NCBI GenBank assembly: GCA_949295025.1
Contig: CASFJK010000002.1
Location: 21,372-85,371, forward strand
Direction of reading: 5' to 3'
Length of the DNA: 64,000 nucleotides
DNA from: an uncultured Pseudomonadota bacterium
GTDB lineage: Bacteria > Pseudomonadota > Alphaproteobacteria > RF32 > CAG-239
Shown here: one piece after another, positions 1 through 64,000 of the stretch
Layout of the letters: each line of letters opens with the position of its first letter
Numbering within the stretch: position 1 is the stretch's first letter
Notes under the pieces: generated by a model
The model's database searches: none
What the model saw: only the letters and a program-made list of their open reading frames with translations
Told to the model about the DNA's origin: nothing
Made by a program: the position numbers and the translations under genes

Positions 1-354
1 GGTAATATTGTTCCAATATTATCTAATATTCCTTCGGTTGTAGAAGTTGTTGATTCTCGCACTCGTGAATTAACTGAATATTTTGATATTCCTTCAGTTA
101 AAGCGTCCGATGATATATATGATATTGAAGAAATATACAATAATATAAGTTATAAAAATTTTAATGAAAGTTTTTCTAAAAAATTCGATAAGTTTAAGAA
201 GTTTATGAATGATTGTGGCTTACCTTGTTTACAAGATATTGAATATATAAATAAAGTGCTTCCGCCTATGTCTGATTTTACAATACCTGAAAGTGATTTT
301 AAAGAACTTTCAATATGGCATAAAATTTATAGGAGTATATTAAATATTTTATAA
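1..354 (+). CDS. 3' end of an unidentified ORF entering from the left edge (partial)
   Basis: Frame 1 is open from base 1 to TAA at 352-354 (...ELSIWHKIYRSILNIL*). No recognisable motif. AT-rich. Confidence 0.3.
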   Translation, partial: GNIVPILSNIPSVVEVVDSRTRELTEYFDIPSVKASDDIYDIEEIYNNISYKNFNESFSKKFDKFKKFMNDCGLPCLQDIEYINKVLPPMSDFTIPESDFKELSIWHKIYRSILNIL

Positions 355-477
355 GAAATGTTGCATATCAAATTAATAATTTATGGGCAGTTACTGAGAG
401 TAGAAGTTTGTTGCGAACTATCACGCTATAAATACTACTATTTATTTTAAATAACTTTTTATCAGATGAAAAAAGCA

Positions 478-513
478 TAAAAAAAATCCCTTCACAAGGA
501 AGGGATCTTTTTT
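478..513. terminator. Bidirectional rho-independent terminator
   Basis: Hairpin atcccttc-acaa-ggaagggat (486-506) is flanked by an A-run on the left and a T-run on the right. On the minus strand it follows the tRNA-Asn 3' end with 8 T. Confidence 0.6.
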
Positions 514-514
514 A

Positions 515-589
515 TGGCTCCGGCTGCCTGATTCGAACAGGCGACCGATCGGTTAACAGCCGATTGCTCTACCGCTGAGCTAAGCCGGA
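515..589 (-). tRNA. tRNA-Asn (anticodon GUU)
   Basis: Reverse complement reads TCCGGCTTAGCTCAGCGGTAGAGCAATCGGCTGTTAACCGATCGGTCGCCTGTTCGAATCAGGCAGCCGGAGCCA. Cloverleaf with anticodon loop CUGUUAA, G73 discriminator and encoded CCA. Confidence 0.8.
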
Positions 590-613
590 ATAATGCGGTA
601 TTGAATGAAATTT

Positions 614-688
614 TGGAGGCCGGTACCGGAATTGAACCGATGTACAAGGATTTGCAGTCCTCTGCATGAGCCACTCTGCCAACCGGCC
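614..688 (-). tRNA. tRNA-Cys (anticodon GCA)
   Basis: Reverse complement reads GGCCGGTTGGCAGAGTGG...GGACTGCAAATCC...GGTTCAATTCCGGTACCGGCCTCCA. Anticodon loop CUGCAAA, U73 discriminator and encoded CCA. Confidence 0.8.
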
Positions 689-907
689 AATTGATACCTC
701 AACTTTGAGTTCCTCATTCACTCAACGAGAATTATATATACAATCTTTTCACCGATAGTCAATAACTTTTTTAAATTTTTTTTGCTTTTTTTGTGATTAT
801 TTTTTTATTCCTTTAAAAATCAATCTCTTGGTTTTGCACACCACTTATATTTCTTGCATTTATATCCTCAACCTTTATGATTATTTCAGTTTTATAAGGA
901 GAATCAT

Positions 908-1336
908 ATGAAAATTGTTATCGCTTCTGATCATGGTGGTTTTGAACTTAAACAAAACCTCATAGATTATTATAAAAAACAAGGCATTAACCTTGAAGAC
1001 TTAGGCACTCATTCCAGCGAATCTTGCGATTATCCTGATATTGCAGATACTTTAACGGCTGAAATTTTGAGCAAACGCGCCGATTTGGGAATCCTTATTT
1101 GCGGAACAGGAATCGGAATCTCCATCGCAGCAAATCGCCATAAGGGAATCCGTGCCGCACTTCTTTATGATGATTTTACTGCCGAAATGGCTCACAAACA
1201 CAATAATGCAAATGTTCTTGTTTTTGGCGGTCGTACGATGAAAACTGAAGATGTTATCAGAAGAATCGATATTTTCTTAAATTCTGCATACGAGGGTGGT
1301 CGTCATCAGAATCGTCTTGATAAACTTGATGCATAG
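908..1336 (+). CDS. rpiB: Ribose-5-phosphate isomerase B
   Basis: 142 aa, RpiB/LacAB-family sequence (ASDHGG...ICGTGIGISIAANR). RBS aaggag lies 7 nt upstream. Confidence 0.9.
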   Translation: MKIVIASDHGGFELKQNLIDYYKKQGINLEDLGTHSSESCDYPDIADTLTAEILSKRADLGILICGTGIGISIAANRHKGIRAALLYDDFTAEMAHKHNNANVLVFGGRTMKTEDVIRRIDIFLNSAYEGGRHQNRLDKLDA

Positions 1337-1345
1337 GAGGCTTCT

Positions 1346-2608
1346 ATGGATTTTGAAAAAAAATTGTCTGCAGAAGATTCTGAAATTTTTGATGCCATTC
1401 AAAACGAACTCAAACGCCAACAAGAGCAAATTGAGCTGATTGCTTCTGAAAATATTGTTTCTAAAGCGGTTTTAGAGGCACAAGGTTCCATTCTTACCAA
1501 TAAATATGCTGAAGGTTATTCTGCTAAACGTTATTATGGTGGATGTGAATTTATTGATGTGGTAGAAAACTTGGCTATAGAACGCGCTAAAAAGCTTTTC
1601 AATGCCCAATTTGTCAATGTGCAACCTCACTCGGGTTCACAAGCCAATACAGCCGTCTATGTTGCTCTGCTTCAGCCGAACGATACCATTATGGGAATGT
1701 CTTTGGATGCTGGCGGACATTTGACGCACGGTGCAAAGGTTTCTTTCTCCGGAAAATGGCTCAATGCTGTAGCTTATGGCGTTACCAAAGATACTGGCTT
1801 GATTGACTATGACCAAGTGGAGCGTTTGGCAATTGAAAATAAACCCAAACTTATTATCGCCGGTGGTTCGGCTTATCCTCGTCAAGTTGATTTTGCTCGT
1901 TTTCGTGAAATTTGCAATCGGGTAGGGGCTTATTTAATGGTTGACATGGCACACTTTGCCGGCTTGGTTGCCGGTGGCGTGCATCCAAATCCGTTAGAAT
2001 ATGCCGATGTTGTTACGACCACCACGCACAAAACACTTCGCGGTCCCCGTGGCGGTATGATTTTAACCAATAATCCGGATATTGCTAAAAAAATTGATTC
2101 AGCTATTTTCCCCGGAACTCAAGGCGGACCTCTTATGCACGTGATTGCGGCTAAAGCAGTCTGCTTCAAAGAAGATTTGAGCGATGAATTCAAAGCCTAT
2201 GCAGCACAGGTGATTAAAAATGCTAAAGCACTTGGTAAACGCTTGCAAGAACGCGGTCTTGATTTGGTGTCGGGCGGAACAGATACACACCTGATTTTGG
2301 TTGATTTGCGTCCAAAAAAACTGACCGGAAAAGTTGTGGCTCTAGCTTTGGAAAGAGCGCATATGACTTGCAACAAGAATGCTATTCCTTTTGACCCTGA
2401 AAAACCGACAGTAACTTCTGGAATCCGTCTTGGTTCTCCGGCAGCAACAACCCGAGGTTTTAAAGAAAAAGAATTTATTCAAGTGGCAGATTGGATTGCC
2501 GATGTGATGGATTCTCTTGTTAACGGAACTTCAGAAATTGTTATTCCGCAAATACGAGAAAAAGTGATTGCACTTTGTAATCAATTCCCAATTTATAAAG
2601 ATTTGTAA
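1346..2608 (+). CDS. glyA: Serine hydroxymethyltransferase
   Basis: 420 aa with typical SHMT motifs ([24 protein letters not shown]). Confidence 0.95.
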
Positions 2609-2611
2609 AAG

Positions 2612-2652
2612 CAAAAAAAAGTCTGTAACTTTATTGGTTACAGACTTTTTTA
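2612..2652. terminator. Bidirectional rho-independent terminator (glyA / downstream lipoprotein gene)
   Basis: Hairpin gtctgtaac-tttattg-gttacagac is followed by TTTTTT and preceded by an A-run. Confidence 0.7.
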
Positions 2653-2664
2653 GATGAATTTAGT

Positions 2665-3333
2665 TTACTTTATCAGTTTTTTTACTTGCGCTAAGCTCGG
2701 TGCTTTAGCTTCCTTACCATCTTTGTCAAAAGAGGTGATTTTTACACGGCTCCAGTTGATAATTTTACCTTTATCGTTAAGCATAGGTAATTTTGCGTTT
2801 TTGCTGTTCAGAGCAATATAATTACCTTTGTCAATCAGCAATATTTCATTGCTAATTGGGATAAGTAATTTTCCTGTTTGTGTATAAACGCCGAACTTTC
2901 CGTTTTCTTTAACCAGAAGATTTTGGTTCTCATCAAGTCCGTAATTTTCAAAAATGCCGGATACTTTCCCATTTTCTTTAGCAAAGAAGAATGTAGATTT
3001 GTTGCCTTCTTTCGTTTCAAAACATTTCATGTTTTTGTTATACGAAATTGGGGTCGAACTTTGCAGAGAGACTTTGTTTTCCGGGGTTAGAAGCAAGCAT
3101 TTGTCATCTAACTGAGCGATAAACAATCCTTGTTCATAGTCTATCTTACTATAAACATTAGGGGTAACAGCAACTCCGTTAGCTTTTTTGATGCCGACTT
3201 TTCCTGGAACATCACTTTTGCTATACAGAACATATTCACCTGTTGCACCAAGAGGAGTTTGTGTTTCTTTCGGACCGCAACCAACCAAGCATAAAACTGT
3301 GGCAATTAAAGCCAAAAAACTAAAATTTTTCAT
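2665..3333 (-). CDS. Lipoprotein with WG-like repeats (hypothetical)
   Basis: Signal peptide plus lipobox (LVGC). Repeated G-K-x-G-(V/I)...hydrophobic modules resemble WG-containing repeats. Confidence 0.55.
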   Translation of the reverse strand: MKNFSFLALIATVLCLVGCGPKETQTPLGATGEYVLYSKSDVPGKVGIKKANGVAVTPNVYSKIDYEQGLFIAQLDDKCLLLTPENKVSLQSSTPISYNKNMKCFETKEGNKSTFFFAKENGKVSGIFENYGLDENQNLLVKENGKFGVYTQTGKLLIPISNEILLIDKGNYIALNSKNAKLPMLNDKGKIINWSRVKITSFDKDGKEAKAPSLAQVKKLIK

Positions 3334-3421
3334 AATAGTACAAATTTTAAAAATTAAACATAAAGTTACTTAAGACACTTAAGTAACTAGCATTTAAATT
3401 GAATTTAATCAAGATGATTTG

Positions 3422-4222
3422 CTATTTGCGTTTTTGCTCGTTGCTCAATTGAGATATCAAATTTTCTTTGAAATTGTTTGGTTTGCTACGGAAAAGTTGT
3501 AAAGTCTGGTTTATTTGCATATCAGTCATTTCAATATCATGTCTGATATCAGGTTTGTTCGCATCAAAAATATATTTAGGGTTGTTGACCAAGCAATATC
3601 TCTGATAAGGGCTTAGACTGATTTCTGTTTCTTTTACCTTTTTGTTTTGTAAATAAAAACTTTGACATGAAGCTTGAAAGTTTGAGCCTATTTTCTTGAA
3701 ATTCTTCAAAATTTTGGCTTTGATTTGTTTGAACTCGTCCATATCATAAATATAATAAAATTTATTTTTTTGTATGCTTTTAGCATTTCTAATGAGCTGA
3801 TATATTTCCGGAATGTTTTTAATCTGCTTTGGGTTAACAATGCAAAAAGATGTAATATCATCGGCATACAGAGCTAAAGCCGTCTTTTCAAAGTCAGCAT
3901 ATTTTAAATTGCAAAGTAACGGATTTATTTGCAATAAGGGAAACTTCCTATAGTTTTTTATTGGGGTGATGATGCCGATTTGATGTGGTCGGAACAAAAT
4001 TTCAGGTGTTTCATCTTTTGAAAAGAAAGGTGAAAGTTTGCTCCTTAAATCTTGATATTCTGCAACAAAATTAATTTTCTTGGTTTTAGGTGCCTGCTTT
4101 ATTTTGGCGATACGAGCTTTAAGGCTTTGCTTTTTATTAAGGTGCAGCTTTTCATTATCGTTAAGCATACTTAACGAAGCTTCAATCACACTTATTTCAA
4201 AGGCAACATTTTGTTCAGACAT
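3422..4222 (-). CDS. Hypothetical protein (AT-rich, lineage-specific)
   Basis: Long ORF. The likely start is MSEQNV... because RBS GAGGA lies 6 nt upstream; the ORF track extends it to 4261. No recognisable domain. Confidence 0.5.
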   Translation of the reverse strand: MSEQNVAFEISVIEASLSMLNDNEKLHLNKKQSLKARIAKIKQAPKTKKINFVAEYQDLRSKLSPFFSKDETPEILFRPHQIGIITPIKNYRKFPLLQINPLLCNLKYADFEKTALALYADDITSFCIVNPKQIKNIPEIYQLIRNAKSIQKNKFYYIYDMDEFKQIKAKILKNFKKIGSNFQASCQSFYLQNKKVKETEISLSPYQRYCLVNNPKYIFDANKPDIRHDIEMTDMQINQTLQLFRSKPNNFKENLISQLSNEQKRK

Positions 4223-4344
4223 TTTTTTCCTCAATTCAAGAAAGATGAGAATAATAAGCAAAAAGTTAATTTTGATTTAAAAAAGTAGTTAAAAATTAAC
4301 AAATTTTGCTTATACTTTATCATTATTTATGACAGAGGAAAAAA

Positions 4345-5667
4345 ATGATAAAATTAAATACTAAAAAAATTGCCGAGATTGTTTGTTCGGCATCTAACGT
4401 TGTGGATGTGGATATTGAAAATATTTCTACCGATAGCCGCCACATTGTTAAAGGTGATTTGTTTATTGCCATTAAAGGTGAAAAATTTGACGGACACGAC
4501 TTTGTGCCTGATGTTTTGGCCAAAGGTGCCGCAGCTGTTGTTGTAAGCAAATTGTTTAAAGAAATTCCTGCTGTGCGCCAGATTGTTGTGTCCGATACTC
4601 TGGAAGCATATGGTAAAATCGGGGCTTATGTTCGTTCTCGATTCAAAGGTACGGTTATCGGTTTGACGGGAAGTGCCGGCAAAACCACCACCAAAGAAGA
4701 ACTCAAGTTTATCTTGTCAAAATTTGCACCGGTTTATGCGACCAGCGGTAATTTTAATAACTTTGTTGGCGTACCATACACTCTTTGCAATATGGATTTG
4801 AATGCTAAATATGCCATTATTGAAATGGGTATGAGTGCTAAAGGTGAAATTGCCAAGATGGTCAACTGGGTTAAGCCCGATATGGCGATTGTGACCAATG
4901 TTTATCCGATGCATATTGAGTTCTTTCCAAATTTTGAAGGTGTTGCCGAAGCTAAAGCCGAAATTTTTCAGGGTTTGAAAAAAGGTGGTACGGCATTTAT
5001 CAATGAAGATACCAATTTTGCCGATATTTTAGAAAAACGCGCTTCGGAACGTGGCGCCAAAGTGATTGAGTTTGGTAAAGATAATCACCCAGATGTGGCT
5101 TTTGAAACAGCTACTGAAGGGGAGCATTATCTCTACAATGCTTGGTGCGTTTTAAGCGTGGCTAAAGAATTGGGCTTGGATGTTGAAAAAGCCGCCTCAT
5201 ATATCAAAGATTTTGGTGCATTGGATGGTCGTGGCAAACAATGGAAACTCAAATTTGCCAAAGGAACTTACACCCTGATTGACGATAGTTATTCCGGTCA
5301 GCCTGAAGCGATGAAGCTCGCTTTGCAATCTTTAGCCAAAATGAAAACTGAAGGTCGCAAAATTGCTGTTCTTGGAAAAATGGCCGAACTTGGCGATACT
5401 TCTAAATCTCAACATATTGAAATCGGCAAGGTTGCAGCGCAATCTCATTTAGACGTGGTTATCGGCGTTTGTCCGGAAATGAAAGATATGCTTGCAGAAC
5501 TTCCGCCTACGGTTGAACAACATTATTTTGAAAATAAAGATGGTTTGGATGAATTTTTGTTAAATAAGTGCTTGCAAAATAATGATACTGTCCTTATAAA
5601 AGGAGCAAGATATTCTTCCGAATTGTATAAAGTTACCGAAGCTCTGATAAAACAGGGTAGGAGTTAA
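4345..5667 (+). CDS. murF: UDP-N-acetylmuramoyl-tripeptide--D-alanyl-D-alanine ligase
   Basis: 440 aa with the Mur ligase P-loop [13 protein letters not shown] and MurF-like N- and C-terminal domains. Confidence 0.85.
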
Positions 5668-5671
5668 GAGC

Positions 5672-6160
5672 ATGAAATGTCCGTTTTGCGGTTGTGATGA
5701 TACGCAGGTTAAAGATTCTCGTAATGCCGATGATAATACCGCCATTCGCCGTCGTCGTGAATGTCCGGAATGCGGCTCAAGGTTTACAACCTTTGAACGT
5801 ATTCAGCTTAGAGAATTGACCGTTGTCAAAAAAAATGGTGAAAAAACACCCTTTGACAGAGACAAGCTTGCTCGCTCCATTCAGATTGCGGTTAGAAAAC
5901 GTCCGGTTACACCCGAACGTGTGGAAAAAATTGTGAACTCTATTCAACGTCGTTTGGAAACGACAGGAGAAGCAGAGATTCCGTCTACTACAATCGGACA
6001 ATATGTGATGGATGCGCTTTCTAATCTTGACCATATTGCTTATATCCGCTTTGCTTCGGTGTATAAAGATTTTCGTGAAGTGAAAGATTTTGAAGATTTT
6101 GTTGAAACTATTGATCAGTTTGCCAAGCCCAAACATCAAAATGAAGGAGATGATGAATAA
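5672..6160 (+). CDS. nrdR: Transcriptional repressor NrdR
   Basis: MKCPFCG...[13 protein letters not shown] zinc ribbon followed by an ATP-cone. 162 aa. Confidence 0.9.
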
Positions 6161-6642
6161 TGGCTAAATTTATTTCTGAAAAAATTAAAATGAAATCCGG
6201 TGCTCGTTTGGCCGCCGTGCAAGCTACTTATATGATTGAATATGGTCAACTGCCCGTAGATGAAGTGATTAAAGACTTTGTTAACGGCGAAGTCGGTCGC
6301 TATGTGATTGAAGATGAGGGCAACGATCGTGAAGAATTGGTTGAAGTCGGCGCTATGGATACGGCTTATTTTACCGAGTTGACCAAAGGTGTGCATACAC
6401 ACAAAGAAGAAATTGAAAAATCTTTGGCTCATTATCTCAAAGAAGGTTGGTCTTTTGAGCGTTTTGACGGCACATTGCGTGCTTTGCTCCTTTGTGCTAC
6501 CTATGAACTTGCTCACACGCAAGATGTTGATGCCAATGTGCTGATTAAAGAATATGTTGATTTGGCTTATGCATTCTTCACTAAAAATGAACCCAAAATG
6601 GTGAATGCTTTGTTGGATCATATAGCAAAAGAAATACGCTAA
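6160..6642 (+). CDS. nusB: Transcription antitermination factor NusB
   Basis: 160 aa, NusB-like (ARLAAVQATY...). Start overlaps the nrdR stop (TAATG). Confidence 0.85.
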   Translation: MAKFISEKIKMKSGARLAAVQATYMIEYGQLPVDEVIKDFVNGEVGRYVIEDEGNDREELVEVGAMDTAYFTELTKGVHTHKEEIEKSLAHYLKEGWSFERFDGTLRALLLCATYELAHTQDVDANVLIKEYVDLAYAFFTKNEPKMVNALLDHIAKEIR

Positions 6643-6738
6643 AAATGCTAAAAATGCAGTAAACGGGAAGCTAGAGCAATTTGGCAGAGAGAAAATGAAA
6701 ATTGTTTGGGCTACCGTTAACTCAATAAAAGGAAAAAA

Positions 6739-7257
6739 ATGTCTGTTTTGAAATTATATGAATATCCGCATCCGATTTTGAAGAAAAAAGCGCAGAAGGT
6801 CGAAAAAGTTGATGATGATATGCGCAAGTTTTTGGATGATATGTTAGAAACCATGTATGCCGATGCCGGTGTGGGTTTGGCTGCGCCGCAAGTTGGTGTG
6901 TCTAAACGTGTGGTTGTGATTGATATTGCCCATGATGATGAAGAACCCAATCCATATTACATGGTTAATCCCGAAATTATTTGGAAATCGGAAGAAAAAG
7001 TTTGCGGAGAAGAGGGATGCTTATCTGTCCCCGACCAACGTGCGGAAGTAGAGCGCTTTGCTGCCGTTAAAGTGAAATATCTAGACTATAACGGCAAAGA
7101 GCAAGAACTCTTGGCGGAAGGCTTTTTAGCCATTGCTGTTCAGCATGAGTTGGACCATTTAGATGGGATTCTTTATATTGACCGAATCAGTCGATTGAAG
7201 CGGCAAATGCTTCTTAAAAAGCTTGAAAAAATGCGTAAAGAAAAAGCTCATCAATAA
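6739..7257 (+). CDS. def: Peptide deformylase
   Basis: Motifs GVGLAAPQVG, EGCLSVP and HELDHLDG. 172 aa. Confidence 0.9.
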   Translation: MSVLKLYEYPHPILKKKAQKVEKVDDDMRKFLDDMLETMYADAGVGLAAPQVGVSKRVVVIDIAHDDEEPNPYYMVNPEIIWKSEEKVCGEEGCLSVPDQRAEVERFAAVKVKYLDYNGKEQELLAEGFLAIAVQHELDHLDGILYIDRISRLKRQMLLKKLEKMRKEKAHQ

Positions 7258-7602
7258 GATGGGTTTTTTTATATATAAAAAAACCCAAAATGGACAAAAA
7301 GATTCTTCTTGCGTGAGGGGCTGATTTGTGGTATTCTAAATTTTGCTAAAATAAATTCTGTTAATTATTATCTTCTGCATTGTATGTAAGAAAATGATTC
7401 GTATTGAAAAGATGATTTGAAAAAATTTGAGAGTTGCAAAGCTAGCAACCTCCCAACGAGCGAAGTATAGTACCTCAGGGACCAAAAAACAAATTTGTCA
7501 AACATTTTGAGTAGAACGAAAGCCATTTTCCCAGGGATGATGCAGGTTTTTAACATAAACTCCGACTGAGATTCGAAAGAAGGTAACGTTAGGAGTTACA
7601 CT

Positions 7603-8568
7603 ATGGCTAATATTACCATAGCTTTTTCTAAGGATATTGAAACAGTTAAGTCTTTGGTGGCTCAGGGATACTGCCCCGTTGAATGCTCCTTCGGGGGTGT
7701 TTCAGTGGTTGATTCTCTTGAGTTGGATCACCACGGGTCAAAGTCTCATTTAGAGTCCGTAGCGATACGGGCTTATAGAGATTTCTTCGGCGTTAGAGCC
7801 GAGGATCCAAGGTTTGTTATAAACCACGTGGATGCGGACAGCATTTTCGCTGTTGCAGCGTTGGCTGGTTTGTTGCCTCATCCAGAGGCTGCCAAAAATA
7901 TGCCGGTCTTCTTGCAAAAGACATGGGGGCAAGATCTTATGCCTTTGGCAGAGACTATTGCAATTATGGACACCGACCCGATTGGTCGTGACATCATTGC
8001 AATGCCAAGGGGATCAATCCTCGCGGCATGGAATTCGCTTTTCGGTGCTAATGCCAACGACGAGCTTGCTGCGTACTGTGCTGTCGAAGGCTTCCGTCGT
8101 CTTTTGACACAGCCGTCCGCTCAGGTATTCGTTGCCGCCGCTGAAAATGCAGAGAACCAACGTCGCGAAGCCGCACTTGCAGATTTGCGCGAACGCGGCG
8201 AAAAGGTAGGCAACGTGATGACCATTCTTGGCAGCCGCGTGTTCGGATTTGCTGAATGGTATGGTCGCAACGTTGAGGCAGGTGCTCCGACAGAGGCAGC
8301 TGGTTGGGATAACCCAATCGTTGTTAGCCTCGTTGAGGCAACAAATGCCTTGACTTTCGGTGCACCGAACAAGGCGGTTGCTGAAGAGCTGCTGGGAGTC
8401 GGTGGCTTCATGAACGTCTTTAAGGCGCTCAACGAAGCCTATGGCTTGGCAGACGGTGCAGGTTTCGGTGGTCGTGAGACTATCGGTGGATCGCCTCGCG
8501 GTCAAAAAATGACCGAAGCTGACCTTGCCAAAGCGGTTTCTGTAATCAACCAACTGATGAAGAAATAA
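7603..8568 (+). CDS. Hypothetical protein encoded by a GC-rich (foreign-looking) ORF
   Basis: 321-aa ORF with a strong RBS (aggag, 7 nt upstream). Its GC content is visibly well above the flanks, which creates several overlapping antisense ORFs. No confidently recognisable domain. The His/Asp motifs LDHHGS and HVDADS could hint at a metal-dependent hydrolase. Confidence 0.6.
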   Translation: MANITIAFSKDIETVKSLVAQGYCPVECSFGGVSVVDSLELDHHGSKSHLESVAIRAYRDFFGVRAEDPRFVINHVDADSIFAVAALAGLLPHPEAAKNMPVFLQKTWGQDLMPLAETIAIMDTDPIGRDIIAMPRGSILAAWNSLFGANANDELAAYCAVEGFRRLLTQPSAQVFVAAAENAENQRREAALADLRERGEKVGNVMTILGSRVFGFAEWYGRNVEAGAPTEAAGWDNPIVVSLVEATNALTFGAPNKAVAEELLGVGGFMNVFKALNEAYGLADGAGFGGRETIGGSPRGQKMTEADLAKAVSVINQLMKK

Positions 8569-8587
8569 TCTTCTTTCATCAGTTGGA

Positions 8588-8620
8588 AAGAGAGGTGTTT
8601 TTGCACCTCTCTTTTTTTAT
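8588..8620 (+). terminator. Rho-independent terminator after the GC-rich ORF
   Basis: Hairpin agagaggtg-ttttt-gcacctctct followed by TTTTTTT. Confidence 0.75.
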
Positions 8621-8622
8621 GT

Positions 8623-9561
8623 TTATTTTTCGTACTTGCCTTTTTGCAATTTGGCAAAATATAATGGTGATAGTTGGAACGGTTCTTTGTAGCTTCCGTC
8701 TTTTAGGCTTGTAATCAGTTCTTTTGTGATGCCTTCTTTTTGCAACTCCCTTTGTCTTTCTCTGATGATATTTTCTGCTTCAGTTATGGTACTTTCAACT
8801 GCTTTAGGCAACTGTGTCGAATTTTTTATCAGAGGCAAAACATTAGTGGTTTCATAAACTTTTCTATCCGGATTATAAATTGTAAAAGTAAACATGTCTT
8901 TCATATATTTCAGATAAGTTTTATCACTTGCATCAATGTTTAAAACTGGTTTTAAGTAGGCATCAGCTAAAGTGATGGTTTCTAATTTGCTTTTGCCGTT
9001 AATTTTTTTCATATAACTCGGAGATGCTTTTTCATTCCATGCATTGATAGATTCATTGGCAATAGAACCAACATCGGTCAAAACCACTCTTCGTTGTTTG
9101 GGTGATAAGTTTTTTATTTTGTTTTTGAGCCAATAATAACGATCAGTAAATACGCTTAAATCTTCTTCTTTTAAAAAATAGTTGGCGCAAAGCGTGAAAA
9201 TTTCTTGTATATAGGCAGCTTTTTCATTGTTTTCATTGTAACAATAGCTTTGTTTGGGAGTGAGTTCTTTATAGTCTTTTTCTTCAGCTAATTTACACTT
9301 ATACAAATAGCATTGTGCATGCTTCATTTCATGGCTGGTAATATAGAGCTTATCATTTTTGTTTAAGTAGTCAGAAATTAGACTACTTAAAAAGAAAATT
9401 ATCTTTCTGTCTTTAGGGGTATATTTTGTTTTACTGAGGGTATCTTTAAATTCTTGCGGAAGCATAAAAACTTTATCAATTATGTGAACAACGTTTAAGT
9501 TGTGATGTCCGACCTCATTGGCAATATTAATTTTATCGTGATTTTGATTGTAACAGACCAC
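8623..9561 (-). CDS. Hypothetical protein containing an HExxH motif
   Basis: 312 aa, AT-rich and N/K-rich. Contains SHEMKHAQ (HExxH) with downstream Glu residues. No other recognisable domain. Confidence 0.45.
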   Translation of the reverse strand: MVCYNQNHDKINIANEVGHHNLNVVHIIDKVFMLPQEFKDTLSKTKYTPKDRKIIFFLSSLISDYLNKNDKLYITSHEMKHAQCYLYKCKLAEEKDYKELTPKQSYCYNENNEKAAYIQEIFTLCANYFLKEEDLSVFTDRYYWLKNKIKNLSPKQRRVVLTDVGSIANESINAWNEKASPSYMKKINGKSKLETITLADAYLKPVLNIDASDKTYLKYMKDMFTFTIYNPDRKVYETTNVLPLIKNSTQLPKAVESTITEAENIIRERQRELQKEGITKELITSLKDGSYKEPFQLSPLYFAKLQKGKYEK

Positions 9562-9659
9562 TTCTTGTGTTTGTTCATCAAATTCGGGATAATAAAAACT
9601 AACAATTCGTTTAATAGGGGTGTTTTGTTTGTTAAACGGTGGGGGTAAATCTTTTTGTT

Positions 9660-9977
9660 CTAATTTATATTTGCAAAACCAAGCATAATGGTTAGTTTTT
9701 TTTCCAGTTCGGACATATCTTCTTTAAGGTTTTGCATATCGGAAATTTGGTTGAAATATTTTTGCTGAATGCGACCGTGTGGAAGTTCATTTTGCAACAT
9801 ATCCGTTAATCTGAAATCGGCTTTGGGAAATTGTTTTGAAAATTCTTCATAGTCATAATCATTGTAGCTTTTGTTGAACTTGTTTTGCTTATATTTTATC
9901 AACTCATCATCACTCAAAGTTACATCATCTTTGAATGCCAGAAAAAAGCCTGCGTTTGTTTTTAATACTTTGACCAT
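9660..9977 (-). CDS. Hypothetical small protein
   Basis: Likely start is MVKVLKTN..., which has an RBS-like aaggga upstream. The ORF track extends it to 10010. Confidence 0.4.
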   Translation of the reverse strand: MVKVLKTNAGFFLAFKDDVTLSDDELIKYKQNKFNKSYNDYDYEEFSKQFPKADFRLTDMLQNELPHGRIQQKYFNQISDMQNLKEDMSELEKKLTIMLGFANIN

Positions 9978-10099
9978 CTTTATGTCCCTTTTATAGACAC
10001 ATGATAGCAAATTTTTGTGTTAAATTAAAGTTTAATTTTGCTTGCTTATTTATATAAATTTTTTACAATAAAGCAAATTTATGAAGGAGATTGAAGATT

Positions 10100-11017
10100 A
10101 TGAAAGTTGTTTTTATGGGAACACCAGATTTTTCCGTTCCTGTTTTGGAGAAATTGGTTAAAGAACACGAAGTTATTTGTGTCTATACACGTGCGCCTAA
10201 AGAAGCCGGTCGCGGACAAAAAGAAACCAAAACTCCGGTTCATCTCAAAGCGGAAGAGCTCGGAATTGAAGTTCGTACGCCAAAAACTTTGCGCAATGCA
10301 GAAGAACAACAAAAATTTAAAAATCTTCAAGCGGATATTGCAGTTGTTGTCGCTTATGGTTTGATTTTGCCTAAAGAAATTTTGAATGCTTGTCCTAATG
10401 GATGCTTGAATATTCATGCTTCTTTGTTACCGCGTTGGCGCGGCGCAGCTCCGATTCAACGCGCAATTGAAATGGGCGATGAAAAGTCCGGTGTGACTAT
10501 TATGCAGATGGACGAGGGACTTGACACCGGTGACATGTTGCTCAAAAAAGAAGTGGAAATTACCGATACTACCACAGGCGGTGAGCTTCATGATGCGCTT
10601 TCTCAAATGGGGGCAGACTTGATTATGGAAGCTTTGAAAAACTATTCTTCTCTCAAGCACGAAAAGCAAGATGAAACCCTTACTTGCTATGCTTCTAAAT
10701 TGGAAAAAGAAGAAACTCATTTAGACTTTTCTCAATCAGCGGAAGTCTTGGAACGCAAAATCAGAGCTTTTAATCCATTTCCGTCAACCTATTTTGAATA
10801 TAAAGGAGAACGTTTCAAAGTTCATGAAGCTGAAGCTCTTATGGCAGATTCCGGCTATGCTGCAGGAACAATTATCCCAAATGACAGCGGCTTGTTGATT
10901 GCTTGCGGAGAGGGAATGCTCTTTATTACCAAAATTCAACGTCAGGGCAAAAAATCCATGCCGATTGAAGAGCTATTACGCGGTTTTCAATTCACCCCAG
11001 ATGAAATGGTTGCCTGA
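10100..11017 (+). CDS. fmt: Methionyl-tRNA formyltransferase
   Basis: MKVVFMGTPDFSVPVL... with the formyltransferase N-domain and HASLLPRWRGAAPI. ATG at 10100 has RBS aaggag 10 nt upstream; the track begins at the TTG at 10091. Confidence 0.9.
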   Translation: MKVVFMGTPDFSVPVLEKLVKEHEVICVYTRAPKEAGRGQKETKTPVHLKAEELGIEVRTPKTLRNAEEQQKFKNLQADIAVVVAYGLILPKEILNACPNGCLNIHASLLPRWRGAAPIQRAIEMGDEKSGVTIMQMDEGLDTGDMLLKKEVEITDTTTGGELHDALSQMGADLIMEALKNYSSLKHEKQDETLTCYASKLEKEETHLDFSQSAEVLERKIRAFNPFPSTYFEYKGERFKVHEAEALMADSGYAAGTIIPNDSGLLIACGEGMLFITKIQRQGKKSMPIEELLRGFQFTPDEMVA

Positions 11018-11125
11018 TTGCAACAATTTGCAAAAATATGTGTGTCGTGAAGTGATAAAAAAATCTTGTCCTTCACGACATTTTTTTTATACTAAATCCA
11101 TTGTTAAAATTTTTGGAGAATGATT

Positions 11126-12475
11126 ATGGGAAATAAATTGTTTGGTACCGATGGTGTACGTGGAGTGGCAAATGTTTATCCGATGACGGCAGATTTTGCC
11201 ATGAAATTGGCTTTGGCTTGTGCCGAAACGGTTTGCAAAAACAAAAAACGTGTGGCTATCGGTAAAGATACACGCATTTCCGGTGATATGCTTGAAGCGG
11301 CTCTTTCTGCCGGTTTTACAGCAAAGGGAATAGATGTTATTCGTTTAGGTGTTCTTCCGACACCGGCCGTTACCACAGTTACACCGATGCTTGATGTTGA
11401 TATGTCGGTGATGATTACGGCTTCTCATAATCCGTATAAAGACAATGGTATCAAATTGATTGCTGCTGACGGCGAAAAGTTTGCCGATACTGTTACAGCT
11501 GAGCTTGAAGCTAAAATTGAAGCTAATAATTTTTCTTATGATGAAAATGCTTTAGGCAAAATTAAAGATGACCACAAAGCAATTGATGAATATGTAAAAA
11601 ATGCAAAATCAACCATGAAAACTGGTGCCAACCTAAAAGGATTGAAAATCGTTTTAGATTGTGCCAATGGTGTTTTCTCTCAAATTATGCCGGAAGTTTA
11701 TAATGAATTAGGTGCTGAAATAATTACATTAGCTTGTTCTCCTAATGGTTTGAATATAAACAAAGATTGTGGTTCGATGCATCCGCAAAATATGATGGAA
11801 AAGGTTAAAGAAGTCAAAGCTGATTTAGGTATTGCCGTTGATGGTGATGGCGACAGAATCATCGTTTGCAACGATAAAGGCGAAAAAGTTGCTTCTGAAC
11901 AAATTATTGCTTTTCTTGCCCAGAATATGCAACTGAATGGTCGTGCCGTTGTTTCTACAGTGTTATCTAATACCGGTTTGGAACGCTTTGTCAAAGAAGA
12001 ACTAAAATTGCCATATTACAGTACTCCGGTCGGAGAACGTCACGTAGTTGCAAAAATGAAAGAAATTAACGGGGCTGTCGGTGGTGAAGAGTCCGGCCAC
12101 GTTGTAGCTTATGATTATTGTAAATCTGGTGATGCATTGATTGTTTCTTTGCTCATTTGTCAGTATCTCTTAAAAGCAAACAAAAAAATGAGTGAAATCT
12201 TTCCGATTTTTGCTATGGATCCGTTTGAATTTGTTAGCTTGCGTTTTAATTCTCGTGAACAAGTTAAAGAGGTGGTAAAATTACCTGAAATTTTAAGCCT
12301 TGTTGAAGAAAAGAAAAAACTTTTGGGGGATGAAGGACGTGTTGTTATTCATCCTTCCGGAACTGAGCCATTGGTCAGAGTTTGGGTTAGCGGAAAAGAG
12401 GCTGATAAAGTTAAGGCTATTCATAGTTCTTTGGTCAATGCTTTTAACAAACTGCAACAACAAAATGTAGCTTAA
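11126..12475 (+). CDS. glmM: Phosphoglucosamine mutase
   Basis: GTDGVRG plus the active-site TASHNPYKDNGIK. Start at 11126 has RBS GGAGA 6 nt upstream; an alternative ATG lies at 11120. Confidence 0.9.
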   Translation: MGNKLFGTDGVRGVANVYPMTADFAMKLALACAETVCKNKKRVAIGKDTRISGDMLEAALSAGFTAKGIDVIRLGVLPTPAVTTVTPMLDVDMSVMITASHNPYKDNGIKLIAADGEKFADTVTAELEAKIEANNFSYDENALGKIKDDHKAIDEYVKNAKSTMKTGANLKGLKIVLDCANGVFSQIMPEVYNELGAEIITLACSPNGLNINKDCGSMHPQNMMEKVKEVKADLGIAVDGDGDRIIVCNDKGEKVASEQIIAFLAQNMQLNGRAVVSTVLSNTGLERFVKEELKLPYYSTPVGERHVVAKMKEINGAVGGEESGHVVAYDYCKSGDALIVSLLICQYLLKANKKMSEIFPIFAMDPFEFVSLRFNSREQVKEVVKLPEILSLVEEKKKLLGDEGRVVIHPSGTEPLVRVWVSGKEADKVKAIHSSLVNAFNKLQQQNVA

Positions 12476-12540
12476 ACTTTTGTTTACTTTCTGAGCGTAT
12501 AATGATAAATGTAATATGAATTTTAGGGAGCTTTTCTCTC

Positions 12541-12759
12541 ATGGTATATAATCAAGATAATTCTAATTTAGATTGGCAAAGAAATCTAAAATCTACAGCA
12601 AAACCCATTGCCAGAGGTAGTCAGGTTTTGGTTAATTATACGCTCAGAAAAAATGAAAATGCATTTTTAAGACCAAGCACTACACGTTGTGTTTGGCCAG
12701 GGTCTATTTTGACTAATGAAAGTAAGGTTTTCAGCCGTAGATTGACCGTTAAGGCATAG
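12541..12759 (+). CDS. Possible small ORF (72 aa), unsupported
   Basis: ORF only, with a weak RBS. Confidence 0.2.
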   Translation: MVYNQDNSNLDWQRNLKSTAKPIARGSQVLVNYTLRKNENAFLRPSTTRCVWPGSILTNESKVFSRRLTVKA

Positions 12760-12764
12760 GTGCT

Positions 12765-13085
12765 ATGATTAAAGGAATTATGGCTCTTTTTAGAACCGGA
12801 ATCATTTTTGATCCATTTGTCTTGTTGGGAATTTTTATGGGCTTTTTTACAGCTCTTACACCTAACAAAGAGGCGATGGAAATTTTGTATCAGCAAAATA
12901 GTTTTTATTTGTTGATTTTGTTGATTGCTTTTCTTTACAATTATTTCATTAAAAAAGTATATAAAGATGATGGTTATACGCTAAATTACGTGCGTATGGC
13001 TCTGAATATTGTTTTTTCAGTGGTTAAGTTTGTTATATCTTGTTCTTTAAGTATCGTTTTTGTAATGATGCTTTTTGCGTTCTAA
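12765..13085 (+). CDS. Possible small membrane protein (106 aa)
   Basis: Three hydrophobic segments. Immediately follows the previous ORF. Confidence 0.3.
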   Translation: MIKGIMALFRTGIIFDPFVLLGIFMGFFTALTPNKEAMEILYQQNSFYLLILLIAFLYNYFIKKVYKDDGYTLNYVRMALNIVFSVVKFVISCSLSIVFVMMLFAF

Positions 13086-13094
13086 ATAAAATTT

Positions 13095-13265
13095 TTAAAT
13101 CGATATATCTAAGAGGTGGTCAGATGTGGCCGCGGCCATTTGTTCAGAAGCTTCTGTCAGAAGCTCTGTTACTTGTTGTTGCATTTCTATATTGGTTTTA
13201 ATTAAAGACATTTGCATTTGCTGCATTGAAAGCGCATAATTGCTAAGAGCACCTAATGATGACAT
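13095..13265 (-). CDS. YjfB-like putative motility mini-protein (56 aa, below the ORF-track cutoff)
   Basis: Reverse complement gives MSSLGALSNYALSMQQMQMSLIKTNIEMQQQVTELLTEASEQMAAATSDHLLDISI* with RBS AGGAG 7 nt upstream. Composition and pattern match the YjfB motility family. Confidence 0.45.
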   Translation of the reverse strand: MSSLGALSNYALSMQQMQMSLIKTNIEMQQQVTELLTEASEQMAAATSDHLLDISI

Positions 13266-13333
13266 GTCTTTATCTCCTTACAAAATATCTTGTATATATT
13301 TATGAATATATCATAAAAATTAAAGAATGTTAA

Positions 13334-13370
13334 ATAAAAAAAGAGGCTCAATATTGAACCTCTTTTTTTT
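13334..13370. terminator. Bidirectional terminator after the permease paralog A gene
   Basis: Hairpin agaggctcaatattgaacctct is flanked by an A-run and a T-run, and is nearly identical to the one at 14813-14850. Confidence 0.7.
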
Positions 13371-13385
13371 ATTGTATATGGCTGA

Positions 13386-14729
13386 TTACATGAAATATTG
13401 AATTTCCAAAAATACGGAAGCAATAAACACGCTAATCAGCATGGTCGGAATGGACCAGAGTAAGAAACCAATAAAACTGATTGGATGTCCTTCTCGTTGA
13501 GCCATACCGGCAACAATTACGTTGGCGGAAGCACCAATCAGTGTACCGTTGCCACCAAAGCAAGCACCTAAAGATAATGCCCACCAAACCGGCATCATGG
13601 CTTCACGTCCTCCCATTGATTCTTCCATAGATTTTATCATCGGAATCATGGTTGCTACGAATGGAATGTTATCAATAGCACTGGAAATGAAAGCAGAAGA
13701 CCACAAAATGAGGAATGCTGCTTTTTCAATGCTGCCTTCGGTCATTTCTACAAATTTTTCGCCCATGAGAGCTAAGACACCTGTTACTTCCAAGCCATAA
13801 ACAATGACAAACAAACCAGAGAAGAAAAAGATGGTGGTCCAGTCTACCGAGCCTAGAATATTTTCTACTTTTTGTTCTCTTTCTTCATGGCTTTCTCCGA
13901 TAGTGTAAAGTAAGAGCAACACAGCAGCACCGGCAATGGCAATTGTGCCGTTAGCAATATGGAAATGTTCAGCACTCATAAAACCGGTAATGACAAGGAA
14001 CAAAACGGTTAAAGCTTTTTTCAGCAAAGATTTATCTGTAATGCAGTCTTTTTCATTGATGCTCATGACAGTTGCTTTATTTGCTTCTGTTGTAACTAAG
14101 CGGCGTCCCCAAATTAGATCAAAACCTAATGCTAAGACTAACATGGTTACGATAACAATTGGGCTCAATTCAAACAGAAAGTCGGTGAAAGACAATCCTA
14201 AAGAAGAACCAATCAAAATGTTTGGAGGATCTCCAATTAAGGTTGCCGTACCACCGATGTTGGAAGCAAAAATTTCCAAAACCAGATAGGGATAAGGATT
14301 GATGTTGAGTTTTCTCGTGATTTGGAATGTGACCGGAGCAATAAGCAAAACAGTGGTTACATTATCTAAAAAGGCTGAGAAAAAGGTTGTTACCAAAGCC
14401 AGAACAACTAATAAACCTCTGGGGTTGGCATTAACTTTTTTTGCGGCCCATACGGCAACATATTGGAACATTCCTGATTTTTCGGAAATGCTGACAATAG
14501 ACATCATACCAATAAGTAAAGCCAATGTGTTAAAATCAATTCCTTTTAATGCAGTTTGTTGAGTTAGAATTCCGGCAAAAATCATGATGCAGGCGCCAAG
14601 CAAAGCTACAATAGCTCTGTTTACTTTTTCCGTAAACAAAATGACATAAGCTATGATGACAATGGCGACGGCAACGACTTTTGCATCTAGCCCAAAAACC
14701 AGATTAGGTATTGTAGATACATCAGACAT
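13386..14729 (-). CDS. ArsB/NhaD-superfamily permease (NhaD-like Na+/H+ antiporter or anion transporter), paralog A
   Basis: 447 aa polytopic membrane protein with FLDNVTTVLLI, LIGDPPNILIG and GGNGTLIGASANVIVAG. Confidence 0.8.
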   Translation of the reverse strand: MSDVSTIPNLVFGLDAKVVAVAIVIIAYVILFTEKVNRAIVALLGACIMIFAGILTQQTALKGIDFNTLALLIGMMSIVSISEKSGMFQYVAVWAAKKVNANPRGLLVVLALVTTFFSAFLDNVTTVLLIAPVTFQITRKLNINPYPYLVLEIFASNIGGTATLIGDPPNILIGSSLGLSFTDFLFELSPIVIVTMLVLALGFDLIWGRRLVTTEANKATVMSINEKDCITDKSLLKKALTVLFLVITGFMSAEHFHIANGTIAIAGAAVLLLLYTIGESHEEREQKVENILGSVDWTTIFFFSGLFVIVYGLEVTGVLALMGEKFVEMTEGSIEKAAFLILWSSAFISSAIDNIPFVATMIPMIKSMEESMGGREAMMPVWWALSLGACFGGNGTLIGASANVIVAGMAQREGHPISFIGFLLWSIPTMLISVFIASVFLEIQYFM

Positions 14730-14812
14730 TTTTTTCTTTCCTTAGTTATTAGAATCTTTCTAAACAATTATGTTATATGCTGATAAAACTAATATAATCT
14801 TAATTTTTTAGA

Positions 14813-14850
14813 ATAAAAAAAGAGGTTCAACATTGAACCTCTTTTTTTGT
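14813..14850. terminator. Bidirectional terminator after the permease paralog B gene
   Basis: Hairpin agaggttcaa-cat-tgaacctct with a perfect 9-bp stem, flanked by an A-run and a T-run. Confidence 0.75.
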
Positions 14851-14863
14851 TTTATGATATGTT

Positions 14864-16213
14864 TTACATGAAGTGTCTGATGTGCAGATACATGGCGGCG
14901 ATGCCAGTTGAAATCAGCATGGTCGGAATGGACCAGATCAAAAACTTCAAGAAGCTAATCGGGTGGCCTTCGCGCTGAGCCATACCGGCAACAATAACGT
15001 TGGCAGAGGCTGCAATCAAAGAACCGTTACCACCAAAGCAAGCACCTAATGATAATGCCCACCAAACCGGCATCATAGCTTCGCGTCCGCCCATTGATTC
15101 TTCCATAGATTTAATCATCGGAATCATGGTTGCTACAAACGGAATGTTATCAATGGCGGTTGAAACAAAAGCAGAAACCCAGATAACCAACATGGCGGCT
15201 TTTTCAATACTACCTTCGGTCATCTCAACAAACTTTTGTCCCATCAATTCCAGAACTCCGGATTCTTCCAAGCCATAAACAATTGCAAACAAACCAGCAA
15301 AGAAAAAGATGGTGGTCCAATCAACCAAACCTAAAGCTTCTTCAACTTTTCTTTCTCTTTCGCTGTGTTCTTCACCTAAGGTGTAGAGCAGGAGTAAAAC
15401 AGCGGCACCAAACATAGCAATTGTTCCGTTGGCTATGTGGAAATGTTCAGCACAAATAAAGCCTAAGATAACGGCAGCTAAAACAAATAAAGACTTTTTA
15501 AGCAAGGTCCAGTCGGTGATGCTATCAACTTCATTAATGCTCATGACCAGTTTTTTGTGCTCGTCTGTCGTGACAATTCTTTTGCCCCAAATAAAGTCAA
15601 AAATGAGAACTTGTACAAGCATGGTGAAGGCAACGACAGGTGTGAGTTCAAACAAAAAGTCGGTGAAAGATAAGTTGATGGCTGAGCCAATCAAAATGTT
15701 TGGTGGGTCACCGATTAAAGTTGCCGTACCACCGATGTTTGATGCAAAAATTTCGGCAATCAAATATGGGTAGGGGGTGATTTGTAGTTTTCTGGTGATT
15801 TGAAATGTAACAGGAACAATTAATAAAACAGTGGTTACATTATCCAAAAAAGCAGAGAATACGGCTGTTACTAAGCTTAAAACGACCAAAATTCCTCTCG
15901 GATTGGCTTTTACCTTTTTGGCAGACCAGATTGCAACATATTGAAACATACCAGATTTTTCAGAGATGCCAACAATTGTCATCATACCAATTAACAAAGC
16001 CAAAGTGTTAAAATCAATACCTTTTAATGCTGTTTCTTGGGTTAAGATTCCGGCAAAAATCATGACGCTGGCGCCAATCAAAGCAACAACAGCACGGTTG
16101 AGTTTTTCGGTGAACAAAATGATGTAGCTTATTACCAAAATGGCAGTAGACAACACCATCGGATTCATGCCGAAAATCACGTTAGATACGTGGGGTAAGT
16201 TTTCTACAGGCAT
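14864..16213 (-). CDS. ArsB/NhaD-superfamily permease, paralog B
   Basis: 449 aa and about 80% identical to paralog A across its length. Confidence 0.8.
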   Translation of the reverse strand: MPVENLPHVSNVIFGMNPMVLSTAILVISYIILFTEKLNRAVVALIGASVMIFAGILTQETALKGIDFNTLALLIGMMTIVGISEKSGMFQYVAIWSAKKVKANPRGILVVLSLVTAVFSAFLDNVTTVLLIVPVTFQITRKLQITPYPYLIAEIFASNIGGTATLIGDPPNILIGSAINLSFTDFLFELTPVVAFTMLVQVLIFDFIWGKRIVTTDEHKKLVMSINEVDSITDWTLLKKSLFVLAAVILGFICAEHFHIANGTIAMFGAAVLLLLYTLGEEHSERERKVEEALGLVDWTTIFFFAGLFAIVYGLEESGVLELMGQKFVEMTEGSIEKAAMLVIWVSAFVSTAIDNIPFVATMIPMIKSMEESMGGREAMMPVWWALSLGACFGGNGSLIAASANVIVAGMAQREGHPISFLKFLIWSIPTMLISTGIAAMYLHIRHFM

Positions 16214-16276
16214 GTTTATCTCCTGAACCTAATTATTATTTCCGGTTCAGATTAACAAATAATCCTAAACTTTATA

Positions 16277-17002
16277 TTAATTTTGACGACTGATATAATT
16301 TATGGCGCCGTATAAAGAATTGATTTCTTGTTCGGTTAACTGAGTGCGGGTAAAAATGTTTTGCAAATTGATAAACATTTTTTCTCTTTTGTCACCTTCT
16401 TTATAATTACCACAGTTTTCCAACAATTTTTCAAAGTGTTGAACAAATTTTATAACTTTGTCTTTGGATGCCAAAGATGTTCCATTCATTTCCAAATGAA
16501 CTTCGGGTTTTTCTATTTGCGTTTTGTAGAATTCATAACATATGATTAAAACAGCTTGAGATAAATTAAGAGAGCTGTGTTTGGGGTTAAGAGGGATATT
16601 TATTATTGCGTTAGCTAAACTAACATCTACATTACTTAAACCAGTTCTTTCACAACCAAATAAAATGCCGCAAGAACCATGTCCTGTAATGAATTTGCTC
16701 ATTTCCACCGCAGCCGTATCTGCATTGTAAACCGGTTTTATTTGATCGCGGTGTCGAGCTGTGGCTGCATAAACATAATTCAAATCGGCAATGGCTTCTT
16801 CCGTGGAGGCATAGACCTTAGCATTGTATAAAATTTCTTCGGCATTGGATGATGCTGATATGGCTTTGGCAGAGAGATGATCTTCTCTTGGATTGACTAA
16901 ACGTAATTCATAAAGACCACAGTTCATCATGGCGCGAGCAGACATACCTACATTTTCTGCCATTTGCGGGCCGACTAAAATTATGACAGGTTGTTGTGAC
17001 AT
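16277..17002 (-). CDS. trmJ: SpoU-family tRNA 2'-O-methyltransferase (TrmJ-like)
   Basis: N-terminus ...ILVGPQMAENVGMSARAMMNCGL..LRLVNP matches the TrmJ/SpoU signature. Has a C-terminal extension. Confidence 0.7.
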   Translation of the reverse strand: MSQQPVIILVGPQMAENVGMSARAMMNCGLYELRLVNPREDHLSAKAISASSNAEEILYNAKVYASTEEAIADLNYVYAATARHRDQIKPVYNADTAAVEMSKFITGHGSCGILFGCERTGLSNVDVSLANAIINIPLNPKHSSLNLSQAVLIICYEFYKTQIEKPEVHLEMNGTSLASKDKVIKFVQHFEKLLENCGNYKEGDKREKMFINLQNIFTRTQLTEQEINSLYGAINYISRQN

Positions 17003-17025
17003 TTATTTTCTTATTACCTTCCTAA

Positions 17026-17427
17026 TTATTTTAACAAATCTGCAGCAGTTGGACGTGCTGATTTTTCTTTTTCATCAGGAAGTTTTACTTGAATTATTTC
17101 TTTTTGTAAACCAATATCATCTTGCATATATTGGCTCAATGCTTTTTTATCTTGAATATTGACTTCTTTGGTGGGTTGGTCCATGCGCCTTTTTAAAGCG
17201 TTACTATTTCTGATATATTCTCTCATCAAAGGATCGTTTGCTTTGTTGTAAATTTGTTTGTTTATCTCTGAAACGATTTTTCCTTTGTTTTCAATTTCAG
17301 CTTGTTTGATTCTGACTTCACTCGGAATTGGTTCCGTGGTTGTTGTGTCGGCTTCATCTTGTGCTAAACAAGTCGAGTTGGTTGCTAATAAAGCAGTGAG
17401 ACTTAAGGTGGCAATTTTTTTTAACAT
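17026..17427 (-). CDS. Secreted hypothetical protein
   Basis: Signal peptide MLKKIATLSLTALLATNSTCLA followed by a charged low-complexity body. Confidence 0.45.
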   Translation of the reverse strand: MLKKIATLSLTALLATNSTCLAQDEADTTTTEPIPSEVRIKQAEIENKGKIVSEINKQIYNKANDPLMREYIRNSNALKRRMDQPTKEVNIQDKKALSQYMQDDIGLQKEIIQVKLPDEKEKSARPTAADLLK

Positions 17428-17441
17428 TTGTTGTCTCCTGA

Positions 17442-18041
17442 TTAATCGGTACCTAAAACATCCAATGAGTTAAACATGAGGTTTTCTAAATCCAGACCAG
17501 TGCCACGTTCAAAAACTTCAATCAGGCCATTGGTCATACCGCGTAAAGGATCATCTTTAACATCGGCTTGCATAACTTCATCATAAGCGGTGCGCAATTT
17601 TTTTGAATAGTCTTGCGGCATGCTTTTGATTTTAGCATCGTAGCTATCCGGAATTTTGTAACCCATTTTGCGTAAGTGTTCCAATGCCGTAATCATGTTA
17701 TGGCGGTTAACTTCAGGAGCAATCATTTCTTGACCTTTGGCATCGGTATAGGTTGTGGCTTCACCAATATAATTTAATTTACCATGTTGTCCGCTGCCAC
17801 GCCAAGTTTTGATGCCACTTTTATCTCTGGCTCTGGCCCATGGATCAACCGGCAAAATTTCACCGCCGTTTTCTGTATTGTCATAAACAGGAGCTTTAGT
17901 AATATCTGTATCTGCAACATTTTCTCCAAAGTAACCGTCATTGGGATTAGGAGCCCAAGGGTTGGTTGGAAGCTGTGCCATGGCACTGCTTGATAAAAAG
18001 ACAATGCCTACAAAAGTTAAGATACCGATAGAATTTTTCAT
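17442..18041 (-). CDS. Secreted hypothetical protein
   Basis: Signal peptide ...SSSAMAQ. 199 aa with no recognised domain. Confidence 0.5.
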   Translation of the reverse strand: MKNSIGILTFVGIVFLSSSAMAQLPTNPWAPNPNDGYFGENVADTDITKAPVYDNTENGGEILPVDPWARARDKSGIKTWRGSGQHGKLNYIGEATTYTDAKGQEMIAPEVNRHNMITALEHLRKMGYKIPDSYDAKIKSMPQDYSKKLRTAYDEVMQADVKDDPLRGMTNGLIEVFERGTGLDLENLMFNSLDVLGTD

Positions 18042-18117
18042 GATTCTTCTCCTACCATATACTTCTACTATACCTTATTTTTTAGCAAAAGAATAGTTAC
18101 AATTTGATTAAATATTG

Positions 18118-19206
18118 TCAATATTTACAGATAAAACCGCCGCCCATAACGCGTGTGTCATTATAAATGCAGCAGCCTTGTCCAGGAGCAACACCATAAA
18201 AATCGTTTAACAAATTTACTTCTGCCATGCCGTTATCTAAAAATTTAATACGAGCAGGAACTTCTTTTTGACGGGAACGTAGTTTTACCATATATTCTCC
18301 ATCTTGAGCTTTATCGCCGGCAAGCCAGTTCACATTTTGGATTAAAACTTTTTTCTGTCGAAGTTCGTCTTCATGTCCAACAATGAGACGATTGTTTTCT
18401 ACATCCAGTTTTAAGACGTATAAAATACCAATGTCACCACCGATACCCAATCCTCGTCTTTGACCAACGGTATAGTTGATTAAGCCTTTGTGTTGGCCGA
18501 TGATTTTGCCATTGGTTGTGACAATATCTCCCGATTCATTCTTAAAATCAGGGTTGAGATTTTTTATCAAATCAACATATTTACCGTTGCTGACAAAACA
18601 AATATCTTGGCTATCTGTTTTTTTATATATTTCTAATCCGGCAGATTGAACCAAAGCTCGTGTTTGTTCTTTGGTATAATCTGCCAGAGGACAACGCAGC
18701 ATTTCTAAATTGCGTCTTTCAATATCAAACAAAAAATAGCTTTGGTCTTTTTTTAAATCAGCACCTTTATGTAATTCAACACCGCAGGGAGTTACGCGAA
18801 TATCGGCATAATGACCGGTAACTAATATATCGGCTCCAAGCTCTCTGGCTTTGTCTGCCAGTAAACCAAGTTTGATATGACGATTGCACATAATGCAAGG
18901 CGAGGGAGTAAGACCTTCTTTATAGGCATTGGTAAAGTAGTGTACCACTTTATCGGCAAAATCTTTTTTATAATCTATAAAATGATGTTCAATGCCTAAA
19001 TGTTCAGCAACCTTTTGAGCATCTTTGATTGAAGAAATTTCAGGAGCATAGGGAGGTCGTAGCAAATCCATGGTTAATCCGAAGACTTCGTAACCTTGTT
19101 GTTTTAACATTACAGCAGCGGCAGAGCTATCTACGCCGCCGGACATGGCAACACAAACTTTGGTTTGAGAGGTGGGTTTATTAATTCCGAGTGAATTTTC
19201 AGGCAT
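18118..19206 (-). CDS. mnmA: tRNA-specific 2-thiouridylase
   Basis: PP-loop motif VAMSGGVDSS plus the MnmA catalytic cysteines. Confidence 0.9.
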   Translation of the reverse strand: MPENSLGINKPTSQTKVCVAMSGGVDSSAAAVMLKQQGYEVFGLTMDLLRPPYAPEISSIKDAQKVAEHLGIEHHFIDYKKDFADKVVHYFTNAYKEGLTPSPCIMCNRHIKLGLLADKARELGADILVTGHYADIRVTPCGVELHKGADLKKDQSYFLFDIERRNLEMLRCPLADYTKEQTRALVQSAGLEIYKKTDSQDICFVSNGKYVDLIKNLNPDFKNESGDIVTTNGKIIGQHKGLINYTVGQRRGLGIGGDIGILYVLKLDVENNRLIVGHEDELRQKKVLIQNVNWLAGDKAQDGEYMVKLRSRQKEVPARIKFLDNGMAEVNLLNDFYGVAPGQGCCIYNDTRVMGGGFICKY

Positions 19207-19208
19207 CT

Positions 19209-19886
19209 TTATTTTCCTGTTTTGAGTTCGTTAATTTCTTTTTGTAATTTTATTATTTCTTCGCTTAATTTTTCAATTTTTTCAGCAATAGGGTCTTTGA
19301 TTTGAGCCGTAACCCCATAAGCTTCAAAACGCTTTTTCTCATCTTTGTTTAATTGGCTATGATGAGCAGGGACCCCGACAACCGTCATATTGGAGGCAAC
19401 GTCTTTCAAAACAACGGCATTGGAACCAACCTTCACGTTATTACCGATTGTAATCGGACCTAAAATTTGCGCTCCTGAGCCGATAATGACATTGTTGCCA
19501 ATGGTGGGATGACGTTTAGTCATAATTTTGCCGTTTTCGTTAAAGACAGTTGTGCCACCAAGTGTAACATCATGATACATGGTCACATTATTACCTATTT
19601 CAGTTGTTTCGCCAATGACAACGCCCATGCCATGATCAATAAAAAATCCTTCTCCGATTTTGGCTCCAGGGTGAATTTCGATTCCAGTTAAAAAACGAGA
19701 AATTTGTGAAAAAATTCTTGCCGTAAGCTTAAAATTTTTCTTCCAAAGATAATGATTAAAACGATAAAAAAGAATTGCGTGCAAGCCTGAAGAGCAGAGA
19801 ATCGCAGCGGTTCGACTACTGGTGGCAGGGTCTCTTTGTATGACGGCATCAATGTCTTTTAAAATTAACTTGTATTTTTCAATCAT
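19209..19886 (-). CDS. cysE: Serine O-acetyltransferase
   Basis: SAT N-domain plus left-handed beta-helix hexapeptide repeats. The C-terminus has a coiled-coil-like extension. Confidence 0.8.
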
Positions 19887-19983
19887 TTTATGCTACATTC
19901 CTCAAAAAAATTAATAATTTATATATCTTTATTGTTATATATATTGTAAAGATGTTAAATTTTAAGTTAAGAAGAGAATTTAT

Positions 19984-20763
19984 ATGACTGAAGTACTTTT
20001 TAACGGTTTGGCCGGAAGATTGGAAGGTCGGTATCATCAAAGTGATAATCCGGCTGCTCCGATAGCTTTGATTTTGCACCCACATCCGCAATATGGCGGA
20101 ACAATGAATAACAAAGTGGTTTATACTTTGTTTAGCTGTTTTCAACGTTTGGGGTTTTCGGTTTTACGCTTCAATTTTAGAAGTGTTGGTCGTTCTCAAG
20201 GTGAATTTGAAGATGGTCCGGGAGAACTTTCTGATGCAACGGTTGCTTTGGATTGGTTGCAATCTGTAAATCCGGAAGCTCGTCAATGTTGGATTGCCGG
20301 CTATTCTTTTGGAGCATGGATTGGTTTGCAACTTTTGATGCGCCGTCCTGATATCAATAATTTTATTGCCGTTTCTCCACCAGCTAACGAAAAAGACTTT
20401 TCTTTCTTGGCTCCTTGTCCGACGTCCGGTTTGATTGTACAAGGTGGCGCAGATGAAATTGTTAATCCGCAAAGCGTGGCTACGTTGGCAAAACGTTTAA
20501 ATACACAGCGCAATGTTCAAGTTGATTTTGCTTTGCTTGAAGAAGCTGACCATATGTATAATAATCATTTGGTAGATTTGTATAAAATTGCCGGTAATTA
20601 TATTATTGAAGCTGTGAAGAAAAAAGCTCCGCAGAAAAAACGTCGCGGTCGTCGTAAGAAAATAGAAATGCAAGATGAAGAGCCGTTAATGCTGACGGAT
20701 GATACTTCTGATGCTACCGAAAATGATGACTTTGATAATGATTTCGGTGATGATGAAGAATAA
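19984..20763 (+). CDS. Alpha/beta-fold hydrolase with a basic (KKRRGRRKK) and then acidic C-terminal tail
   Basis: GYSFG nucleophile elbow. C-terminal tail KKKAPQKKRRGRRKKIEMQDEEPLMLTDDTSDATENDDFDNDFGDDEE. Confidence 0.65.
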   Translation: MTEVLFNGLAGRLEGRYHQSDNPAAPIALILHPHPQYGGTMNNKVVYTLFSCFQRLGFSVLRFNFRSVGRSQGEFEDGPGELSDATVALDWLQSVNPEARQCWIAGYSFGAWIGLQLLMRRPDINNFIAVSPPANEKDFSFLAPCPTSGLIVQGGADEIVNPQSVATLAKRLNTQRNVQVDFALLEEADHMYNNHLVDLYKIAGNYIIEAVKKKAPQKKRRGRRKKIEMQDEEPLMLTDDTSDATENDDFDNDFGDDEE

Positions 20764-20767
20764 TGAT

Positions 20768-20805
20768 TTTATAAAAAGGGCTTTCTTATGAAAGCCTTTT
20801 TTTAT
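20768..20805 (+). terminator. Rho-independent terminator
   Basis: Hairpin aaagggctttc-tta-tgaaagccttt followed by TTTTTT. Confidence 0.6.
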
Positions 20806-21700
20806 GCTTGTATATTTGTTTTTTTATGCTATTTTGTCTCTTACATTTTTATTTTTTGATGAATTATTAACAAAAAAATTTATGGAAAAAAACATTATTA
20901 TTAGCAAAATGCTTGAAAAAGAAGTCTATGACATTAAGAGTTGTACTAAAACTTCTAATGAAACATGTCGTTTGGTTTTGCAAAAACAAGGCACAAAAAT
21001 GGTTCGAGATGGATTGTCTTATCTTCAAGTTTCTTCTCTGATGAAAAAAAATAATTTTTTTTGGGGAATCTTGTATGGAAAAAAATATGCATCAGAATAT
21101 GTGGTTCATGTTTTTCCTTATTATGATTCCGGCTGGAAAAGATTTGTCTGGAGTGAAAAAATTGATGAGAATCTCTTGTGTCAGCATAAAGAAATTCCAT
21201 ATAAATTAAGTAAATTCTTAAATTTATATGAGAAAATGCAAACTTTGTTTGTCAAAGGATTGAAATCTTGTTTGCAAAATTATCCTAACGCAGAGAGTTG
21301 CACTTTGTCTCCTGTGTTGGATCTTTATTGGGCTGAATTTCTGTGCTTGTATTTTGACAAAACCAGAGCTTTGAATAGGCTAAGAGTTCTACTTCAAGCA
21401 ATTTCCAAAGATACGCGTATTTTGAATAATGCTAATAAGCCGCTGAGTATAGAGAAATATCTTTGTATGTCTCAGTATATTGATAATGAAAAATGTGATT
21501 ATGAAGTACTTGCTCAAACTTATATAAAGAGCATTTATGAATATTTGCTTTTTTGTTATCAAGCAGATTTGTCTTCTTTAACAGATATCTACGGAACAAA
21601 AGAAAATATTGGTGAGTTTGTCAGTATAGAACATTATAAAAACTATTTGCTTCTATTTGACGCTGTAGATGAGGTTATTGCGTATTTGGATTTTGACTAA
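20804..21700 (+). CDS. Hypothetical protein
   Basis: 298-aa AT-rich ORF with a hydrophobic N-terminus. An alternative start MEKNIII lies at 20882. Confidence 0.45.
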   Translation: MLVYLFFYAILSLTFLFFDELLTKKFMEKNIIISKMLEKEVYDIKSCTKTSNETCRLVLQKQGTKMVRDGLSYLQVSSLMKKNNFFWGILYGKKYASEYVVHVFPYYDSGWKRFVWSEKIDENLLCQHKEIPYKLSKFLNLYEKMQTLFVKGLKSCLQNYPNAESCTLSPVLDLYWAEFLCLYFDKTRALNRLRVLLQAISKDTRILNNANKPLSIEKYLCMSQYIDNEKCDYEVLAQTYIKSIYEYLLFCYQADLSSLTDIYGTKENIGEFVSIEHYKNYLLLFDAVDEVIAYLDFD

Positions 21701-21729
21701 CAGTAAAAAAGAGCAGGGATGAATATTTT

Positions 21730-21945
21730 TCAAACCTGCTTTTCTTTTTTTAAATATTTCAGAATATATATTCGAATTGCACTTGATAGATTTTCATGTT
21801 CACGTTTTGAATCAATTTCTGTTACCAGTTGATTGATTGTTTGAAATTTTTCTTTGGCAATTGCTTGCAGCTCTTGCCAAAATTCGTCTTCAAGAGAGAT
21901 ACTGGTTTGATGTCTTCCGGCAATGATAACAGAGATTTTTTTCAT
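21730..21945 (-). CDS. Ribbon-helix-helix (RHH_4-type) small protein
   Basis: 71 aa with GRHQTSISLEDEFWQELQAIA...LVTEID...NLSSAIRIYIL, the conserved pattern of the alphaproteobacterial RHH_4 family. Confidence 0.6.
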   Translation of the reverse strand: MKKISVIIAGRHQTSISLEDEFWQELQAIAKEKFQTINQLVTEIDSKREHENLSSAIRIYILKYLKKEKQV

Positions 21946-22419
21946 TTATTTCTTTTTTCTAAAAGCATCAATAGAAACAACAGTTGCGGAACCAGAAACT
22001 TTTTTCTCTTTTTCTTCTTCAGGAGCGGAGATGGGTTCATTAGCAGAATCTGTTTCTTCTCCGGTTGTAAAACTCAAACCAAATTTTGCATAAGGGTCGG
22101 CAAAGTATGTGACTGCTTCAAAAGGGATAACCAATGTTTGTTGAATACCGCCAAAACTCAAATCTACGGAAAATAAGTTTGGTTCTACTTTTAAGTTATA
22201 AAATTGGTGTTGCAAAACGATAGTCATTTCTTCTGGATATTGATTTTTAAGATATTCAGAAATTTTGCAGTTGGGATGATTGGTTTTGAAGGTGATATAA
22301 AAATGGTTTTCTCCTGGTAAACCTTGTCTTTCAGCAATTTTAAGAGCTTCAATAACAACATTTTTCAATGATTTTTCAATTAGTTTATCATAATTTATTT
22401 CGGTTAAAAATTCTTCCAT
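21946..22419 (-). CDS. sspB: ClpXP adaptor SspB (stringent starvation protein B family)
   Basis: Core TIVLQHQFYNLKVEPNLFSVDLSFGGIQQTLVIPFEAVTYFADPYAKFGLSF aligns to the SspB substrate-binding domain. Acidic linker plus ...VVSIDAFRKKK forms a ClpX-binding-like tail. Start MEEFLTE has an RBS; the track ORF ran on to 22476 into the ssrA terminator. Confidence 0.65.
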   Translation of the reverse strand: MEEFLTEINYDKLIEKSLKNVVIEALKIAERQGLPGENHFYITFKTNHPNCKISEYLKNQYPEEMTIVLQHQFYNLKVEPNLFSVDLSFGGIQQTLVIPFEAVTYFADPYAKFGLSFTTGEETDSANEPISAPEEEKEKKVSGSATVVSIDAFRKKK

Positions 22420-22436
22420 TTTTTTACACCTTAAAT

Positions 22437-22762
22437 TTGTTATAGAAAAGGGCCGTTCTGTTGCTGGGTGGCCCATACCCCACTTTCAACTATCCAGAGT
22501 TAAAAGAATTTGAATTTGTTGCGACTACAAATTAAGCAGCCATTGCAACAGGAGCTACGTTATTATCGTTAGCATTCATTTAGTTTGAACCGATAACGGT
22601 GGTATCTCACCGGGTACGACATACATATCTTTACTGTTCCCAATCAAGCCTGTTTCACCCCCAAAGTTTGTAAGCTTAATTTGGTGGAGGTGCCGGGTAC
22701 CGCCCCCGGGTCTTGAAAACCTATTTCATACAGCCTCTAGTACCATAGCTGAAAAACTCAGC
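22437..22762 (-). ncRNA. ssrA: tmRNA (ssrA), permuted two-piece type
   Basis: The minus strand encodes the tag reading frame GCT AAC GAT AAT AAC GTA GCT CCT GTT GCA ATG GCT GCT TAA, giving ANDNNVAPVAMAA*. The upstream acceptor piece ends ...CACCUCC-ACCA at 22682. After a short loop, the coding piece begins GGGGGUG at 22662, giving an acceptor stem with a G3:U70 pair (Ala identity). A sigma70-like promoter TTGCAA-17-TATATT lies at 22770-22798 on the minus strand. Confidence 0.65.
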
Positions 22763-22769
22763 AAGTCAT

Positions 22770-22798
22770 AATATAGGTGATATTTGGCTACTTTGCAA
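22770..22798 (-). promoter_or_regulatory. Putative sigma70 promoter of ssrA
   Basis: The minus strand reads TTGCAA, then a 17-nt spacer, then TATATT, about 7 nt before the predicted acceptor-piece 5' end. Confidence 0.4.
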
Positions 22799-23752
22799 GC
22801 CTTATCTTTCTTGACAAAACAATATTTAATGATATATTTTTTAACAATTAATTTATTATTCATTTTAAATATTATAATTATGGAAAGAGAAAAAATGATT
22901 GACAGTCTTGGCAACCAAGAACAGGTTCTTTTTTGGTTTGCCAGTAAGTATGATATCAAGCATGTTTCCAAATTGCTGGCTGACGGTTATACTTTGACAA
23001 TAGATGTGCTGGAAGTGCTGTATTTTCTGGGTTATTCTTCTGAACAGATTCTGGATTGTATTAAATCTTGCAAATATTATATTGATGCTAAACTTTTGTT
23101 TGATTGGTTATGCGGCTTTATTGGGCAAGAAAAAACAGAGGCATTTATTATCGCAGAATTTGAATATGATCCTGATTTGTTTCAATATTTTTCATTAGAA
23201 AGTTTGGAAAAGCATAAATGTTGGGATGAATTGGCTTGTCGTAAAGCTGATGACATTTTGTTTAAGCACGGGGTTTATGATAAAATGACGCCGGAAGGTT
23301 TGTATAAACACCAATTGTTTGATGAATATTTTAAGAAGTATGGACATATTAATCCTGAGGATAATGCTGCACTTGATTATTTGGCAGAAAAAGGCTTGTG
23401 GAATATTGTTCAAGCAAACTACAATATACTTAGAAATACGACCAATCAAAAGCTGCTTGATTTTTTGGTGAAGCATAAAAAGTTTGAAATGATTGCCACA
23501 CAAAATGTGATGTATTTGACCAAATTTCCTGAAGGAATTGAGTATTTACAGAAAAATAAACGCTATTATGTTCTGGCGGAAGCCAAACTTTGGGATAAAA
23601 TCGATTGGGACGAGTATTTGCAATCGGGAACAATCAAACCGATGAGAGATGCAGAAACCGCTCAGCAATGGGATGCATTGATGCGTGGTCACCGACATCT
23701 GGTGCTTTTAAAGCATTTCAAGCTTTGGCGTTTTGTTAAATCTTTTTTCTAA
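22784..23752 (+). CDS. Hypothetical protein (AT-rich, lineage-specific)
   Basis: 322-aa ORF. An alternative start MEREKMIDS lies at 22880. No recognised domain. Confidence 0.45.
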   Translation: MATLQALSFLTKQYLMIYFLTINLLFILNIIIMEREKMIDSLGNQEQVLFWFASKYDIKHVSKLLADGYTLTIDVLEVLYFLGYSSEQILDCIKSCKYYIDAKLLFDWLCGFIGQEKTEAFIIAEFEYDPDLFQYFSLESLEKHKCWDELACRKADDILFKHGVYDKMTPEGLYKHQLFDEYFKKYGHINPEDNAALDYLAEKGLWNIVQANYNILRNTTNQKLLDFLVKHKKFEMIATQNVMYLTKFPEGIEYLQKNKRYYVLAEAKLWDKIDWDEYLQSGTIKPMRDAETAQQWDALMRGHRHLVLLKHFKLWRFVKSFF

Positions 23753-23830
23753 AAATTTTTGAGGCTGAGGAATCTTTCTTCAGCCTTTTTTTATATTTAT
23801 TTGTTATTCTCCTGCTAAAGGAGAAAAAAT

Positions 23831-24394
23831 ATGACTAAAGTTGCAATTTGGTGCCGCCATGCACAAGATAATTTGATTGCCGTCGGCAAAAATATTCCTT
23901 GGCAGATAAAGTCCGATTCTGAGTTTTTTATTCATGTTGTGGAAGGATGTAATGTGGTGATGGGGAGGTTGACTTATGAAGCATTACCGAATCGGACAAT
24001 TCCCAATTGCAAAATTTATGTTTTGACTTCGGATTACACTTATAAAGTTTCTGACAAAACGAATCATTTTGTTGTTGATGATGTGCGCTATTTTAAAGAA
24101 TTTCCCGAGGATTTGTACATCGCCGGAGGCGCTAAAGTATATGAATCTTTTCTTGCCGGAGGGGCAAAACTTTTACCTGATATTGTGGTAGATTGTGTGT
24201 ATGACGGGGATATTTTGCCTAACCTAAAAGGGGAAAAAATTGACATATCTTCCTGCATGCCGATTTTAGATAAAAAATATATAAAAGTTGCAGAAAATCA
24301 AGAGGATGGAGTGTCTAGACGCATGCTTATAAAACGTGGAGATTTTGTTGATCAGACGGTTATGAAAAAAATTTTAACACTGATGCAAAAATAG
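23831..24394 (+). CDS. folA: Dihydrofolate reductase-like protein
   Basis: LIAVGKNIPWQIKSDSEFFIHVVEGCNVVMGRLTYEALPNR...IYVLTSD and IAGGAKVYESFL match the DHFR fold motifs. RBS aaggag. Confidence 0.65.
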   Translation: MTKVAIWCRHAQDNLIAVGKNIPWQIKSDSEFFIHVVEGCNVVMGRLTYEALPNRTIPNCKIYVLTSDYTYKVSDKTNHFVVDDVRYFKEFPEDLYIAGGAKVYESFLAGGAKLLPDIVVDCVYDGDILPNLKGEKIDISSCMPILDKKYIKVAENQEDGVSRRMLIKRGDFVDQTVMKKILTLMQK

Positions 24395-24481
24395 GTCTTG
24401 ACTTTATCTGAAATCTGAATATTATGCCGACTTCGTTCAGAAATTAAAATCACGTAATTAAAGTATTTTTAAGAGAGCATT

Positions 24482-25120
24482 ATGAAAGTGCAATATCATA
24501 AATTTTGCCTGAACACACAGGTGGAACAGGCGGTGTTGTGCGCTGAGGATAGCAAAAAACTCAGCTCTCTTTCTATACAAGATTTGGTGCTGCTAAAAGC
24601 AGAATTGTTTGGAATGTATAATTTGAGTAATGATGAATTTATAGATTTTTTAAATGCTCCAAATCGAAAAAAGATTCGTGATATTTCAGAAATGAGTGAA
24701 GATGAAAAACGTGTTGCAAAAGCTTTGGTTCGTTTGAATATTCATGCACGCAGAAGAATGTTGAAAATTGCTTCAGATTTTCGTCAAAAAAAGCCTTCTG
24801 CCAGTGCACAAGAAATTCATGATTTGGCTTTTGTTTTTAGAAATAATGGTAAGGATTTTGTTCCTTTTCCAGAGATAAAACAAATGAATGCATATGTGGC
24901 ATGGTATCATCATCAAAAACTTATTTCTTTGAAAAAGTCTGTTTGGAAAAAGTTTTTGGTAAGAAAATTCGATAAAGCCCTGAATTCTGCCAAAGCAGTG
25001 TTAGACAACTGTTTTTCAGGGCTCGAATACTGGCTTGATGATAGCCGTTCTCAATCATCAGGATCAGTAACTCTTCATAGAGTGGAAAATATTAAGCATC
25101 GCTTAGAGAGAACACACTAA
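24482..25120 (+). CDS. Hypothetical protein
   Basis: 212 aa, basic, with no recognised domain. Confidence 0.45.
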   Translation: MKVQYHKFCLNTQVEQAVLCAEDSKKLSSLSIQDLVLLKAELFGMYNLSNDEFIDFLNAPNRKKIRDISEMSEDEKRVAKALVRLNIHARRRMLKIASDFRQKKPSASAQEIHDLAFVFRNNGKDFVPFPEIKQMNAYVAWYHHQKLISLKKSVWKKFLVRKFDKALNSAKAVLDNCFSGLEYWLDDSRSQSSGSVTLHRVENIKHRLERTH

Positions 25121-25193
25121 TTTTTTAATATAAAGTTATAAACTCCAAGAATAAAACCCCTAAGAAGCAATTCTCAGGGGTTTTATTTTTTTC

Positions 25194-25844
25194 TTAAGCA
25201 GCTTGTTTTTCTTCTAATCCATACGGAATATCATCAAACAAAATTGGAATTTGCTTGCGGAATTCTTTTAGCAACATGAGCATGATATGTTGAACGCTCG
25301 GATGAGCAGCTGGGGCGCAACGGAGTTTGAATATGTGGCGCCACTCTCTGATATTGGCTGTCATAATTACATCGGCCTTGGTAGAGTGGGGAAGCAACAT
25401 TCTCAATTGGTCAGCTTTGGCGCCTTTTTCAGCCATTTCCAGATATGATTTTTCAATCATTTCCATGGTTTTATACCAAATATTATAAATTTCGGAGCCT
25501 TCTTCCATATTACTTGGTTTCATAAAAGTTAGCTCGTTGCCGTATTTGCCTTTGGAATAGTTGCAGAAGCGGGTGCTTTCTATGGCAAAACTAGCCATGC
25601 GGTGACGAGTTAAGTCTTTGTATGCACCAACGTCTGTGGTTAATTTGACTGTGATTGCAAAGTGCTCAATCATAGCTTCATGTCCCATTTCCAGAAGCTT
25701 TTTTATCATTGTTTTTGCAGAATCTGTTGTGATTTTGTCTTCACTTTTATAGCAATTGCGTGCGCAAAGCTCTAAATGCTTCAAAATATAGTCGCCATCA
25801 ATTGGGGTGATGATTTCGATGCTCGGTTCTACAATTTTTACCAT
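25194..25844 (-). CDS. thyX: Flavin-dependent thymidylate synthase
   Basis: ThyX signature RHRMASFAIESTR (RHRxxSxxxxSxR) in a 216-aa protein. Confidence 0.85.
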   Translation of the reverse strand: MVKIVEPSIEIITPIDGDYILKHLELCARNCYKSEDKITTDSAKTMIKKLLEMGHEAMIEHFAITVKLTTDVGAYKDLTRHRMASFAIESTRFCNYSKGKYGNELTFMKPSNMEEGSEIYNIWYKTMEMIEKSYLEMAEKGAKADQLRMLLPHSTKADVIMTANIREWRHIFKLRCAPAAHPSVQHIMLMLLKEFRKQIPILFDDIPYGLEEKQAA

Positions 25845-25908
25845 TGTTCTTGTTCCTCTTGCAAAAAAAATTATTTCTTTTACATTACAAGAAAAAAAGG
25901 AGATTTGT

Positions 25909-26376
25909 ATGATTAATTATATTTATACACCAATAAAGTTTGTAAAGCTTTCTCACTATGTTGAAAATGAAAATAATTTGACATATTCAACAGATGGGGC
26001 TGCTTGTTTTGATATTTGTGCCGCACTTTCTGAGCCATATGTATTGAAAGCAGGGGAAAGATATGGTTTCCCGACAGCTATTAAGACTGCACCGGAATTT
26101 CCTTTGTGGTTTAGAGTTAACTCACGCAGCGGTTTGGCTCTAAAACAAGGAATTTTTGCTATCGGTGGTATTATTGATACAGATTATCGAGGAGAGTGGA
26201 AGATTATTCTTGTGAATTGCGGTAAAGAAGATTATGTCGTTAATCCTGGTGATAAGATAGCACAAGTTGAGCTGCCTTTTCCGTATCGAGCAAAGTTTGA
26301 AGAAGTATCCGAAACAGATTTTGCTTCTTTGCAAACAAATCGTGGTGAGGGTGGTTTTGGTTCAAGTGGAAGATAG
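25909..26376 (+). CDS. dut: dUTP diphosphatase
   Basis: dUTPase motifs (AACFDICA, SRSGLALK, GIIDTDYRGE, GGFGSSG). Start ATG at 25909 has RBS aaggag; the track ORF begins further upstream at 25807. Confidence 0.85.
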   Translation: MINYIYTPIKFVKLSHYVENENNLTYSTDGAACFDICAALSEPYVLKAGERYGFPTAIKTAPEFPLWFRVNSRSGLALKQGIFAIGGIIDTDYRGEWKIILVNCGKEDYVVNPGDKIAQVELPFPYRAKFEEVSETDFASLQTNRGEGGFGSSGR

Positions 26377-26457
26377 TTTTTTAAAGCAAAAGCCCATGTT
26401 TTCACAACAGGGGCTTTTTTTTAATTAAATCTATGGAAATATAGGATGCAAAATTTG

Positions 26458-26787
26458 TCAGAAAGATAGACTCAAATTATATGAGTGTAAATTGAAACGA
26501 TGCATCCTTGGAATATATTCAATTGCTTTATTTTTAGGGCGCTCTAAAACATAGTCAGGCACAAAGTGGCTGATTGTATCAGAATTTAGAGCAACGATGA
26601 TAACATCTTTGTTTTCTAATTTTCCTCGAATGTTATAGCTGACGAACATTCTTGCTTCAGGAAAATTTTGGCTTGGATATTTTAGCATACTGTATGTTTG
26701 ATAAACATTTCCAAGTAGAACGATTCCATTTTCTTTTGCATAATTTTCAATTGCATTAGCAACTTCATTTGAACAAATTTTTTCCAT
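26458..26787 (-). CDS. Hypothetical protein
   Basis: 109-aa ORF with no recognised domain. Confidence 0.4.
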   Translation of the reverse strand: MEKICSNEVANAIENYAKENGIVLLGNVYQTYSMLKYPSQNFPEARMFVSYNIRGKLENKDVIIVALNSDTISHFVPDYVLERPKNKAIEYIPRMHRFNLHSYNLSLSF

Positions 26788-26867
26788 TTTTTTTATAAAT
26801 TTAGTGATAATAATTATTAGTTAAGGCTTTCTATTAGCATATGAAATATTATTAATCAAGCCTTATT

Positions 26868-27596
26868 TTATCCTAAAAGACTTAAAATTATGCCGATTGA
26901 AAACGGGATTGATAAATTATCATCAATTTCTGTTTTATCTTCATATACTTCAGCGGCTGTAGCCAATAAGCAAGCCAAAACCGAAGCATAGGTGAAATGG
27001 AAAATGGGTTCAAAGAGCATGCAGATAAATAAAGCACTCATAAAGAAAGCAGTTGTTCCTTCCATGGATTTATTCTTATATATCCGCCTTGTGCCATATG
27101 CTTTACCGATGAGGGCAGCAAAGGTATCTGAAATGAGCATAACCGACATGGAAATAACGGCAATTTCTTTGGAAAAAAGAAGCGTGCAAGCAATAGCTGC
27201 CAACAAAACATAGAGAGAGCCGCTGCTTTGAAAGTAAATGCGCTTGGTTTCTTTTTGTCTTAGAGTTTTGAAAAACAGACGACCAAAAATTTTGCGTGCC
27301 CAGTTCCAACGTTGGTAGTTTCCATATTCCAAAATGGCATCGGCAACAAATAAAACAGAAAAAACGATAATGGCAATTCCTGGATGCACAAAATATATTA
27401 ATGCCGGAATCCATAGAGAACTTAAATGTATGCTTTTGCGAAATATTTCTTTTTTATAAGATTTATCAACGGCATCAATTCTTCTTCTAACATATTCAAT
27501 ACGTTCAAGCGATGCGGCTTTAAAACGAGAACGCAAACGGATGACTTTTTCAATATTGAAGCGTTGCAGAGCTCCTTTGAAGCGGTTAATTATCAT
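26868..27596 (-). CDS. CTP_transf_1-family membrane protein (CdsA / dolichol-kinase-like)
   Basis: Multi-TM protein with SDTFAALIGKAYG...KSMEGT, matching the CdsA-family C-terminal motif. Confidence 0.55.
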   Translation of the reverse strand: MIINRFKGALQRFNIEKVIRLRSRFKAASLERIEYVRRRIDAVDKSYKKEIFRKSIHLSSLWIPALIYFVHPGIAIIVFSVLFVADAILEYGNYQRWNWARKIFGRLFFKTLRQKETKRIYFQSSGSLYVLLAAIACTLLFSKEIAVISMSVMLISDTFAALIGKAYGTRRIYKNKSMEGTTAFFMSALFICMLFEPIFHFTYASVLACLLATAAEVYEDKTEIDDNLSIPFSIGIILSLLG

Positions 27597-28323
27597 GAAT
27601 AGAATGTTCCTGTGTATGACTGTTTTTTATACGGTTACGAAGTAGCATCAGACGAGAGTTCTTTTTTACAAAGCTGTTAAAAAGACTATAGGTTTTGTCT
27701 TCAGCAATGCGACTGTTATAAGAATTAGTCTGATTATTTAATTTTTCAATATCAATATTCATAAAAGCCAAAAAACAAACAGCAATATACAATATAAAAT
27801 GAAAAATTCGGCGCCCGAAAGATGGGGTTTCTATTTTTGTGAAAAGAAATTTTTTACAAAGTAGGCAGAGCAGGAGGCTGCATAACAAAATGAGGCTTAA
27901 AAGCTGCGCTAAAGGATATTCATCATAAATTTCTAATAAAATTTGTCTTGCTTGGTCCAAATATTTTTCTGAAGCCGTATCTTTTAAGATATTAAATTCT
28001 CCCCAAAAGATGGTTGAGGAAACATTTTCTAGTATGTTTAGGAATATAAAAATTGTGAAAACAGTATAGGTGATAAATTTATCATATTTATTGTTTTGAT
28101 ATTTCTTAGGTAAAAGAGTTAGATATGCGACATAGGGAAATATCATAATCAAAAAGGAAACAAATGAAGTGAGTTGTAAAACACCAAGGTCTTGGATAAT
28201 GGTTTTGAATGTCCAATCTACATTATTAAAATTATCAATTGCTAAATAAAGTGCAGCCAGAAATTCTATGCTGATAAAGCAAATTAAAAATAGGGCTAAT
28301 CTTCTGACTAAAAATGAGTTCAT
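27586..28323 (-). CDS. Integral membrane protein, hypothetical
   Basis: 245 aa with 5-6 TM helices. Overlaps the downstream gene by 11 nt (operon). Confidence 0.5.
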   Translation of the reverse strand: MNSFLVRRLALFLICFISIEFLAALYLAIDNFNNVDWTFKTIIQDLGVLQLTSFVSFLIMIFPYVAYLTLLPKKYQNNKYDKFITYTVFTIFIFLNILENVSSTIFWGEFNILKDTASEKYLDQARQILLEIYDEYPLAQLLSLILLCSLLLCLLCKKFLFTKIETPSFGRRIFHFILYIAVCFLAFMNIDIEKLNNQTNSYNSRIAEDKTYSLFNSFVKKNSRLMLLRNRIKNSHTQEHSIHDN

Positions 28324-28481
28324 TTGTTTTCTCTAATGCAACTATAAGTTTTTATATCTGCCATTTTACGTTGACAAGCGATAATATGCAATCATAAAAG
28401 CAAAATTATACATACCTGTTTTGCAAAAAAAATATCTCCGAAAACTATTCAGAGATATTTTTTTTCTTAATTATTAATAGG

Positions 28482-31118
28482 TTAAATCGCTTTTTTAATG
28501 GCATCAATTGCTGCAGCGGTTTTGCTACCATCCGGACCACCTGCTTGAGCCATATCCGGACGTCCGCCACCACCTTGACCGCCAACTTGTGCAGATCCTA
28601 AGCGAACCAAATCAACAGCTGAATATTTTCCGACCAAATCATTGGTTACACCAACAACGATAGAGGCCTTACCCTCGTTGTTAGCTGCCAAAACAATTAC
28701 ACCGGAACCAATATTGCCTTTGATTTCATCAACAAAAGCTTTCAATTCTTTAGCTTGAACATCTTGCAAGTCTTTACCAACGAATTTAATGCCATTGATT
28801 TCTTCAAACTCGTTATTGTTGCCACTGGCTTTATTGCTTACAAGAGCTTTCTTCAAGTTGAAGATTTCGGCTTCTTGTTTTTTCTTTTCTTCTTGAAGTT
28901 GAGTAATCTTACCTTCAATGTTTGCCATATCAGATTTGAGCATAGCGGCAATATGGTGCAAGCGTTGCTCATTTTCCAAAGCATATTGTTCGGCACCGCG
29001 ACCGGTCAAGCATTCAACACGGCGCAAACCTGCACCGATTGCTGATTCGGCAATGATTTTGAAGAAGCCGATATCACCAGTGGATTTAACGTGTGTACCA
29101 CCGCAAAGCTCTGTTGAAAGAAAATGCTCGTTATCATTATCACAAACAGAAACAACACGAACTTCATCACCGTATTTTTCACCGAACAAAGCCATAGCGC
29201 CTTCTTTGATAGCATCTTCTTGACGCATGATGCGGGTGATGACAGGGTGGTTTTCTCTGATGATGTCATTTACTCTTTCTTCAGCCAAACGAAGCTCAGC
29301 ATCAGAAATTTGTTTATGGTGAGAAATATCAAAACGCATTCTGTCGGCAGCGACATAAGAACCTTTTTGAGTAACGTGTGTACCCAAAATGTCACGCAAT
29401 ACTTTGTGTAAGATATGGGTCACAGTGTGGTTTGCAGCAATGGCAGCACGATTTTTTGTATCAACTTCAAAAGTCAAATCATCACCGACTTTAACCGTAC
29501 CTTTAATCATTTTGCAAACGTGAACAGTGAGCTCGTGAAGTTTTTTCTTAGTATCCAAAACTTCAATTTCGCAATTTGGGCCATAGATTTTACCAATATC
29601 ACCAACTTGACCTCCCATTTCGCCATAGAACGGAGTTTGGTTGGCAACGAGGTAAAATTCGCCATTATTTACGGTTTCAACTTCTTTACCATCAACAACC
29701 AAGTTGTTTACCAAGCATTCTGATTTTAAGGTGTTGTAACCCAAAAATTCGGTACCGCCGTTTTTATCAAAAATTTCGAACCAAACTTTTTCTGTTCCGG
29801 CATCACCAGAACCGGCCCAGTTCTTACGAGCTTCGGCTTTTTGTTTAGCCATGGCTTCATCAAAACCTTTGACATCAACTTTCATGTCTTTGTTTCTCAA
29901 AGCATCTTGAGTTAAGTCAAGCGGGAAGCCATAGGTATCATAAAGTTTGAATGCGGTTGTACCAGATAATTCATCACCGGCTTTCAAATCTTTGGTCTCA
30001 TCTTCCAATAAACGCATACCTTTATCTAAGGTTTTTAAGAAGCGCAATTCTTCAGCCTTGATGGTCTCGGTAATGAGTTCTTGAGCGCGATACAATTCAG
30101 GATAAGCTTCGCCCATTTCTTTTTGCAAAGCAGGCAAGAGTTTATACATCATCGGTTCTTTCATGCCGAGCAAATATTGGTGACGCATTGCTCTTCTCAT
30201 AATACGGCGCAAAACATAACCACGACCTTCGTTTGAAGGCATAACACCATCAGCAATCAAGAAGCAGGTTGAACGCAAGTGGTCAGCAATGACGTTGTGA
30301 GATGCTTTCAAAGGACCGTTCGGATCAGAGTTTGCCATATCAGCAATGGCTTTGATTAAGTTTTGGAATAAGTCAATCTCATAGTTGGAGTGAACGCCTT
30401 GTAAAATGGCTGAGATACGTTCCAAACCCATACCGGTATCAATTGACGGGTGTTTCAACGGAATACGAGAGCCATCCGGCAAGTCTTCAAATTGGTCAAA
30501 TACCAAGTTCCAGATTTCAATCCATCTATCACCGTCTTCTTCAGGTGTTCCCGGCAGGCCGCCCCAAACTTCCGGACCGTGGTCATAGAAGATTTCAGAG
30601 CAGGGGCCGCAAGGACCGGTGTCACCCATTTGCCAAAAGTTATCTTTGGTGGCAATACGGATGATTCTGTCTTCAGGCAAACCTGAAACTTTTTTCCAAA
30701 TATCGTGAGCTTCATCATCGGTATGGTAAACGGTAACAGCCAATCTGTCTTTAGGTAAGCAGAATTCTTTGGTTACCAATTCCCAAGCCCAAGCAATAGC
30801 TTCATCTTTAAAATAATCTCCGAAAGAGAAGTTGCCGAGCATTTCAAAAAATGTGTGGTGACGAACGGTGTATCCGACGTTGTCCAAGTCATTGTGTTTA
30901 CCGCCGGCACGAACTGATTTTTGGGAAGTGGTCGCTCGCTTGTAATCTCTGACTTCATTACCGGTAAAGATGTTCTTGAACTGAACCATACCGGAGTTGG
31001 TGAACATTAAGGTTGGGTCATTATCCGGCACCAAAGATGATGACGGAATAATCTTGTGACCATTCTTAGCAAAGAAATTTAAATATGTACTTCTAATATC
31101 TTTTAATGTTGTTGTCAT
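28482..31118 (-). CDS. alaS: Alanine--tRNA ligase
   Basis: 878 aa with class II AlaRS motifs, the editing domain HxxxH/CxxxH, and a C-terminal DHHA1-like GGGG region. Confidence 0.95.
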
Positions 31119-31212
31119 TTTTACTTCCCAAAAGTCAAAAATTTCAAAAATTTACTAACCTGCTATTTTTATAGCAAAGTTCTTTCAGAGTCTAGTAAAA
31201 TTTTATATTTTC

Positions 31213-31704
31213 TTATGAAATTTGGATAGCAAGACCATTATTTACAATGTAGCTCAAATTTAAAATTGTTGCATAGCAGATCCAAAGTAAATAAGGATAA
31301 AGCAAATATGCGGAATATTTGTCTGATTTTGCAAAGCTTTTTATGGTTTGGAAGACCATAAAGTCCATTACGATAATAACAGCAAAGCCCATGCCGAGCC
31401 AACCTAAATAAAAGAAGGTGAAGCACCATGGAATGTGTAGAGCCAACTGTGTCCAAAACAAAGTTTTAGATTTTTTTGTTTCTTCATTCTTCGGACACAA
31501 AGAAATGCGCCATGCGGAAACAGCCATAAGCAGGTACAAAATTGTCCATACGTAACGAAACCAAATGTTTGGCGGAGTGATGCTGCTTGGAATGGCCGTT
31601 TGATACCAACCATTAACGCCGAATCTGGTGAAATATCCGGCAATGGCGGCAATTAGACTAACTCCTATAATATGAAAAAACAAACTTTTGTATTTATTCA
31701 TCAT
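31213..31704 (-). CDS. tspO: TspO/MBR family tryptophan-rich sensory protein
   Basis: WY...PPNIWF..VWTILYLLMAVSAW and LLYPYLLWICYATILN match TspO. Confidence 0.75.
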   Translation of the reverse strand: MMNKYKSLFFHIIGVSLIAAIAGYFTRFGVNGWYQTAIPSSITPPNIWFRYVWTILYLLMAVSAWRISLCPKNEETKKSKTLFWTQLALHIPWCFTFFYLGWLGMGFAVIIVMDFMVFQTIKSFAKSDKYSAYLLYPYLLWICYATILNLSYIVNNGLAIQIS

Positions 31705-31825
31705 TTTTCTCCTTTTTGTATTGTTGTATTTTCAGTTAATCATAAGATACATTTTTTTCAAGGTTATTTAGGTTTTATTGACTAATTTATGCTTCAATAA
31801 AAAAAATTGACTTACGGAGGCTGTT

Positions 31826-32524
31826 TTGGAATTTAAGGAAGAATTTTTGAAAGCAAAAGTCGTAGACCGTTATCAGCGTTTGATTATGGATATTAAACTT
31901 GATGATGGTGTTATTACTCATGCGTTTTGTTCTGATGATAATGTTTTTCCAAATCTTTATACAAAAGGTGCTGATTTATGGGTAAGCCGAGTGAATGACC
32001 ATACGCGTCGTTTGCGATATGAGGTGCAAGCCGTGAATAAGGGAGATGGTTGGGTGATGGTTAATCAACGCTATTTTCCTAAGCTTTTTGCCGAAGCTTT
32101 ACGAAATCGAATTATGCCTGATTTTGTGCAATATACCAAAGTAAGAAGGGTGACTTTGGCGGACAATTTACCGCATTTGGATTTTGAACTTAGTAATTTA
32201 GAAGAGAAATGTTTTGTCAGTTTGCGACCAATTTATAATAAACAAGATGGAAAAGCGGTCTTTCCAACTAAGGTGAATTTGCTTGATGTTGAAATGTTTG
32301 AAGAAATGAAAAAGGTTCGTGCATTGGGAGCTCGAACAGTTGTAGTTTTGATTGTGCCTCGGTTTGATTGTGTGGAAACACTTTTCTCGTGGACTATTGA
32401 TCCGGTTTCGGCAGGACGAATTTATGATGAAGCCAAAAATGGTTTAGAGTTTGTTTCTTATGGTTGCAATTTAGATAAAAAAGGTATTAATATAACCAAT
32501 AAATTAGATATATGTATGAAATAA
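31826..32524 (+). CDS. sfsA: SfsA-like (sugar fermentation stimulation protein family) nuclease-fold protein
   Basis: RYQRLIMDI...DG..THAFC, LDFEL and GARTVVVLIV...IDP...GLEFVSYGC are collinear with SfsA. Divergent at several positions. Confidence 0.55.
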   Translation: MEFKEEFLKAKVVDRYQRLIMDIKLDDGVITHAFCSDDNVFPNLYTKGADLWVSRVNDHTRRLRYEVQAVNKGDGWVMVNQRYFPKLFAEALRNRIMPDFVQYTKVRRVTLADNLPHLDFELSNLEEKCFVSLRPIYNKQDGKAVFPTKVNLLDVEMFEEMKKVRALGARTVVVLIVPRFDCVETLFSWTIDPVSAGRIYDEAKNGLEFVSYGCNLDKKGINITNKLDICMK

Positions 32525-32550
32525 ATTTTTTTTGAGAGTTGAGGTTTATT

Positions 32551-33354
32551 GTGGCTACAAAAAGAAGAGATGGTATTACCATTTATGAAAAAGAAGATTT
32601 TGAAGGTATGCGTAAAGCCGGTAAATTGGCTGCTGAATGTTTGGATTATATTACAGATTATGTTCAAGTCGGTGTTTCTACCGGTGAGTTAGATGACTTG
32701 TGTCGTGAGTTCTTTACCAGTCGTGGAGCTATTCCGGCTTGTTTGGGTTATAGAGGGTATCCAAAGTCAACTTGTATTTCTATCAATCATGTGATTTGCC
32801 ACGGTATTCCGGATTATGAACGCAAACTTGAAAACGGTGATATCTTAAATATTGATGTTACCTGTATTCTTAATGGTTGGTATGGTGATACAAGCCGCAT
32901 GTATTATGCCGGTGAACCAAAAATCAAAGCCAAACGTCTATGTGATGTTACATATGAATGTATGATGCGCGGTATTGATGTGGTTAAACCAGGGGCTCAT
33001 TTCGGGGATATTGGTGCCGTTATTGAGGAATATGCTCATAAATATGGCTATGGTGTGGTTGATATGTTTTGTGGACATGGTTTGGGCAAAGTTTTTCATG
33101 ATGAACCTAATGTTTTGCACGTTGGCCGCAAAGGTACAGGTCCGGTGATGGAAGAGGGGATGTTCTTTACTATTGAGCCGATGATTAACATTGGTAAACC
33201 AGATGCTATTATCTTGAAAGATGGATGGACTTCAGTAACCAGAGATAAAACCTTGTCCGCTCAGTTTGAACATTCTCTCGGTGTGACTAAAGATGGAGCA
33301 GAAGTATTTACTTTTTCTCCCAAAGGTTTGGACAGACCTCCATATAAAAAATAA
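32551..33354 (+). CDS. map: Type I methionine aminopeptidase
   Basis: MetAP motifs (HGIP, DIDVT, GDTSRMYY, FCGHGLG, FTIEP). Probable GTG start at 32551 with gaggt 5 nt upstream; the track uses the TTG at 32539. Confidence 0.9.
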   Translation: MATKRRDGITIYEKEDFEGMRKAGKLAAECLDYITDYVQVGVSTGELDDLCREFFTSRGAIPACLGYRGYPKSTCISINHVICHGIPDYERKLENGDILNIDVTCILNGWYGDTSRMYYAGEPKIKAKRLCDVTYECMMRGIDVVKPGAHFGDIGAVIEEYAHKYGYGVVDMFCGHGLGKVFHDEPNVLHVGRKGTGPVMEEGMFFTIEPMINIGKPDAIILKDGWTSVTRDKTLSAQFEHSLGVTKDGAEVFTFSPKGLDRPPYKK

Positions 33355-33379
33355 TTAACCTTATATACTGCAGAAAAAT

Positions 33380-34078
33380 ATGAACGAAACATCAAAAGCG
33401 AATCTTTCAAATGAAGGACATCGTCAGAGAATTAGGGAAAAGTTTTTAAATAATGGTGGTTCTGCCTTGGCAGACTATGAGTTATTGGAAGCTTATTTGA
33501 CAATAGCAATTCCCAGACGCGATGTCAAACCATTGGCAAAACAGCTTATTGCTAAATTTGGTAGTTTTGCTGAAGTGATTAACGCTAAAAATGAAGAGTT
33601 GCTTTCCCTAACCGGTGTGGGTGAAAATACTGTTTTTGCATTAAAAATAGTCAGTGAAGCTGCTCGCCGCATGTCTTGGGAGATGCTCAAAGATAAAGAT
33701 GCTCCTGTTATTGCCGATATGGATGCTTTGATTGATTATTGTCGTATGAGTATGGCTTATCAGGATGTGGAAGAGTTTCGTCTGATTTATTTGAATGGTA
33801 AAAATCGGGTTATTGCAGAAGTGACACAACAGAAAGGAACAATTAATCATGTGGCAATTCATCCCCGTGAGGTGGTTAAATCTGCGCTGGATCATCATGC
33901 TTCAGCAATAATTATGGTGCATAACCATCCTACAGGAGATACCACACCATCTAGAGCGGATATTGATATGACCAAGAAGGTATATGAAGCATTATCAGCC
34001 GTAAATATTCAACTTCATGATCATGTCATTGTCAGTAAATATGGTTGTTATAGTTTTAGAAGTGCCGGTTTAATATAA
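33380..34078 (+). CDS. radC: RadC-family JAB/MPN-domain protein
   Basis: HhH N-domain plus JAMM motif HNHPTGDTTPSRADIDMTKK. Confidence 0.85.
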   Translation: MNETSKANLSNEGHRQRIREKFLNNGGSALADYELLEAYLTIAIPRRDVKPLAKQLIAKFGSFAEVINAKNEELLSLTGVGENTVFALKIVSEAARRMSWEMLKDKDAPVIADMDALIDYCRMSMAYQDVEEFRLIYLNGKNRVIAEVTQQKGTINHVAIHPREVVKSALDHHASAIIMVHNHPTGDTTPSRADIDMTKKVYEALSAVNIQLHDHVIVSKYGCYSFRSAGLI

Positions 34079-34145
34079 TTTTTTATTTTATGTAAAAAAA
34101 ACTCTTGCAAAATAAATTTTTTTGAGTAGATTATGTTTTGTTGCA

Positions 34146-34222
34146 CGGGGCATAGCTCAGCCTGGTAGAGCGCTTGCTTTGGGAGCAAGATGTCGTAGGT
34201 TCGAATCCTGCTGCCCCGACCA
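34146..34222 (+). tRNA. tRNA-Pro (anticodon UGG)
   Basis: CGGGGCATAGCTCAGCCTGGTAGAGCGCTTGCTTTGGGAGCAAG...GGTTCGAATCCTGCTGCCCCGACCA with a C1:G72 pair and A73. Confidence 0.85.
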
Positions 34223-34260
34223 ACTTTTTGATAGCGGACGTTCGTTCGCTTTATGTTTAT

Positions 34261-34337
34261 GGTCTCGTAGCTCAGCTGGATAGAGCAACAGCCTTCTAAG
34301 CTGTGGGTCAGAGGTTCGAATCCTCTCGAGATCGCCA
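34261..34337 (+). tRNA. tRNA-Arg (anticodon UCU)
   Basis: GGTCTCGTAGCTCAGCTGGATAGAGCAACAGCCTTCTAAGCTGT...GGTTCGAATCCTCTCGAGATCGCCA. Confidence 0.85.
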
Positions 34338-34340
34338 TTT

Positions 34341-34378
34341 CAAAAGCCTTGGAGTTCTCTCCGAGGCTTTTTTTTATT
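34341..34378 (+). terminator. Rho-independent terminator after the tRNA-Pro/tRNA-Arg pair
   Basis: Hairpin aagccttggagttctctccgaggctt followed by TTTTTTT. Confidence 0.75.
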
Positions 34379-34430
34379 CAATTTTAACACATCTTGTATA
34401 TTATTTTTCTATCAATATGTAGGAGGCTTG

Positions 34431-34916
34431 ATGCAATTTAAGACAATATTTAACGAAGAATTCAATGTTTCTTGTGCCGGCTGTATTGTTATGGATAATT
34501 TAAAATTTAAAGACGGAAGAATTTTTCAATCCAAATTCTAGGATTTAAGTCAAGATTTTGAAATCGCTTATCTCGGAATGATGGTTATTTCTCCATTGCG
34601 CCATGTTTCCAATTATATTGATTTGACAGAAGAAGAAATAAGAGAATTACATCTTCTGTCAACATATTGTAAAAAGGCACTTTCAGAAATTTTTGATTGT
34701 TCAAAATTTGCCAATATGTTTTATGAAAAGCCTAACGGGCATATTCATTTTGTTATCATTCCTCTGCATGGATTAATCAAAATTGAAAATAAATATGCCG
34801 TTTTGGCTGAATTAATGACTAAAATTCCGGAATTACGTCAAGATGAAGATAATATGAAAGTGGTTGTTGAAACGATTGCTAAGATTAGAAAATATTTTAG
34901 TGCACTATCTTTTTAA
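34431..34916 (+). pseudogene. HIT-family hydrolase-like gene interrupted by an in-frame TAG
   Basis: ORF 34431-34541 (MQFKTIFNEEFNVSCAGCIVMD..., RBS aggagg) stops at TAG 34539-34541 and is in the same frame as ORF 34578-34916. The joined product has HIT-like order (CxxC ... VISPLRHV...DLTEEE...GHIHFVIIP). Confidence 0.45.
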
Positions 34917-34983
34917 TTTTCTTTTGACAATTCTTGACTTTAACGTCTCTTTTCCCTAAATTCCTTATATGTTTTAAGGAGTT

Positions 34984-35346
34984 TTGATTATGGCAGATGC
35001 AACCCAACCGATGGAAGATTTTTCTCCAGTTTTGATTCAAAATTACATTCGTTTTGAAACTGCTTATAATTTGGTTTCAAATGAAGATGCTGGTAATACT
35101 GATTTTGAAAAAGCCGTAAAGTTCAAAATTGCTAAAAATTATTATGAACAGATGTTGGCTTTTGAAGTGCACGCTCCGCTTATAGGGTTGGATTTGTCTT
35201 ATGATGAGACTTCAGAGGTCTTAACGGCTACACCAACAGAATATTTTACCACTGAATATCAAAATAAAATAATGCGAGATGTTGCTGGAAAACAACATAA
35301 CGATTGCTTGACTCGTTATTCTAAATTTATTCAAAAGATTGATTAG
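34984..35346 (+). CDS. Hypothetical small protein
   Basis: 120-aa ORF followed by a bidirectional terminator. Confidence 0.4.
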   Translation: MIMADATQPMEDFSPVLIQNYIRFETAYNLVSNEDAGNTDFEKAVKFKIAKNYYEQMLAFEVHAPLIGLDLSYDETSEVLTATPTEYFTTEYQNKIMRDVAGKQHNDCLTRYSKFIQKID

Positions 35347-35347
35347 T

Positions 35348-35386
35348 ACATAAAAAAAAGCTCCATTAAGGAGCTTTTTTTAATCT
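35348..35386. terminator. Bidirectional terminator
   Basis: Hairpin aagctccattaaggagctt flanked by an A-run and a T-run. Confidence 0.65.
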
Positions 35387-35399
35387 TTAGATAGCTTAT

Positions 35400-36131
35400 T
35401 TATTTTATCTCTTCAGGAGGCAAAACATCTAAGCTTTCATCTGTAGAAGTTGTTGTTGTGGTGGTTGTAACGGTTTCTACATTTTGAGTGGTAGGTTGAT
35501 TGTTTGTTACAACTTTTTTGGTTGTTGTGGTAGTTGTTTCAACGACTTCTTCTTTGGTTTCTTGTTTGTATGGTTCTTTTTCAAAAGTTACCGTAGTTGT
35601 TGTTTTGGGTTCATAGACTGTTTTGTATGTGGTCTTTTTGTAAACAATTTCTACAGGCTCTCTTACTTCTTTGACTTCCGGTGCACAATGAGAACCATCG
35701 TTTAATTCATATTCTTTAGTGGTGGATTTAATGTCACCGCAAGAAGCAAAAGTTTTGGTTTTTGTTTCTTTAACAACGTTTGCCGGTTCAACCTTTTTCT
35801 CAACAATTACAGGTTTGGGAGCTTCTTTTTGTTTGATGATAACCTCTGTTGGTTTTGCTACTTCTTTGACATAGATAATCGGTTGTTCTTGACGATAGAC
35901 AATCGGGCGAGGTTGGATTCTTTGTGGTTGAACATTGTAATAGTTTACACGAATCGGACGATTTTCTTGGCAGTTTTCGCCGGTTGCGTAATTGCAGCCT
36001 TGGTTGTCATAGCCTTTATAAGCATTTTGTGGAACGGGGGTTTCTTCAAATTCATCATCACCGCACATACCGTCAAAGCAAGCACATCCGGTCATAAGAA
36101 ACATCAATGACATTGCTAAAGTTTTTTTCAT
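35400..36131 (-). CDS. Lipoprotein with a Thr-rich low-complexity C-terminal region
   Basis: Lipobox LMTGC, an internal KTTYKTVYEPKTTTT-type repeat, and a poly-Thr tail. Confidence 0.5.
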   Translation of the reverse strand: MKKTLAMSLMFLMTGCACFDGMCGDDEFEETPVPQNAYKGYDNQGCNYATGENCQENRPIRVNYYNVQPQRIQPRPIVYRQEQPIIYVKEVAKPTEVIIKQKEAPKPVIVEKKVEPANVVKETKTKTFASCGDIKSTTKEYELNDGSHCAPEVKEVREPVEIVYKKTTYKTVYEPKTTTTVTFEKEPYKQETKEEVVETTTTTTKKVVTNNQPTTQNVETVTTTTTTTSTDESLDVLPPEEIK

Positions 36132-36348
36132 TTTTCCTCACAGATATCAAAAAATTGGTCTAATTTTCTCTATATTTATTATGTTTCTTTAAATTTGTCA
36201 AATTTTTGTTTATTATTCTTTGTTTTTTTTAATTTAAAACAACATAATTTCAATAGATTAAATCATTTTTGTTATTACTTTAATTGATACTATAATTACT
36301 TAAGGTGAATATAAGATTAATTTTTTTGGATTCTTTTTAGAAAAATAT

Positions 36349-36381
36349 AAAAAAAAGCACCTTGGACAGGTGCTTTTATAG
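36349..36381 (-). terminator. recA terminator
   Basis: On the minus strand, hairpin aaagcacctgtccaaggtgcttt followed by TTTTTTTT. Confidence 0.6.
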
Positions 36382-36393
36382 TTTTTTATCAAA

Positions 36394-37431
36394 TTATTCG
36401 GCAATATCTTCTTCTAGAGGTTCATCATCACCAATCATTTCAGTTGTGATGTGACCGGCATCGGCGCGAATCTTATTTTCAATTTCTTGAGCAACATCTG
36501 GATGTTCTTTCAAGAACAATTTAGCATTTTCGCGACCTTGACCAAGTTTCTCCCCTTTGTAAGAGAACCAAGCACCGGCTTTTTCAACAATACCTGATTT
36601 GATACCTAAATCAATCAATTCACCGGTTTTGGAAATACCTTCACCATACATAATATCAAAGTCAACAACCTTAAACGGAGGAGCAACTTTGTTTTTTACG
36701 ATTTTGACTCTGGTTTGTGTACCGATAATATCTTCTTTATCTTTGATTTTGCCAATGCTTCTGATATCAATACGGACAGAAGCATAGAACTTCAAAGCAT
36801 TACCACCGGTTGTTGTTTCCGGACTACCGAACATAACACCCAGTTTCATACGAATCTGGTTGATGAAGATAACAAGAGTGTTGGAACGAGAAACGGTGGC
36901 AGTTAATTTTCTTAAAGCTTGGCTCATCAAACGTGCTTGCAAGCCCATGTGCTGGTCGCCCATTTCTCCTTCCAATTCTGCCTTAGGAACCAAAGCGGCA
37001 ACAGAGTCGACAACCAAAACATCAATAGCGCCGGAGCGAACCAATGTATCTGTAATTTCAAGAGCTTGTTCACCGGCATCAGGTTGAGAGATAAGCAAGT
37101 TTTCAATATCTACACCGATTTTTTTAGCATAAGAGGGGTCAAGAGCATGTTCGGCATCAATAAAAGCACAAGTTCCGCCTTTCTTTTGAGCTTGAGCAAT
37201 AACGCTCAGAGCCAAAGTGGTTTTACCGGAACTTTCCGGACCATAAATTTCTACAATACGACCTTTGGGCATGCCGCCGATACCCAAGGCAATGTCTATG
37301 CCGATAGAGCCGGTAGAAATGGCTTCAATATCAACGCTGGCATCATTTTGACCCAAGCGCATGATGGAGCCTTTTCCAAAAGCCTTTTCAATTTGGCTGA
37401 CTGCGGCATCCAGTGCTTTTTGTTTATCCAT
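36394..37431 (-). CDS. recA: Recombinase A
   Basis: 345 aa with Walker [10 protein letters not shown] and the canonical RecA N-terminus. Confidence 0.95.
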
Positions 37432-37537
37432 TTTCTTTTTTACCTCATTAAAATGTTGTATAATGATATCGTTATAAACAGCTTTGCAAAAAATACAATT
37501 TTGCTTTGTTATTTATCCCTATGAAAAATAAAATGTA

Positions 37538-38482
37538 CTACTTTTGTTCTTTTTGCAAGAGTTTTTTTATGTTTTTTACTTTTTTTATTTTAGCTAAGGG
37601 TGTTTTATCGGCTAAGCGTTTGTTTTCTTCAGCTTTTTCTTCTTCAATGGCTTGATATTCTTCCAAAGCAGCAGTTACTACCGCACCAAAAATAACAACA
37701 CTCCATGCCAAATACATCCAGATTAAGAAAACGGGCAGGGCCGCCAGAGCTCCATACAGGGTTTTGTAGGTGGCATTTTCGATAACCAAAATACCAAAAC
37801 TTTTTCTTAAAACCCAGAAAAGCAAAACGGCAATAAAGGCCCCGACTAACGCGTTAGAGATTTTCACCTTTTTGTTGGGTACTAAAACATAAACCATAAT
37901 CAATACTAACATGGTTATCAGAGATGGAATCATCTGGCTGAAATACATTGATTTACCTATTCCTTCAGGCATGAGGCTTTGCAATGTGAATAAATAGCTG
38001 CGGAGAGAAAAGGCTGCTCCAAGCAAAATAGGTCCTAAAGTGATGACTGTCCAATATAAGGTGATTTTGGTTTTGATGTTTCTTGGTTTATATACTTTAA
38101 ATATAAAGTTAAAGCTGTTTTCAATAGTGGAGAGCAACATAATTGATGTTACGGCCAAACCAACAACGCCAATGGTGGTAACTTGAGCTGAAGCATTTAA
38201 AAAGCTGACAAAATATTGGCTGATTTCTTGCCCAATGTCGGGAACAAAATTCTTTAATATAAACTCTTGAAATTGTCCCTTAATGGTTGTGAAGCCGGGA
38301 AAGGCAGAAAAAATTGCCAAACCGATGACAAACAACGGAACAATGGCAATTAAAGAAGTGTAACTCAAAGAAGAAGATACTCTGAAAATGGTGTCATTCT
38401 TGGCTCTGCGGACTAAAAAAATCAAAAAGTTTTTGAGGGTTTCTGCCGCATTCTTAAATTTAGTTTTCCAATACATACGCAA
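37538..38482 (-). CDS. yihY: YihY/BrkB-family membrane protein
   Basis: 314 aa and 6 TM helices, with the YihY N-terminal pattern and a basic C-terminal tail. Confidence 0.65.
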   Translation of the reverse strand: MRMYWKTKFKNAAETLKNFLIFLVRRAKNDTIFRVSSSLSYTSLIAIVPLFVIGLAIFSAFPGFTTIKGQFQEFILKNFVPDIGQEISQYFVSFLNASAQVTTIGVVGLAVTSIMLLSTIENSFNFIFKVYKPRNIKTKITLYWTVITLGPILLGAAFSLRSYLFTLQSLMPEGIGKSMYFSQMIPSLITMLVLIMVYVLVPNKKVKISNALVGAFIAVLLFWVLRKSFGILVIENATYKTLYGALAALPVFLIWMYLAWSVVIFGAVVTAALEEYQAIEEEKAEENKRLADKTPLAKIKKVKNIKKLLQKEQK

Positions 38483-38585
38483 CTCAATAAAAAAAGTTAT
38501 TTACAAAAACTCATAAATTTTATAATAGTGTCTTAGACTATATAACAATATATTTAATTTTTTAAAGATTGCAAAGGAAAATATT

Positions 38586-39413
38586 ATGTCTACACCCGCA
38601 CCTTTAATGGCAGGAAAAAAAGGTCTCATCATGGGCCTTGCTAATGATAAGTCTATTGCTTGGGGTATTGCTCAGGCTTTGAATGCTCATGGCGCTCAAC
38701 TTGCTATTTCTTATCAAAATGAAACTTTGGAAAAAAGAGTTCAACCTCTTGCTGCTCAACTCGACAAAGAACCTTTGTTGATTAAATGCGACGTTTCCGA
38801 CTCCGAAAGCGTAGAAGCTTGCTTCAAAGAGCTCGGTGAAAAATGGGGCAAAATTGACTTTGTTGTTCACGCGATTGCTTTTTCTGATAAAAATGAACTC
38901 AAAGGTCGTACCATTGATACAACTCGTGCTAACTTTGCTAACACAATGCAAATTTCTTGCTATTCATTCTTGGAAGCTTGCCGTTGTGCTTCTCCGATTA
39001 TGAATGAAGGTGGTTCTATTGTTACTTTGACATACCTTGGTGGTGAAAGAATCTTGCCGAACTATAATATCATGGGTGTTGCTAAAGCTGCTTTGGAAGC
39101 TTCTGTTCGTTATGCTGCTAGTGATATGGGTGTTCAAGGTGTTCGCGTTAATGCCATTTCTGCCGGCCCGATTAAAACTTTGGCTGCTTCTGGAATCGGT
39201 GATTTTCGCAAAATTTTGCACTGGAATGAACTCAACGCTCCTTTGCGTCGTAACGTTACTCAAGAAGAAGTTGGTATGGCTGCTTTGGGCTTGCTTTCTC
39301 CTTTGGGAACAGGTATTACCGGTGAAGTTTTACACGTTGACTGTGGTTACCACATTCAAGGTATGATTAATTTGGACAAAGCTGCTGAAACTGCTGCTTC
39401 TTTGGCTGAATAA
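38586..39413 (+). CDS. fabI: Enoyl-[acyl-carrier-protein] reductase (NADH)
   Basis: GKKGLIMGLANDKSIAWGIA, the catalytic Y..K, and the SDR fold. Confidence 0.9.
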   Translation: MSTPAPLMAGKKGLIMGLANDKSIAWGIAQALNAHGAQLAISYQNETLEKRVQPLAAQLDKEPLLIKCDVSDSESVEACFKELGEKWGKIDFVVHAIAFSDKNELKGRTIDTTRANFANTMQISCYSFLEACRCASPIMNEGGSIVTLTYLGGERILPNYNIMGVAKAALEASVRYAASDMGVQGVRVNAISAGPIKTLAASGIGDFRKILHWNELNAPLRRNVTQEEVGMAALGLLSPLGTGITGEVLHVDCGYHIQGMINLDKAAETAASLAE

Positions 39414-39427
39414 TTCAAATATAATCA

Positions 39428-39466
39428 ATAGCAAAAGGGCGGTAGTAATACCGTCCTTTTTTTTGT
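39428..39466 (+). terminator. Rho-independent terminator after fabI
   Basis: Hairpin gggcggtagtaataccgtcc followed by TTTTTTTT. Confidence 0.7.
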
Positions 39467-39556
39467 TTGGCTTGTGTAGAAGTTGTGTGCAAAACTTGAG
39501 AAAGTAACACTATTTGTTTAGTATAAAATCAATTTTTGGTTTTATGAGGTTGAATT

Positions 39557-41374
39557 ATGAGTGAATTTGATATGCCTTTTCCTGAAGAAAGCAAACAGGA
39601 TAAAAAAAAGATTGAAACAGCCAAGTTATTATCTAAATCTTTGATTTATGCTTTTGCAATCTTTGGTTTGATATTTGTTTTGATTTTATTTTTAATTTTT
39701 GGGATGTTGCGTCCTCAAGGTAAAACAGTGGCTCAAGTTCCATCTTCTGCCGTTCTAGCAATTGATTTTGATGAAAGTTTTTCAGAAACAAAAGATAATG
39801 ATATTGTGGCAGAATTGTCCGGTGTGCAGAATCAAAACTTTTTTGATATGATTAAGGCAATCAATGTGGCTGCTTTTGATGTAAGAGTGAAAGCTTTGGT
39901 CGGCAAAATCAGTGTTTCTTCACTTGGATTGGCTCAAATTCAAGAACTGCGCCAAACGATTATTAATTTTAAGAAAAAAGGTAAAAAAGCCTATATTTAT
40001 GCACCGAGTTTTGGATCTTTTGGACGTGGAACCAAGGAATATTATTTGGCATCGGTTTTTGATGAGATTGTTATTGCGCCAAATTGCGAAGTCGGTATCA
40101 CCGGTATAGGATTTGAAATTCCGTTTTTCCGTGATGTTTTGGATAAAATCGGCGTTCAGCCGGAGTTTTATAGCCGCTATGAATATAAAACAGCAATGGA
40201 TTCAATGACACAAAAAACAATGTCTGCTCCATTTAAAGCTGAGATGGAAAAGCTCGGAACAGGAATTTTTAATCGAATGGTGGTTGATATTGCATCTGCT
40301 CGTAAGCTCTCCGACAAAGATGTCGTATCATTAATCAATCAAGCACCATTATCTTCTGATGATGCTTTAAAAGCAAAATTGGTTGATAAAATTGCTTTCA
40401 AACAAGATTATTTAGATAGCGTTGAAAAAGCGCATAAAGCAAAGCTGATTGATTTGGCTGATTATGAAACCAATATTCAAGACCATAAAAAAGGAACAAC
40501 CTCAATTGCTTTGCTTGTGATAGACGGGGTGATTGCCGAAGGTGAAAGCTCAGCAGATTCTTTACAGGAAGAAATGGTGACAGGTGCAGATACTGTGCTT
40601 TCATATCTTAAAGAAATAGATGAAGATGAAAATGTAAAGGCTTTGGTTGTCAGAGTAAATTCTCCTGGTGGCGGTTATAATGCTGCCAATGATATTTGGC
40701 ACGGAATTGAGCAACTTAAAGCTAAAAAGAAAATTCCTGTGATTGTTTCTATGGGAGATTATGCTGCGTCAGGCGGATATTTTGTTGCTATTGCTGGAGA
40801 TAAAATTGTAGCAGAACCTTCTACTATTACAGGTTCAATCGGCGTGCTTGGTGGCAAAATGGTTTTGCAAAACTTATGGAAGAAATTAGGTGTGCATTGG
40901 CAGCGTATTTCTTTTGGGCAAAATGCCGGAATTTTGAGTGCAAACGCCCCATTTTCAAAACAAGAAAAAGATATATTTAACAAATCATTAGATAATGTAT
41001 ATTCAGATTTTACTTCAAAAGTTGCAAAAGCAAGAAATTTGTCCGAAAAAGAAATGGATAAGCTCGCTCGCGGTCGTGTTTGGTTGGGCGAACAAGCCTT
41101 AAAAGTCAAACTCGTAGATGAACTTGGCGGTATTGAAACAGCTCTCGCCTTAGCTCAAAAAGCAGCTCAAATCAAAGATGATGAAAAAGTAAGAATTGAG
41201 TTTTATCCAAAAGAGAAAACCCTACAAGAAAAGTTGCAACAACTTATCAGTGGTGGAAAAGGGTTGGTTGTGTCGCAACAGGTTAAAAATTTTAGTGAGG
41301 AAATTCAAACGATTAAAATGCTTAATCGCTTGAAATACAATGCTGTTTTACCACCAATGAAAATTGAGATGTAA
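39557..41374 (+). CDS. sppA: Signal peptide peptidase SppA (protease IV, 67K type)
   Basis: N-terminal TM helix plus two S49 ClpP-fold repeats (GDYAASGGYFVA). Confidence 0.75.
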   Translation: MSEFDMPFPEESKQDKKKIETAKLLSKSLIYAFAIFGLIFVLILFLIFGMLRPQGKTVAQVPSSAVLAIDFDESFSETKDNDIVAELSGVQNQNFFDMIKAINVAAFDVRVKALVGKISVSSLGLAQIQELRQTIINFKKKGKKAYIYAPSFGSFGRGTKEYYLASVFDEIVIAPNCEVGITGIGFEIPFFRDVLDKIGVQPEFYSRYEYKTAMDSMTQKTMSAPFKAEMEKLGTGIFNRMVVDIASARKLSDKDVVSLINQAPLSSDDALKAKLVDKIAFKQDYLDSVEKAHKAKLIDLADYETNIQDHKKGTTSIALLVIDGVIAEGESSADSLQEEMVTGADTVLSYLKEIDEDENVKALVVRVNSPGGGYNAANDIWHGIEQLKAKKKIPVIVSMGDYAASGGYFVAIAGDKIVAEPSTITGSIGVLGGKMVLQNLWKKLGVHWQRISFGQNAGILSANAPFSKQEKDIFNKSLDNVYSDFTSKVAKARNLSEKEMDKLARGRVWLGEQALKVKLVDELGGIETALALAQKAAQIKDDEKVRIEFYPKEKTLQEKLQQLISGGKGLVVSQQVKNFSEEIQTIKMLNRLKYNAVLPPMKIEM

Positions 41375-41445
41375 ATACAAGTTTTTTATTGCAAAATTAG
41401 ATAATTGTTCTATTTTTGTATAAGTTTAAAGTAGAGGATAAAAAT

Positions 41446-41733
41446 ATGGCCATAGATAGAGAAACAGTAAGACGAATTGCATTTCTTTCTCGTCTGAAAA
41501 TTGAAGATGATAAAATTGCTGATACAGAAGATGAATTTAATAAAATTCTCAACTGGGTGGAACAATTAAGCGAAGTTAATACCGATGGTGTTGAACCTTT
41601 GGTTTCTGTAAATGATACAAATTTGACCTTGCGTCAAGATGAAGTTACCGAGGGTAATCAAGCCGATGCTGTTTTGAAAAATGCACCACAGGCTCAATAC
41701 GGCTATTTCACCGTTCCTAAAGTTGTTGAATAA
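41446..41733 (+). CDS. gatC: Glu-tRNA(Gln)/Asp-tRNA(Asn) amidotransferase subunit C
   Basis: MAIDRETVRRIAFLSRLKI... in a 95-aa protein. RBS agagga. The track starts at the upstream ATG at 41416. Confidence 0.8.
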   Translation: MAIDRETVRRIAFLSRLKIEDDKIADTEDEFNKILNWVEQLSEVNTDGVEPLVSVNDTNLTLRQDEVTEGNQADAVLKNAPQAQYGYFTVPKVVE

Positions 41734-41756
41734 AATTTTATTAAAGGTTCAAGAAA

Positions 41757-43217
41757 ATGACAAAATTAACCGAACTAACAATTGCTCAGGCAAGAGAAGC
41801 CCTGAAGAAAAAAGAGTTTAGCGCTGTCGAACTTACAAAAGCTTATATCGATGAAATGAATGACAAGCGTAAATATAATGCTTATGTGTTTGAAACACCT
41901 GAAAAAGCTTTGACCCAAGCACAAAAATCTGATGAAAAATATGCCAACGGTACAGATGGTGTTTTGGAAGGTATTCCTTTGGGAATCAAAGATTTATACT
42001 GTACTAAAGATATTCGTGCAACCGCTTGTTCTCATATTTTGGATGGCTTTGAGCCGCAATATGAGTCTACCGTAACATCAAAACTTTTGAATGCCGGTGC
42101 TTGCTTTTTAGGTAAGCTGAATATGGATGAATTTGCTATGGGTGGTAGTAACGAAACCAGTTATTATGGTCCGGCCGTTAACCCTTGGAGCAAAGATGTT
42201 CCGCTTGTTGCCGGCGGTTCTTCAGGTGGTTCGGCTGCAGCTGTTGCTGCTAACATGTGCGCTGCTGCCACAGGTACTGATACCGGTGGTTCTATCCGTC
42301 AGCCTTCTGCTTTTTGCGGTATTACCGGTATTAAACCAACATATGGTCGTTGCTCTCGTTATGGTATTATCGCATTTGCATCTTCTTTAGACCAAGCCGG
42401 TCCAATGTGTAAAGACGTGCGTGACTGCGCCATTATGTTAAACGTAATGTCCGGTTATGATGCAAAAGATTCAACTTCTGCCAAAGTGGAAGTTCCAAAC
42501 TTTGAAGCTTTCTTAAATCAAGATATTAAAGGCTTAAAAATTGGTATTCCGGCAGAATATCGTCCTGATGGTTTGAATACTGAAATTTCCGCTTTGTGGG
42601 ATAAAGGTATTGAAATGCTTAAAGCCAGAGGTGCTGAAATTGTAAACATTTCTCTGCCGCACACTAAATATGCTTTGCCGACATATTACATTATTGCTCC
42701 AGCTGAAGCATCTTCCAACTTGGCACGCTATGACGGATTGCGTTATGGTTTGCGTGTGAACGGTGAACATCTTGATAATATGTATATCAACAGCCGTACC
42801 GAAGGTTTTGGTAAAGAAGTTAAGCGTCGTATTATGATTGGTACATACGTTCTTTCAGCCGGTTATTATGACGCATATTATCTCAAAGCACAAAAAGTTC
42901 GTCGTTTGATCCGTCAAGACTTTATCAATGCTTTTGAAAAATGCGACATTATTTTAACGCCGACATCTCCGGTTACCGCATTCCCGATTGGTGATAAATC
43001 TATGCAGGAAAACCCAATTAATATGTGGCTCAATGACGTATTTACCGTTTCTGTCAACTTGGCTGGTTTGCCTGCCATGAGCTTGCCGATGGGACTTTCT
43101 CATGATGGTTTGCCTTTAGGCTTGCAGCTCATCGGTAAAGCTTTTGATGAGGGAACAATTTTCAAAACCGCCAGCGCTTTGGAACAAGATGCCGCTTTTA
43201 GAAAAGGAATGAAATAA
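41757..43217 (+). CDS. gatA: Amidotransferase subunit A
   Basis: Amidase signature [13 protein letters not shown]. Confidence 0.95.
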
Positions 43218-44674
43218 TGACAGGTTTGATTATTGAAGGAAAAACCGCTTCTTGGGAAGTAATCTGCGGATTGGAAATTCACTGTCAGATTATTTCAAAA
43301 TCTAAAATGTTTTCAGGTGCTTCTACCCATTATGGTTCTGATGCCAACGAAAACGTTTCTTTTGTTGATGCCGGTATGCCGGGAATGTTGCCGACCTTAA
43401 ATGAACGTTGCGTTTATCAGGCTGTTAAAACCGGTTTGGGCTTGAATGCCAAAATCAACAAATATTCTGAATTTGCTCGCAAAAACTATTTCTATGCCGA
43501 TTTACCGCAGGGTTACCAAATCAGCCAGTTCAAATATCCGATTGTGGGTGAGGGACATGTAACCGTTGATTTGAGCGATGGTACGACCAAAGATATTGGT
43601 ATTGAGCGTTTGCATATTGAACAAGATGCTGGAAAATCCATTCACGATATGGCTCCCGATAAAAGCTTTATCGACTTGAACCGTGCTGGTGTGGGGTTGA
43701 TGGAAATTGTAACTAAACCAGATTTTCGTTCTCCGGAAGAAGCAGGTGCATTCTTGCGTAAACTGCGCTCTATTGTTCGTTACCTTGGTACTTGCGATGG
43801 CAACATGGATGAAGGTTCAATGCGTTGTGATGTGAACGTATCTGTTCGTAAAGTTGGGGAAGAGGGATATCGTACCCGTTGCGAGATGAAGAACGTTAAC
43901 TCTGTTAAGTTTGTAATGCAAGCTATTGAAAATGAAGCAAAACGCCACGTTGAAGTTTATGAAAGCGGTGGTAATATCGAGCAAGAAACGCGTCAGTTTG
44001 ATCCGTCTACCGGTTTGACCAAAGTTATGCGTAAAAAAGAATTTGCCCATGACTATCGTTATTTTCCTGAGCCGGATTTATTGCCATTGGTTTTGGATGA
44101 TGACTACATTGCCAAGGTTAAGGCTGATATGGTTGAGTTGCCGGATGCCAAACGTGCTCGCTTTGTTAAAGAGCTTGGCTTAACGGCTTATGATGCTTCT
44201 GTTATCTGCGAGAACAAAGAAACTGCAGATTTCTTTGAAAAAGCAGCTCAAGGTCATGATGCCAAAAAAGTTGCCAACTGGTTGATGGGCGATTTCTTTG
44301 CTATGCTTAATGAAAAGAAAGTAGAACTTAAAGATTCTCCTGTAAGCGCCGAAAATCTCGGGAAACTTGTGGAGCTTATTACTTCTAATGTAATTAACGG
44401 AAAAACCGCTAAAGATGTTTTTGCAATCATGGCAGAAACAGGTGGTGATCCTGAAAAAATCGTTGAAGAAAAAGGTTTGAAACAAGTTACCGATATGGGT
44501 GCTATTGAAGCAATTGTTGATGAAGTGATTGCCTCAGCTCCTGATAATGTGGCTGCTTACAAAGCTGGAAAGAATAACCTTTTGGGTTGGTTTGTCGGTC
44601 AAGTGATGAAAAAAACACAAGGCAAGGCAAACCCTGCAATTGTTAATAAAATGATTGCAGAAAAATTGAATTAA
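43217..44674 (+). CDS. gatB: Amidotransferase subunit B
   Basis: GatB N-domain and C-terminal YqeY-like domain. Start overlaps the gatA stop. Confidence 0.95.
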
Positions 44675-44721
44675 TAAAACGGGGCGGAAATCCGCCCCTT
44701 ATTAAACTTTGAGATTTTTTT

Positions 44722-45288
44722 ATGGAACTTTTAGACTTTTTACAAAATTATCAAGCTTTTAATGAAGAGGAAGAGGCGGAGCGCCAAGAGATAATTCAAT
44801 TTATCAAAGCGTTTGGCGATAAGTCTTATGACCGAGATAATTTGGTTAGGCACTTTTCTGCTTCGGCTTGGATTGTGAACCAAGAACATACTAAAGTTTT
44901 GATGATTTATCATAATATGTTTAACACTTGGGCGTGGGTTGGCGGACATGCCGACGGTGATAAAGACTTGCTTCATGTCGCTCTCAAAGAAACAGAAGAG
45001 GAAACAGGCTTAACTAACGTTAAACCCGTGTTTGAAACCCCAATAGATGTGAATATGATGGTGGTGCATAATCACTATAAGAGAGGCAAATTTGTGCCAA
45101 GACATCTTCATCCCAATATAGTCTATCTGTTGGAAGCTGATGAAAATGCTCCGGTTCGCAAAAAAGAAGATGAAAATTCGGGCGTGAAATGGATTGAATT
45201 TGATGATGTGAAAAACTATGTGACAAATGAGTACACGCTTGTCTATTATAACCGCATTATTGAAAAAATGAAAAGGAATAAGTGGTAA
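44722..45288 (+). CDS. NUDIX hydrolase
   Basis: Nudix box GGHADGDKDLLHVALKETEEETGL. Confidence 0.65.
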   Translation: MELLDFLQNYQAFNEEEEAERQEIIQFIKAFGDKSYDRDNLVRHFSASAWIVNQEHTKVLMIYHNMFNTWAWVGGHADGDKDLLHVALKETEEETGLTNVKPVFETPIDVNMMVVHNHYKRGKFVPRHLHPNIVYLLEADENAPVRKKEDENSGVKWIEFDDVKNYVTNEYTLVYYNRIIEKMKRNKW

Positions 45289-45292
45289 AAAA

Positions 45293-46066
45293 ATGACCAA
45301 TGTTTTTGTTGAAGGGCTTTTAGCATCGCTTATTGCTGGTTTGGTTACCGGTGTCGGCGGTTTTATGATTTTCTTAAAAAAGAAATATAGCCAAAATGAT
45401 ATTAATTTTATGCTTAATCTGGCTGCAGGAGTTATGCTTGCTGCTTCTTTCTTTGCCCTTTTGGTTCCTTCTATGGGAAAAATTTTACAATTTGACCCTG
45501 ATGTTCATATTGCTGCATTATGGTATAGTTTAGCTGTTTTTACCGGTGTGGCTTTGGTGTGGATACTCAATGCTTTATTGCCGCATGAACATAATCATAT
45601 GGGAACTCATGGTCCTCATATCAGTCTCAAAAAAGCTTGGCTTTTTATTATTGCTATCACACTTCACAAACTTCCAGAAGGTTTGGCCGTTGGTGTTGCC
45701 TTCAGTGCCGAAGATTTTATTAATCCATTGAGTTTGGTGATAGGTATTGCCTTACATAATATTCCTGAAGGTTTGACCATTGCTATTTCTTTAGTTGGGG
45801 CAGGCGTTTCTCGGATTAAAGCTGCTTCTACGGCTCTGCTTATCGGTATGGTTCAACCGATTGGTGCAATTATTGGTTTGCTTACTATGGATATTAGCGA
45901 TAAAATTGTTCCTCTTGGTATGGCTATGGCCGGCGGTACGCTCTTGTTTGTGGTTATTAATGAAATTTTGCCGGAAACTTATGGCTTTAAACGTACGACA
46001 AAGTCTGCTTTTGCCGTATTTTTCGGATTTATATTTATGACTTACTTGTCTATGGTTTTAGATTAG
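45293..46066 (+). CDS. zupT: ZIP-family zinc transporter
   Basis: 8-TM protein with HNIPEGLAVGVAF and HNIPEGLTIAISL. Confidence 0.8.
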   Translation: MTNVFVEGLLASLIAGLVTGVGGFMIFLKKKYSQNDINFMLNLAAGVMLAASFFALLVPSMGKILQFDPDVHIAALWYSLAVFTGVALVWILNALLPHEHNHMGTHGPHISLKKAWLFIIAITLHKLPEGLAVGVAFSAEDFINPLSLVIGIALHNIPEGLTIAISLVGAGVSRIKAASTALLIGMVQPIGAIIGLLTMDISDKIVPLGMAMAGGTLLFVVINEILPETYGFKRTTKSAFAVFFGFIFMTYLSMVLD

Positions 46067-46099
46067 AAAAAAATATATGTTTATTTTTGAAATTTTGTG

Positions 46100-46128
46100 T
46101 TGACGAGTGGTGAAACATAATATAAATA
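46100..46128 (+). promoter_or_regulatory. Putative sigma70 promoter for tRNA-Ser
   Basis: TTGACG at 46100, a 17-nt spacer, then TAAATA within tataaatata, about 18 nt before the tRNA 5' end. Confidence 0.45.
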
Positions 46129-46145
46129 TATCTGCGTACCACGTT

Positions 46146-46233
46146 GGAGAGTTGGCAGAGTGGTAATGCAGCGGATTGCTAATCCGTCATCGGGAATACC
46201 GATGCACAGGTTCGAGTCCTGTACTCTCCGCCA
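46146..46233 (+). tRNA. tRNA-Ser (anticodon GCU)
   Basis: GGAGAGTTGGCAGAGTGGTAATGCAGCGGATTGCTAATCCGT plus a long variable arm, ...GGTTCGAGTCCTGTACTCTCCGCCA. Confidence 0.85.
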
Positions 46234-46235
46234 TT

Positions 46236-46266
46236 AAAAAGCACCTCATGAGGGTGCTTTTTTTAT
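46236..46266 (+). terminator. Terminator after tRNA-Ser
   Basis: Hairpin agcacctcatgagggtgct followed by TTTTTTT. Confidence 0.7.
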
Positions 46267-46290
46267 GTTGTTAATAGATGGAGTTCTGTT

Positions 46291-47844
46291 ATGAAAAAAT
46301 GGCTTAATTTGGGTTTTAGCTTATCTTTAATTATTTCTTTTTGTGTGTTTGGTTATTCTCACATTGCAAAATCTGAAACTAAAGCAGAATTTTCTTTTGC
46401 AGATGTTGTTTCTAAAGCTAAACAACTTTCTTTATCTCCTTATGTTGACAACAAAGCCGATTTGCCGGCTTCATTAACCCAAATGAAATATGAGCAATAT
46501 AGCGATATTCGTTTTCGTCCGGAGCAAGCTTTGTGGCATGATAAAAATTTCTCTTATGAAGCACAATTTTATCACCTTGGTGGTTTGTTTAATCATCCGG
46601 TGCAACTCCACGAAATTAAAAAAGGCAAAGTTATTGATATAAATTATGACTTTCATAATTTTGATTTTGGTAAAAATAATATTACTCCAGAAACTTTTGA
46701 TAAAAATTTAGGTTATGCCGGTTTTCGTCTGCAATATCCTCTGAATACAGATTTTTATGACGAACTTATTTCTTTTTTAGGGGCAAGTTATTTTCGTTCC
46801 ATGGCAAAGGGGCAACGTTATGGGCTTTCAGCTCGTGGTTTAGGTATCAACACTGCAGAAAAAATGCCTGAAGAATTTCCGATTTTTAAAGAATTTTGGC
46901 TTAATCGCCCCGACGATGAAGAAATTAAAGTTTATGCCTTGCTTGATAGTCCAAGTGTTGCCGGAGCATATAGTTTCAATATTATCCCCGGTGAAGAAAC
47001 TATTATTGATGTGGAGGCTGTTCTTTATCCTCGTATGAATATATCTAAACTAGAAATAGCTCCATTAACATCAATGTTTTTATATGGAGAAAACACCAAA
47101 ATCCGTTTTGATGATTATCGTCCCGAAGTTCATGACAGTGATGGTTTGTTGGTTGTTAACGGAAATGGTGAAAAAATTTGGCGTCCGTTAGACAACTCAG
47201 AACATTTGCGCTTGAGTTCTTTTCTAGACAATAATCCTAAAGGTTTTGGCTTGATGCAACGTGATCGTAATCCTCGTCATTATCTTGATCCTGAAGCGGC
47301 ATATGATTTACGCCCGAGTTTGTGGATTGAACCTCTGGAAAATTGGGGAAAAGGTATGGTACAACTTGCCGAACTCCCATCTATTGATGAAACTAATGAT
47401 AACGTTGTGGCTTATTGGGTTCCAGATATGCCGATTGAGGCGCAACAAGAATATCGTTTTAAATATCGTATGCATTGGGTTGATGAAGCACCTGTTATGA
47501 CCAATTTGGCAAAAATTTATGCAACATACAATGGTATGGGTGGAGATGGCTTGGCCGGAGAATATTTGCGTCATAAACGCAAATACGTAATTGATTTTGT
47601 TGATTTTGACGTTGAAAATCTGAAACAAGAAATTGAAAACGGCAATATTTGGGCAGATATATCTAACCAAGCCGGAACAATTACAAATGTGAAATTGATG
47701 TATACGCCAAGTATTAATGGTGCTACTTTATATTTTGATTTTGAACCCAACAAAGAAATTATAGAATTGCGTGTCTTGCTTAGAGATAAAGCACATGATA
47801 ATCGTCCGATTTCTGAAATTTGGAGTTATCAATGGTGGAAGTAA
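46291..47844 (+). CDS. opgG: Periplasmic glucan biosynthesis protein G
   Basis: Signal peptide plus MdoG/OpgG-family conservation (YAGFRLQYP, DRNPRHYLDPEAAYDLRPSLWIEP). 517 aa. Confidence 0.85.
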   Translation: MKKWLNLGFSLSLIISFCVFGYSHIAKSETKAEFSFADVVSKAKQLSLSPYVDNKADLPASLTQMKYEQYSDIRFRPEQALWHDKNFSYEAQFYHLGGLFNHPVQLHEIKKGKVIDINYDFHNFDFGKNNITPETFDKNLGYAGFRLQYPLNTDFYDELISFLGASYFRSMAKGQRYGLSARGLGINTAEKMPEEFPIFKEFWLNRPDDEEIKVYALLDSPSVAGAYSFNIIPGEETIIDVEAVLYPRMNISKLEIAPLTSMFLYGENTKIRFDDYRPEVHDSDGLLVVNGNGEKIWRPLDNSEHLRLSSFLDNNPKGFGLMQRDRNPRHYLDPEAAYDLRPSLWIEPLENWGKGMVQLAELPSIDETNDNVVAYWVPDMPIEAQQEYRFKYRMHWVDEAPVMTNLAKIYATYNGMGGDGLAGEYLRHKRKYVIDFVDFDVENLKQEIENGNIWADISNQAGTITNVKLMYTPSINGATLYFDFEPNKEIIELRVLLRDKAHDNRPISEIWSYQWWK

Positions 47845-47918
47845 TATAAAAGCTTGATTATAATAAAAATCAAGTTATAGTGATGTTTAATCTTTAATTA
47901 TTAATCTTTTATTTTATT

Positions 47919-48155
47919 ATGAAAACAAAATTAAAAAAATTATTCAAAACATGGGGCATTATTGCTTTGGTGTTTGTTGCGGCTTTCCTTTTAATGGATA
48001 AATCAAGAATTTCATATGGCTTTTTTATGTTTTCTTTTGCTATTACGGGAATTTTTATTCTCTTCGGCTGGGATAAATATATTACCTATGGTGATGAAAA
48101 AGTTCCGACATCATCGCAGACTGTTCCTGAAGATGTTGATGATATGATGGAATAA
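47919..48155 (+). CDS. Small membrane protein (hypothetical)
   Basis: 78 aa with two hydrophobic helices. Confidence 0.3.
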   Translation: MKTKLKKLFKTWGIIALVFVAAFLLMDKSRISYGFFMFSFAITGIFILFGWDKYITYGDEKVPTSSQTVPEDVDDMME

Positions 48156-48200
48156 ATTTTTATAGCGTATTCTTTACTTTTATGGAGAATACGCTTTTTT

Positions 48201-49157
48201 TTATGATATATGTTTGATTAAAAAATCTTTTAGTTTTTCTTCATCATCCCATTTGATTTTTATTTCTAATACATTGAATTTATTTTGCAAATCAGCTGGA
48301 ATTTTTACAAAATCTTTGGATGTCGTATATAGAACGCATTTGTTCTGTTCTGCTTTATTAATAAGAGATAGAAGCTCTTCTCTGGTATAATAATGATGAT
48401 CAGGAAAATCAATTGTTTGATAGACTTTGAAACCGCATAATCTTAAAGATGTATAGAACTTTTCAGGACGACCAATGCCTGCAAAAGCGATAACTGGATT
48501 TTTTTCTGTTTTTTTTATGTCGGGGGCTATATGACCTTTAAAAATCGGCAGATTATCAAATTGTTTAGCTAAGTTATGTTTGTCCTCACCAATAATTATT
48601 ATTGCTTGAGCTCTTTTTAGTCCTGAGGATAAGGTCTCACGTAAAGGTCCGGCCGGAATGCATAATCCATTTCCATAGCCAAATTCACCATCAAAAACCA
48701 AGAATGAAATATCTTTCTTTAATGAAGGATTTTGAAAGCCATCATCCATAATTATAATGTCGGCACCTTTTTCTATGGCCAGTTTGGCTCCTAAATATCG
48801 ATTAGGATTAACAACCACAGGAGCTTGTCTGGCCAAGAGAAGGGGCTCATCACCGACTTCTTTTGCTGTATGTATGTTTTTATCAACCAAAACATTATGC
48901 AAAACACCGCCATAACCACGGGAAACAAAAAAAGGTCTTTTCCCAAGTTCGCTTAAAAGTTCGGCAAAAGATATTGAAACAGGGGTCTTACCTGTTCCAC
49001 CAGCCGTTAAATTTCCAATACATATTACTTTTTTTTCAACAGCTTGTGTCTTTTTTAACGCCAAATTAAGGGTTGTAGCCAATTGGTATAGATATCCAAA
49101 TGGTGACAAAAGATAAGTATATATATTCTTTTTTTTCCAATAATTTGGCGTTTTCAT
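48201..49157 (-). CDS. lpxK: Tetraacyldisaccharide 4'-kinase
   Basis: P-loop GNLTAGGTGKTP. Confidence 0.9.
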   Translation of the reverse strand: MKTPNYWKKKNIYTYLLSPFGYLYQLATTLNLALKKTQAVEKKVICIGNLTAGGTGKTPVSISFAELLSELGKRPFFVSRGYGGVLHNVLVDKNIHTAKEVGDEPLLLARQAPVVVNPNRYLGAKLAIEKGADIIIMDDGFQNPSLKKDISFLVFDGEFGYGNGLCIPAGPLRETLSSGLKRAQAIIIIGEDKHNLAKQFDNLPIFKGHIAPDIKKTEKNPVIAFAGIGRPEKFYTSLRLCGFKVYQTIDFPDHHYYTREELLSLINKAEQNKCVLYTTSKDFVKIPADLQNKFNVLEIKIKWDDEEKLKDFLIKHIS

Positions 49158-50416
49158 TATAAATATTCCTTAATTACATCAGAAATGCCATCCAAAACTT
49201 TGGCTTCTCCGGTTGCCCAAGCATATGCTTTTTCTTGGCAAGAATTGAGTTTATCTTTGTTTTGGAGAAGATTTAATACATTTTGAACTAAATCTTCGGC
49301 ATTTTTCACTTGGATAACAGCATCTGCTTTTTGTGCACGATTCATTGCATCGGTGAAGTTATGCATATGCGGACCAACCAAAACAGCATCATGGAAACGG
49401 CAAGGTTCAATAAAGTTTTGACCTCCATGCGGAATAAGAGAGCCGCCGATAAAAATTACGGGTGCAATATCGTACCAAAGACCAACTTCACCAATCGTGT
49501 TGGCAATATATACATCTGTTTCGGGTAAAATATTTTCACCTTCAGTGCGAAGAGCTGTTTTGAGCCCTAAGGCATTGAGCTGCTGCTGAATTTCAGGTCC
49601 TCTTTGAGGATGTCTGGGGGCAATGATTGTTAAGAGATTTGGAATCTTTTTCTTTATTTCAATTAATTGTTTGCCAATTTGACTTTCTTCATCATTGTGT
49701 GTGGAGATAACACCCCAGGTTGTTCTTTGACCTATTTGTTGAGTGATTTCTGCACGCTTCTTTTCATCTACAGGAGGGTTGAAGCCTGCATATTTTAAGT
49801 TTCCAAGGCAAATTGCTTCTTTGGCACCAAGGACTTTTAATCTTCTGGTATCTTCATCGGATTGGCCTAAACACATGCTAAAACAAGACAAAAGCTCTTT
49901 ACTTACGAAACGGAACATTTTCCAACGTTTGAATGTTTTGTTTGAAATGCGTCCATTTACCAAAACAAGCGGAATATTATTTTTCTTTATTTCTCCCAAC
50001 ATTGCCGGCCAAAATTCTGATTCAAACCATAAGGCAATGTCCGGTTTCCAGTGATTGAGAAAACTTTTTACATAGTTTGGATTATCAATAGGAATGTATT
50101 GATGAAAAGCTCTTTGTGGCAATCTTTTAGCCATAAGTTCAGCTGAGGTAACGGTTCCTGTGGTAACCATGATGTTAAAATCTGGATTTTCATCCAATAA
50201 TTTTTTTATTAAAGGTAACATTGAAAGAGATTCACCAACAGATGCGCCATGAAACCAGATGAGTTTTCCTTCAGGACGAGCAATTTTGGGATTTCCTAAG
50301 CGTTCATTGTGACGAGCAGTATCTTCTTTGCCGTTTTTTAGTCTTTTTGTGATGTATGGTTGAATTGCAAACGGATATATGCAACGTACCAAGTTATCAT
50401 AAATTTCAATAAACAT
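49157..50416 (-). CDS. waaA: 3-deoxy-D-manno-octulosonic acid (Kdo) transferase
   Basis: KdtA/WaaA family (GT30). The stop overlaps the lpxK start. Confidence 0.9.
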   Translation of the reverse strand: MFIEIYDNLVRCIYPFAIQPYITKRLKNGKEDTARHNERLGNPKIARPEGKLIWFHGASVGESLSMLPLIKKLLDENPDFNIMVTTGTVTSAELMAKRLPQRAFHQYIPIDNPNYVKSFLNHWKPDIALWFESEFWPAMLGEIKKNNIPLVLVNGRISNKTFKRWKMFRFVSKELLSCFSMCLGQSDEDTRRLKVLGAKEAICLGNLKYAGFNPPVDEKKRAEITQQIGQRTTWGVISTHNDEESQIGKQLIEIKKKIPNLLTIIAPRHPQRGPEIQQQLNALGLKTALRTEGENILPETDVYIANTIGEVGLWYDIAPVIFIGGSLIPHGGQNFIEPCRFHDAVLVGPHMHNFTDAMNRAQKADAVIQVKNAEDLVQNVLNLLQNKDKLNSCQEKAYAWATGEAKVLDGISDVIKEYL

Positions 50417-50417
50417 A

Positions 50418-58725: not shown

Positions 58726-60993
58726 ATGTATAAAGAACTTTTGGCGCCGGCCGGTGATATTGAGGCCGGTTATGCTGCGCTTTATTATGGAGCTGATGCG
58801 GTTTATCTTGGTTTGAAAAACTTTTCTGCTCGTGCGACTGCAGCTAATTTTGATGAACAACAACTCAATGAGTTTGTGGCTTTTGCTCATCATCTCAATC
58901 GTAAGGTTTATGTAGCCATCAATACTTTGGTGCAAGAACATGAGATGCCACAGCTCATTCAAACTTTAGATTTGTGCTCAAAATATCATGTTGATGCGAT
59001 TATCATTCAAGATTTGGGCGTGGCACGCATTATTCACGAGCAATATCCCGAACTTGAAATGCATGCCAGCACACAAATGGCCGTTCATAATAAGGAAGGG
59101 GCTTTAGCCTTGCAAAAAATCGGCTTTACACGTGTGGTTTTAGCTCGAGAACTGCATCTTTCCGAAATCAAGGAAATTGCCTCTATTCCCAATTTGGAGA
59201 CCGAAGCTTTCATTCATGGGGCTTTGTGTTATTCTTACAGCGGATTTTGTCTGTTTTCTTCTTTTGAAACCGGAAAAAGTGCCAACAGAGGAAAATGTTT
59301 GTACCCTTGTCGCGCTTCATTTGAAGGTGAGGTCGGTAAAAAGCACTATTTTTCAATGAAAGATATGGCCTTGCAGGAAAAAATCTTGGATATGCCTGTT
59401 ACCTCTCTCAAAATTGAAGGACGCAAAAAGACCGCACTCTATGTTGCTGCCGTTACCGATTATTATCGCCGAATTTTGGATGGGAAAGGTGCTGATAGCA
59501 TTCGAGAAGAACACATCAAGCAGATTTTCTCGCGTCCGTGGACAGATTTTCACTTCAAAGGCAAAAACAAAAATGTCATTGATCGCGATTTTGTCGGACA
59601 TCGTGGTCTGCTTATCGGTAAAATTGAAAAAATTGCCAAAAACAAGCTCTTTTTTAAGACAAATCATAAAATTGCCCGCTATGACGGAATCCAGATTGAT
59701 GTGAGCGGAGATGAAAAGCCGTTTGGTTTTTCTTTGCAATTTTTGAAAGTTAACGGCAAAAATGTTTATGAAGCTGAGAAAAATACGCTTGTCGAAATTT
59801 CTTTACCTCCAAAAACGCCGGAACTTTCTTTGGGTGAAAATATTTATTTGGCGTCTTCAAGTGAAGTGAAGGGGGCTTATCCTTACACCAAACCTAAACC
59901 AAAAGAATTTATGCGTCGTGACGAGGTTAAGGTCGAGGTTAAAGTCAGCCCGACAGAAATTATAGCCGAGGCTAACGGAATGTCAGCCAAAGTTAGCGGA
60001 GAATTTACACCGGCACAGAATCCGGATAAAGTGAAATCTGCGATTGAAACAGCTTTTGCTAAAACCGGTGATACGAATTTTACGCTTGGCGGTATTAACA
60101 TTGATAATCCGAATAATCTGTTTGCGCCGGCATCGCTCTTAAATGAATTGCGTCGCGATTTATATGCGCAAATTACCATTGAAGATAAGCATGGCTCAAT
60201 GCCCGAAATTTCTGTTTCTAGACCGCAACAACTATCACAATGGGTGATTAAGACTGATAATCTTGCCAGCCTCTCACAAATAAATTTAGATAAGGTTGTT
60301 GAGATTGTTTGGCTGATTTCTCCAAACTCAAAAGCAGAAGAACTTAAGACTTTGCCTAAAAATAAAGTTCGTATTGCTTTGCCTGCCGTTTGCCGCAAGC
60401 CACAACTTTATGCCAAATTGATTGCCGAGCTTTTGGCGCAAGGCTATAAAAAATGGGAAATCGGGCATTATTGGGGGTTATCGGTTTTGCCAGAGAAAGG
60501 CATAGATATTTCTTTTGATGCTTCAATTTATACGCTTAACACACAAGCCATAGAACAAGCTAAAGAAATGAAGGCAACGCGTGTTACATTGGTTTTGGAA
60601 GATGATTTATCTAATATGCAAGCGCTTGCAGATAAATCTCAACTTCCGATTTGTATGGTTGTTTATCAAGACAGTCCGCTCTTTACCAGTGCCGATTGCA
60701 TTCGTTCCAACGATTGTAAGAATTGTCCGCAAGGAGAAAAATGGCTGGAACTCAAACGTGATGGCAAAGCTTATCAGGCACTTTCTAAAGATTGTCAGAT
60801 TATGTTGTTCTCTGAAAATCCGTATTGTGTTGCCGCAGAAGCTAAAAATATCAAAGCAGATTTTTATCGCGCGGATTTTTGTTATAAAAAATATACTTCT
60901 GATAAGATTTTGAAAATATTTGAAAAATTAACCAAATTTGAAGATATTTCGCCTTGTAATAAAGCTAATGTGGCCAGAAACGGATTAATGTAA
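58726..60993 (+). CDS. Peptidase U32-family protein with a long C-terminal extension
   Basis: U32 core (EAFIHGALCYSYSGFCLFSSF...RGKCLYPCR) in a 755-aa protein, implying an added DUF3656-like C-terminal domain. Confidence 0.8.
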   Translation: MYKELLAPAGDIEAGYAALYYGADAVYLGLKNFSARATAANFDEQQLNEFVAFAHHLNRKVYVAINTLVQEHEMPQLIQTLDLCSKYHVDAIIIQDLGVARIIHEQYPELEMHASTQMAVHNKEGALALQKIGFTRVVLARELHLSEIKEIASIPNLETEAFIHGALCYSYSGFCLFSSFETGKSANRGKCLYPCRASFEGEVGKKHYFSMKDMALQEKILDMPVTSLKIEGRKKTALYVAAVTDYYRRILDGKGADSIREEHIKQIFSRPWTDFHFKGKNKNVIDRDFVGHRGLLIGKIEKIAKNKLFFKTNHKIARYDGIQIDVSGDEKPFGFSLQFLKVNGKNVYEAEKNTLVEISLPPKTPELSLGENIYLASSSEVKGAYPYTKPKPKEFMRRDEVKVEVKVSPTEIIAEANGMSAKVSGEFTPAQNPDKVKSAIETAFAKTGDTNFTLGGINIDNPNNLFAPASLLNELRRDLYAQITIEDKHGSMPEISVSRPQQLSQWVIKTDNLASLSQINLDKVVEIVWLISPNSKAEELKTLPKNKVRIALPAVCRKPQLYAKLIAELLAQGYKKWEIGHYWGLSVLPEKGIDISFDASIYTLNTQAIEQAKEMKATRVTLVLEDDLSNMQALADKSQLPICMVVYQDSPLFTSADCIRSNDCKNCPQGEKWLELKRDGKAYQALSKDCQIMLFSENPYCVAAEAKNIKADFYRADFCYKKYTSDKILKIFEKLTKFEDISPCNKANVARNGLM

Positions 60994-61054
60994 AAATTTT
61001 TTTGAACCATATTGAAACTCTCGTCGTTATAAATATATGTAAGGGAGGTAAACA

Positions 61055-61309
61055 ATGGAAGATATTTCAAAATTACTCAAAGAAGCAAGACCATTGTATT
61101 TTGCACGCAAGCGTCGCAACAACATCATAAAATCTGTTTGTGCTATGTTTGTTGGTGTGTTTATGCTTAGTTCTTTGTGGCCGCAATCTCAAAGCGAGTT
61201 TGATATCTACGGATATTATTTTATGTTAGATGATAGTACTTTAACATCATCTAACCTCGCAGAATATGGTTTGCCCACTGATGATTATGGACTTTTGATG
61301 GTTGGCTAA
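61055..61309 (+). CDS. Small single-TM protein upstream of the ECF sigma gene
   Basis: 84 aa with strong RBS GGGAGG. The stop overlaps the sigma start (TAAATG). Confidence 0.45.
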   Translation: MEDISKLLKEARPLYFARKRRNNIIKSVCAMFVGVFMLSSLWPQSQSEFDIYGYYFMLDDSTLTSSNLAEYGLPTDDYGLLMVG

Positions 61310-61804
61310 ATGAAAGAGATAATTTCGGAATATGGCGGACTTATCCGGTCCGTAATCAAAAAAATTACCGGTTCTTATAATGAAGATATTGAACAGGAAG
61401 TTTACATTAAAACCTGGAAAAATATGGAAAATTATCAAGAACAGGGAAAATTCTCAAGCTGGCTCAGCACGTTAACAGCCAATGTATGCAGAGATTATTT
61501 CAAATCTAAGCAACATATTATGGAGACAAAGCAAGTCAGTGGAGAGGAAATTTTTGATAAGGTAAAGGTCGGCGGCAGACAAGAAGAGGTGATTGATGCC
61601 AAAAAACGTCAAAAAATTATTCTTAAAGCTGTAGATGGCTTGCCTAGAAAAATGCGCCAAGTGGTGATTTTGTTTGAGTTTGAAGAAAAATCTTACGAAG
61701 AAATTTCTAAAAAACTTGGGTTGCCGGTTGGTACAATTAAATCCAGATTGTTTAATGCCCGCAAAATTTTGAGCGAAAAACTTAAATTCTTGAAGGAGAA
61801 CTAA
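61310..61804 (+). CDS. ECF-subfamily RNA polymerase sigma-70 factor
   Basis: Region 2 (...YIKTWKNMENYQEQGKFSSWLSTLTANVCRDYF) and region 4 HTH (SYEEISKKLGLPVGTIKSRLFNARKIL). 164 aa. Confidence 0.8.
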   Translation: MKEIISEYGGLIRSVIKKITGSYNEDIEQEVYIKTWKNMENYQEQGKFSSWLSTLTANVCRDYFKSKQHIMETKQVSGEEIFDKVKVGGRQEEVIDAKKRQKIILKAVDGLPRKMRQVVILFEFEEKSYEEISKKLGLPVGTIKSRLFNARKILSEKLKFLKEN

Positions 61805-61805
61805 T

Positions 61806-62327
61806 ATGAAAAAAACTTTTTTGACAATGTGTTGTGCAGCTGCTCTTTTAATGGGAGCAACAAATTCTTGGGCTCAAGAAAATGACATGCCGCCACCACC
61901 GCCGCATCATCCGGAACATGCTATTGATGCGCCGAGACCTCATATGCCTCCTCATGAATGGAAAAAAGGTCCAAAATTTGATAAAGAATTCAGAAAAGAA
62001 ATGTCTGATAAGTTTGCTGAAAAACTTGGCTTGACCGATGAGCAAAAGGCAGAAGCTGAAAAATTGCGTGAAGCTAACCGCAAAAAGATGGAACCTTTGA
62101 TGAAGCAAGCTGATGAACTCCGTGAAAAGATGGATGAAATTCGTAAACAAAACATGGAAGATTTTGAAAAAATCTTAACTCCGGATCAAAAAGAAAAGCT
62201 TGATGAAATGAAAGCTAAACGTGAAGCCAAAATGAAGAAAAAAATGGAAAAACGTGCCGAAAAATGGAAAAAAGAGGCAAAAAAAGATAAAAAAGAGATG
62301 AAAAAAGATAAAAAAGATAAAGATTAG
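61806..62327 (+). CDS. Spy/CpxP-family (LTXXQ-motif) periplasmic protein
   Basis: Signal peptide, a Pro/His-rich segment, two LTxxQ motifs (LTDEQKAEAEKL, LTPDQKEKLDEM), and a helical K/E-rich C-terminus. RBS aaggag. Confidence 0.6.
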   Translation: MKKTFLTMCCAAALLMGATNSWAQENDMPPPPPHHPEHAIDAPRPHMPPHEWKKGPKFDKEFRKEMSDKFAEKLGLTDEQKAEAEKLREANRKKMEPLMKQADELREKMDEIRKQNMEDFEKILTPDQKEKLDEMKAKREAKMKKKMEKRAEKWKKEAKKDKKEMKKDKKDKD

Positions 62328-62340
62328 TTTTTTTATCATC

Positions 62341-62377
62341 AATGACAAGCCCCGTATAAATTACGGGGTTTTTTTTA
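62341..62377 (+). terminator. Terminator after the Spy/CpxP-like gene
   Basis: Hairpin ccccgtataaattacgggg followed by TTTTTTTT. Confidence 0.8.
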
Positions 62378-62429
62378 TTGAAAAGACAATTTATGGTGCT
62401 AAACTTATAAAAAAATGAGGAGAAAAATA

Positions 62430-62726
62430 ATGCATTTAGTTGTTTTTGCTTTGGCTTTATATGCTGTGATTGCTGAATGGCGAAACTATAATTTACGCTC
62501 ACAACTGATTAAAAAATCTCAAGTTATTCAAAAATATGTTAAGGATAATACTTATTGGTATGCTAATGTTTTACCGCAAGCAGACAAACTTTGTTTGATT
62601 GAAACAAAAAAAGGCGATTTCATGGTTTCTAAACTCAATGATAAACGCTGGCAGAAAGAAAACGGGGATGTGGATTTTTCCACTATTAAACGTTGGATGT
62701 ATATTGAAGATTTGGAAAAACTCTAA
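62430..62726 (+). CDS. Small membrane-anchored hypothetical protein
   Basis: MHLVVFALALYAVIA... with RBS gaggag 8 nt upstream. The track starts at 62415. The stop overlaps the next start. Confidence 0.4.
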   Translation: MHLVVFALALYAVIAEWRNYNLRSQLIKKSQVIQKYVKDNTYWYANVLPQADKLCLIETKKGDFMVSKLNDKRWQKENGDVDFSTIKRWMYIEDLEKL

Positions 62727-63292
62727 TGACATTACTCATCTTTTTACACGGCAAAGGTGGAAACAAAGATTCTCAAATGGACTTTGTTTCTGATTTGGCT
62801 CAAAAATATAATGCAGAGCTCATTTCTCTAAATGCTCCGTATAAATCTACAATAAAAAAAGATGGTTTCTATTGGTTTGAAAAAGATGAAATCGACGGAA
62901 AACGCAAAGTCAGAATGATGGAGTGGTATTGCTCCTTGGTAATGGCATTGTCTGCTGTGGTTACATTGATGCGAGAAAAAGGTGTGAGCGCCAAAGATGT
63001 GATTTTATGCGGACATTCTCAAGGAGGACTGGTAGCGCTTTATTGTGCTCTCAAACTTGGAGTTAAAGAAGTGATTGCTCTTAATTCTGATGTTCCTGAT
63101 GAGGTTTTTGAAGATATTGCCGATAATCCAAAGGTAAAAATCAAATGGGTGCAGGGGGCAAAAGATGACTTTTTAGATGAAAAAAGAAAAGAATCTTATA
63201 AAAATCTACCTCAAGATTTGGATTTTGAATATATTATCAGCCCGAACTCAACACATAGCCACCTAGATAAAGAAATTTTGGATTTGTTATGA
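62726..63292 (+). CDS. Phospholipase/carboxylesterase-family alpha/beta hydrolase
   Basis: LIFLHGKGGN plus the nucleophile elbow GHSQGG. 188 aa. Confidence 0.7.
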   Translation: MTLLIFLHGKGGNKDSQMDFVSDLAQKYNAELISLNAPYKSTIKKDGFYWFEKDEIDGKRKVRMMEWYCSLVMALSAVVTLMREKGVSAKDVILCGHSQGGLVALYCALKLGVKEVIALNSDVPDEVFEDIADNPKVKIKWVQGAKDDFLDEKRKESYKNLPQDLDFEYIISPNSTHSHLDKEILDLL

Positions 63293-63747
63293 AAATAAGA
63301 AAATTTGCAGAAAAAGATATTCCACAGGTATTAGAAATTTGTCGTGAAATGCGCGAACATCATCGCAAAGTGCTTAATGGTTATTTTAAGCCGATTGATG
63401 AAGCCTATGAACTAAAATCTTTGCAGGAAACACTAACCGATGATGATGTTTTTGCTTTTGTTGCAGAAGAGGGGGATACTATCTGCGGCTGGCTTTGTGC
63501 CGAGTTTACCTCTCGTCCATATTTAGAAAATGAGAGATTTTGCCATGTTTGTGAGCTTGGGGTGTTGCCGGATTTTCGGCGCCGCGGAATTGCCGAAAAT
63601 TTGATGAAAAAGCTCTTCGAAGAAGCCAAAAATCGCGGTATTTCCGAAATTAACCTTGGGGTCTTTAACGATAACACGATAGCTTATAAATTTTATCAAA
63701 AGTTAGGCTTTAAGCCGCTAGAGCAAAAGATGAAAATAAATATTTGA
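63289..63747 (+). CDS. GNAT-family N-acetyltransferase
   Basis: Acetyl-CoA binding motif VLPDFRRRGIAENLM...YQKLGF. ATGA overlap with the upstream gene. Confidence 0.75.
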   Translation: MKIRKFAEKDIPQVLEICREMREHHRKVLNGYFKPIDEAYELKSLQETLTDDDVFAFVAEEGDTICGWLCAEFTSRPYLENERFCHVCELGVLPDFRRRGIAENLMKKLFEEAKNRGISEINLGVFNDNTIAYKFYQKLGFKPLEQKMKINI

Positions 63748-63823
63748 CAAAAAATCTTTTTTGCAATATCTTGTTTTTGTCTAAAAATTAAAAACAAATT
63801 ATTAACCAAAAAATATTTTTTTA

Positions 63824-64000
63824 TGAAAAAATTTATTTTATTTCGCCACGGCGAAACTGATTTGAACGCAAAAAAGATTTTTCAAGGTTGTGGTGTTAAT
63901 GCTGATTTGAATGAAAATGGTCGGCAGCAAGCAAAAGAGCTTAAAGAAGTTCTGAAACCATACGGAATCCAAATTGTTTATTCAAGCCCGCTCAAACGAG
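63824..64000 (+). CDS. Histidine phosphatase (phosphoglycerate-mutase-like) family protein, 5' partial
   Basis: LFRHGETDLN catalytic RHG motif. Runs off the window edge. Confidence 0.6.

Follow-up and report, generated by a model that had tools for sequence, protein, structure and literature searches.

The DHH/DHHA1 enzymes govern nanoRNA turnover, cyclic-dinucleotide signalling, DNA repair and, as recognised recently, CRISPR SAM-AMP signalling. The substrates of these enzymes are not predictable from sequence, and the substrate loop of the DHHA1 domain has the form GGGH-x-x-ASG (PMC9757072). SAM-AMP is broken down by the DHH enzyme NrN or by a SAM-AMP lyase (PMC10600005). NrN, the CRISPR-associated SAM-AMP phosphodiesterase of Bacteroides fragilis (PDB 9lq9-9lqb; PMC10600005), has the canonical motif order with DHH at residues 85-87, and its gene adjoins corA in type III-B CRISPR loci (PMC10600005). 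The T-loop of the SAM-AMP lyase includes the catalytic residue E71 and the AMP-stacking residue W64, and the lyase product, MTA-AMP, retains a phosphodiester bond (PMC12255297).

The locus described here lies in a 64,000-nucleotide stretch of DNA (the window) from an uncultured low-GC alphaproteobacterium. It contains a gene, referred to as X, whose neighbours in the window are def, fmt and glmM; an alpha-type permuted tmRNA occurs in the same window at 22446-22802. The reading that best accounts for the locus as a whole, and which is probably correct, is that X encodes a metal-dependent DHH/DHHA1 phosphodiesterase of foreign origin that is under riboswitch-like control by a leader RNA and that may act on a small adenosyl-nucleotide. 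The gene and its immediate signals are as follows.

7603-8568, plus strand: gene X, with an ATG start and a product of 321 amino acids, from an unannotated family whose fold is of the two-domain DHH/DHHA1 type
7591-7595, plus strand: Shine-Dalgarno sequence AGGAG, 7 nt 5' of the ATG of X, read in the sequence
8585-8624, plus strand: intrinsic terminator of X, in which a T-run follows a 14-bp stem (8585-8616), found by a terminator scan and in the sequence

A first-pass annotation of this DNA had described X as an open reading frame much richer in GC than its flanks, with its own ribosome-binding site, a clean terminator, and an Ala/Gly-rich product, and every element of that description was recovered. 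The GC content of X is 51.2%, compared with 36.7% for the window, and the gene is the maximum among all 966-nt sliding windows (z=4.1). It ranks first of the 55 window genes for GC at all three codon positions, with GC1, GC2 and GC3 values of 0.609, 0.441 and 0.488 versus 0.471, 0.333 and 0.316 in the other genes (z=2.3, 2.2 and 3.7, respectively; the spread of GC3 in the other genes is 0.316±0.046). Alanine and glycine together make up 24.3% of the X protein, the highest value among the 55 genes. The five overlapping antisense or alternate-frame open reading frames that had been listed (7750-7932, 7832-8107, 8014-8553, 8048-8317 and 8121-8432) are all present. A sixth occurs within the region at 7878-8057. 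X is a real gene under purifying selection, with dN/dS values of 0.06-0.13 against its syntenic orthologs, and therefore the annotated frame is the coding one and the overlapping reading frames are by-products of GC-rich sequence. An identical X protein in the same gene context recurs on four metagenome contigs that are independent of one another, which rules out an assembly artefact or chimera, a doubt that the first-pass annotation had itself raised; orthologs occur in nine further genomes.

The def-X-fmt slot is shared with nine related gut Alphaproteobacteria, with identities of 59-98% for the flanking proteins. In GC-rich hosts (Myxococcota, Bradymonadia and Planctomycetes) the GC content of X is close to that of the host, the difference being about 0 to +0.03 in Myxococcota and Bradymonadia. 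X exceeds its host in GC solely in low-GC hosts, by up to +0.27, and its GC3 is 0.90-0.95 in hosts of 0.40-0.52 GC. Amino-acid composition was considered as the sole cause of the GC excess and was rejected, as GC3 is also an outlier and the excess vanishes in GC-rich hosts. The restriction of the excess to low-GC hosts fits GC-rich donors followed by partial amelioration in the window genome, and together with the patchy spread of the family across phyla it bears out the earlier view of X as compositionally foreign. These data support the acquisition of X from a GC-rich donor, long ago and by way of an ancestor of the clade. The gene would thus have been gained by the ancestor of the gut alphaproteobacterial clade and inherited at the def-fmt locus.

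The earlier view went further and saw in X a candidate recent acquisition, possibly derived from a phage or plasmid. The GC anomaly would suit that idea, as would a hypervariable two-gene cassette directly 3' of X and two viral contigs, among the 2.9 million in IMG/VR, that carry X homologs; both contigs are large, and the homologs sit in ORFan-rich neighbourhoods that include an HNH endonuclease. A tblastn search with X gave nothing in 50,697 phage records or 72,556 plasmid records, and the locus contains no integrase, transposase or other mobility gene and no tRNA, the nearest tRNAs being at 515-688. X occupies the same locus in the nine relatives rather than being missing from them as a recently acquired genomic island would be, its divergence broadly tracks that of def and fmt, and it is under purifying selection and carries its own conserved regulatory leader. 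A recent phage or plasmid origin is therefore scarcely credible, and an old acquisition from a GC-rich donor is the better account. The cassette is located between X and fmt.

8623-10010: variable cassette of two orphan ORFs, hypervariable

This cassette is missing in five of the relatives and is 33-61% identical where present. X itself also departs from its flanks. The def and fmt of the window group with those of L017, L025 and L028 (97-98% identity), where X is only 79-86% identical, and the X protein of the window is closest to those of L023, L015 and L024 (89-90%). Values of dS are 1.0-1.5 for X versus 0.3-0.7 for def. X thus outpaces its flanks in divergence and is incongruent with them, which suggests allele exchange or accelerated evolution, so that X alleles may diverge or be exchanged unusually fast. 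Over the wider set of relatives, the divergence of X broadly scales with that of the flanks, down to identities of 80% for def and 60% for fmt.

By the database searches, the X family is rare, sequence-isolated and uncharacterised. A search of 5.8 billion clusters returned 287 full-length homologs, with identities down to ~40%; none of them had a Pfam domain and the only name given by their sources was "hypothetical protein". An exhaustive HMMER scan of 1.84 billion representatives defined the family as 202 clusters. Scans of X and the two downstream orphan ORFs against Pfam, PHROGs, NCBIfam and PADLOC gave nothing significant, and no real match to X turned up among PDB sequences, whether by sequence or by profile search. 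A profile built from the most divergent members retrieved 228 matches, the best 120 of which included no Pfam-annotated protein and offered no bridge to annotated DHH proteins. The closest relatives are gut metagenome-assembled genomes labelled "uncultured Alphaproteobacteria", which, like the alpha-type tmRNA, marks the host as alphaproteobacterial. The first-pass annotation had seen no recognisable domain in X, which holds at the level of sequence and fails at the level of fold, where the following features could be placed.

7603-8196, plus strand: N-terminal DHH-like catalytic domain, residues ~1-198, with limits taken from the secondary structure of the model
7681-7683, plus strand: E27, near-invariant, in the N-terminal domain
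7726-7734, plus strand: D42-H43-H44, the near-invariant DHH triad
7831-7839, plus strand: D77xD79, corresponding to canonical motif I
7969-7971, plus strand: D123, near-invariant, in the N-terminal domain
8197-8565, plus strand: C-terminal DHHA1-like domain, residues ~199-321, with a near-invariant Gly-rich loop
8461-8502, plus strand: the near-invariant loop G287-x-G-G-R-E-x-x-G-G-S-P-R-G300 of the C-terminal domain

In the structural model, X has the two-domain DHH + DHHA1 layout, and its predicted fold is that of a DHH/DHHA1 nucleotide phosphodiesterase. The best structural matches include TM1595, NrnA, a Mycobacterium NrnA homolog and a PAP phosphatase, and RecJ, RecJ2 and RecJ-Cdc45 are also among the matches. 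The assignment of X to the DHH/DHHA1 phosphodiesterases as an enzyme class can be made with high confidence. Given these matches, X could be a generic NrnA-type nanoRNase/pAp phosphatase that clears 2-5-nt RNA or pAp as a housekeeping function, a role in keeping with the housekeeping genes that surround it and with the notorious difficulty of assigning substrates to DHH-DHHA1 enzymes (PMC9757072); the linkage to a SAM-AMP-lyase homolog described below would then be coincidental. Such a role is rather unlikely for a family that is rare (~200 clusters in 1.84 billion representatives), patchy and horizontally acquired, and for a gene that evolves faster than its flanks, is incongruent with them and possesses a dedicated structured leader. 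Rarity, transfer, fast evolution and a leader of this kind are atypical for an essential RNA-turnover enzyme, and X has neither the canonical GGGH nor the canonical motif order.

The matches to RecJ proteins raise another alternative, in which X would be a RecJ-like nuclease for single-stranded DNA or RNA ends, perhaps with a helicase as partner. The 830-aa family member P0202 carries a fused SF1 RecD/PIF1-type helicase (AAA_30 and UvrD_C_2 domains), and a DPPY DNA methyltransferase adjoins X in 11 Myxococcota/Bradymonadia loci. The helicase fusion is the only one among hundreds of X-family members, and RecJ's means of binding single-stranded DNA, the OB-fold and extra domains, are missing from X; the size and two-domain layout of X fit stand-alone nanoRNase-like enzymes. 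The Myxococcota neighbours (PlsY, the DPPY methyltransferase and STK-FGE kinases) were considered as an operon and set aside, as they look like lineage synteny. A RecJ-like role is accordingly very unlikely. Among the other fusions, P0244 carries a GGACT domain, a single case, and the fusion partners in P0122, P0123 and P0126 have no Pfam domain.

The sequence signal that connects X with the DHH/DHHA1 enzymes is faint. Sub-threshold matches to the Pfam DHH profile were obtained for 9 of 62 X-family members, with a best E-value of 0.0027, and the best score among the three members whose scores were seen was 14.5 bits, compared with the PF01368 gathering threshold of 28.1. These weak matches place X residues 71-128 on positions 3-50 of the 125 positions in the profile. 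The X protein of the window does not match PF01368 even at E<=10, and no X-family member matches PF02272 (DHHA1) at E<=10; the alanyl-tRNA synthetase (AlaRS) encoded in the window matches PF02272 with an E-value of 9e-14. Comparison of an X-family alignment (A6) with the DHHA1 domain of this AlaRS by hhalign was not significant. The Gly-rich loop of X resembles the AlaRS C-Ala loop, by eye only. With E. coli RecJ, hhalign paired X residues 56-81 with motif I (GDFDADG) at a probability of only 1.3%, which is not significant; the aligned segment comprises the helix, strand and DxD of motif I and no other. D77xD79 is taken as canonical motif I because both the Pfam DHH mapping and the RecJ alignment place it there, and both aspartates are invariant and follow the first beta-strand.

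The most divergent family alignment (mean identity 24%) retains E27, D42, H43, H44, D77, D79, D123 and G289-G290...G295-G296-S297 as near-invariant positions. H93 in the N-terminal domain is near-invariant as well, and C24, P25, E27 and C28 are conserved within the motif YCPVEC. D42-H43-H44 sits 35 residues upstream of motif I, so the canonical order I-II-III-IV is not followed, and the divergent-family alignment contains no conserved D/H motif after D123 in the N-terminal domain. The number of near-invariant acidic and His residues, seven, equals the canonical one. From these residues we infer a permuted but complete metal site, in which the side chains would cluster in space. The His/Asp clusters that the first-pass annotation had picked out as possible metal ligands (LELDHHGS, NHVDADS and IMDTD) are present and hold D42-H43-H44, D77/D79 and D123, so that metal binding by them is plausible, these being the near-invariant motifs of a DHH-fold phosphoesterase. 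X would accordingly be a cytoplasmic, divalent-metal-dependent phosphodiesterase. The N-terminal domain is predicted to bind metal via E27, D42-H43-H44, D77, D79 and D123, with the DHH triad presumably supplied by the segment that precedes motif I. Through its GGRE..GGSPRG loop, where the His of the DHHA1 GGGH is replaced by Arg/Glu, the C-terminal DHHA1-like domain would bind the phosphate of the substrate.

X is preceded by a 345-nt gap that is conserved in length, and the last ~230 nt of this gap are 94-98% identical among the closer relatives. The features of this region are as follows.

7309-7337, plus strand: putative sigma-70 promoter, with -35 TTGCGT at 7309-7314, a 17-nt spacer and an extended -10 TGgTATTCT at 7329-7337
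7372-7602, plus strand: leader of ~230 nt, conserved and covarying
7374-7546, plus strand: structured, aptamer-like core of the leader, from nhmmer, folds and covariation
7560-7595, plus strand: 3' hairpin of the leader, in which CUCC (7560-7563) pairs with the Shine-Dalgarno GGAG (7592-7595), from RNAalifold and the covariance-model (CM) structure

The promoter at 7309-7337 probably serves both the leader and X, with a predicted transcription start near 7344. Its sequence block TTG...TTGTG.TATT is invariant upstream of five aligned loci, one of which is in another chromosomal context; the promoter scan offers an alternative at 7343-7371. The conserved promoter predicts a 5' untranslated region of ~255 nt for X. 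By nhmmer, the leader core is found 5' of every X homolog with at least 70% protein identity, at 21 loci in two chromosomal contexts, and it accompanies X to the second context, after ftsI (L021, L030 and L033). A long closing helix and a rod form part of the core, whose internal loops contain the invariant blocks UAUGUAAG and CCCAGGGAUG; its distal junction bears two hairpins, GUUGC...GCAAC and CCC..GAG-GAAGUAUAGUA-CUC.GGG.

Three independent single-sequence folds gave one architecture for the leader. In the CM alignment, 93% of the cells are paired, compared with 33-52% in slid controls, and 37 of 60 pairs have compensatory changes, compared with 11-14 in the controls; none of 500 shuffles reached the observed values, which come from only four or five lineages and from an alignment fitted to the model. 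The 3' hairpin contains an inner UUC-GAAA-GAA stem-loop. Both of its stems show compensatory changes, from CUCC/GGAG to CCCC/GGGG in L021 and L033 and from UUC/GAA to UCC/GGA in L019, L021 and L033. The leader at 7372-7602 thus has a secondary structure supported by covariation and can be regarded with high confidence as a structured regulator of X. None of the 4227 Rfam families matches 7372-7602 at gathering thresholds, and with permissive filters at E<=10 only short, chance-level overlaps appear (E 2.2-9.6), none with a riboswitch family and all scoring far below the gathering score of the family concerned. The leader is a well-supported candidate for a new cis-regulatory RNA.

The combination of the core and an RBS-sequestering hairpin suggests that translation is controlled in response to a ligand or factor. 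The ~255-nt leader would set the expression of X by means of the core at 7374-7546 followed by the hairpin as a putative translational expression platform. The leader may be a riboswitch, and it could equally be a protein-binding autoregulatory element. X might instead hydrolyse a cyclic or linear dinucleotide second messenger (c-di-AMP, c-di-GMP, pApA or pGpG) as GdpP or PggH do, with the leader as the riboswitch for that messenger. This is quite improbable, as the leader has no match, even at E<=10, among the c-di-GMP-I/II, c-di-AMP and cGAMP riboswitch families, genes for cyclases or other signalling functions are not among the conserved neighbours of X, and the sole recurrent functional neighbour is a homolog of the SAM-AMP lyase.

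X adjoins this lyase homolog in four related lineages. Homology to the SAM-AMP lyase is found at E~1e-10 with the catalytic Glu conserved, and the invariant VYHTDW65GC67PxGGE72 motif of the homolog aligns with the lyase T-loop. In one lineage, represented by L021 and L033 (lyase homolog at 7130-7744 in L033), the lyase-homolog gene is itself preceded by a divergent second copy of the leader core, with E-values of 4e-7 to 8e-7; this paralogous copy has the same core without the Shine-Dalgarno hairpin. L096-L098 have no leader 5' of their lyase gene, searches 5' of the lyase-X operons in the lineages L005/L034 and L012 gave nothing significant even with filters off, and the 19 metagenome lyase loci gave one weak, probably spurious match (L115, E 0.007). 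There is no lyase homolog within the 64-kb window; in what is probably the same clade, a lyase homolog is located elsewhere in the genome, without the leader. Outside the Alphaproteobacteria most X homologs have no lyase neighbour, and a search that started from the lyase family found X adjacent in just one further locus.

Because NrN and the lyase both degrade SAM-AMP, and since MTA-AMP keeps a phosphodiester bond, SAM-AMP or MTA-AMP is proposed as the substrate of X, an assignment that is tentative. The likeliest substrate class would be a small adenosine-containing molecule resembling a dinucleotide. X might complete or parallel the reaction of the linked lyase homolog, acting either on SAM-AMP or on the lyase product MTA-AMP. 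CRISPR arrays occur in 2 of the 119 sequences searched. One is a type II (Cas9) array that adjoins a lyase homolog (L104), and the other, together with cas1, lies ~3 kb from an X homolog (L053) and is the sole array-near case among ~75 X loci; two such cases are too few to carry weight. The window itself contains no CRISPR array, and its large unassigned ORFs include no Cas10 or CorA candidate, the ten largest being housekeeping genes. A bolder and distinctly unlikely extension of the proposal is that the leader represents a new riboswitch class for SAM-AMP, MTA-AMP or a related adenosyl-nucleotide conjugate, and that X and the lyase homolog constitute a CRISPR-independent chromosomal module which senses and destroys an alarm molecule. 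Such a module could serve the host as an off-switch or a salvage pathway, or it could shield against signals produced at the time of infection.

X apparently represents a new, sequence-isolated and motif-permuted branch of the DHH/DHHA1 superfamily with a testable connection to SAM-AMP turnover. The family defined by its locus escapes profile libraries altogether; its catalytic motifs appear to be rearranged, and it moves horizontally into small-genome and host-associated bacteria. The dedicated leader RNA and the recurrent linkage to a lyase homolog that retains its catalytic residues are two tractable handles on the function of X. If the link to SAM-AMP is true, SAM-AMP biology would extend beyond the CorA CRISPR loci and the leader would become a candidate for a natural RNA sensor of this molecule; if it is false, the leader would still be a new cis-regulatory RNA candidate and X a new DHH subfamily. 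Should the riboswitch-module reading be true, the leader would be the first RNA known to sense a second messenger of type III CRISPR systems, and the module would provide the first evidence of SAM-AMP-type handling outside CorA CRISPR loci, by a new permuted DHH branch.

Compared with stand-alone DHH/DHHA1 enzymes (NrnA, TM1595, PggH, CnpB and the catalytic domain of GdpP), which carry PF01368 and PF02272, X falls below both Pfam thresholds. Its triad (42-44) is N-terminal to motif I (77-79) rather than after motif II, it has GGRE-x-x-GGSPRG in place of GGGH-x-x-ASG, and it adds the conserved YCPVEC residues C24, P25, E27 and C28. X is about half the size of RecJ, RecJ-Cdc45 and archaeal RecJ2, and it lacks their OB-fold and additional domains. 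Sequence and profile searches detected no similarity between X and B. fragilis NrN. X is located amid housekeeping genes in a window where CRISPR and CorA were not found, unlike NrN, and whereas NrN and the lyase are alternatives in CRISPR loci, the X type and the lyase type co-occur in related genomes. The leader differs from known riboswitches and cis-acting leaders in that it matches no Rfam family and is found in one alphaproteobacterial subclade only. Like translational riboswitches with a platform that sequesters the Shine-Dalgarno sequence, it has a conserved core, in which blocks of invariant unpaired sequence lie between covarying helices, and a distinct 3' hairpin in which the ribosome-binding site is occluded. 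In L021 and L033 a paralogous copy with the same core and a different 3' end precedes the gene of the lyase homolog, which may be functionally related to X.

The structured leader RNA of X (the 321-aa ORF at 7603-8568) is conserved and covarying upstream of the ORF, and it is found together with the X gene in both of two different chromosomal contexts. In the predicted structure, the ribosome-binding site of X is sequestered by the 3' hairpin of the leader, which contains the Shine-Dalgarno (SD) sequence. The leader had no match in Rfam, and it is a candidate riboswitch or cis-regulatory RNA. The leader and the other features flanking X in the window are as follows.

7240-7290, AT-rich hairpin GAUGGGUUUUUUUAUAUAUAAAAAAACCCA, immediately 3' of def
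7372-7602, leader RNA of X (core, 7374-7546; SD hairpin, 7560-7595)
8623-10010, minus strand, a pair of orphan ORFs of low GC (312 aa and 116 aa), located between X and fmt

The hairpin that follows def looks like a bidirectional terminator insulating this gene from the transcription unit of the leader and X. When the window was compared with the related loci L015-L028, the divergence of X was incongruent with that of the flanking genes. X is only 79-86% identical in genomes whose def and fmt reach 97-98%, and its dS is 2-5 times that of def, while the leader just 5' of X is still 94-98% identical despite the divergence of the ORF. Taken together, the low identity of X between highly similar def and fmt genes, the excess in dS and the conservation of the leader suggest either allele exchange or accelerated evolution of X. 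On the other side of X, the pair of orphan ORFs forms a hypervariable cassette among the relatives; it is missing in L015, L019, L024, L027 and L028, and its ORFs share just 33-61% identity with those of L023, L025 and L026. Neither orphan ORF had a match in Pfam, PHROG, NCBIfam or PADLOC.

In two loci the core of the leader is present a second time, as a divergent copy (E about 4e-7 to 8e-7).

L021, 9740-9932, minus strand, second leader-core copy
L033, 7736-7927, minus strand, second leader-core copy

The SD hairpin is missing from both of these copies, and directly downstream of each is a SAM-AMP-lyase homolog that is convergent with X. CRISPR arrays were found in just two of the 119 sequences searched, L053 (556-6864) and L104 (6001-12515). 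L053 is from Verrucomicrobia; besides cas1 it carries an array of 14 repeats, which lies about 3 kb upstream of an X homolog. L104 carries a gene for Cas9 and an array of 13 repeats, with a lyase homolog just upstream, and its CRISPR system is type II rather than type III.

X homologs on three contigs, L051, L052 and L085, have a GC3 of 0.90-0.95 versus a contig GC of 0.40-0.52. The contigs are assigned to an unclassified bacterium, a Uhrbacteria MAG and a Gammaproteobacteria MAG; the homologs may have been transferred truly recently, or the contigs may be mis-binned or chimeric. Two contigs from IMG/VR, 133 and 143 kb in length, also carry X homologs.

L094, 8004-8900, X homolog
L095, 8001-8945, X homolog

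These contigs may be jumbo phages; the surroundings of X on them are rich in ORFans and encode an HNH endonuclease, a protein with a DnaJ domain and a UDP-glucose dehydrogenase. In rare family members the X domain is fused to another one: in P0202 (830 aa) to an SF1 RecD/PIF1-type helicase (AAA_30 and UvrD_C_2 domains), and in P0244 (397 aa) to a GGACT gamma-glutamyl cyclotransferase-like domain.

Three other genes in the window deserve mention.

22446-22802, minus strand, alphaproteobacterial permuted (two-piece) tmRNA (Rfam RF01849, 207 bits)
28482-31118, minus strand, AlaRS with a canonical DHHA1 domain (PF02272, E 9e-14)
54049-55386, minus strand, 445-aa ORF whose GC is very low (29%; GC3 0.22)

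The permuted tmRNA marks the host as an alphaproteobacterium. The 445-aa ORF, which had no Pfam match at E<=1e-5, is a further compositional outlier, in the direction opposite to that of X. Although the similarity was not significant by hhalign, the DHHA1 loop of the AlaRS encoded in the window resembles by eye the X loop GFGGRETIGGSP.

Follow-up and report, generated by a model that had tools for sequence, protein, structure and literature searches.

In Escherichia coli, tmRNA is made in one piece and sspB is not linked to ssrA. The E. coli adaptor SspB, encoded in the sspAB operon, attaches to the N-terminal portion of the ssrA tag, tethering it to ClpX, and the gene found beside ssrA is that of the tmRNA partner protein SmpB (PMC3985003 and general knowledge). 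A two-piece tmRNA has been described from Caulobacter crescentus and other Alphaproteobacteria (Keiler, Shapiro & Williams 2000, as cited in PMC3985003). CC2102, a 162-residue protein of Caulobacter, is listed as a signature of nearly all Alphaproteobacteria (PMC1182365, PMC2241609). The Caulobacter SspB matches retrieved in the present analysis are of the same length. From this match in length, and as reportedly described by Lessner et al. 2007, we take CC2102 to be SspB-alpha. The position of sspB next to ssrA is said to have been noticed when SspB-alpha was discovered, in that same 2007 work. A statement that sspB adjoins ssrA in Alphaproteobacteria was not found in the accessible full-text literature.

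The locus described here, on the minus strand of the window (the whole 64-kb stretch of DNA that was analysed), is a standard, functional-looking alphaproteobacterial two-piece tmRNA gene with sspB. With the two-piece tmRNA of Caulobacter and other Alphaproteobacteria it shares the permuted order, the G3:U70 pair, an encoded CCA and a terminal pseudoknot, and its tag likewise begins with ANDN and ends with a hydrophobic residue followed by Ala-Ala. It differs from them in its shorter intervening segment of 19 nt, with a 9-nt deletion in the Rfam alignment, and in the core of the tag, which is NVAPVAM here and FAEEFAV there. As in Caulobacter and Agrobacterium, sspB directly follows ssrA in the same orientation; the gap between the two genes, however, is 21-26 nt here and about 180-270 nt in those genera. 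The gene directly after sspB also differs, being a ribbon-helix-helix gene (RHH_4) here, a 4HBT thioesterase gene in Caulobacter, and a DUF4169 gene in Agrobacterium, where RHH_4 then follows 1.2 kb away. Unlike E. coli, the locus has sspB linked to ssrA and a two-piece tmRNA, and its SspB scores below the cut-offs of the gamma/beta NCBIfam equivalogs.

A permuted two-piece ssrA gene

A single tmRNA gene was detected in the window by ARAGORN, at 22441..22774 on the minus strand, with the permuted flag 'tmRNA*' and the tag ANDNNVAPVAMAA. The same region was matched by two Rfam families over the full length of their models: RF01849 (alpha_tmRNA) at 22446..22802 (model positions 1-355 of 355; 207.4 bits; E 1.5e-58) and RF04321 (tmRNA_permuted) at 22532..22744 (1-213 of 213; 142.2 bits). 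The gathering thresholds are 50 bits for RF01849 and 47 bits for RF04321, and since the former model scores 207 bits against 50, a chance match is not at issue. Rhizobiales or Caulobacter genes score 240-314 bits with RF01849; the lower score found here is attributed to the lineage being AT-rich (the GC content of the window is about 36%) and divergent. The first-pass annotation, made from the sequence alone, had read a permuted two-piece alphaproteobacterial ssrA at this place and had named ARAGORN and RF01849 as the means of checking it; both call a permuted tmRNA at the locus.

The permuted order can be read directly on the minus strand. The acceptor piece, GGUACUAG ... T-arm CCCGGGGGCGGUACCCGG ... 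CACCUCC-ACCA, occupies 22682..22744, from the start of the RF04321 match at 22744 to the encoded CCA end at 22682, its mature 5' boundary being approximate. Its 3' part, ending at 22682, reads GGCACCUCCACCA, and the terminal acceptor sequence is CACCUCCACCA. After the CCA, an intervening segment of exactly 19 nt, AAUUAAGCUUACAAACUUU (22663..22681, minus strand), leads to the coding piece (22446..22662, minus strand), which starts with GGGGGUG at 22662 and whose 3' end is placed only approximately, ARAGORN giving 22441 and Rfam 22446. By the precedent of Caulobacter, the segment between the pieces would be excised. GGGGGUG and CACCUCC form the seven pairs of an acceptor stem in which the third pair is G:U, giving G3:U70. 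Both the succession of acceptor piece, loop of roughly 19 nt and coding piece and the alanine identity pair had been claimed beforehand, and both were found as described.

Upstream of the mature acceptor piece, a 5' leader hairpin, GCUGAGUUUUUCAGC (22748..22762, minus strand), is predicted by the consensus pairing of RF01849 and by single-sequence folding. A consensus scan found TTGCAA and TATATT separated by 17 nt (22770..22798, minus strand; 9/12), the putative ssrA promoter. The RF01849 model opens with a conserved CUU...UAUAUU block, and the site falls on it.

The tag frame lies at 22532..22573 on the minus strand (ARAGORN gene positions 202-243; the RF04321 match ends at 22532). It starts at the resume codon GCU at 22573, encodes ANDNNVAPVAMAA and closes with GCU GCU UAA, the stop occupying 22534-22532; ARAGORN and direct reading of the sequence agree on the minus-strand frame, ending in TAA, that had first been picked out from the sequence alone. 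Relatives were collected by a search for SspB loci in GTDB contigs with one genome per species, and the closest loci, at 64-89% identity, all belong to uncultured gut Alphaproteobacteria, including CAG:495, Candidatus Scatocola and HGM16780. Tags identical or nearly identical to it are found among relatives, whose tags end in MAA, VAA, IAA or LAA. Comparison with alphaproteobacterial tags, as had been proposed, gave a common ANDN start, and this start is invariant wherever SspB is linked to ssrA, in the clade loci and in loci outside the clade.

The 3' end of the gene forms a terminal pseudoknot (22450..22483, minus strand), in which helix 1 pairs 22482-22479 with 22468-22465 and helix 2 pairs GGGCC at 22474-22470 with GGCCC at 22454-22450; UUUU follows directly at 22449-22446. 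In an alignment of 64 distinct relatives, 96% of cells were paired and compensatory changes were present in 4 of the 5 helix-2 pairs, compared with 33-62% paired in slid controls; this comparative test covers the terminal pseudoknot only. Judged by this covariation, the last helix of the tmRNA is real.

Spacing and possible co-transcription of ssrA and sspB

The longest sspB open reading frame in the program-made list starts at an ATG at 22476, within the terminal pseudoknot, so that the earlier observation of an sspB start running into the 3' structure of ssrA was correct. This long start was rejected as an artefact: relatives conserve a start position equal to 22419 (MEEF.../M..E..) and mostly lack the upstream extension. 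Several public SspB homologues are annotated at 176-186 aa, compared with the usual 156-161 aa, and show the same over-extended start error. A Shine-Dalgarno-like AAGGUG stands 7 nt before the start at 22419 (22427..22432, minus strand), where relatives have a purine-rich block. Between the 3' end of the tmRNA and this ATG lie 21 nt (ARAGORN end) or 26 nt (Rfam end), in place of the 17 nt given in the first-pass annotation, the one statement about the sequence there that needed correction. In all clade loci the last tmRNA helix is separated from the sspB ATG by only about 20-45 nt, which contain little beyond the purine-rich, Shine-Dalgarno-like block. On the other side of sspB, the ATG of the 71-residue RHH_4 gene (21730..21945, minus strand; PF13467, 77.5 bits) abuts the sspB stop (TAA-ATG), and RHH_4 directly follows sspB in 80 of the 80 clade loci.

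The spacer is too tight to hold a promoter of its own for sspB, which suggests that in the clade transcription started at the ssrA promoter reads through into sspB and RHH_4. No conserved promoter was found between the tag stop and sspB across the clade relatives. Two candidates in this interval, TTGAAA..CAGCAA and ..TATAAC, were discarded as poor matches that are unconserved in relatives. We tentatively propose, as a reading close to evenly poised, that ssrA, sspB and RHH_4 form one transcription unit. The adaptor mRNA would then be a 3' extension of pre-tmRNA, freed by the processing of the tmRNA 3' end, the production of tag writer and tag reader would be physically coupled, and the RHH_4 product could serve the unit as its DNA-binding regulator.

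A possible, though rather doubtful, alternative is that sspB is expressed independently. Transcription of ssrA would then terminate at the last helix and its U-run, a promoter lying within the 3' portion of ssrA would serve sspB and RHH_4, and the adjacency of the genes would be an inherited order with no regulatory coupling. The last helix with its UUUU in the window (GGGCC...GGCCC, then UUUU), and with longer U-runs in most relatives (a GC-rich helix followed by T5-7), could act as an intrinsic terminator, which would speak against co-transcription. However, the U-tract after the helix is absent in six relatives (L005, L006, L028, L029, L067 and L077), and a helix that is half of a pseudoknot and has a 15-nt loop would be an atypical intrinsic terminator. 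A terminator scan of the region reported none at the tmRNA 3' end; because the 15-nt loop and the pseudoknot membership of the helix place it outside the rule of that scan, the alignment was relied on instead.

The promoter that independent expression calls for could be sought in TTCAAA-16-GATAAT, a weak promoter-like site found by consensus scan inside ssrA at 22589..22562. This site matches at only 9/12 and lies within sequence conserved for tmRNA function, in a region where promoter-like sites are at chance level: 11 were observed and 6.4 +/- 2.8 expected, so that such matches weigh little for or against either reading. The gap of 178-269 nt in Caulobacter and Agrobacterium is ample for a separate promoter and also favours independent expression.

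The alpha-type SspB protein

The sspB gene (21946..22419, minus strand) encodes a protein of 157 aa that matches PF04386 over residues 14-139 at 135.3 bits (cut-off 27). The closest solved structures are those of Agrobacterium AGR_C_3712p (2nys, E 7.9e-29) and of the Caulobacter protein, 2qas (E 6.5e-26) and 2qaz (E 5.7e-23), the last deposited as SspB. The claim that the adjacent open reading frame encodes an SspB-type adaptor is supported by this Pfam score and by these nearest structures. In a three-way alignment with Caulobacter SspB-alpha (2QAS/2QAZ) and Agrobacterium tumefaciens AGR_C_3712p (2NYS), which carry the same Pfam domain, the body of the protein is 41-47% identical. The three proteins also share an acidic linker, here a stretch rich in E, K, S and P at residues ~118-145, and a C-terminal tail of the form VVS(L/I)DAFRKK. 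The tail in the window, VVSIDAFRKKK, aligns with VVSLDAFRKK of the Agrobacterium protein, and a profile built from 30 diverse members of the family has a consensus ending in VVxLDxFRKK. This C-terminal tail of SspB-alpha is reported to bind the N-domain of ClpX.

It is highly unlikely that this protein of SspB fold is something other than a tmRNA-tag adaptor, with other cargo or another role. The observation that could be read in that sense is that the NCBIfam equivalogs for the gamma/beta ClpXP specificity-enhancing factor, NF008769 and NF008770, score the product at 16.6 and 15.8 bits, far below their cut-offs of 135 and 198 bits. For this reason the protein is not filed under the gamma/beta branch; however, low scores with these models are expected for an alpha-type SspB. 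The closest solved relatives include a Caulobacter protein deposited under the same name, the ClpX-tethering tail is conserved, and the ANDN start of the tag does not vary wherever the protein is linked to ssrA, all of which argue for an adaptor.

Gene order in relatives and genomic context

In 79 of the 80 clade loci sspB is closely preceded by a permuted tmRNA gene, called by ARAGORN in 54 of them and by Rfam in 25 more; the 80th contig begins at sspB and has no upstream sequence. The apparent absence of tmRNA from 25 of the 80 relatives, and from one Caulobacter-like contig, was set aside as a failure of ARAGORN, all of these genes having been recovered by Rfam. The genes that ARAGORN missed are mostly those with long intervening segments.

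Outside the clade, SspB homologues were retrieved with a three-sequence profile and a 30-sequence profile, and their contigs were then scanned. Permuted tmRNA genes were found upstream of sspB on the Caulobacter contigs L081, L082 and L086, with the tag ANDNFAEEFAVAA, and on the Agrobacterium contigs L084 and L085, with the tag ANDNNAKEYALAA. On these contigs, and on L088-L091 from diverse Alphaproteobacteria, the tmRNA precedes sspB on the same strand by 79-269 nt; on L087, from a further diverse alphaproteobacterium, two genes are inserted between them. The flanks recur as well, with thyX or folA/thyA upstream and RHH_4 and/or fumarase downstream, including at loci outside the clade. Because this arrangement recurs in the clade and in the Caulobacter, Agrobacterium and diverse loci with shared flanks, the ssrA-sspB order is, on these comparative grounds, ancestral alphaproteobacterial synteny. 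The first-pass annotation had called the close linkage of the two genes noteworthy. The linkage itself stands, as the clade loci show, but it is not noteworthy, being conserved across the alphaproteobacterial loci sampled.

The neighbours of the locus in the window are housekeeping genes: folA, thyX, dut, alaS, mnmA, a gene for a serine acetyltransferase-like hexapeptide transferase, def, nusB and nrdR. Three flanking open reading frames, at 20804-21700, 22880-23752 and 24482-25120, have no Pfam match, and SmpB was not found among the window open reading frames scanned. The surroundings of the locus show no sign of a prophage or island.

tmRNA genes are frequent integration sites of islands, and some phages carry a tmRNA. 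That background and the three flanking open reading frames without a Pfam match could be counted for a decayed, horizontally acquired or phage- or island-borne copy in place of a working chromosomal ssrA, but such a copy is hardly credible given the full-length Rfam match, the intact resume codon, tag and stop, the encoded CCA and the G3:U70 pair, the same placement in 79 related genomes with a covarying terminal helix, and the housekeeping flanks (thyX, folA, dut, alaS, mnmA and cysE) in a synteny common to distant Alphaproteobacteria.

Hairpin repeats in the intervening segments of relatives

The intervening segment, 19 nt in the window, ranges from 5 to ~850 nt in relatives. Long segments contain 1-7 tandem copies of a unit of 120-132 nt, each of which folds as a long imperfect hairpin (z-scores -3.6 to -7.1) with the apex GGAGTGTACA-N5-GTACATGAC. 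RNAalifold, applied to 64 copies of the repeat, recovered the invariant apex alone, because the stems vary in length and align poorly. In the window, a search for the apex with up to 3 mismatches found no copy.

The same apex is present in more than 120 metagenome contigs, where copies lie in ordinary intergenic DNA, several of them beside tRNA genes or within the 16S-23S spacer. The repeats matched no family in an E-value search of Rfam. Comparison of the tmRNA pieces of the window with the metagenome hairpin loci gave nothing by nhmmer or blastn, and ARAGORN, a program that misses genes with long intervening segments, found no tmRNA on the 60 metagenome hairpin loci, out of 80, to which it was applied. 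By analogy with the Rickettsia palindromic elements, the units may belong to a dispersed family of palindromic repeats that excised spacers tolerate. A 'repetitive element' has been noted in the intervening sequence of the tmRNA of HGM16780 (a GTDB genus), the longest tmRNA gene known (PMC11915505).

Discussion

We are highly confident that the locus is the chromosomal permuted ssrA of a low-GC gut alphaproteobacterium, accompanied by an alpha-type SspB in inherited synteny, and that transcription from the ssrA promoter most likely reads through into sspB and RHH_4. Nothing found contradicts the gene identities, and the anatomy, conservation and synteny of the locus are read directly from the DNA and its relatives.

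For the working of the locus, we infer processing of the precursor, alanylation, tagging and delivery to ClpXP from the Caulobacter and E. coli systems (PMC3985003 and general knowledge). One precursor would be transcribed from the TTGCAA-17-TATATT promoter, and tRNA-processing enzymes would cut out the 19 nt that separate the acceptor-piece CCA from G1 of the coding piece. Both pieces would remain base-paired and make up a tRNA-Ala-like domain, with G3:U70 providing the identity recognised by AlaRS, and the coding piece would give the tag ANDNNVAPVAMAA to stalled ribosomes. The body of SspB would then bind the conserved N-terminal ANDN of the tag, while its VVSIDAFRKKK tail would tether the cargo to ClpX, in an SspB-assisted delivery to ClpXP like that of the E. 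coli adaptor. Co-transcription of sspB with ssrA is likewise something that we infer, in this case from the layout of the genes.

For trans-translation, these findings are nothing biologically new, as both the two-piece tmRNA and SspB-alpha are established. What they provide for an uncultured gut alphaproteobacterial lineage is a fixed ssrA gene, with its two pieces and its tag. They also correct the start codon of sspB, a gene whose start is often pushed into the tmRNA by gene callers. The very short spacer of the clade is mildly unusual and gives rise to a modest, testable hypothesis of co-transcription; if true, the reading of the genes as a single unit would physically couple the output of the tag writer to that of the tag reader.

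Conservation of an ssrA-sspB-RHH_4 unit

In the window, the permuted two-piece tmRNA gene ssrA (22446-22802, minus strand) was followed by the SspB adaptor gene sspB (21946-22419, minus strand) and then by a gene for a 71-aa ribbon-helix-helix protein (21730-21945, minus strand; PF13467, RHH_4), the start codon of which abutted the sspB stop codon (TAA-ATG). sspB was directly followed by RHH_4 in all 80 related gut alphaproteobacterial loci, and RHH_4 was also found downstream of sspB, at a distance of 1-2 kb, in Agrobacterium and one alphaproteobacterial genome outside this clade, represented by the 3.7-Mb contig L087. Among the loci sampled, direct ssrA-sspB adjacency was interrupted only in L087, by inserted Metal_hydrol and Peptidase_M19 genes (L087:472-3001). 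In one public SspB homologue (P0047, 201 aa), SspB and RHH_4 domains were found within a single predicted protein. The RHH_4 protein may be a regulator of the ssrA-sspB-RHH_4 unit.

The first-pass annotation had noted that the ORF-track start of sspB runs into the 3' hairpin of ssrA. This was confirmed by the longest ORF in the window (21946-22476, minus strand; 176 aa). The sspB start is over-extended by gene callers into the tmRNA 3' pseudoknot. Several public homologues (those listed being P0004, P0042, P0046, P0049, P0089 and P0094) were annotated at 179-186 aa, compared with 156-161 aa for the majority.

Examination of the surrounding genes identified folA (DHFR), thyX and dut as near upstream neighbours of ssrA, and alaS, whose product charges tmRNA, at a distance of 6 kb (window 23831-26376 and 28482-31118). 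In distant Alphaproteobacteria (L084 and L085, both Agrobacterium, and L089 and L090), thyX or folA-thyA was found on the matching side of ssrA. Three plus-strand ORFs of 212-298 aa flanking the unit (20804-21700, 22880-23752 and 24482-25120) had no match in a Pfam search.

Tandem hairpin units in the tmRNA intervening segment

The segment between the acceptor and coding pieces of the permuted tmRNA gene, which is predicted to be excised, was 19 nt long in the window (22663-22681) and ranged from 5 nt to approximately 850 nt in the 80 clade loci, where it lay just upstream of position ~2760 of each locus (e.g., L040:1905-2757, L019:2187-2761, L041:2250-2747 and L043:2757-2761). Long segments consisted of 1-7 tandem units of 120-132 nt, in every case on the tmRNA strand, and each unit was predicted by folding to form a long imperfect hairpin. 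A "repetitive element" of this kind is mentioned only briefly in PMC11915505.

A dispersed hairpin repeat family

A dispersed hairpin repeat family was present in more than 120 metagenome contigs (L092-L171 among the loci analysed; e.g., L136:461-1065, L096:801, L122:715, L131:4606, L141:5977 and L107:5833-6092); a search of the window found no copy. All copies shared the invariant apex GGAGTGTACA-N5-GTACATGAC, in which GA/GA borders a helix of 6 bp; the stems were variable and base-paired. An Rfam search of the repeat at E<=1 matched no families. In the metagenome contigs the majority of copies lay in ordinary intergenic DNA, and some flanked tRNA-Ile/Ala within the 16S-23S spacer or adjoined other tRNAs. 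The family may be an RNA element or a DNA (MITE/REPIN-like) element.

Follow-up and report, generated by a model that had tools for sequence, protein, structure and literature searches.

The locus described here raises a question about control. At positions 61055-62327 of the window, i.e., the whole 64-kb stretch of DNA that was analyzed, three adjoining open reading frames (ORFs) encode, in this order, a single-pass membrane protein of 84 aa, an ECF sigma factor, and a secreted protein of the LTXXQ/Spy family. An earlier note on this DNA had remarked that no canonical anti-sigma gene follows the sigma gene, and none is recognizable there. The next ORF after the trio lies past a terminator and shows no synteny with the module. 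Which of the encoded proteins, then, could serve as signalling partner of the sigma factor, and is the arrangement, as that note suggested, an envelope or metal stress circuit of non-standard architecture? The features of the unit as a whole are as follows.

61003..61028 (+), ECF-type promoter: -35 element TGAAC at 61003-61007, 17-nt spacer, -10 element CGTT at 61025-61028
61041..61048 (+), Shine-Dalgarno sequence of gene 1, AAGGGAGG, read directly from the sequence
61055..61309 (+), gene 1, 84-aa single-pass membrane protein, candidate truncated RsiW-like (ZAS-derived) anti-sigma factor
61310..61804 (+), gene 2, ECF (group IV) sigma factor, 164 aa
61806..62327 (+), gene 3, secreted LTXXQ/Spy-CpxP family protein, 173 aa
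62347..62378 (+), intrinsic terminator closing the operon: 10-bp stem with 5 G-C pairs, 5-nt loop, and T-run

Genes 1-3 form one ECF sigma operon with coupled starts, as had been proposed. The TAA stop of gene 1 is followed directly by the ATG of gene 2, a single base separates the stop of gene 2 from the ATG of gene 3, and the set is preceded by the promoter and followed by the terminator, whose stem-loop and T-run were located at 62347-62371. In 59 of 67 loci, genes 1 and 2 abut or overlap by one base (gap of 0 or -1 nt). A 103-aa membrane ORF at 62415-62726 was examined both as a fourth gene and as an anti-sigma factor and was set aside on both counts, given its position beyond the terminator and its lack of synteny with the module in relatives. 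A scan of the operon region against Rfam returned no significant match.

That gene 2 encodes an ECF sigma factor, another element of the earlier description, is well supported. The protein matches Sigma70_r2 (residues 5-68; 48.4 bits), Sigma70_r4_2 (residues 103-153; 58.7 bits), and the sigma70-ECF family TIGR02937 (96.2 bits; cut-off 42.9), and belongs to the ECF (group IV) sigma-70 factors. None of the NCBIfam equivalogs reaches its cut-off, the best being PRK12518 at 92 bits versus 208. Its closest solved relatives are sigma-E of E. coli, SigE of M. tuberculosis, and SigW of B. subtilis, and, among the 120 matches listed in a homologue search, all are in-clade at 70% identity or more.

The arrangement recurs far beyond chance. 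The small gene 1 protein is encoded at 209 genome loci of uncultured gut Alphaproteobacteria, and its homologues form 24 clusters at 39-96% identity. Gene order is identical in every related locus long enough to show all three genes while the neighbouring genes vary, and the pN/pS of gene 1 among close relatives is 0.09; gene 1 is thus under purifying selection. A profile search with gene 1 retrieved 143 representative clusters, which brought in longer relatives of 112-131 aa that occupy the same gene position in the same module; this long form is present in at least 623 clusters (90% identity). Uncultured bacteria of gut and rumen make up a second set of hosts, in which the long-form module has all three genes behind a promoter of this type; their sigma factor is 42% and their LTXXQ protein 33% identical to those of the window. 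No genes for efflux pumps or metal transporters are linked to the module in any locus examined. The database names found for short- and long-form membrane proteins alike are 'hypothetical protein', bar one evidently misassigned JGI label; the gene 1 protein itself matches no Pfam family and carries no name in any source searched.

The promoter is likewise conserved. The operon's own upstream region carries the AAC of the -35 element and the CGT of the -10 element by which ECF promoters are recognized, with an A/T tract upstream of them in the window. Among related loci, 61 distinct upstream regions were compared; all 61 have the motif TGAAC-N17-CGTT with identical spacing, at 21-28 nt from the start codon and with a variable spacer sequence, and loci with long-form anti-sigma genes have TGAAC-N16-CGTTATA at the equivalent place. 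Within the 64-kb window, 61003-61028 is the sole intergenic match to TGAAC-N17-CGTT, the remaining matches falling inside genes. Because this ECF-type promoter is invariant, autoregulation of the operon by its own sigma factor is strongly indicated from sequence. As to a wider regulon, matches to the promoter motif in related loci are few and not conserved.

If the sigma factor switches on its own operon, the protein that could hold it back is best sought in gene 1, the parts of which are listed below.

61055..61120 (+), cytoplasmic N-terminal segment, residues 1-22, MEDISKLLKEARPLYFARKRRN, putative sigma-binding helix and basic juxtamembrane stretch
61124..61180 (+), predicted transmembrane helix, residues ~24-42, N-in topology
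61247..61306 (+), periplasmic C-terminal motif, residues 65-84, ...S..AEYGLPTDDYGLLMVG

Since the promoter and ribosome-binding site fix the start codon, gene 1 begins at 61055 and there is no space for an N-terminal extension; a GGAG core is conserved at the Shine-Dalgarno place in the aligned upstream regions. The earlier identification of an 84-aa single-TM protein was correct: there is one hydrophobic segment, with a hydropathy peak of 1.54 at residues 25-43 (19-residue window) and RKRR on its N-terminal side. Only ~22 residues precede this helix, and the protein contains no His and a single Cys, which lies inside the membrane helix. Anti-sigma domains with as few as 22 cytoplasmic residues are not known; CnrY uses about 45.

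Conservation along gene 1 is bipartite. Across 59 distinct triplets, residues 1-22 show 82% mean pairwise identity versus 73-74% for the sigma domains, making them the best-conserved part of the whole module, with D3, S5, A11, P13, Y15, R18, R20, and R21 invariant. The membrane helix (44% identity) is variable yet always hydrophobic, the spacer that follows falls to 20%, and the C-terminal motif rises again to 72%. In the latter (C-terminal peptide GLPTDDYGLLMVG), G72, P74, D76, Y78, G79, L80, and L81 are invariant among short forms (the GLPxDxYGLL tail), and the P, D, and G of the motif are invariant in short and long forms together, always 2-4 residues from the C-terminus. Such a profile (82%, 20%, and 72%) is as expected of a protein that relays a signal across the membrane between two conserved partners, one on either side.

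The ancestry of gene 1 becomes apparent through the long forms. These carry an extra N-terminal C-x17-H-x3-C-x2-C in which C5, H23, C27, and C30 (i.e., Hx3Cx2C plus an upstream Cys) are invariant, and their alignment to the short forms by hhalign has a probability of 99.65% (E 3.5e-25). Searched against the PDB, the short-form profile alone found nothing, whereas the long-form profile matched the anti-sigma-W factor RsiW (5wuq_C; E 1.4e-4, a modest 25 bits) over the CHCC motif and the next helix (RsiW residues 22-56). The most recurrent Pfam family among the long forms is zf-HC2, in 18 of 33 and always below threshold. Because gene 1 is homologous to CHCC long forms whose profile matches RsiW, its product is, judged by these alignments, a candidate truncated form descended from the canonical anti-sigma factors of the zinc type (class I). 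With established class I members it shares homology, by way of the long forms, and an adjoining, co-transcribed ECF sigma gene; it lacks their H-x3-C-x2-C signature with an upstream Cys or His, and its cytoplasmic part is far from the 50 residues or more of their four-helix domain. Through the long-form profile, residues 1-22 align with RsiW ~46-56, the C-terminal half of helix alpha3'. In the SigW/RsiW crystal structure this half-helix accounts for 1316 A2 of buried surface in the sigma-4 groove, the linker/helix after it for 1805 A2 on sigma-2, and helix 1 for only 489 A2 (PMC5358783). Two other possibilities were pursued and rejected. Homology of gene 1 to CnrY (class II, PF17524) had an hhalign probability of 0.2% and no Pfam match, CnrY itself scoring 174.9 bits on PF17524. 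For a split anti-sigma factor, a separate small zinc-finger ORF was sought in six frames across the window and all short-form loci, and only long-form loci scored.

Thus the upstream 84-aa protein, one of the two partners that the earlier note had considered, is the best candidate for the signalling partner, being homologous to long forms that occupy the same position, carry CHCC, and match RsiW. The other half of that proposal fares less well: as the candidate partner is a truncated version of a canonical anti-sigma factor, the architecture of the module is a reduced version of the standard one and not a new kind of system. Operons that combine an ECF sigma factor, an anti-sigma factor, and a periplasmic PF13801-family protein have moreover been described before, as CnrYXH and as ECF281/ECF290 (PMC7826278; PMC6851896).

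The third gene product was examined for a periplasmic role. Its features are as follows.

61806-61874 (+), signal peptide as recognized by inspection, MKKTFLTMCCAAALLMGATNSWA/QEN, of a pattern shared by orthologues
62031-62045 (+), LTxxQ motif 1, LTDEQ, residues 76-80
62175-62189 (+), LTxxQ motif 2, LTPDQ, residues 124-128

The protein, preceded by its own strong ribosome-binding site, scores 27.4 bits on the Pfam LTXXQ family PF07813 (gathering score 24.3), a family that all 38 module orthologues match (E up to 0.01; best E 1.4e-10), and the best solved relative of its family profile is E. coli Spy (E 9e-5). Both LTxxQ motifs lie on a predicted helical hairpin (long helices are predicted at residues 60-74, 78-123, and 126-172) and within a conserved core in which L76, Q80, L124, and Q128 are invariant across 38 sequences; the Pro-rich linker and the Lys-rich tail are variable. 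Its assignment to the Spy/CpxP family with LTXXQ motifs and a Pro/His-rich stretch (PHHPEH...PHMPPHEW) stands as far as the window protein is concerned, but the histidines are not conserved in orthologues, among which only the prolines recur. The 'heavy-metal resistance' family PF13801, to which CnrX belongs, appears related to the LTXXQ family: 14 of the 38 module proteins match both (E up to 0.01; best E 8.3e-07), with bit scores for two of them of 16.2 and 18.6 versus a gathering score of 29.2. The window protein has no PF13801 match at E up to 1, and by gathering score and conserved metal ligands it is not a member of the CnrX/PF13801 family.

Taken together, these observations fit best, and with reasonable probability, a self-activating operon with a reduced membrane anti-sigma factor, an envelope signal sensed by its tail, and a Spy-like output or modulator. 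The sigma-dependent promoter TGAAC-N17-CGTT would drive all three genes. Gene 1 would encode the cognate membrane anti-sigma factor, reduced from an RsiW-like CHCC ancestor by loss of the zinc-finger helices and retaining ~22 cytoplasmic residues, the transmembrane helix, and a short periplasmic tail. In the resting state its cytoplasmic segment, equivalent to the part of RsiW helix 3 that lies in the sigma-4 groove, would tether the sigma factor at the membrane. A signal in the envelope acting on the tail would free the sigma factor, most plausibly by exposing the gene 1 protein to intramembrane proteolysis, and free sigma factor would raise transcription of the entire operon. Gene 3 would be the co-induced output chaperone and probably also a periplasmic modulator that binds the gene 1 tail, by analogy with CpxP, ZraP, RseB, and CnrX. 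The parts of this scheme differ in standing. The sequence data establish how the operon is built, that its promoter is conserved, that the three genes are inherited together, that gene 1 is homologous to ZAS-type anti-sigma factors, and that gene 3 belongs to the LTXXQ family. That the gene 1 protein still tethers and inhibits the sigma factor is the most likely reading; sigma binding by the 22-residue segment and proteolytic release of the sigma factor are inferred, and by analogy the LTXXQ protein may contact the tail and may act as both output and modulator. A bolder version can be entertained only tentatively. The ~22-residue segment, an amphipathic helix with a basic stretch, would be a complete and functional anti-sigma domain, the smallest known, left over from a zinc-binding domain of four helices; in the periplasm the Spy-like chaperone, bound to the GLPxDxYGLL tail, would gate its release, so that titration by unfolded proteins (the logic of CpxP) would be wired to an ECF sigma factor, possibly with site-2 proteolysis that needs no site-1 protease.

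Comparison with known systems helps to place this scheme. Among the closest is SigW-RsiW of B. subtilis (PDB 5WUQ), with a class I anti-sigma factor. RsiW shares the CHCC pattern with the long-form relatives of gene 1 and, like the gene 1 protein, is a single-pass membrane protein with its N-terminus inside; SigW is among the closest solved relatives of the window sigma factor, the -35 element of its promoter (TGAAAC) resembles the TGAAC of the module, and both operons are autoregulated, with autoregulation of the module being predicted from its promoter. Of the RsiW domain, the gene 1 protein has neither the zinc site nor helices 1 and 2, and helix 3 is without its N-terminal half; the conserved motif in its extracytoplasmic part of ~40 residues is not that of RsiW. 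The order of the two genes is also reversed, with anti-sigma before sigma here and after it in SigW-RsiW, the module includes a Spy-like gene, and its hosts are diderm gut bacteria.

Another close system is CnrYXH of Cupriavidus metallidurans (ECF291; class II), an autoregulated operon (PMC6851896). It likewise has three components: the sigma factor, a tiny anti-sigma factor with one membrane pass whose gene lies ahead of the sigma gene, and a helical periplasmic protein, which modulates the anti-sigma factor in CnrYXH and may do so here. However, the module has the order Y-H-X-like instead of Y-X-H, its periplasmic protein is secreted and not membrane-anchored as CnrX is, and it lacks CnrY homology, conserved metal ligands, and linked efflux genes, with only 22% sigma identity to CnrH. 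[quoted passage not shown] There the anti-sigma gene is at +1 and the periplasmic gene at +2 relative to the sigma gene, whereas in all loci of the module the anti-sigma gene is at -1 and the LTXXQ gene at +1, and the anti-sigma factor is truncated. [quoted passage not shown] The auxiliary feedback logic proposed for gene 3 and the anti-sigma tail may resemble that of CpxA-CpxP, ZraS-ZraP, and RseA-RseB, although the transducer here is an ECF sigma/anti-sigma pair and not a histidine kinase as in CpxA-CpxP and ZraS-ZraP, and feedback by gene 3 is reasoned from those systems.

It is here that the first alternative departs. The Spy-like protein could be a stress chaperone that forms the chief output of the regulon and plays no part in sensing, with the signal arriving through membrane perturbation or through a protease that recognizes the tail. 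E. coli Spy acts purely as an output chaperone, the LTXXQ gene is the last in a sigma-dependent operon and has its own strong ribosome-binding site, and no further convincing promoter match occurs in the 64 kb, which would make the operon its own principal target. This reading agrees with the best explanation in all but the last step. However, two lineages at 33-42% identity have kept the LTXXQ gene together with the tail motif, which suggests more than co-expression, and the LTXXQ relatives CpxP and ZraP, as well as CnrX, feed back on their own sensors. ZraP and RseB are co-induced periplasmic proteins that exert feedback on a membrane sensor and are titrated by stress. CpxP, too, is co-induced, feeds back on a membrane sensor, and is titrated by stress (PMC2912261). 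A role confined to output is therefore judged possible, if rather doubtful, and a modulating gene 3 remains the preferred reading.

A second alternative questions the inhibitor itself: gene 1 could be a relic that no longer inhibits the sigma factor and has taken a membrane or periplasmic job, e.g., by using its C-terminal motif to anchor or regulate the Spy-like protein, with the sigma factor governed by promoter positive feedback alone or by an unlinked regulator. All four zinc ligands are missing from gene 1, as is the helix-1 contact that class I domains use for sigma-4 (PMC7406223), and neither the window nor the short-form loci supply a separate zinc-finger ORF. In addition, an AlphaFold2 model of genes 1 and 2 as a fusion, with only sigma homologues in the alignment, gave no confident complex (mean pLDDT 58.8 and pTM 0.36, i.e., low confidence; residues 1-20 had a pLDDT of 62-65 in this low-confidence model). 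Against this, a purely periplasmic function would not be expected to keep the 22 cytoplasmic residues as the best-conserved part of the module; the coupling of sigma translation to gene 1 in the 59 of 67 loci fits stoichiometric partners; and the segment retained corresponds to the large groove-binding motif of RsiW and not to a dispensable part. Loss of inhibition is for these reasons considered unlikely, and an anti-sigma factor that still holds its sigma factor is preferred.

Sensing of metals in the manner of CnrYXH, whereby a His-rich periplasmic protein would bind a transition metal and signal to a small anti-sigma factor so that the sigma factor activates metal resistance, draws on the shared layout (PMC6851896), the PF13801 matches among orthologues, and the PHHPEH...PHMPPHEW stretch of gene 3, yet it is improbable given the missing PF13801 match of the window protein, a gene 1 unrelated to CnrY, and the low identity to CnrH, and the metal-stress reading of the earlier note, which was based on the His-rich N-terminus, is unsupported because those histidines are not conserved and none of the loci has a linked efflux pump or metal transporter.

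The module is widespread yet unnamed. Reading gene 1 as a reduced RsiW-type anti-sigma factor would give the genomes that bear it an interpretable envelope-stress circuit, and the conserved C-terminal tail beside a Spy-like protein makes it a candidate for chaperone-gated signalling. The short and long forms together amount to a natural experiment on the minimal anti-sigma domain, in which one set of bacteria has a full CHCC domain and the other a 22-residue remnant, while sigma factor, type of promoter, and partner in the periplasm are shared. If the remnant does not inhibit, the module would be a record of an ECF system losing anti-sigma control; if it still does, it would represent a minimal sigma-binding peptide, useful for synthetic ECF switches.

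The earlier note had placed three same-strand open reading frames with coupled starts at 61055-62327, and these coordinates proved exact, with gaps of 0 nt and 1 nt: the TAA stop of gene 1 abuts the ATG of gene 2, and one base separates the gene 2 stop from the gene 3 ATG. The operon comprises:

61003-61028, + strand: ECF-type promoter TGAAC-N17-CGTT, a motif common to related upstream regions
61055-61309, + strand: gene 1, small membrane protein, 84 aa (ORF read from the sequence)
61310-61804, + strand: gene 2, ECF sigma factor, 164 aa (ORF; Sigma70_r2 and Sigma70_r4_2)
61806-62327, + strand: gene 3, LTXXQ protein, 173 aa (ORF; Pfam LTXXQ)
62347-62371, + strand: terminator, a stem-loop and T-run ending the operon (sequence)

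An Rfam scan of the operon end and module region returned no significant match. In a scan of species-representative genomes, relatives of gene 1 were encoded at 209 loci, nearly all from uncultured gut MAGs labeled Alphaproteobacteria, 'Azospirillum sp.', Candidatus Scatocola, or CAG:495; gene 1 homologs form 24 clusters (39-96% identity). Contigs of three loci with the same module (L027, L035, and L053) are titled Lactobacillaceae, Firmicutes, and Bacteroidaceae MAGs, labels that are probably binning or naming errors because every other record with the module is alphaproteobacterial. The order small protein, sigma factor, LTXXQ protein was found in all related loci of sufficient length, with variable flanking genes; the small-gene stop lies 0 or -1 nt from the sigma start in 59 of 67 loci, and the sigma-to-LTXXQ gap ranges from -4 to +7 nt. 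Further, pN/pS among close relatives is 0.09 for the small ORF and 0.04 for the sigma gene; the former value marks the small ORF as a translated gene. The three-gene unit is real and conserved.

In each of the 61 distinct regions upstream of the small gene, TGAAC is separated from CGTT by exactly 17 variable bases, with an A/T tract in front and the end of the motif 21-28 nt before the ATG. This motif has the usual ECF promoter shape; its -35 element, TGAAC, is like the TGAAAC of SigW. The invariance of the motif, and the fact that the window copy is its sole intergenic match in 64 kb, make it very likely that the sigma factor transcribes its own operon. No wider regulon was seen through promoter-motif matches in the window and related loci. 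A second match, TGAAC-N16-TCGTT, occurs in one lineage only (L001, L002, L003, and L015), between the LTXXQ gene and a 115-aa ORF without known function that precedes a U32 gene.

Gene 2 contains only Sigma70_r2 and Sigma70_r4_2 and scores 96 bits on the ECF superfamily model, which bears out its designation as an ECF sigma factor; no equivalog model was reached. Among the 120 homologs listed in a gene 2 search, all were in-clade and none came from outside.

The gene 1 protein matches no Pfam family and has, as had been described, a single hydrophobic segment, with RKRR ahead of it. Its conservation (mean pairwise identity) is bipartite: 82% for residues 1-22, compared to 73-74% for the sigma domains, 44% for the membrane helix, 20% for the following 20 residues, and 72% for the last 20, ending GLPxDxYGLLxx. 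A profile search with the small protein against 1.84 billion representatives yielded 143 clusters, many of 112-131 aa, to which the whole 84-aa protein can be aligned and which carry ~36 extra N-terminal residues. In these long forms C5, H23, C27, and C30 are invariant and can be recognized as the Hx3Cx2C zinc-binding anti-sigma signature with an upstream ligand. Their commonest Pfam match is zf-HC2 (18 of 33, always below threshold), and the best PDB match of their profile is RsiW, the anti-sigma-W factor (5wuq_C, E 1.4e-4), aligned over HLETCEKC and the following helix. By hhalign, the short and long forms are homologs (99.65%, E 3.5e-25). Long-form modules, from gut and rumen bacteria, have the same order as the window, with TGAAC-N16-CGTTATA upstream, a sigma factor of 163-165 aa (42% identical to that of the window), and a 185-187-aa LTXXQ protein (33% identity, plus an insertion of ~31 aa). 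The start of gene 1 is fixed by the promoter and ribosome-binding site, and no separate zinc-finger ORF was found in the sequence of the window or related short-form loci. The RsiW and zf-HC2 matches, the homology of short and long forms, and the shared module together argue that gene 1 encodes a truncated member of the RsiW-like anti-sigma family. The proposal that the 84-aa protein acts as signalling partner therefore stands by descent, but not as a new type of protein; it is a canonical anti-sigma factor in reduced form.

The profile search also yielded a third, 92-95-aa form of the small protein (P0170, P0180-P0184, P0193, P0197, P0203, and P0206), which shares the N-terminus, again without the zinc finger, and has a longer periplasmic part with a conserved LYxxLYD element ahead of the C-terminal motif.

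SigW/RsiW is the closest solved pair to the module's sigma and anti-sigma. In that structure, RsiW helix 1 buries only 489 Å2, compared with 1316 Å2 buried in the sigma-4 groove by the C-terminal half of helix 3 and 1805 Å2 on sigma-2 by the linker and helix after helix 3 (PMC5358783). When the long-form profile is used as a bridge, DISKLLKEAKP in the window's gene 1 protein aligns with RsiW ~46-56, the C-terminal half of helix 3, and thus the retained piece is the part mattering most for groove binding; PLYFARKRR comes between it and the membrane segment. Mainly because this part is retained and surpasses every other stretch of the module in conservation, there is reason to think that the remnant still binds the sigma factor, in which case 22 residues may suffice as an anti-sigma domain. 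A gene 1 and gene 2 fusion model, built with homologs of the sigma factor alone, had low confidence (pLDDT 58.8, pTM 0.36).

Gene 3 was correctly assigned to the Spy/CpxP family and is a conserved third component: it scores 27.4 bits on Pfam LTXXQ (threshold 24.3), begins with what resembles a signal peptide, and contains two LTxxQ motifs along with a Pro/His-rich linker and a Lys-rich tail. The conserved core of ~75 residues holds both motifs, while the Pro-rich linker and basic tail vary. Among solved structures, the family profile finds its best relatives in E. coli Spy (E 9e-5 to 4e-4); searches by fold, based on a single-sequence model, gave no informative match. Of the 38 module LTXXQ proteins tested, every one matches PF07813 and 14 additionally match PF13801, the CnrX family. 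The long-form insertion sits between the two LTxxQ motifs (L086, 4851-5414; L088, 4861-5424; L090, 4861-5418), and the L090 protein scores higher on PF13801 than on PF07813. The His/Pro-rich region noted earlier is present in the window protein, but its histidines are not conserved among orthologs; the window protein has no PF13801 match, no efflux genes are linked to the module, and metal sensing finds no support.

The N-in topology of the gene 1 protein places its invariant C-terminal motif in the periplasm, alongside the LTXXQ protein. By analogy with RseB, which acts on RseA, and with the CpxP/CpxA and CnrX/CnrY pairs, the LTXXQ protein may bind this tail and would be displaced from it under envelope stress. 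CpxP acts on CpxA (PMC2912261) and CnrX on CnrY (PMC6851896). P0239 (250 aa), noted together with P0188 (184 aa) among the results of the gene 1 search, reads as the small-protein N-terminal helix and start of the membrane segment fused directly to an LTXXQ domain, followed by unrelated sequence, and the intervening sigma gene is missing. Either a natural deletion or fusion event or a chimeric metagenome contig could account for it; a genuine case would be a Rosetta-stone link between genes 1 and 3.

Directly upstream of the module, 58726-60993 (+) encodes a 755-aa U32-family protein (PF01136 and DUF3656, along with partial matches to TrhP/UbiU); in 34 of 85 related loci the flanks covered contain a U32 gene on one side or the other (e.g., L001, 6224-8957; L004, 2738-5442). 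Before it, 57229-58626 (+) encodes a 465-aa protein. A type II/IV secretion ATPase domain (PF00437 T2SSE, residues 248-387, E 1.1e-28) makes up the C-terminal half of this protein, and its first ~200 residues are Q/N/S/P/T-rich, of low complexity, and without family match. Past the terminator, 62415-62726 (+) encodes a 103-aa protein that has a hydrophobic helix at its N-terminus and matches no family. A separate sigma-70-like site for this gene lies at 62378-62405; its homologs elsewhere come after the U32 gene, not after the sigma module. An alpha/beta hydrolase (PF02230, 188 aa) and a GNAT acetyltransferase (152 aa) follow at 62726-63747 (+), their ORFs sharing 4 nt (63289-63292), and appear ordinary.

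The closest functional analog of the module is CnrYXH, but the module does not belong to that type: CnrY has no homology to the gene 1 protein, CnrH is only 22% identical to the window sigma, and the lack of a PF13801 match in the window protein and of linked efflux genes also speaks against it. ECF281 and ECF290 include an anti-sigma factor and a PF13801 protein, with the genes ordered sigma, anti-sigma, sensor (PMC7826278), in contrast to the window, where the small protein precedes the sigma factor and LTXXQ protein. [quoted passage not shown] The observation in the earlier note of a three-gene ECF operon is confirmed and its interpretation partly supported.
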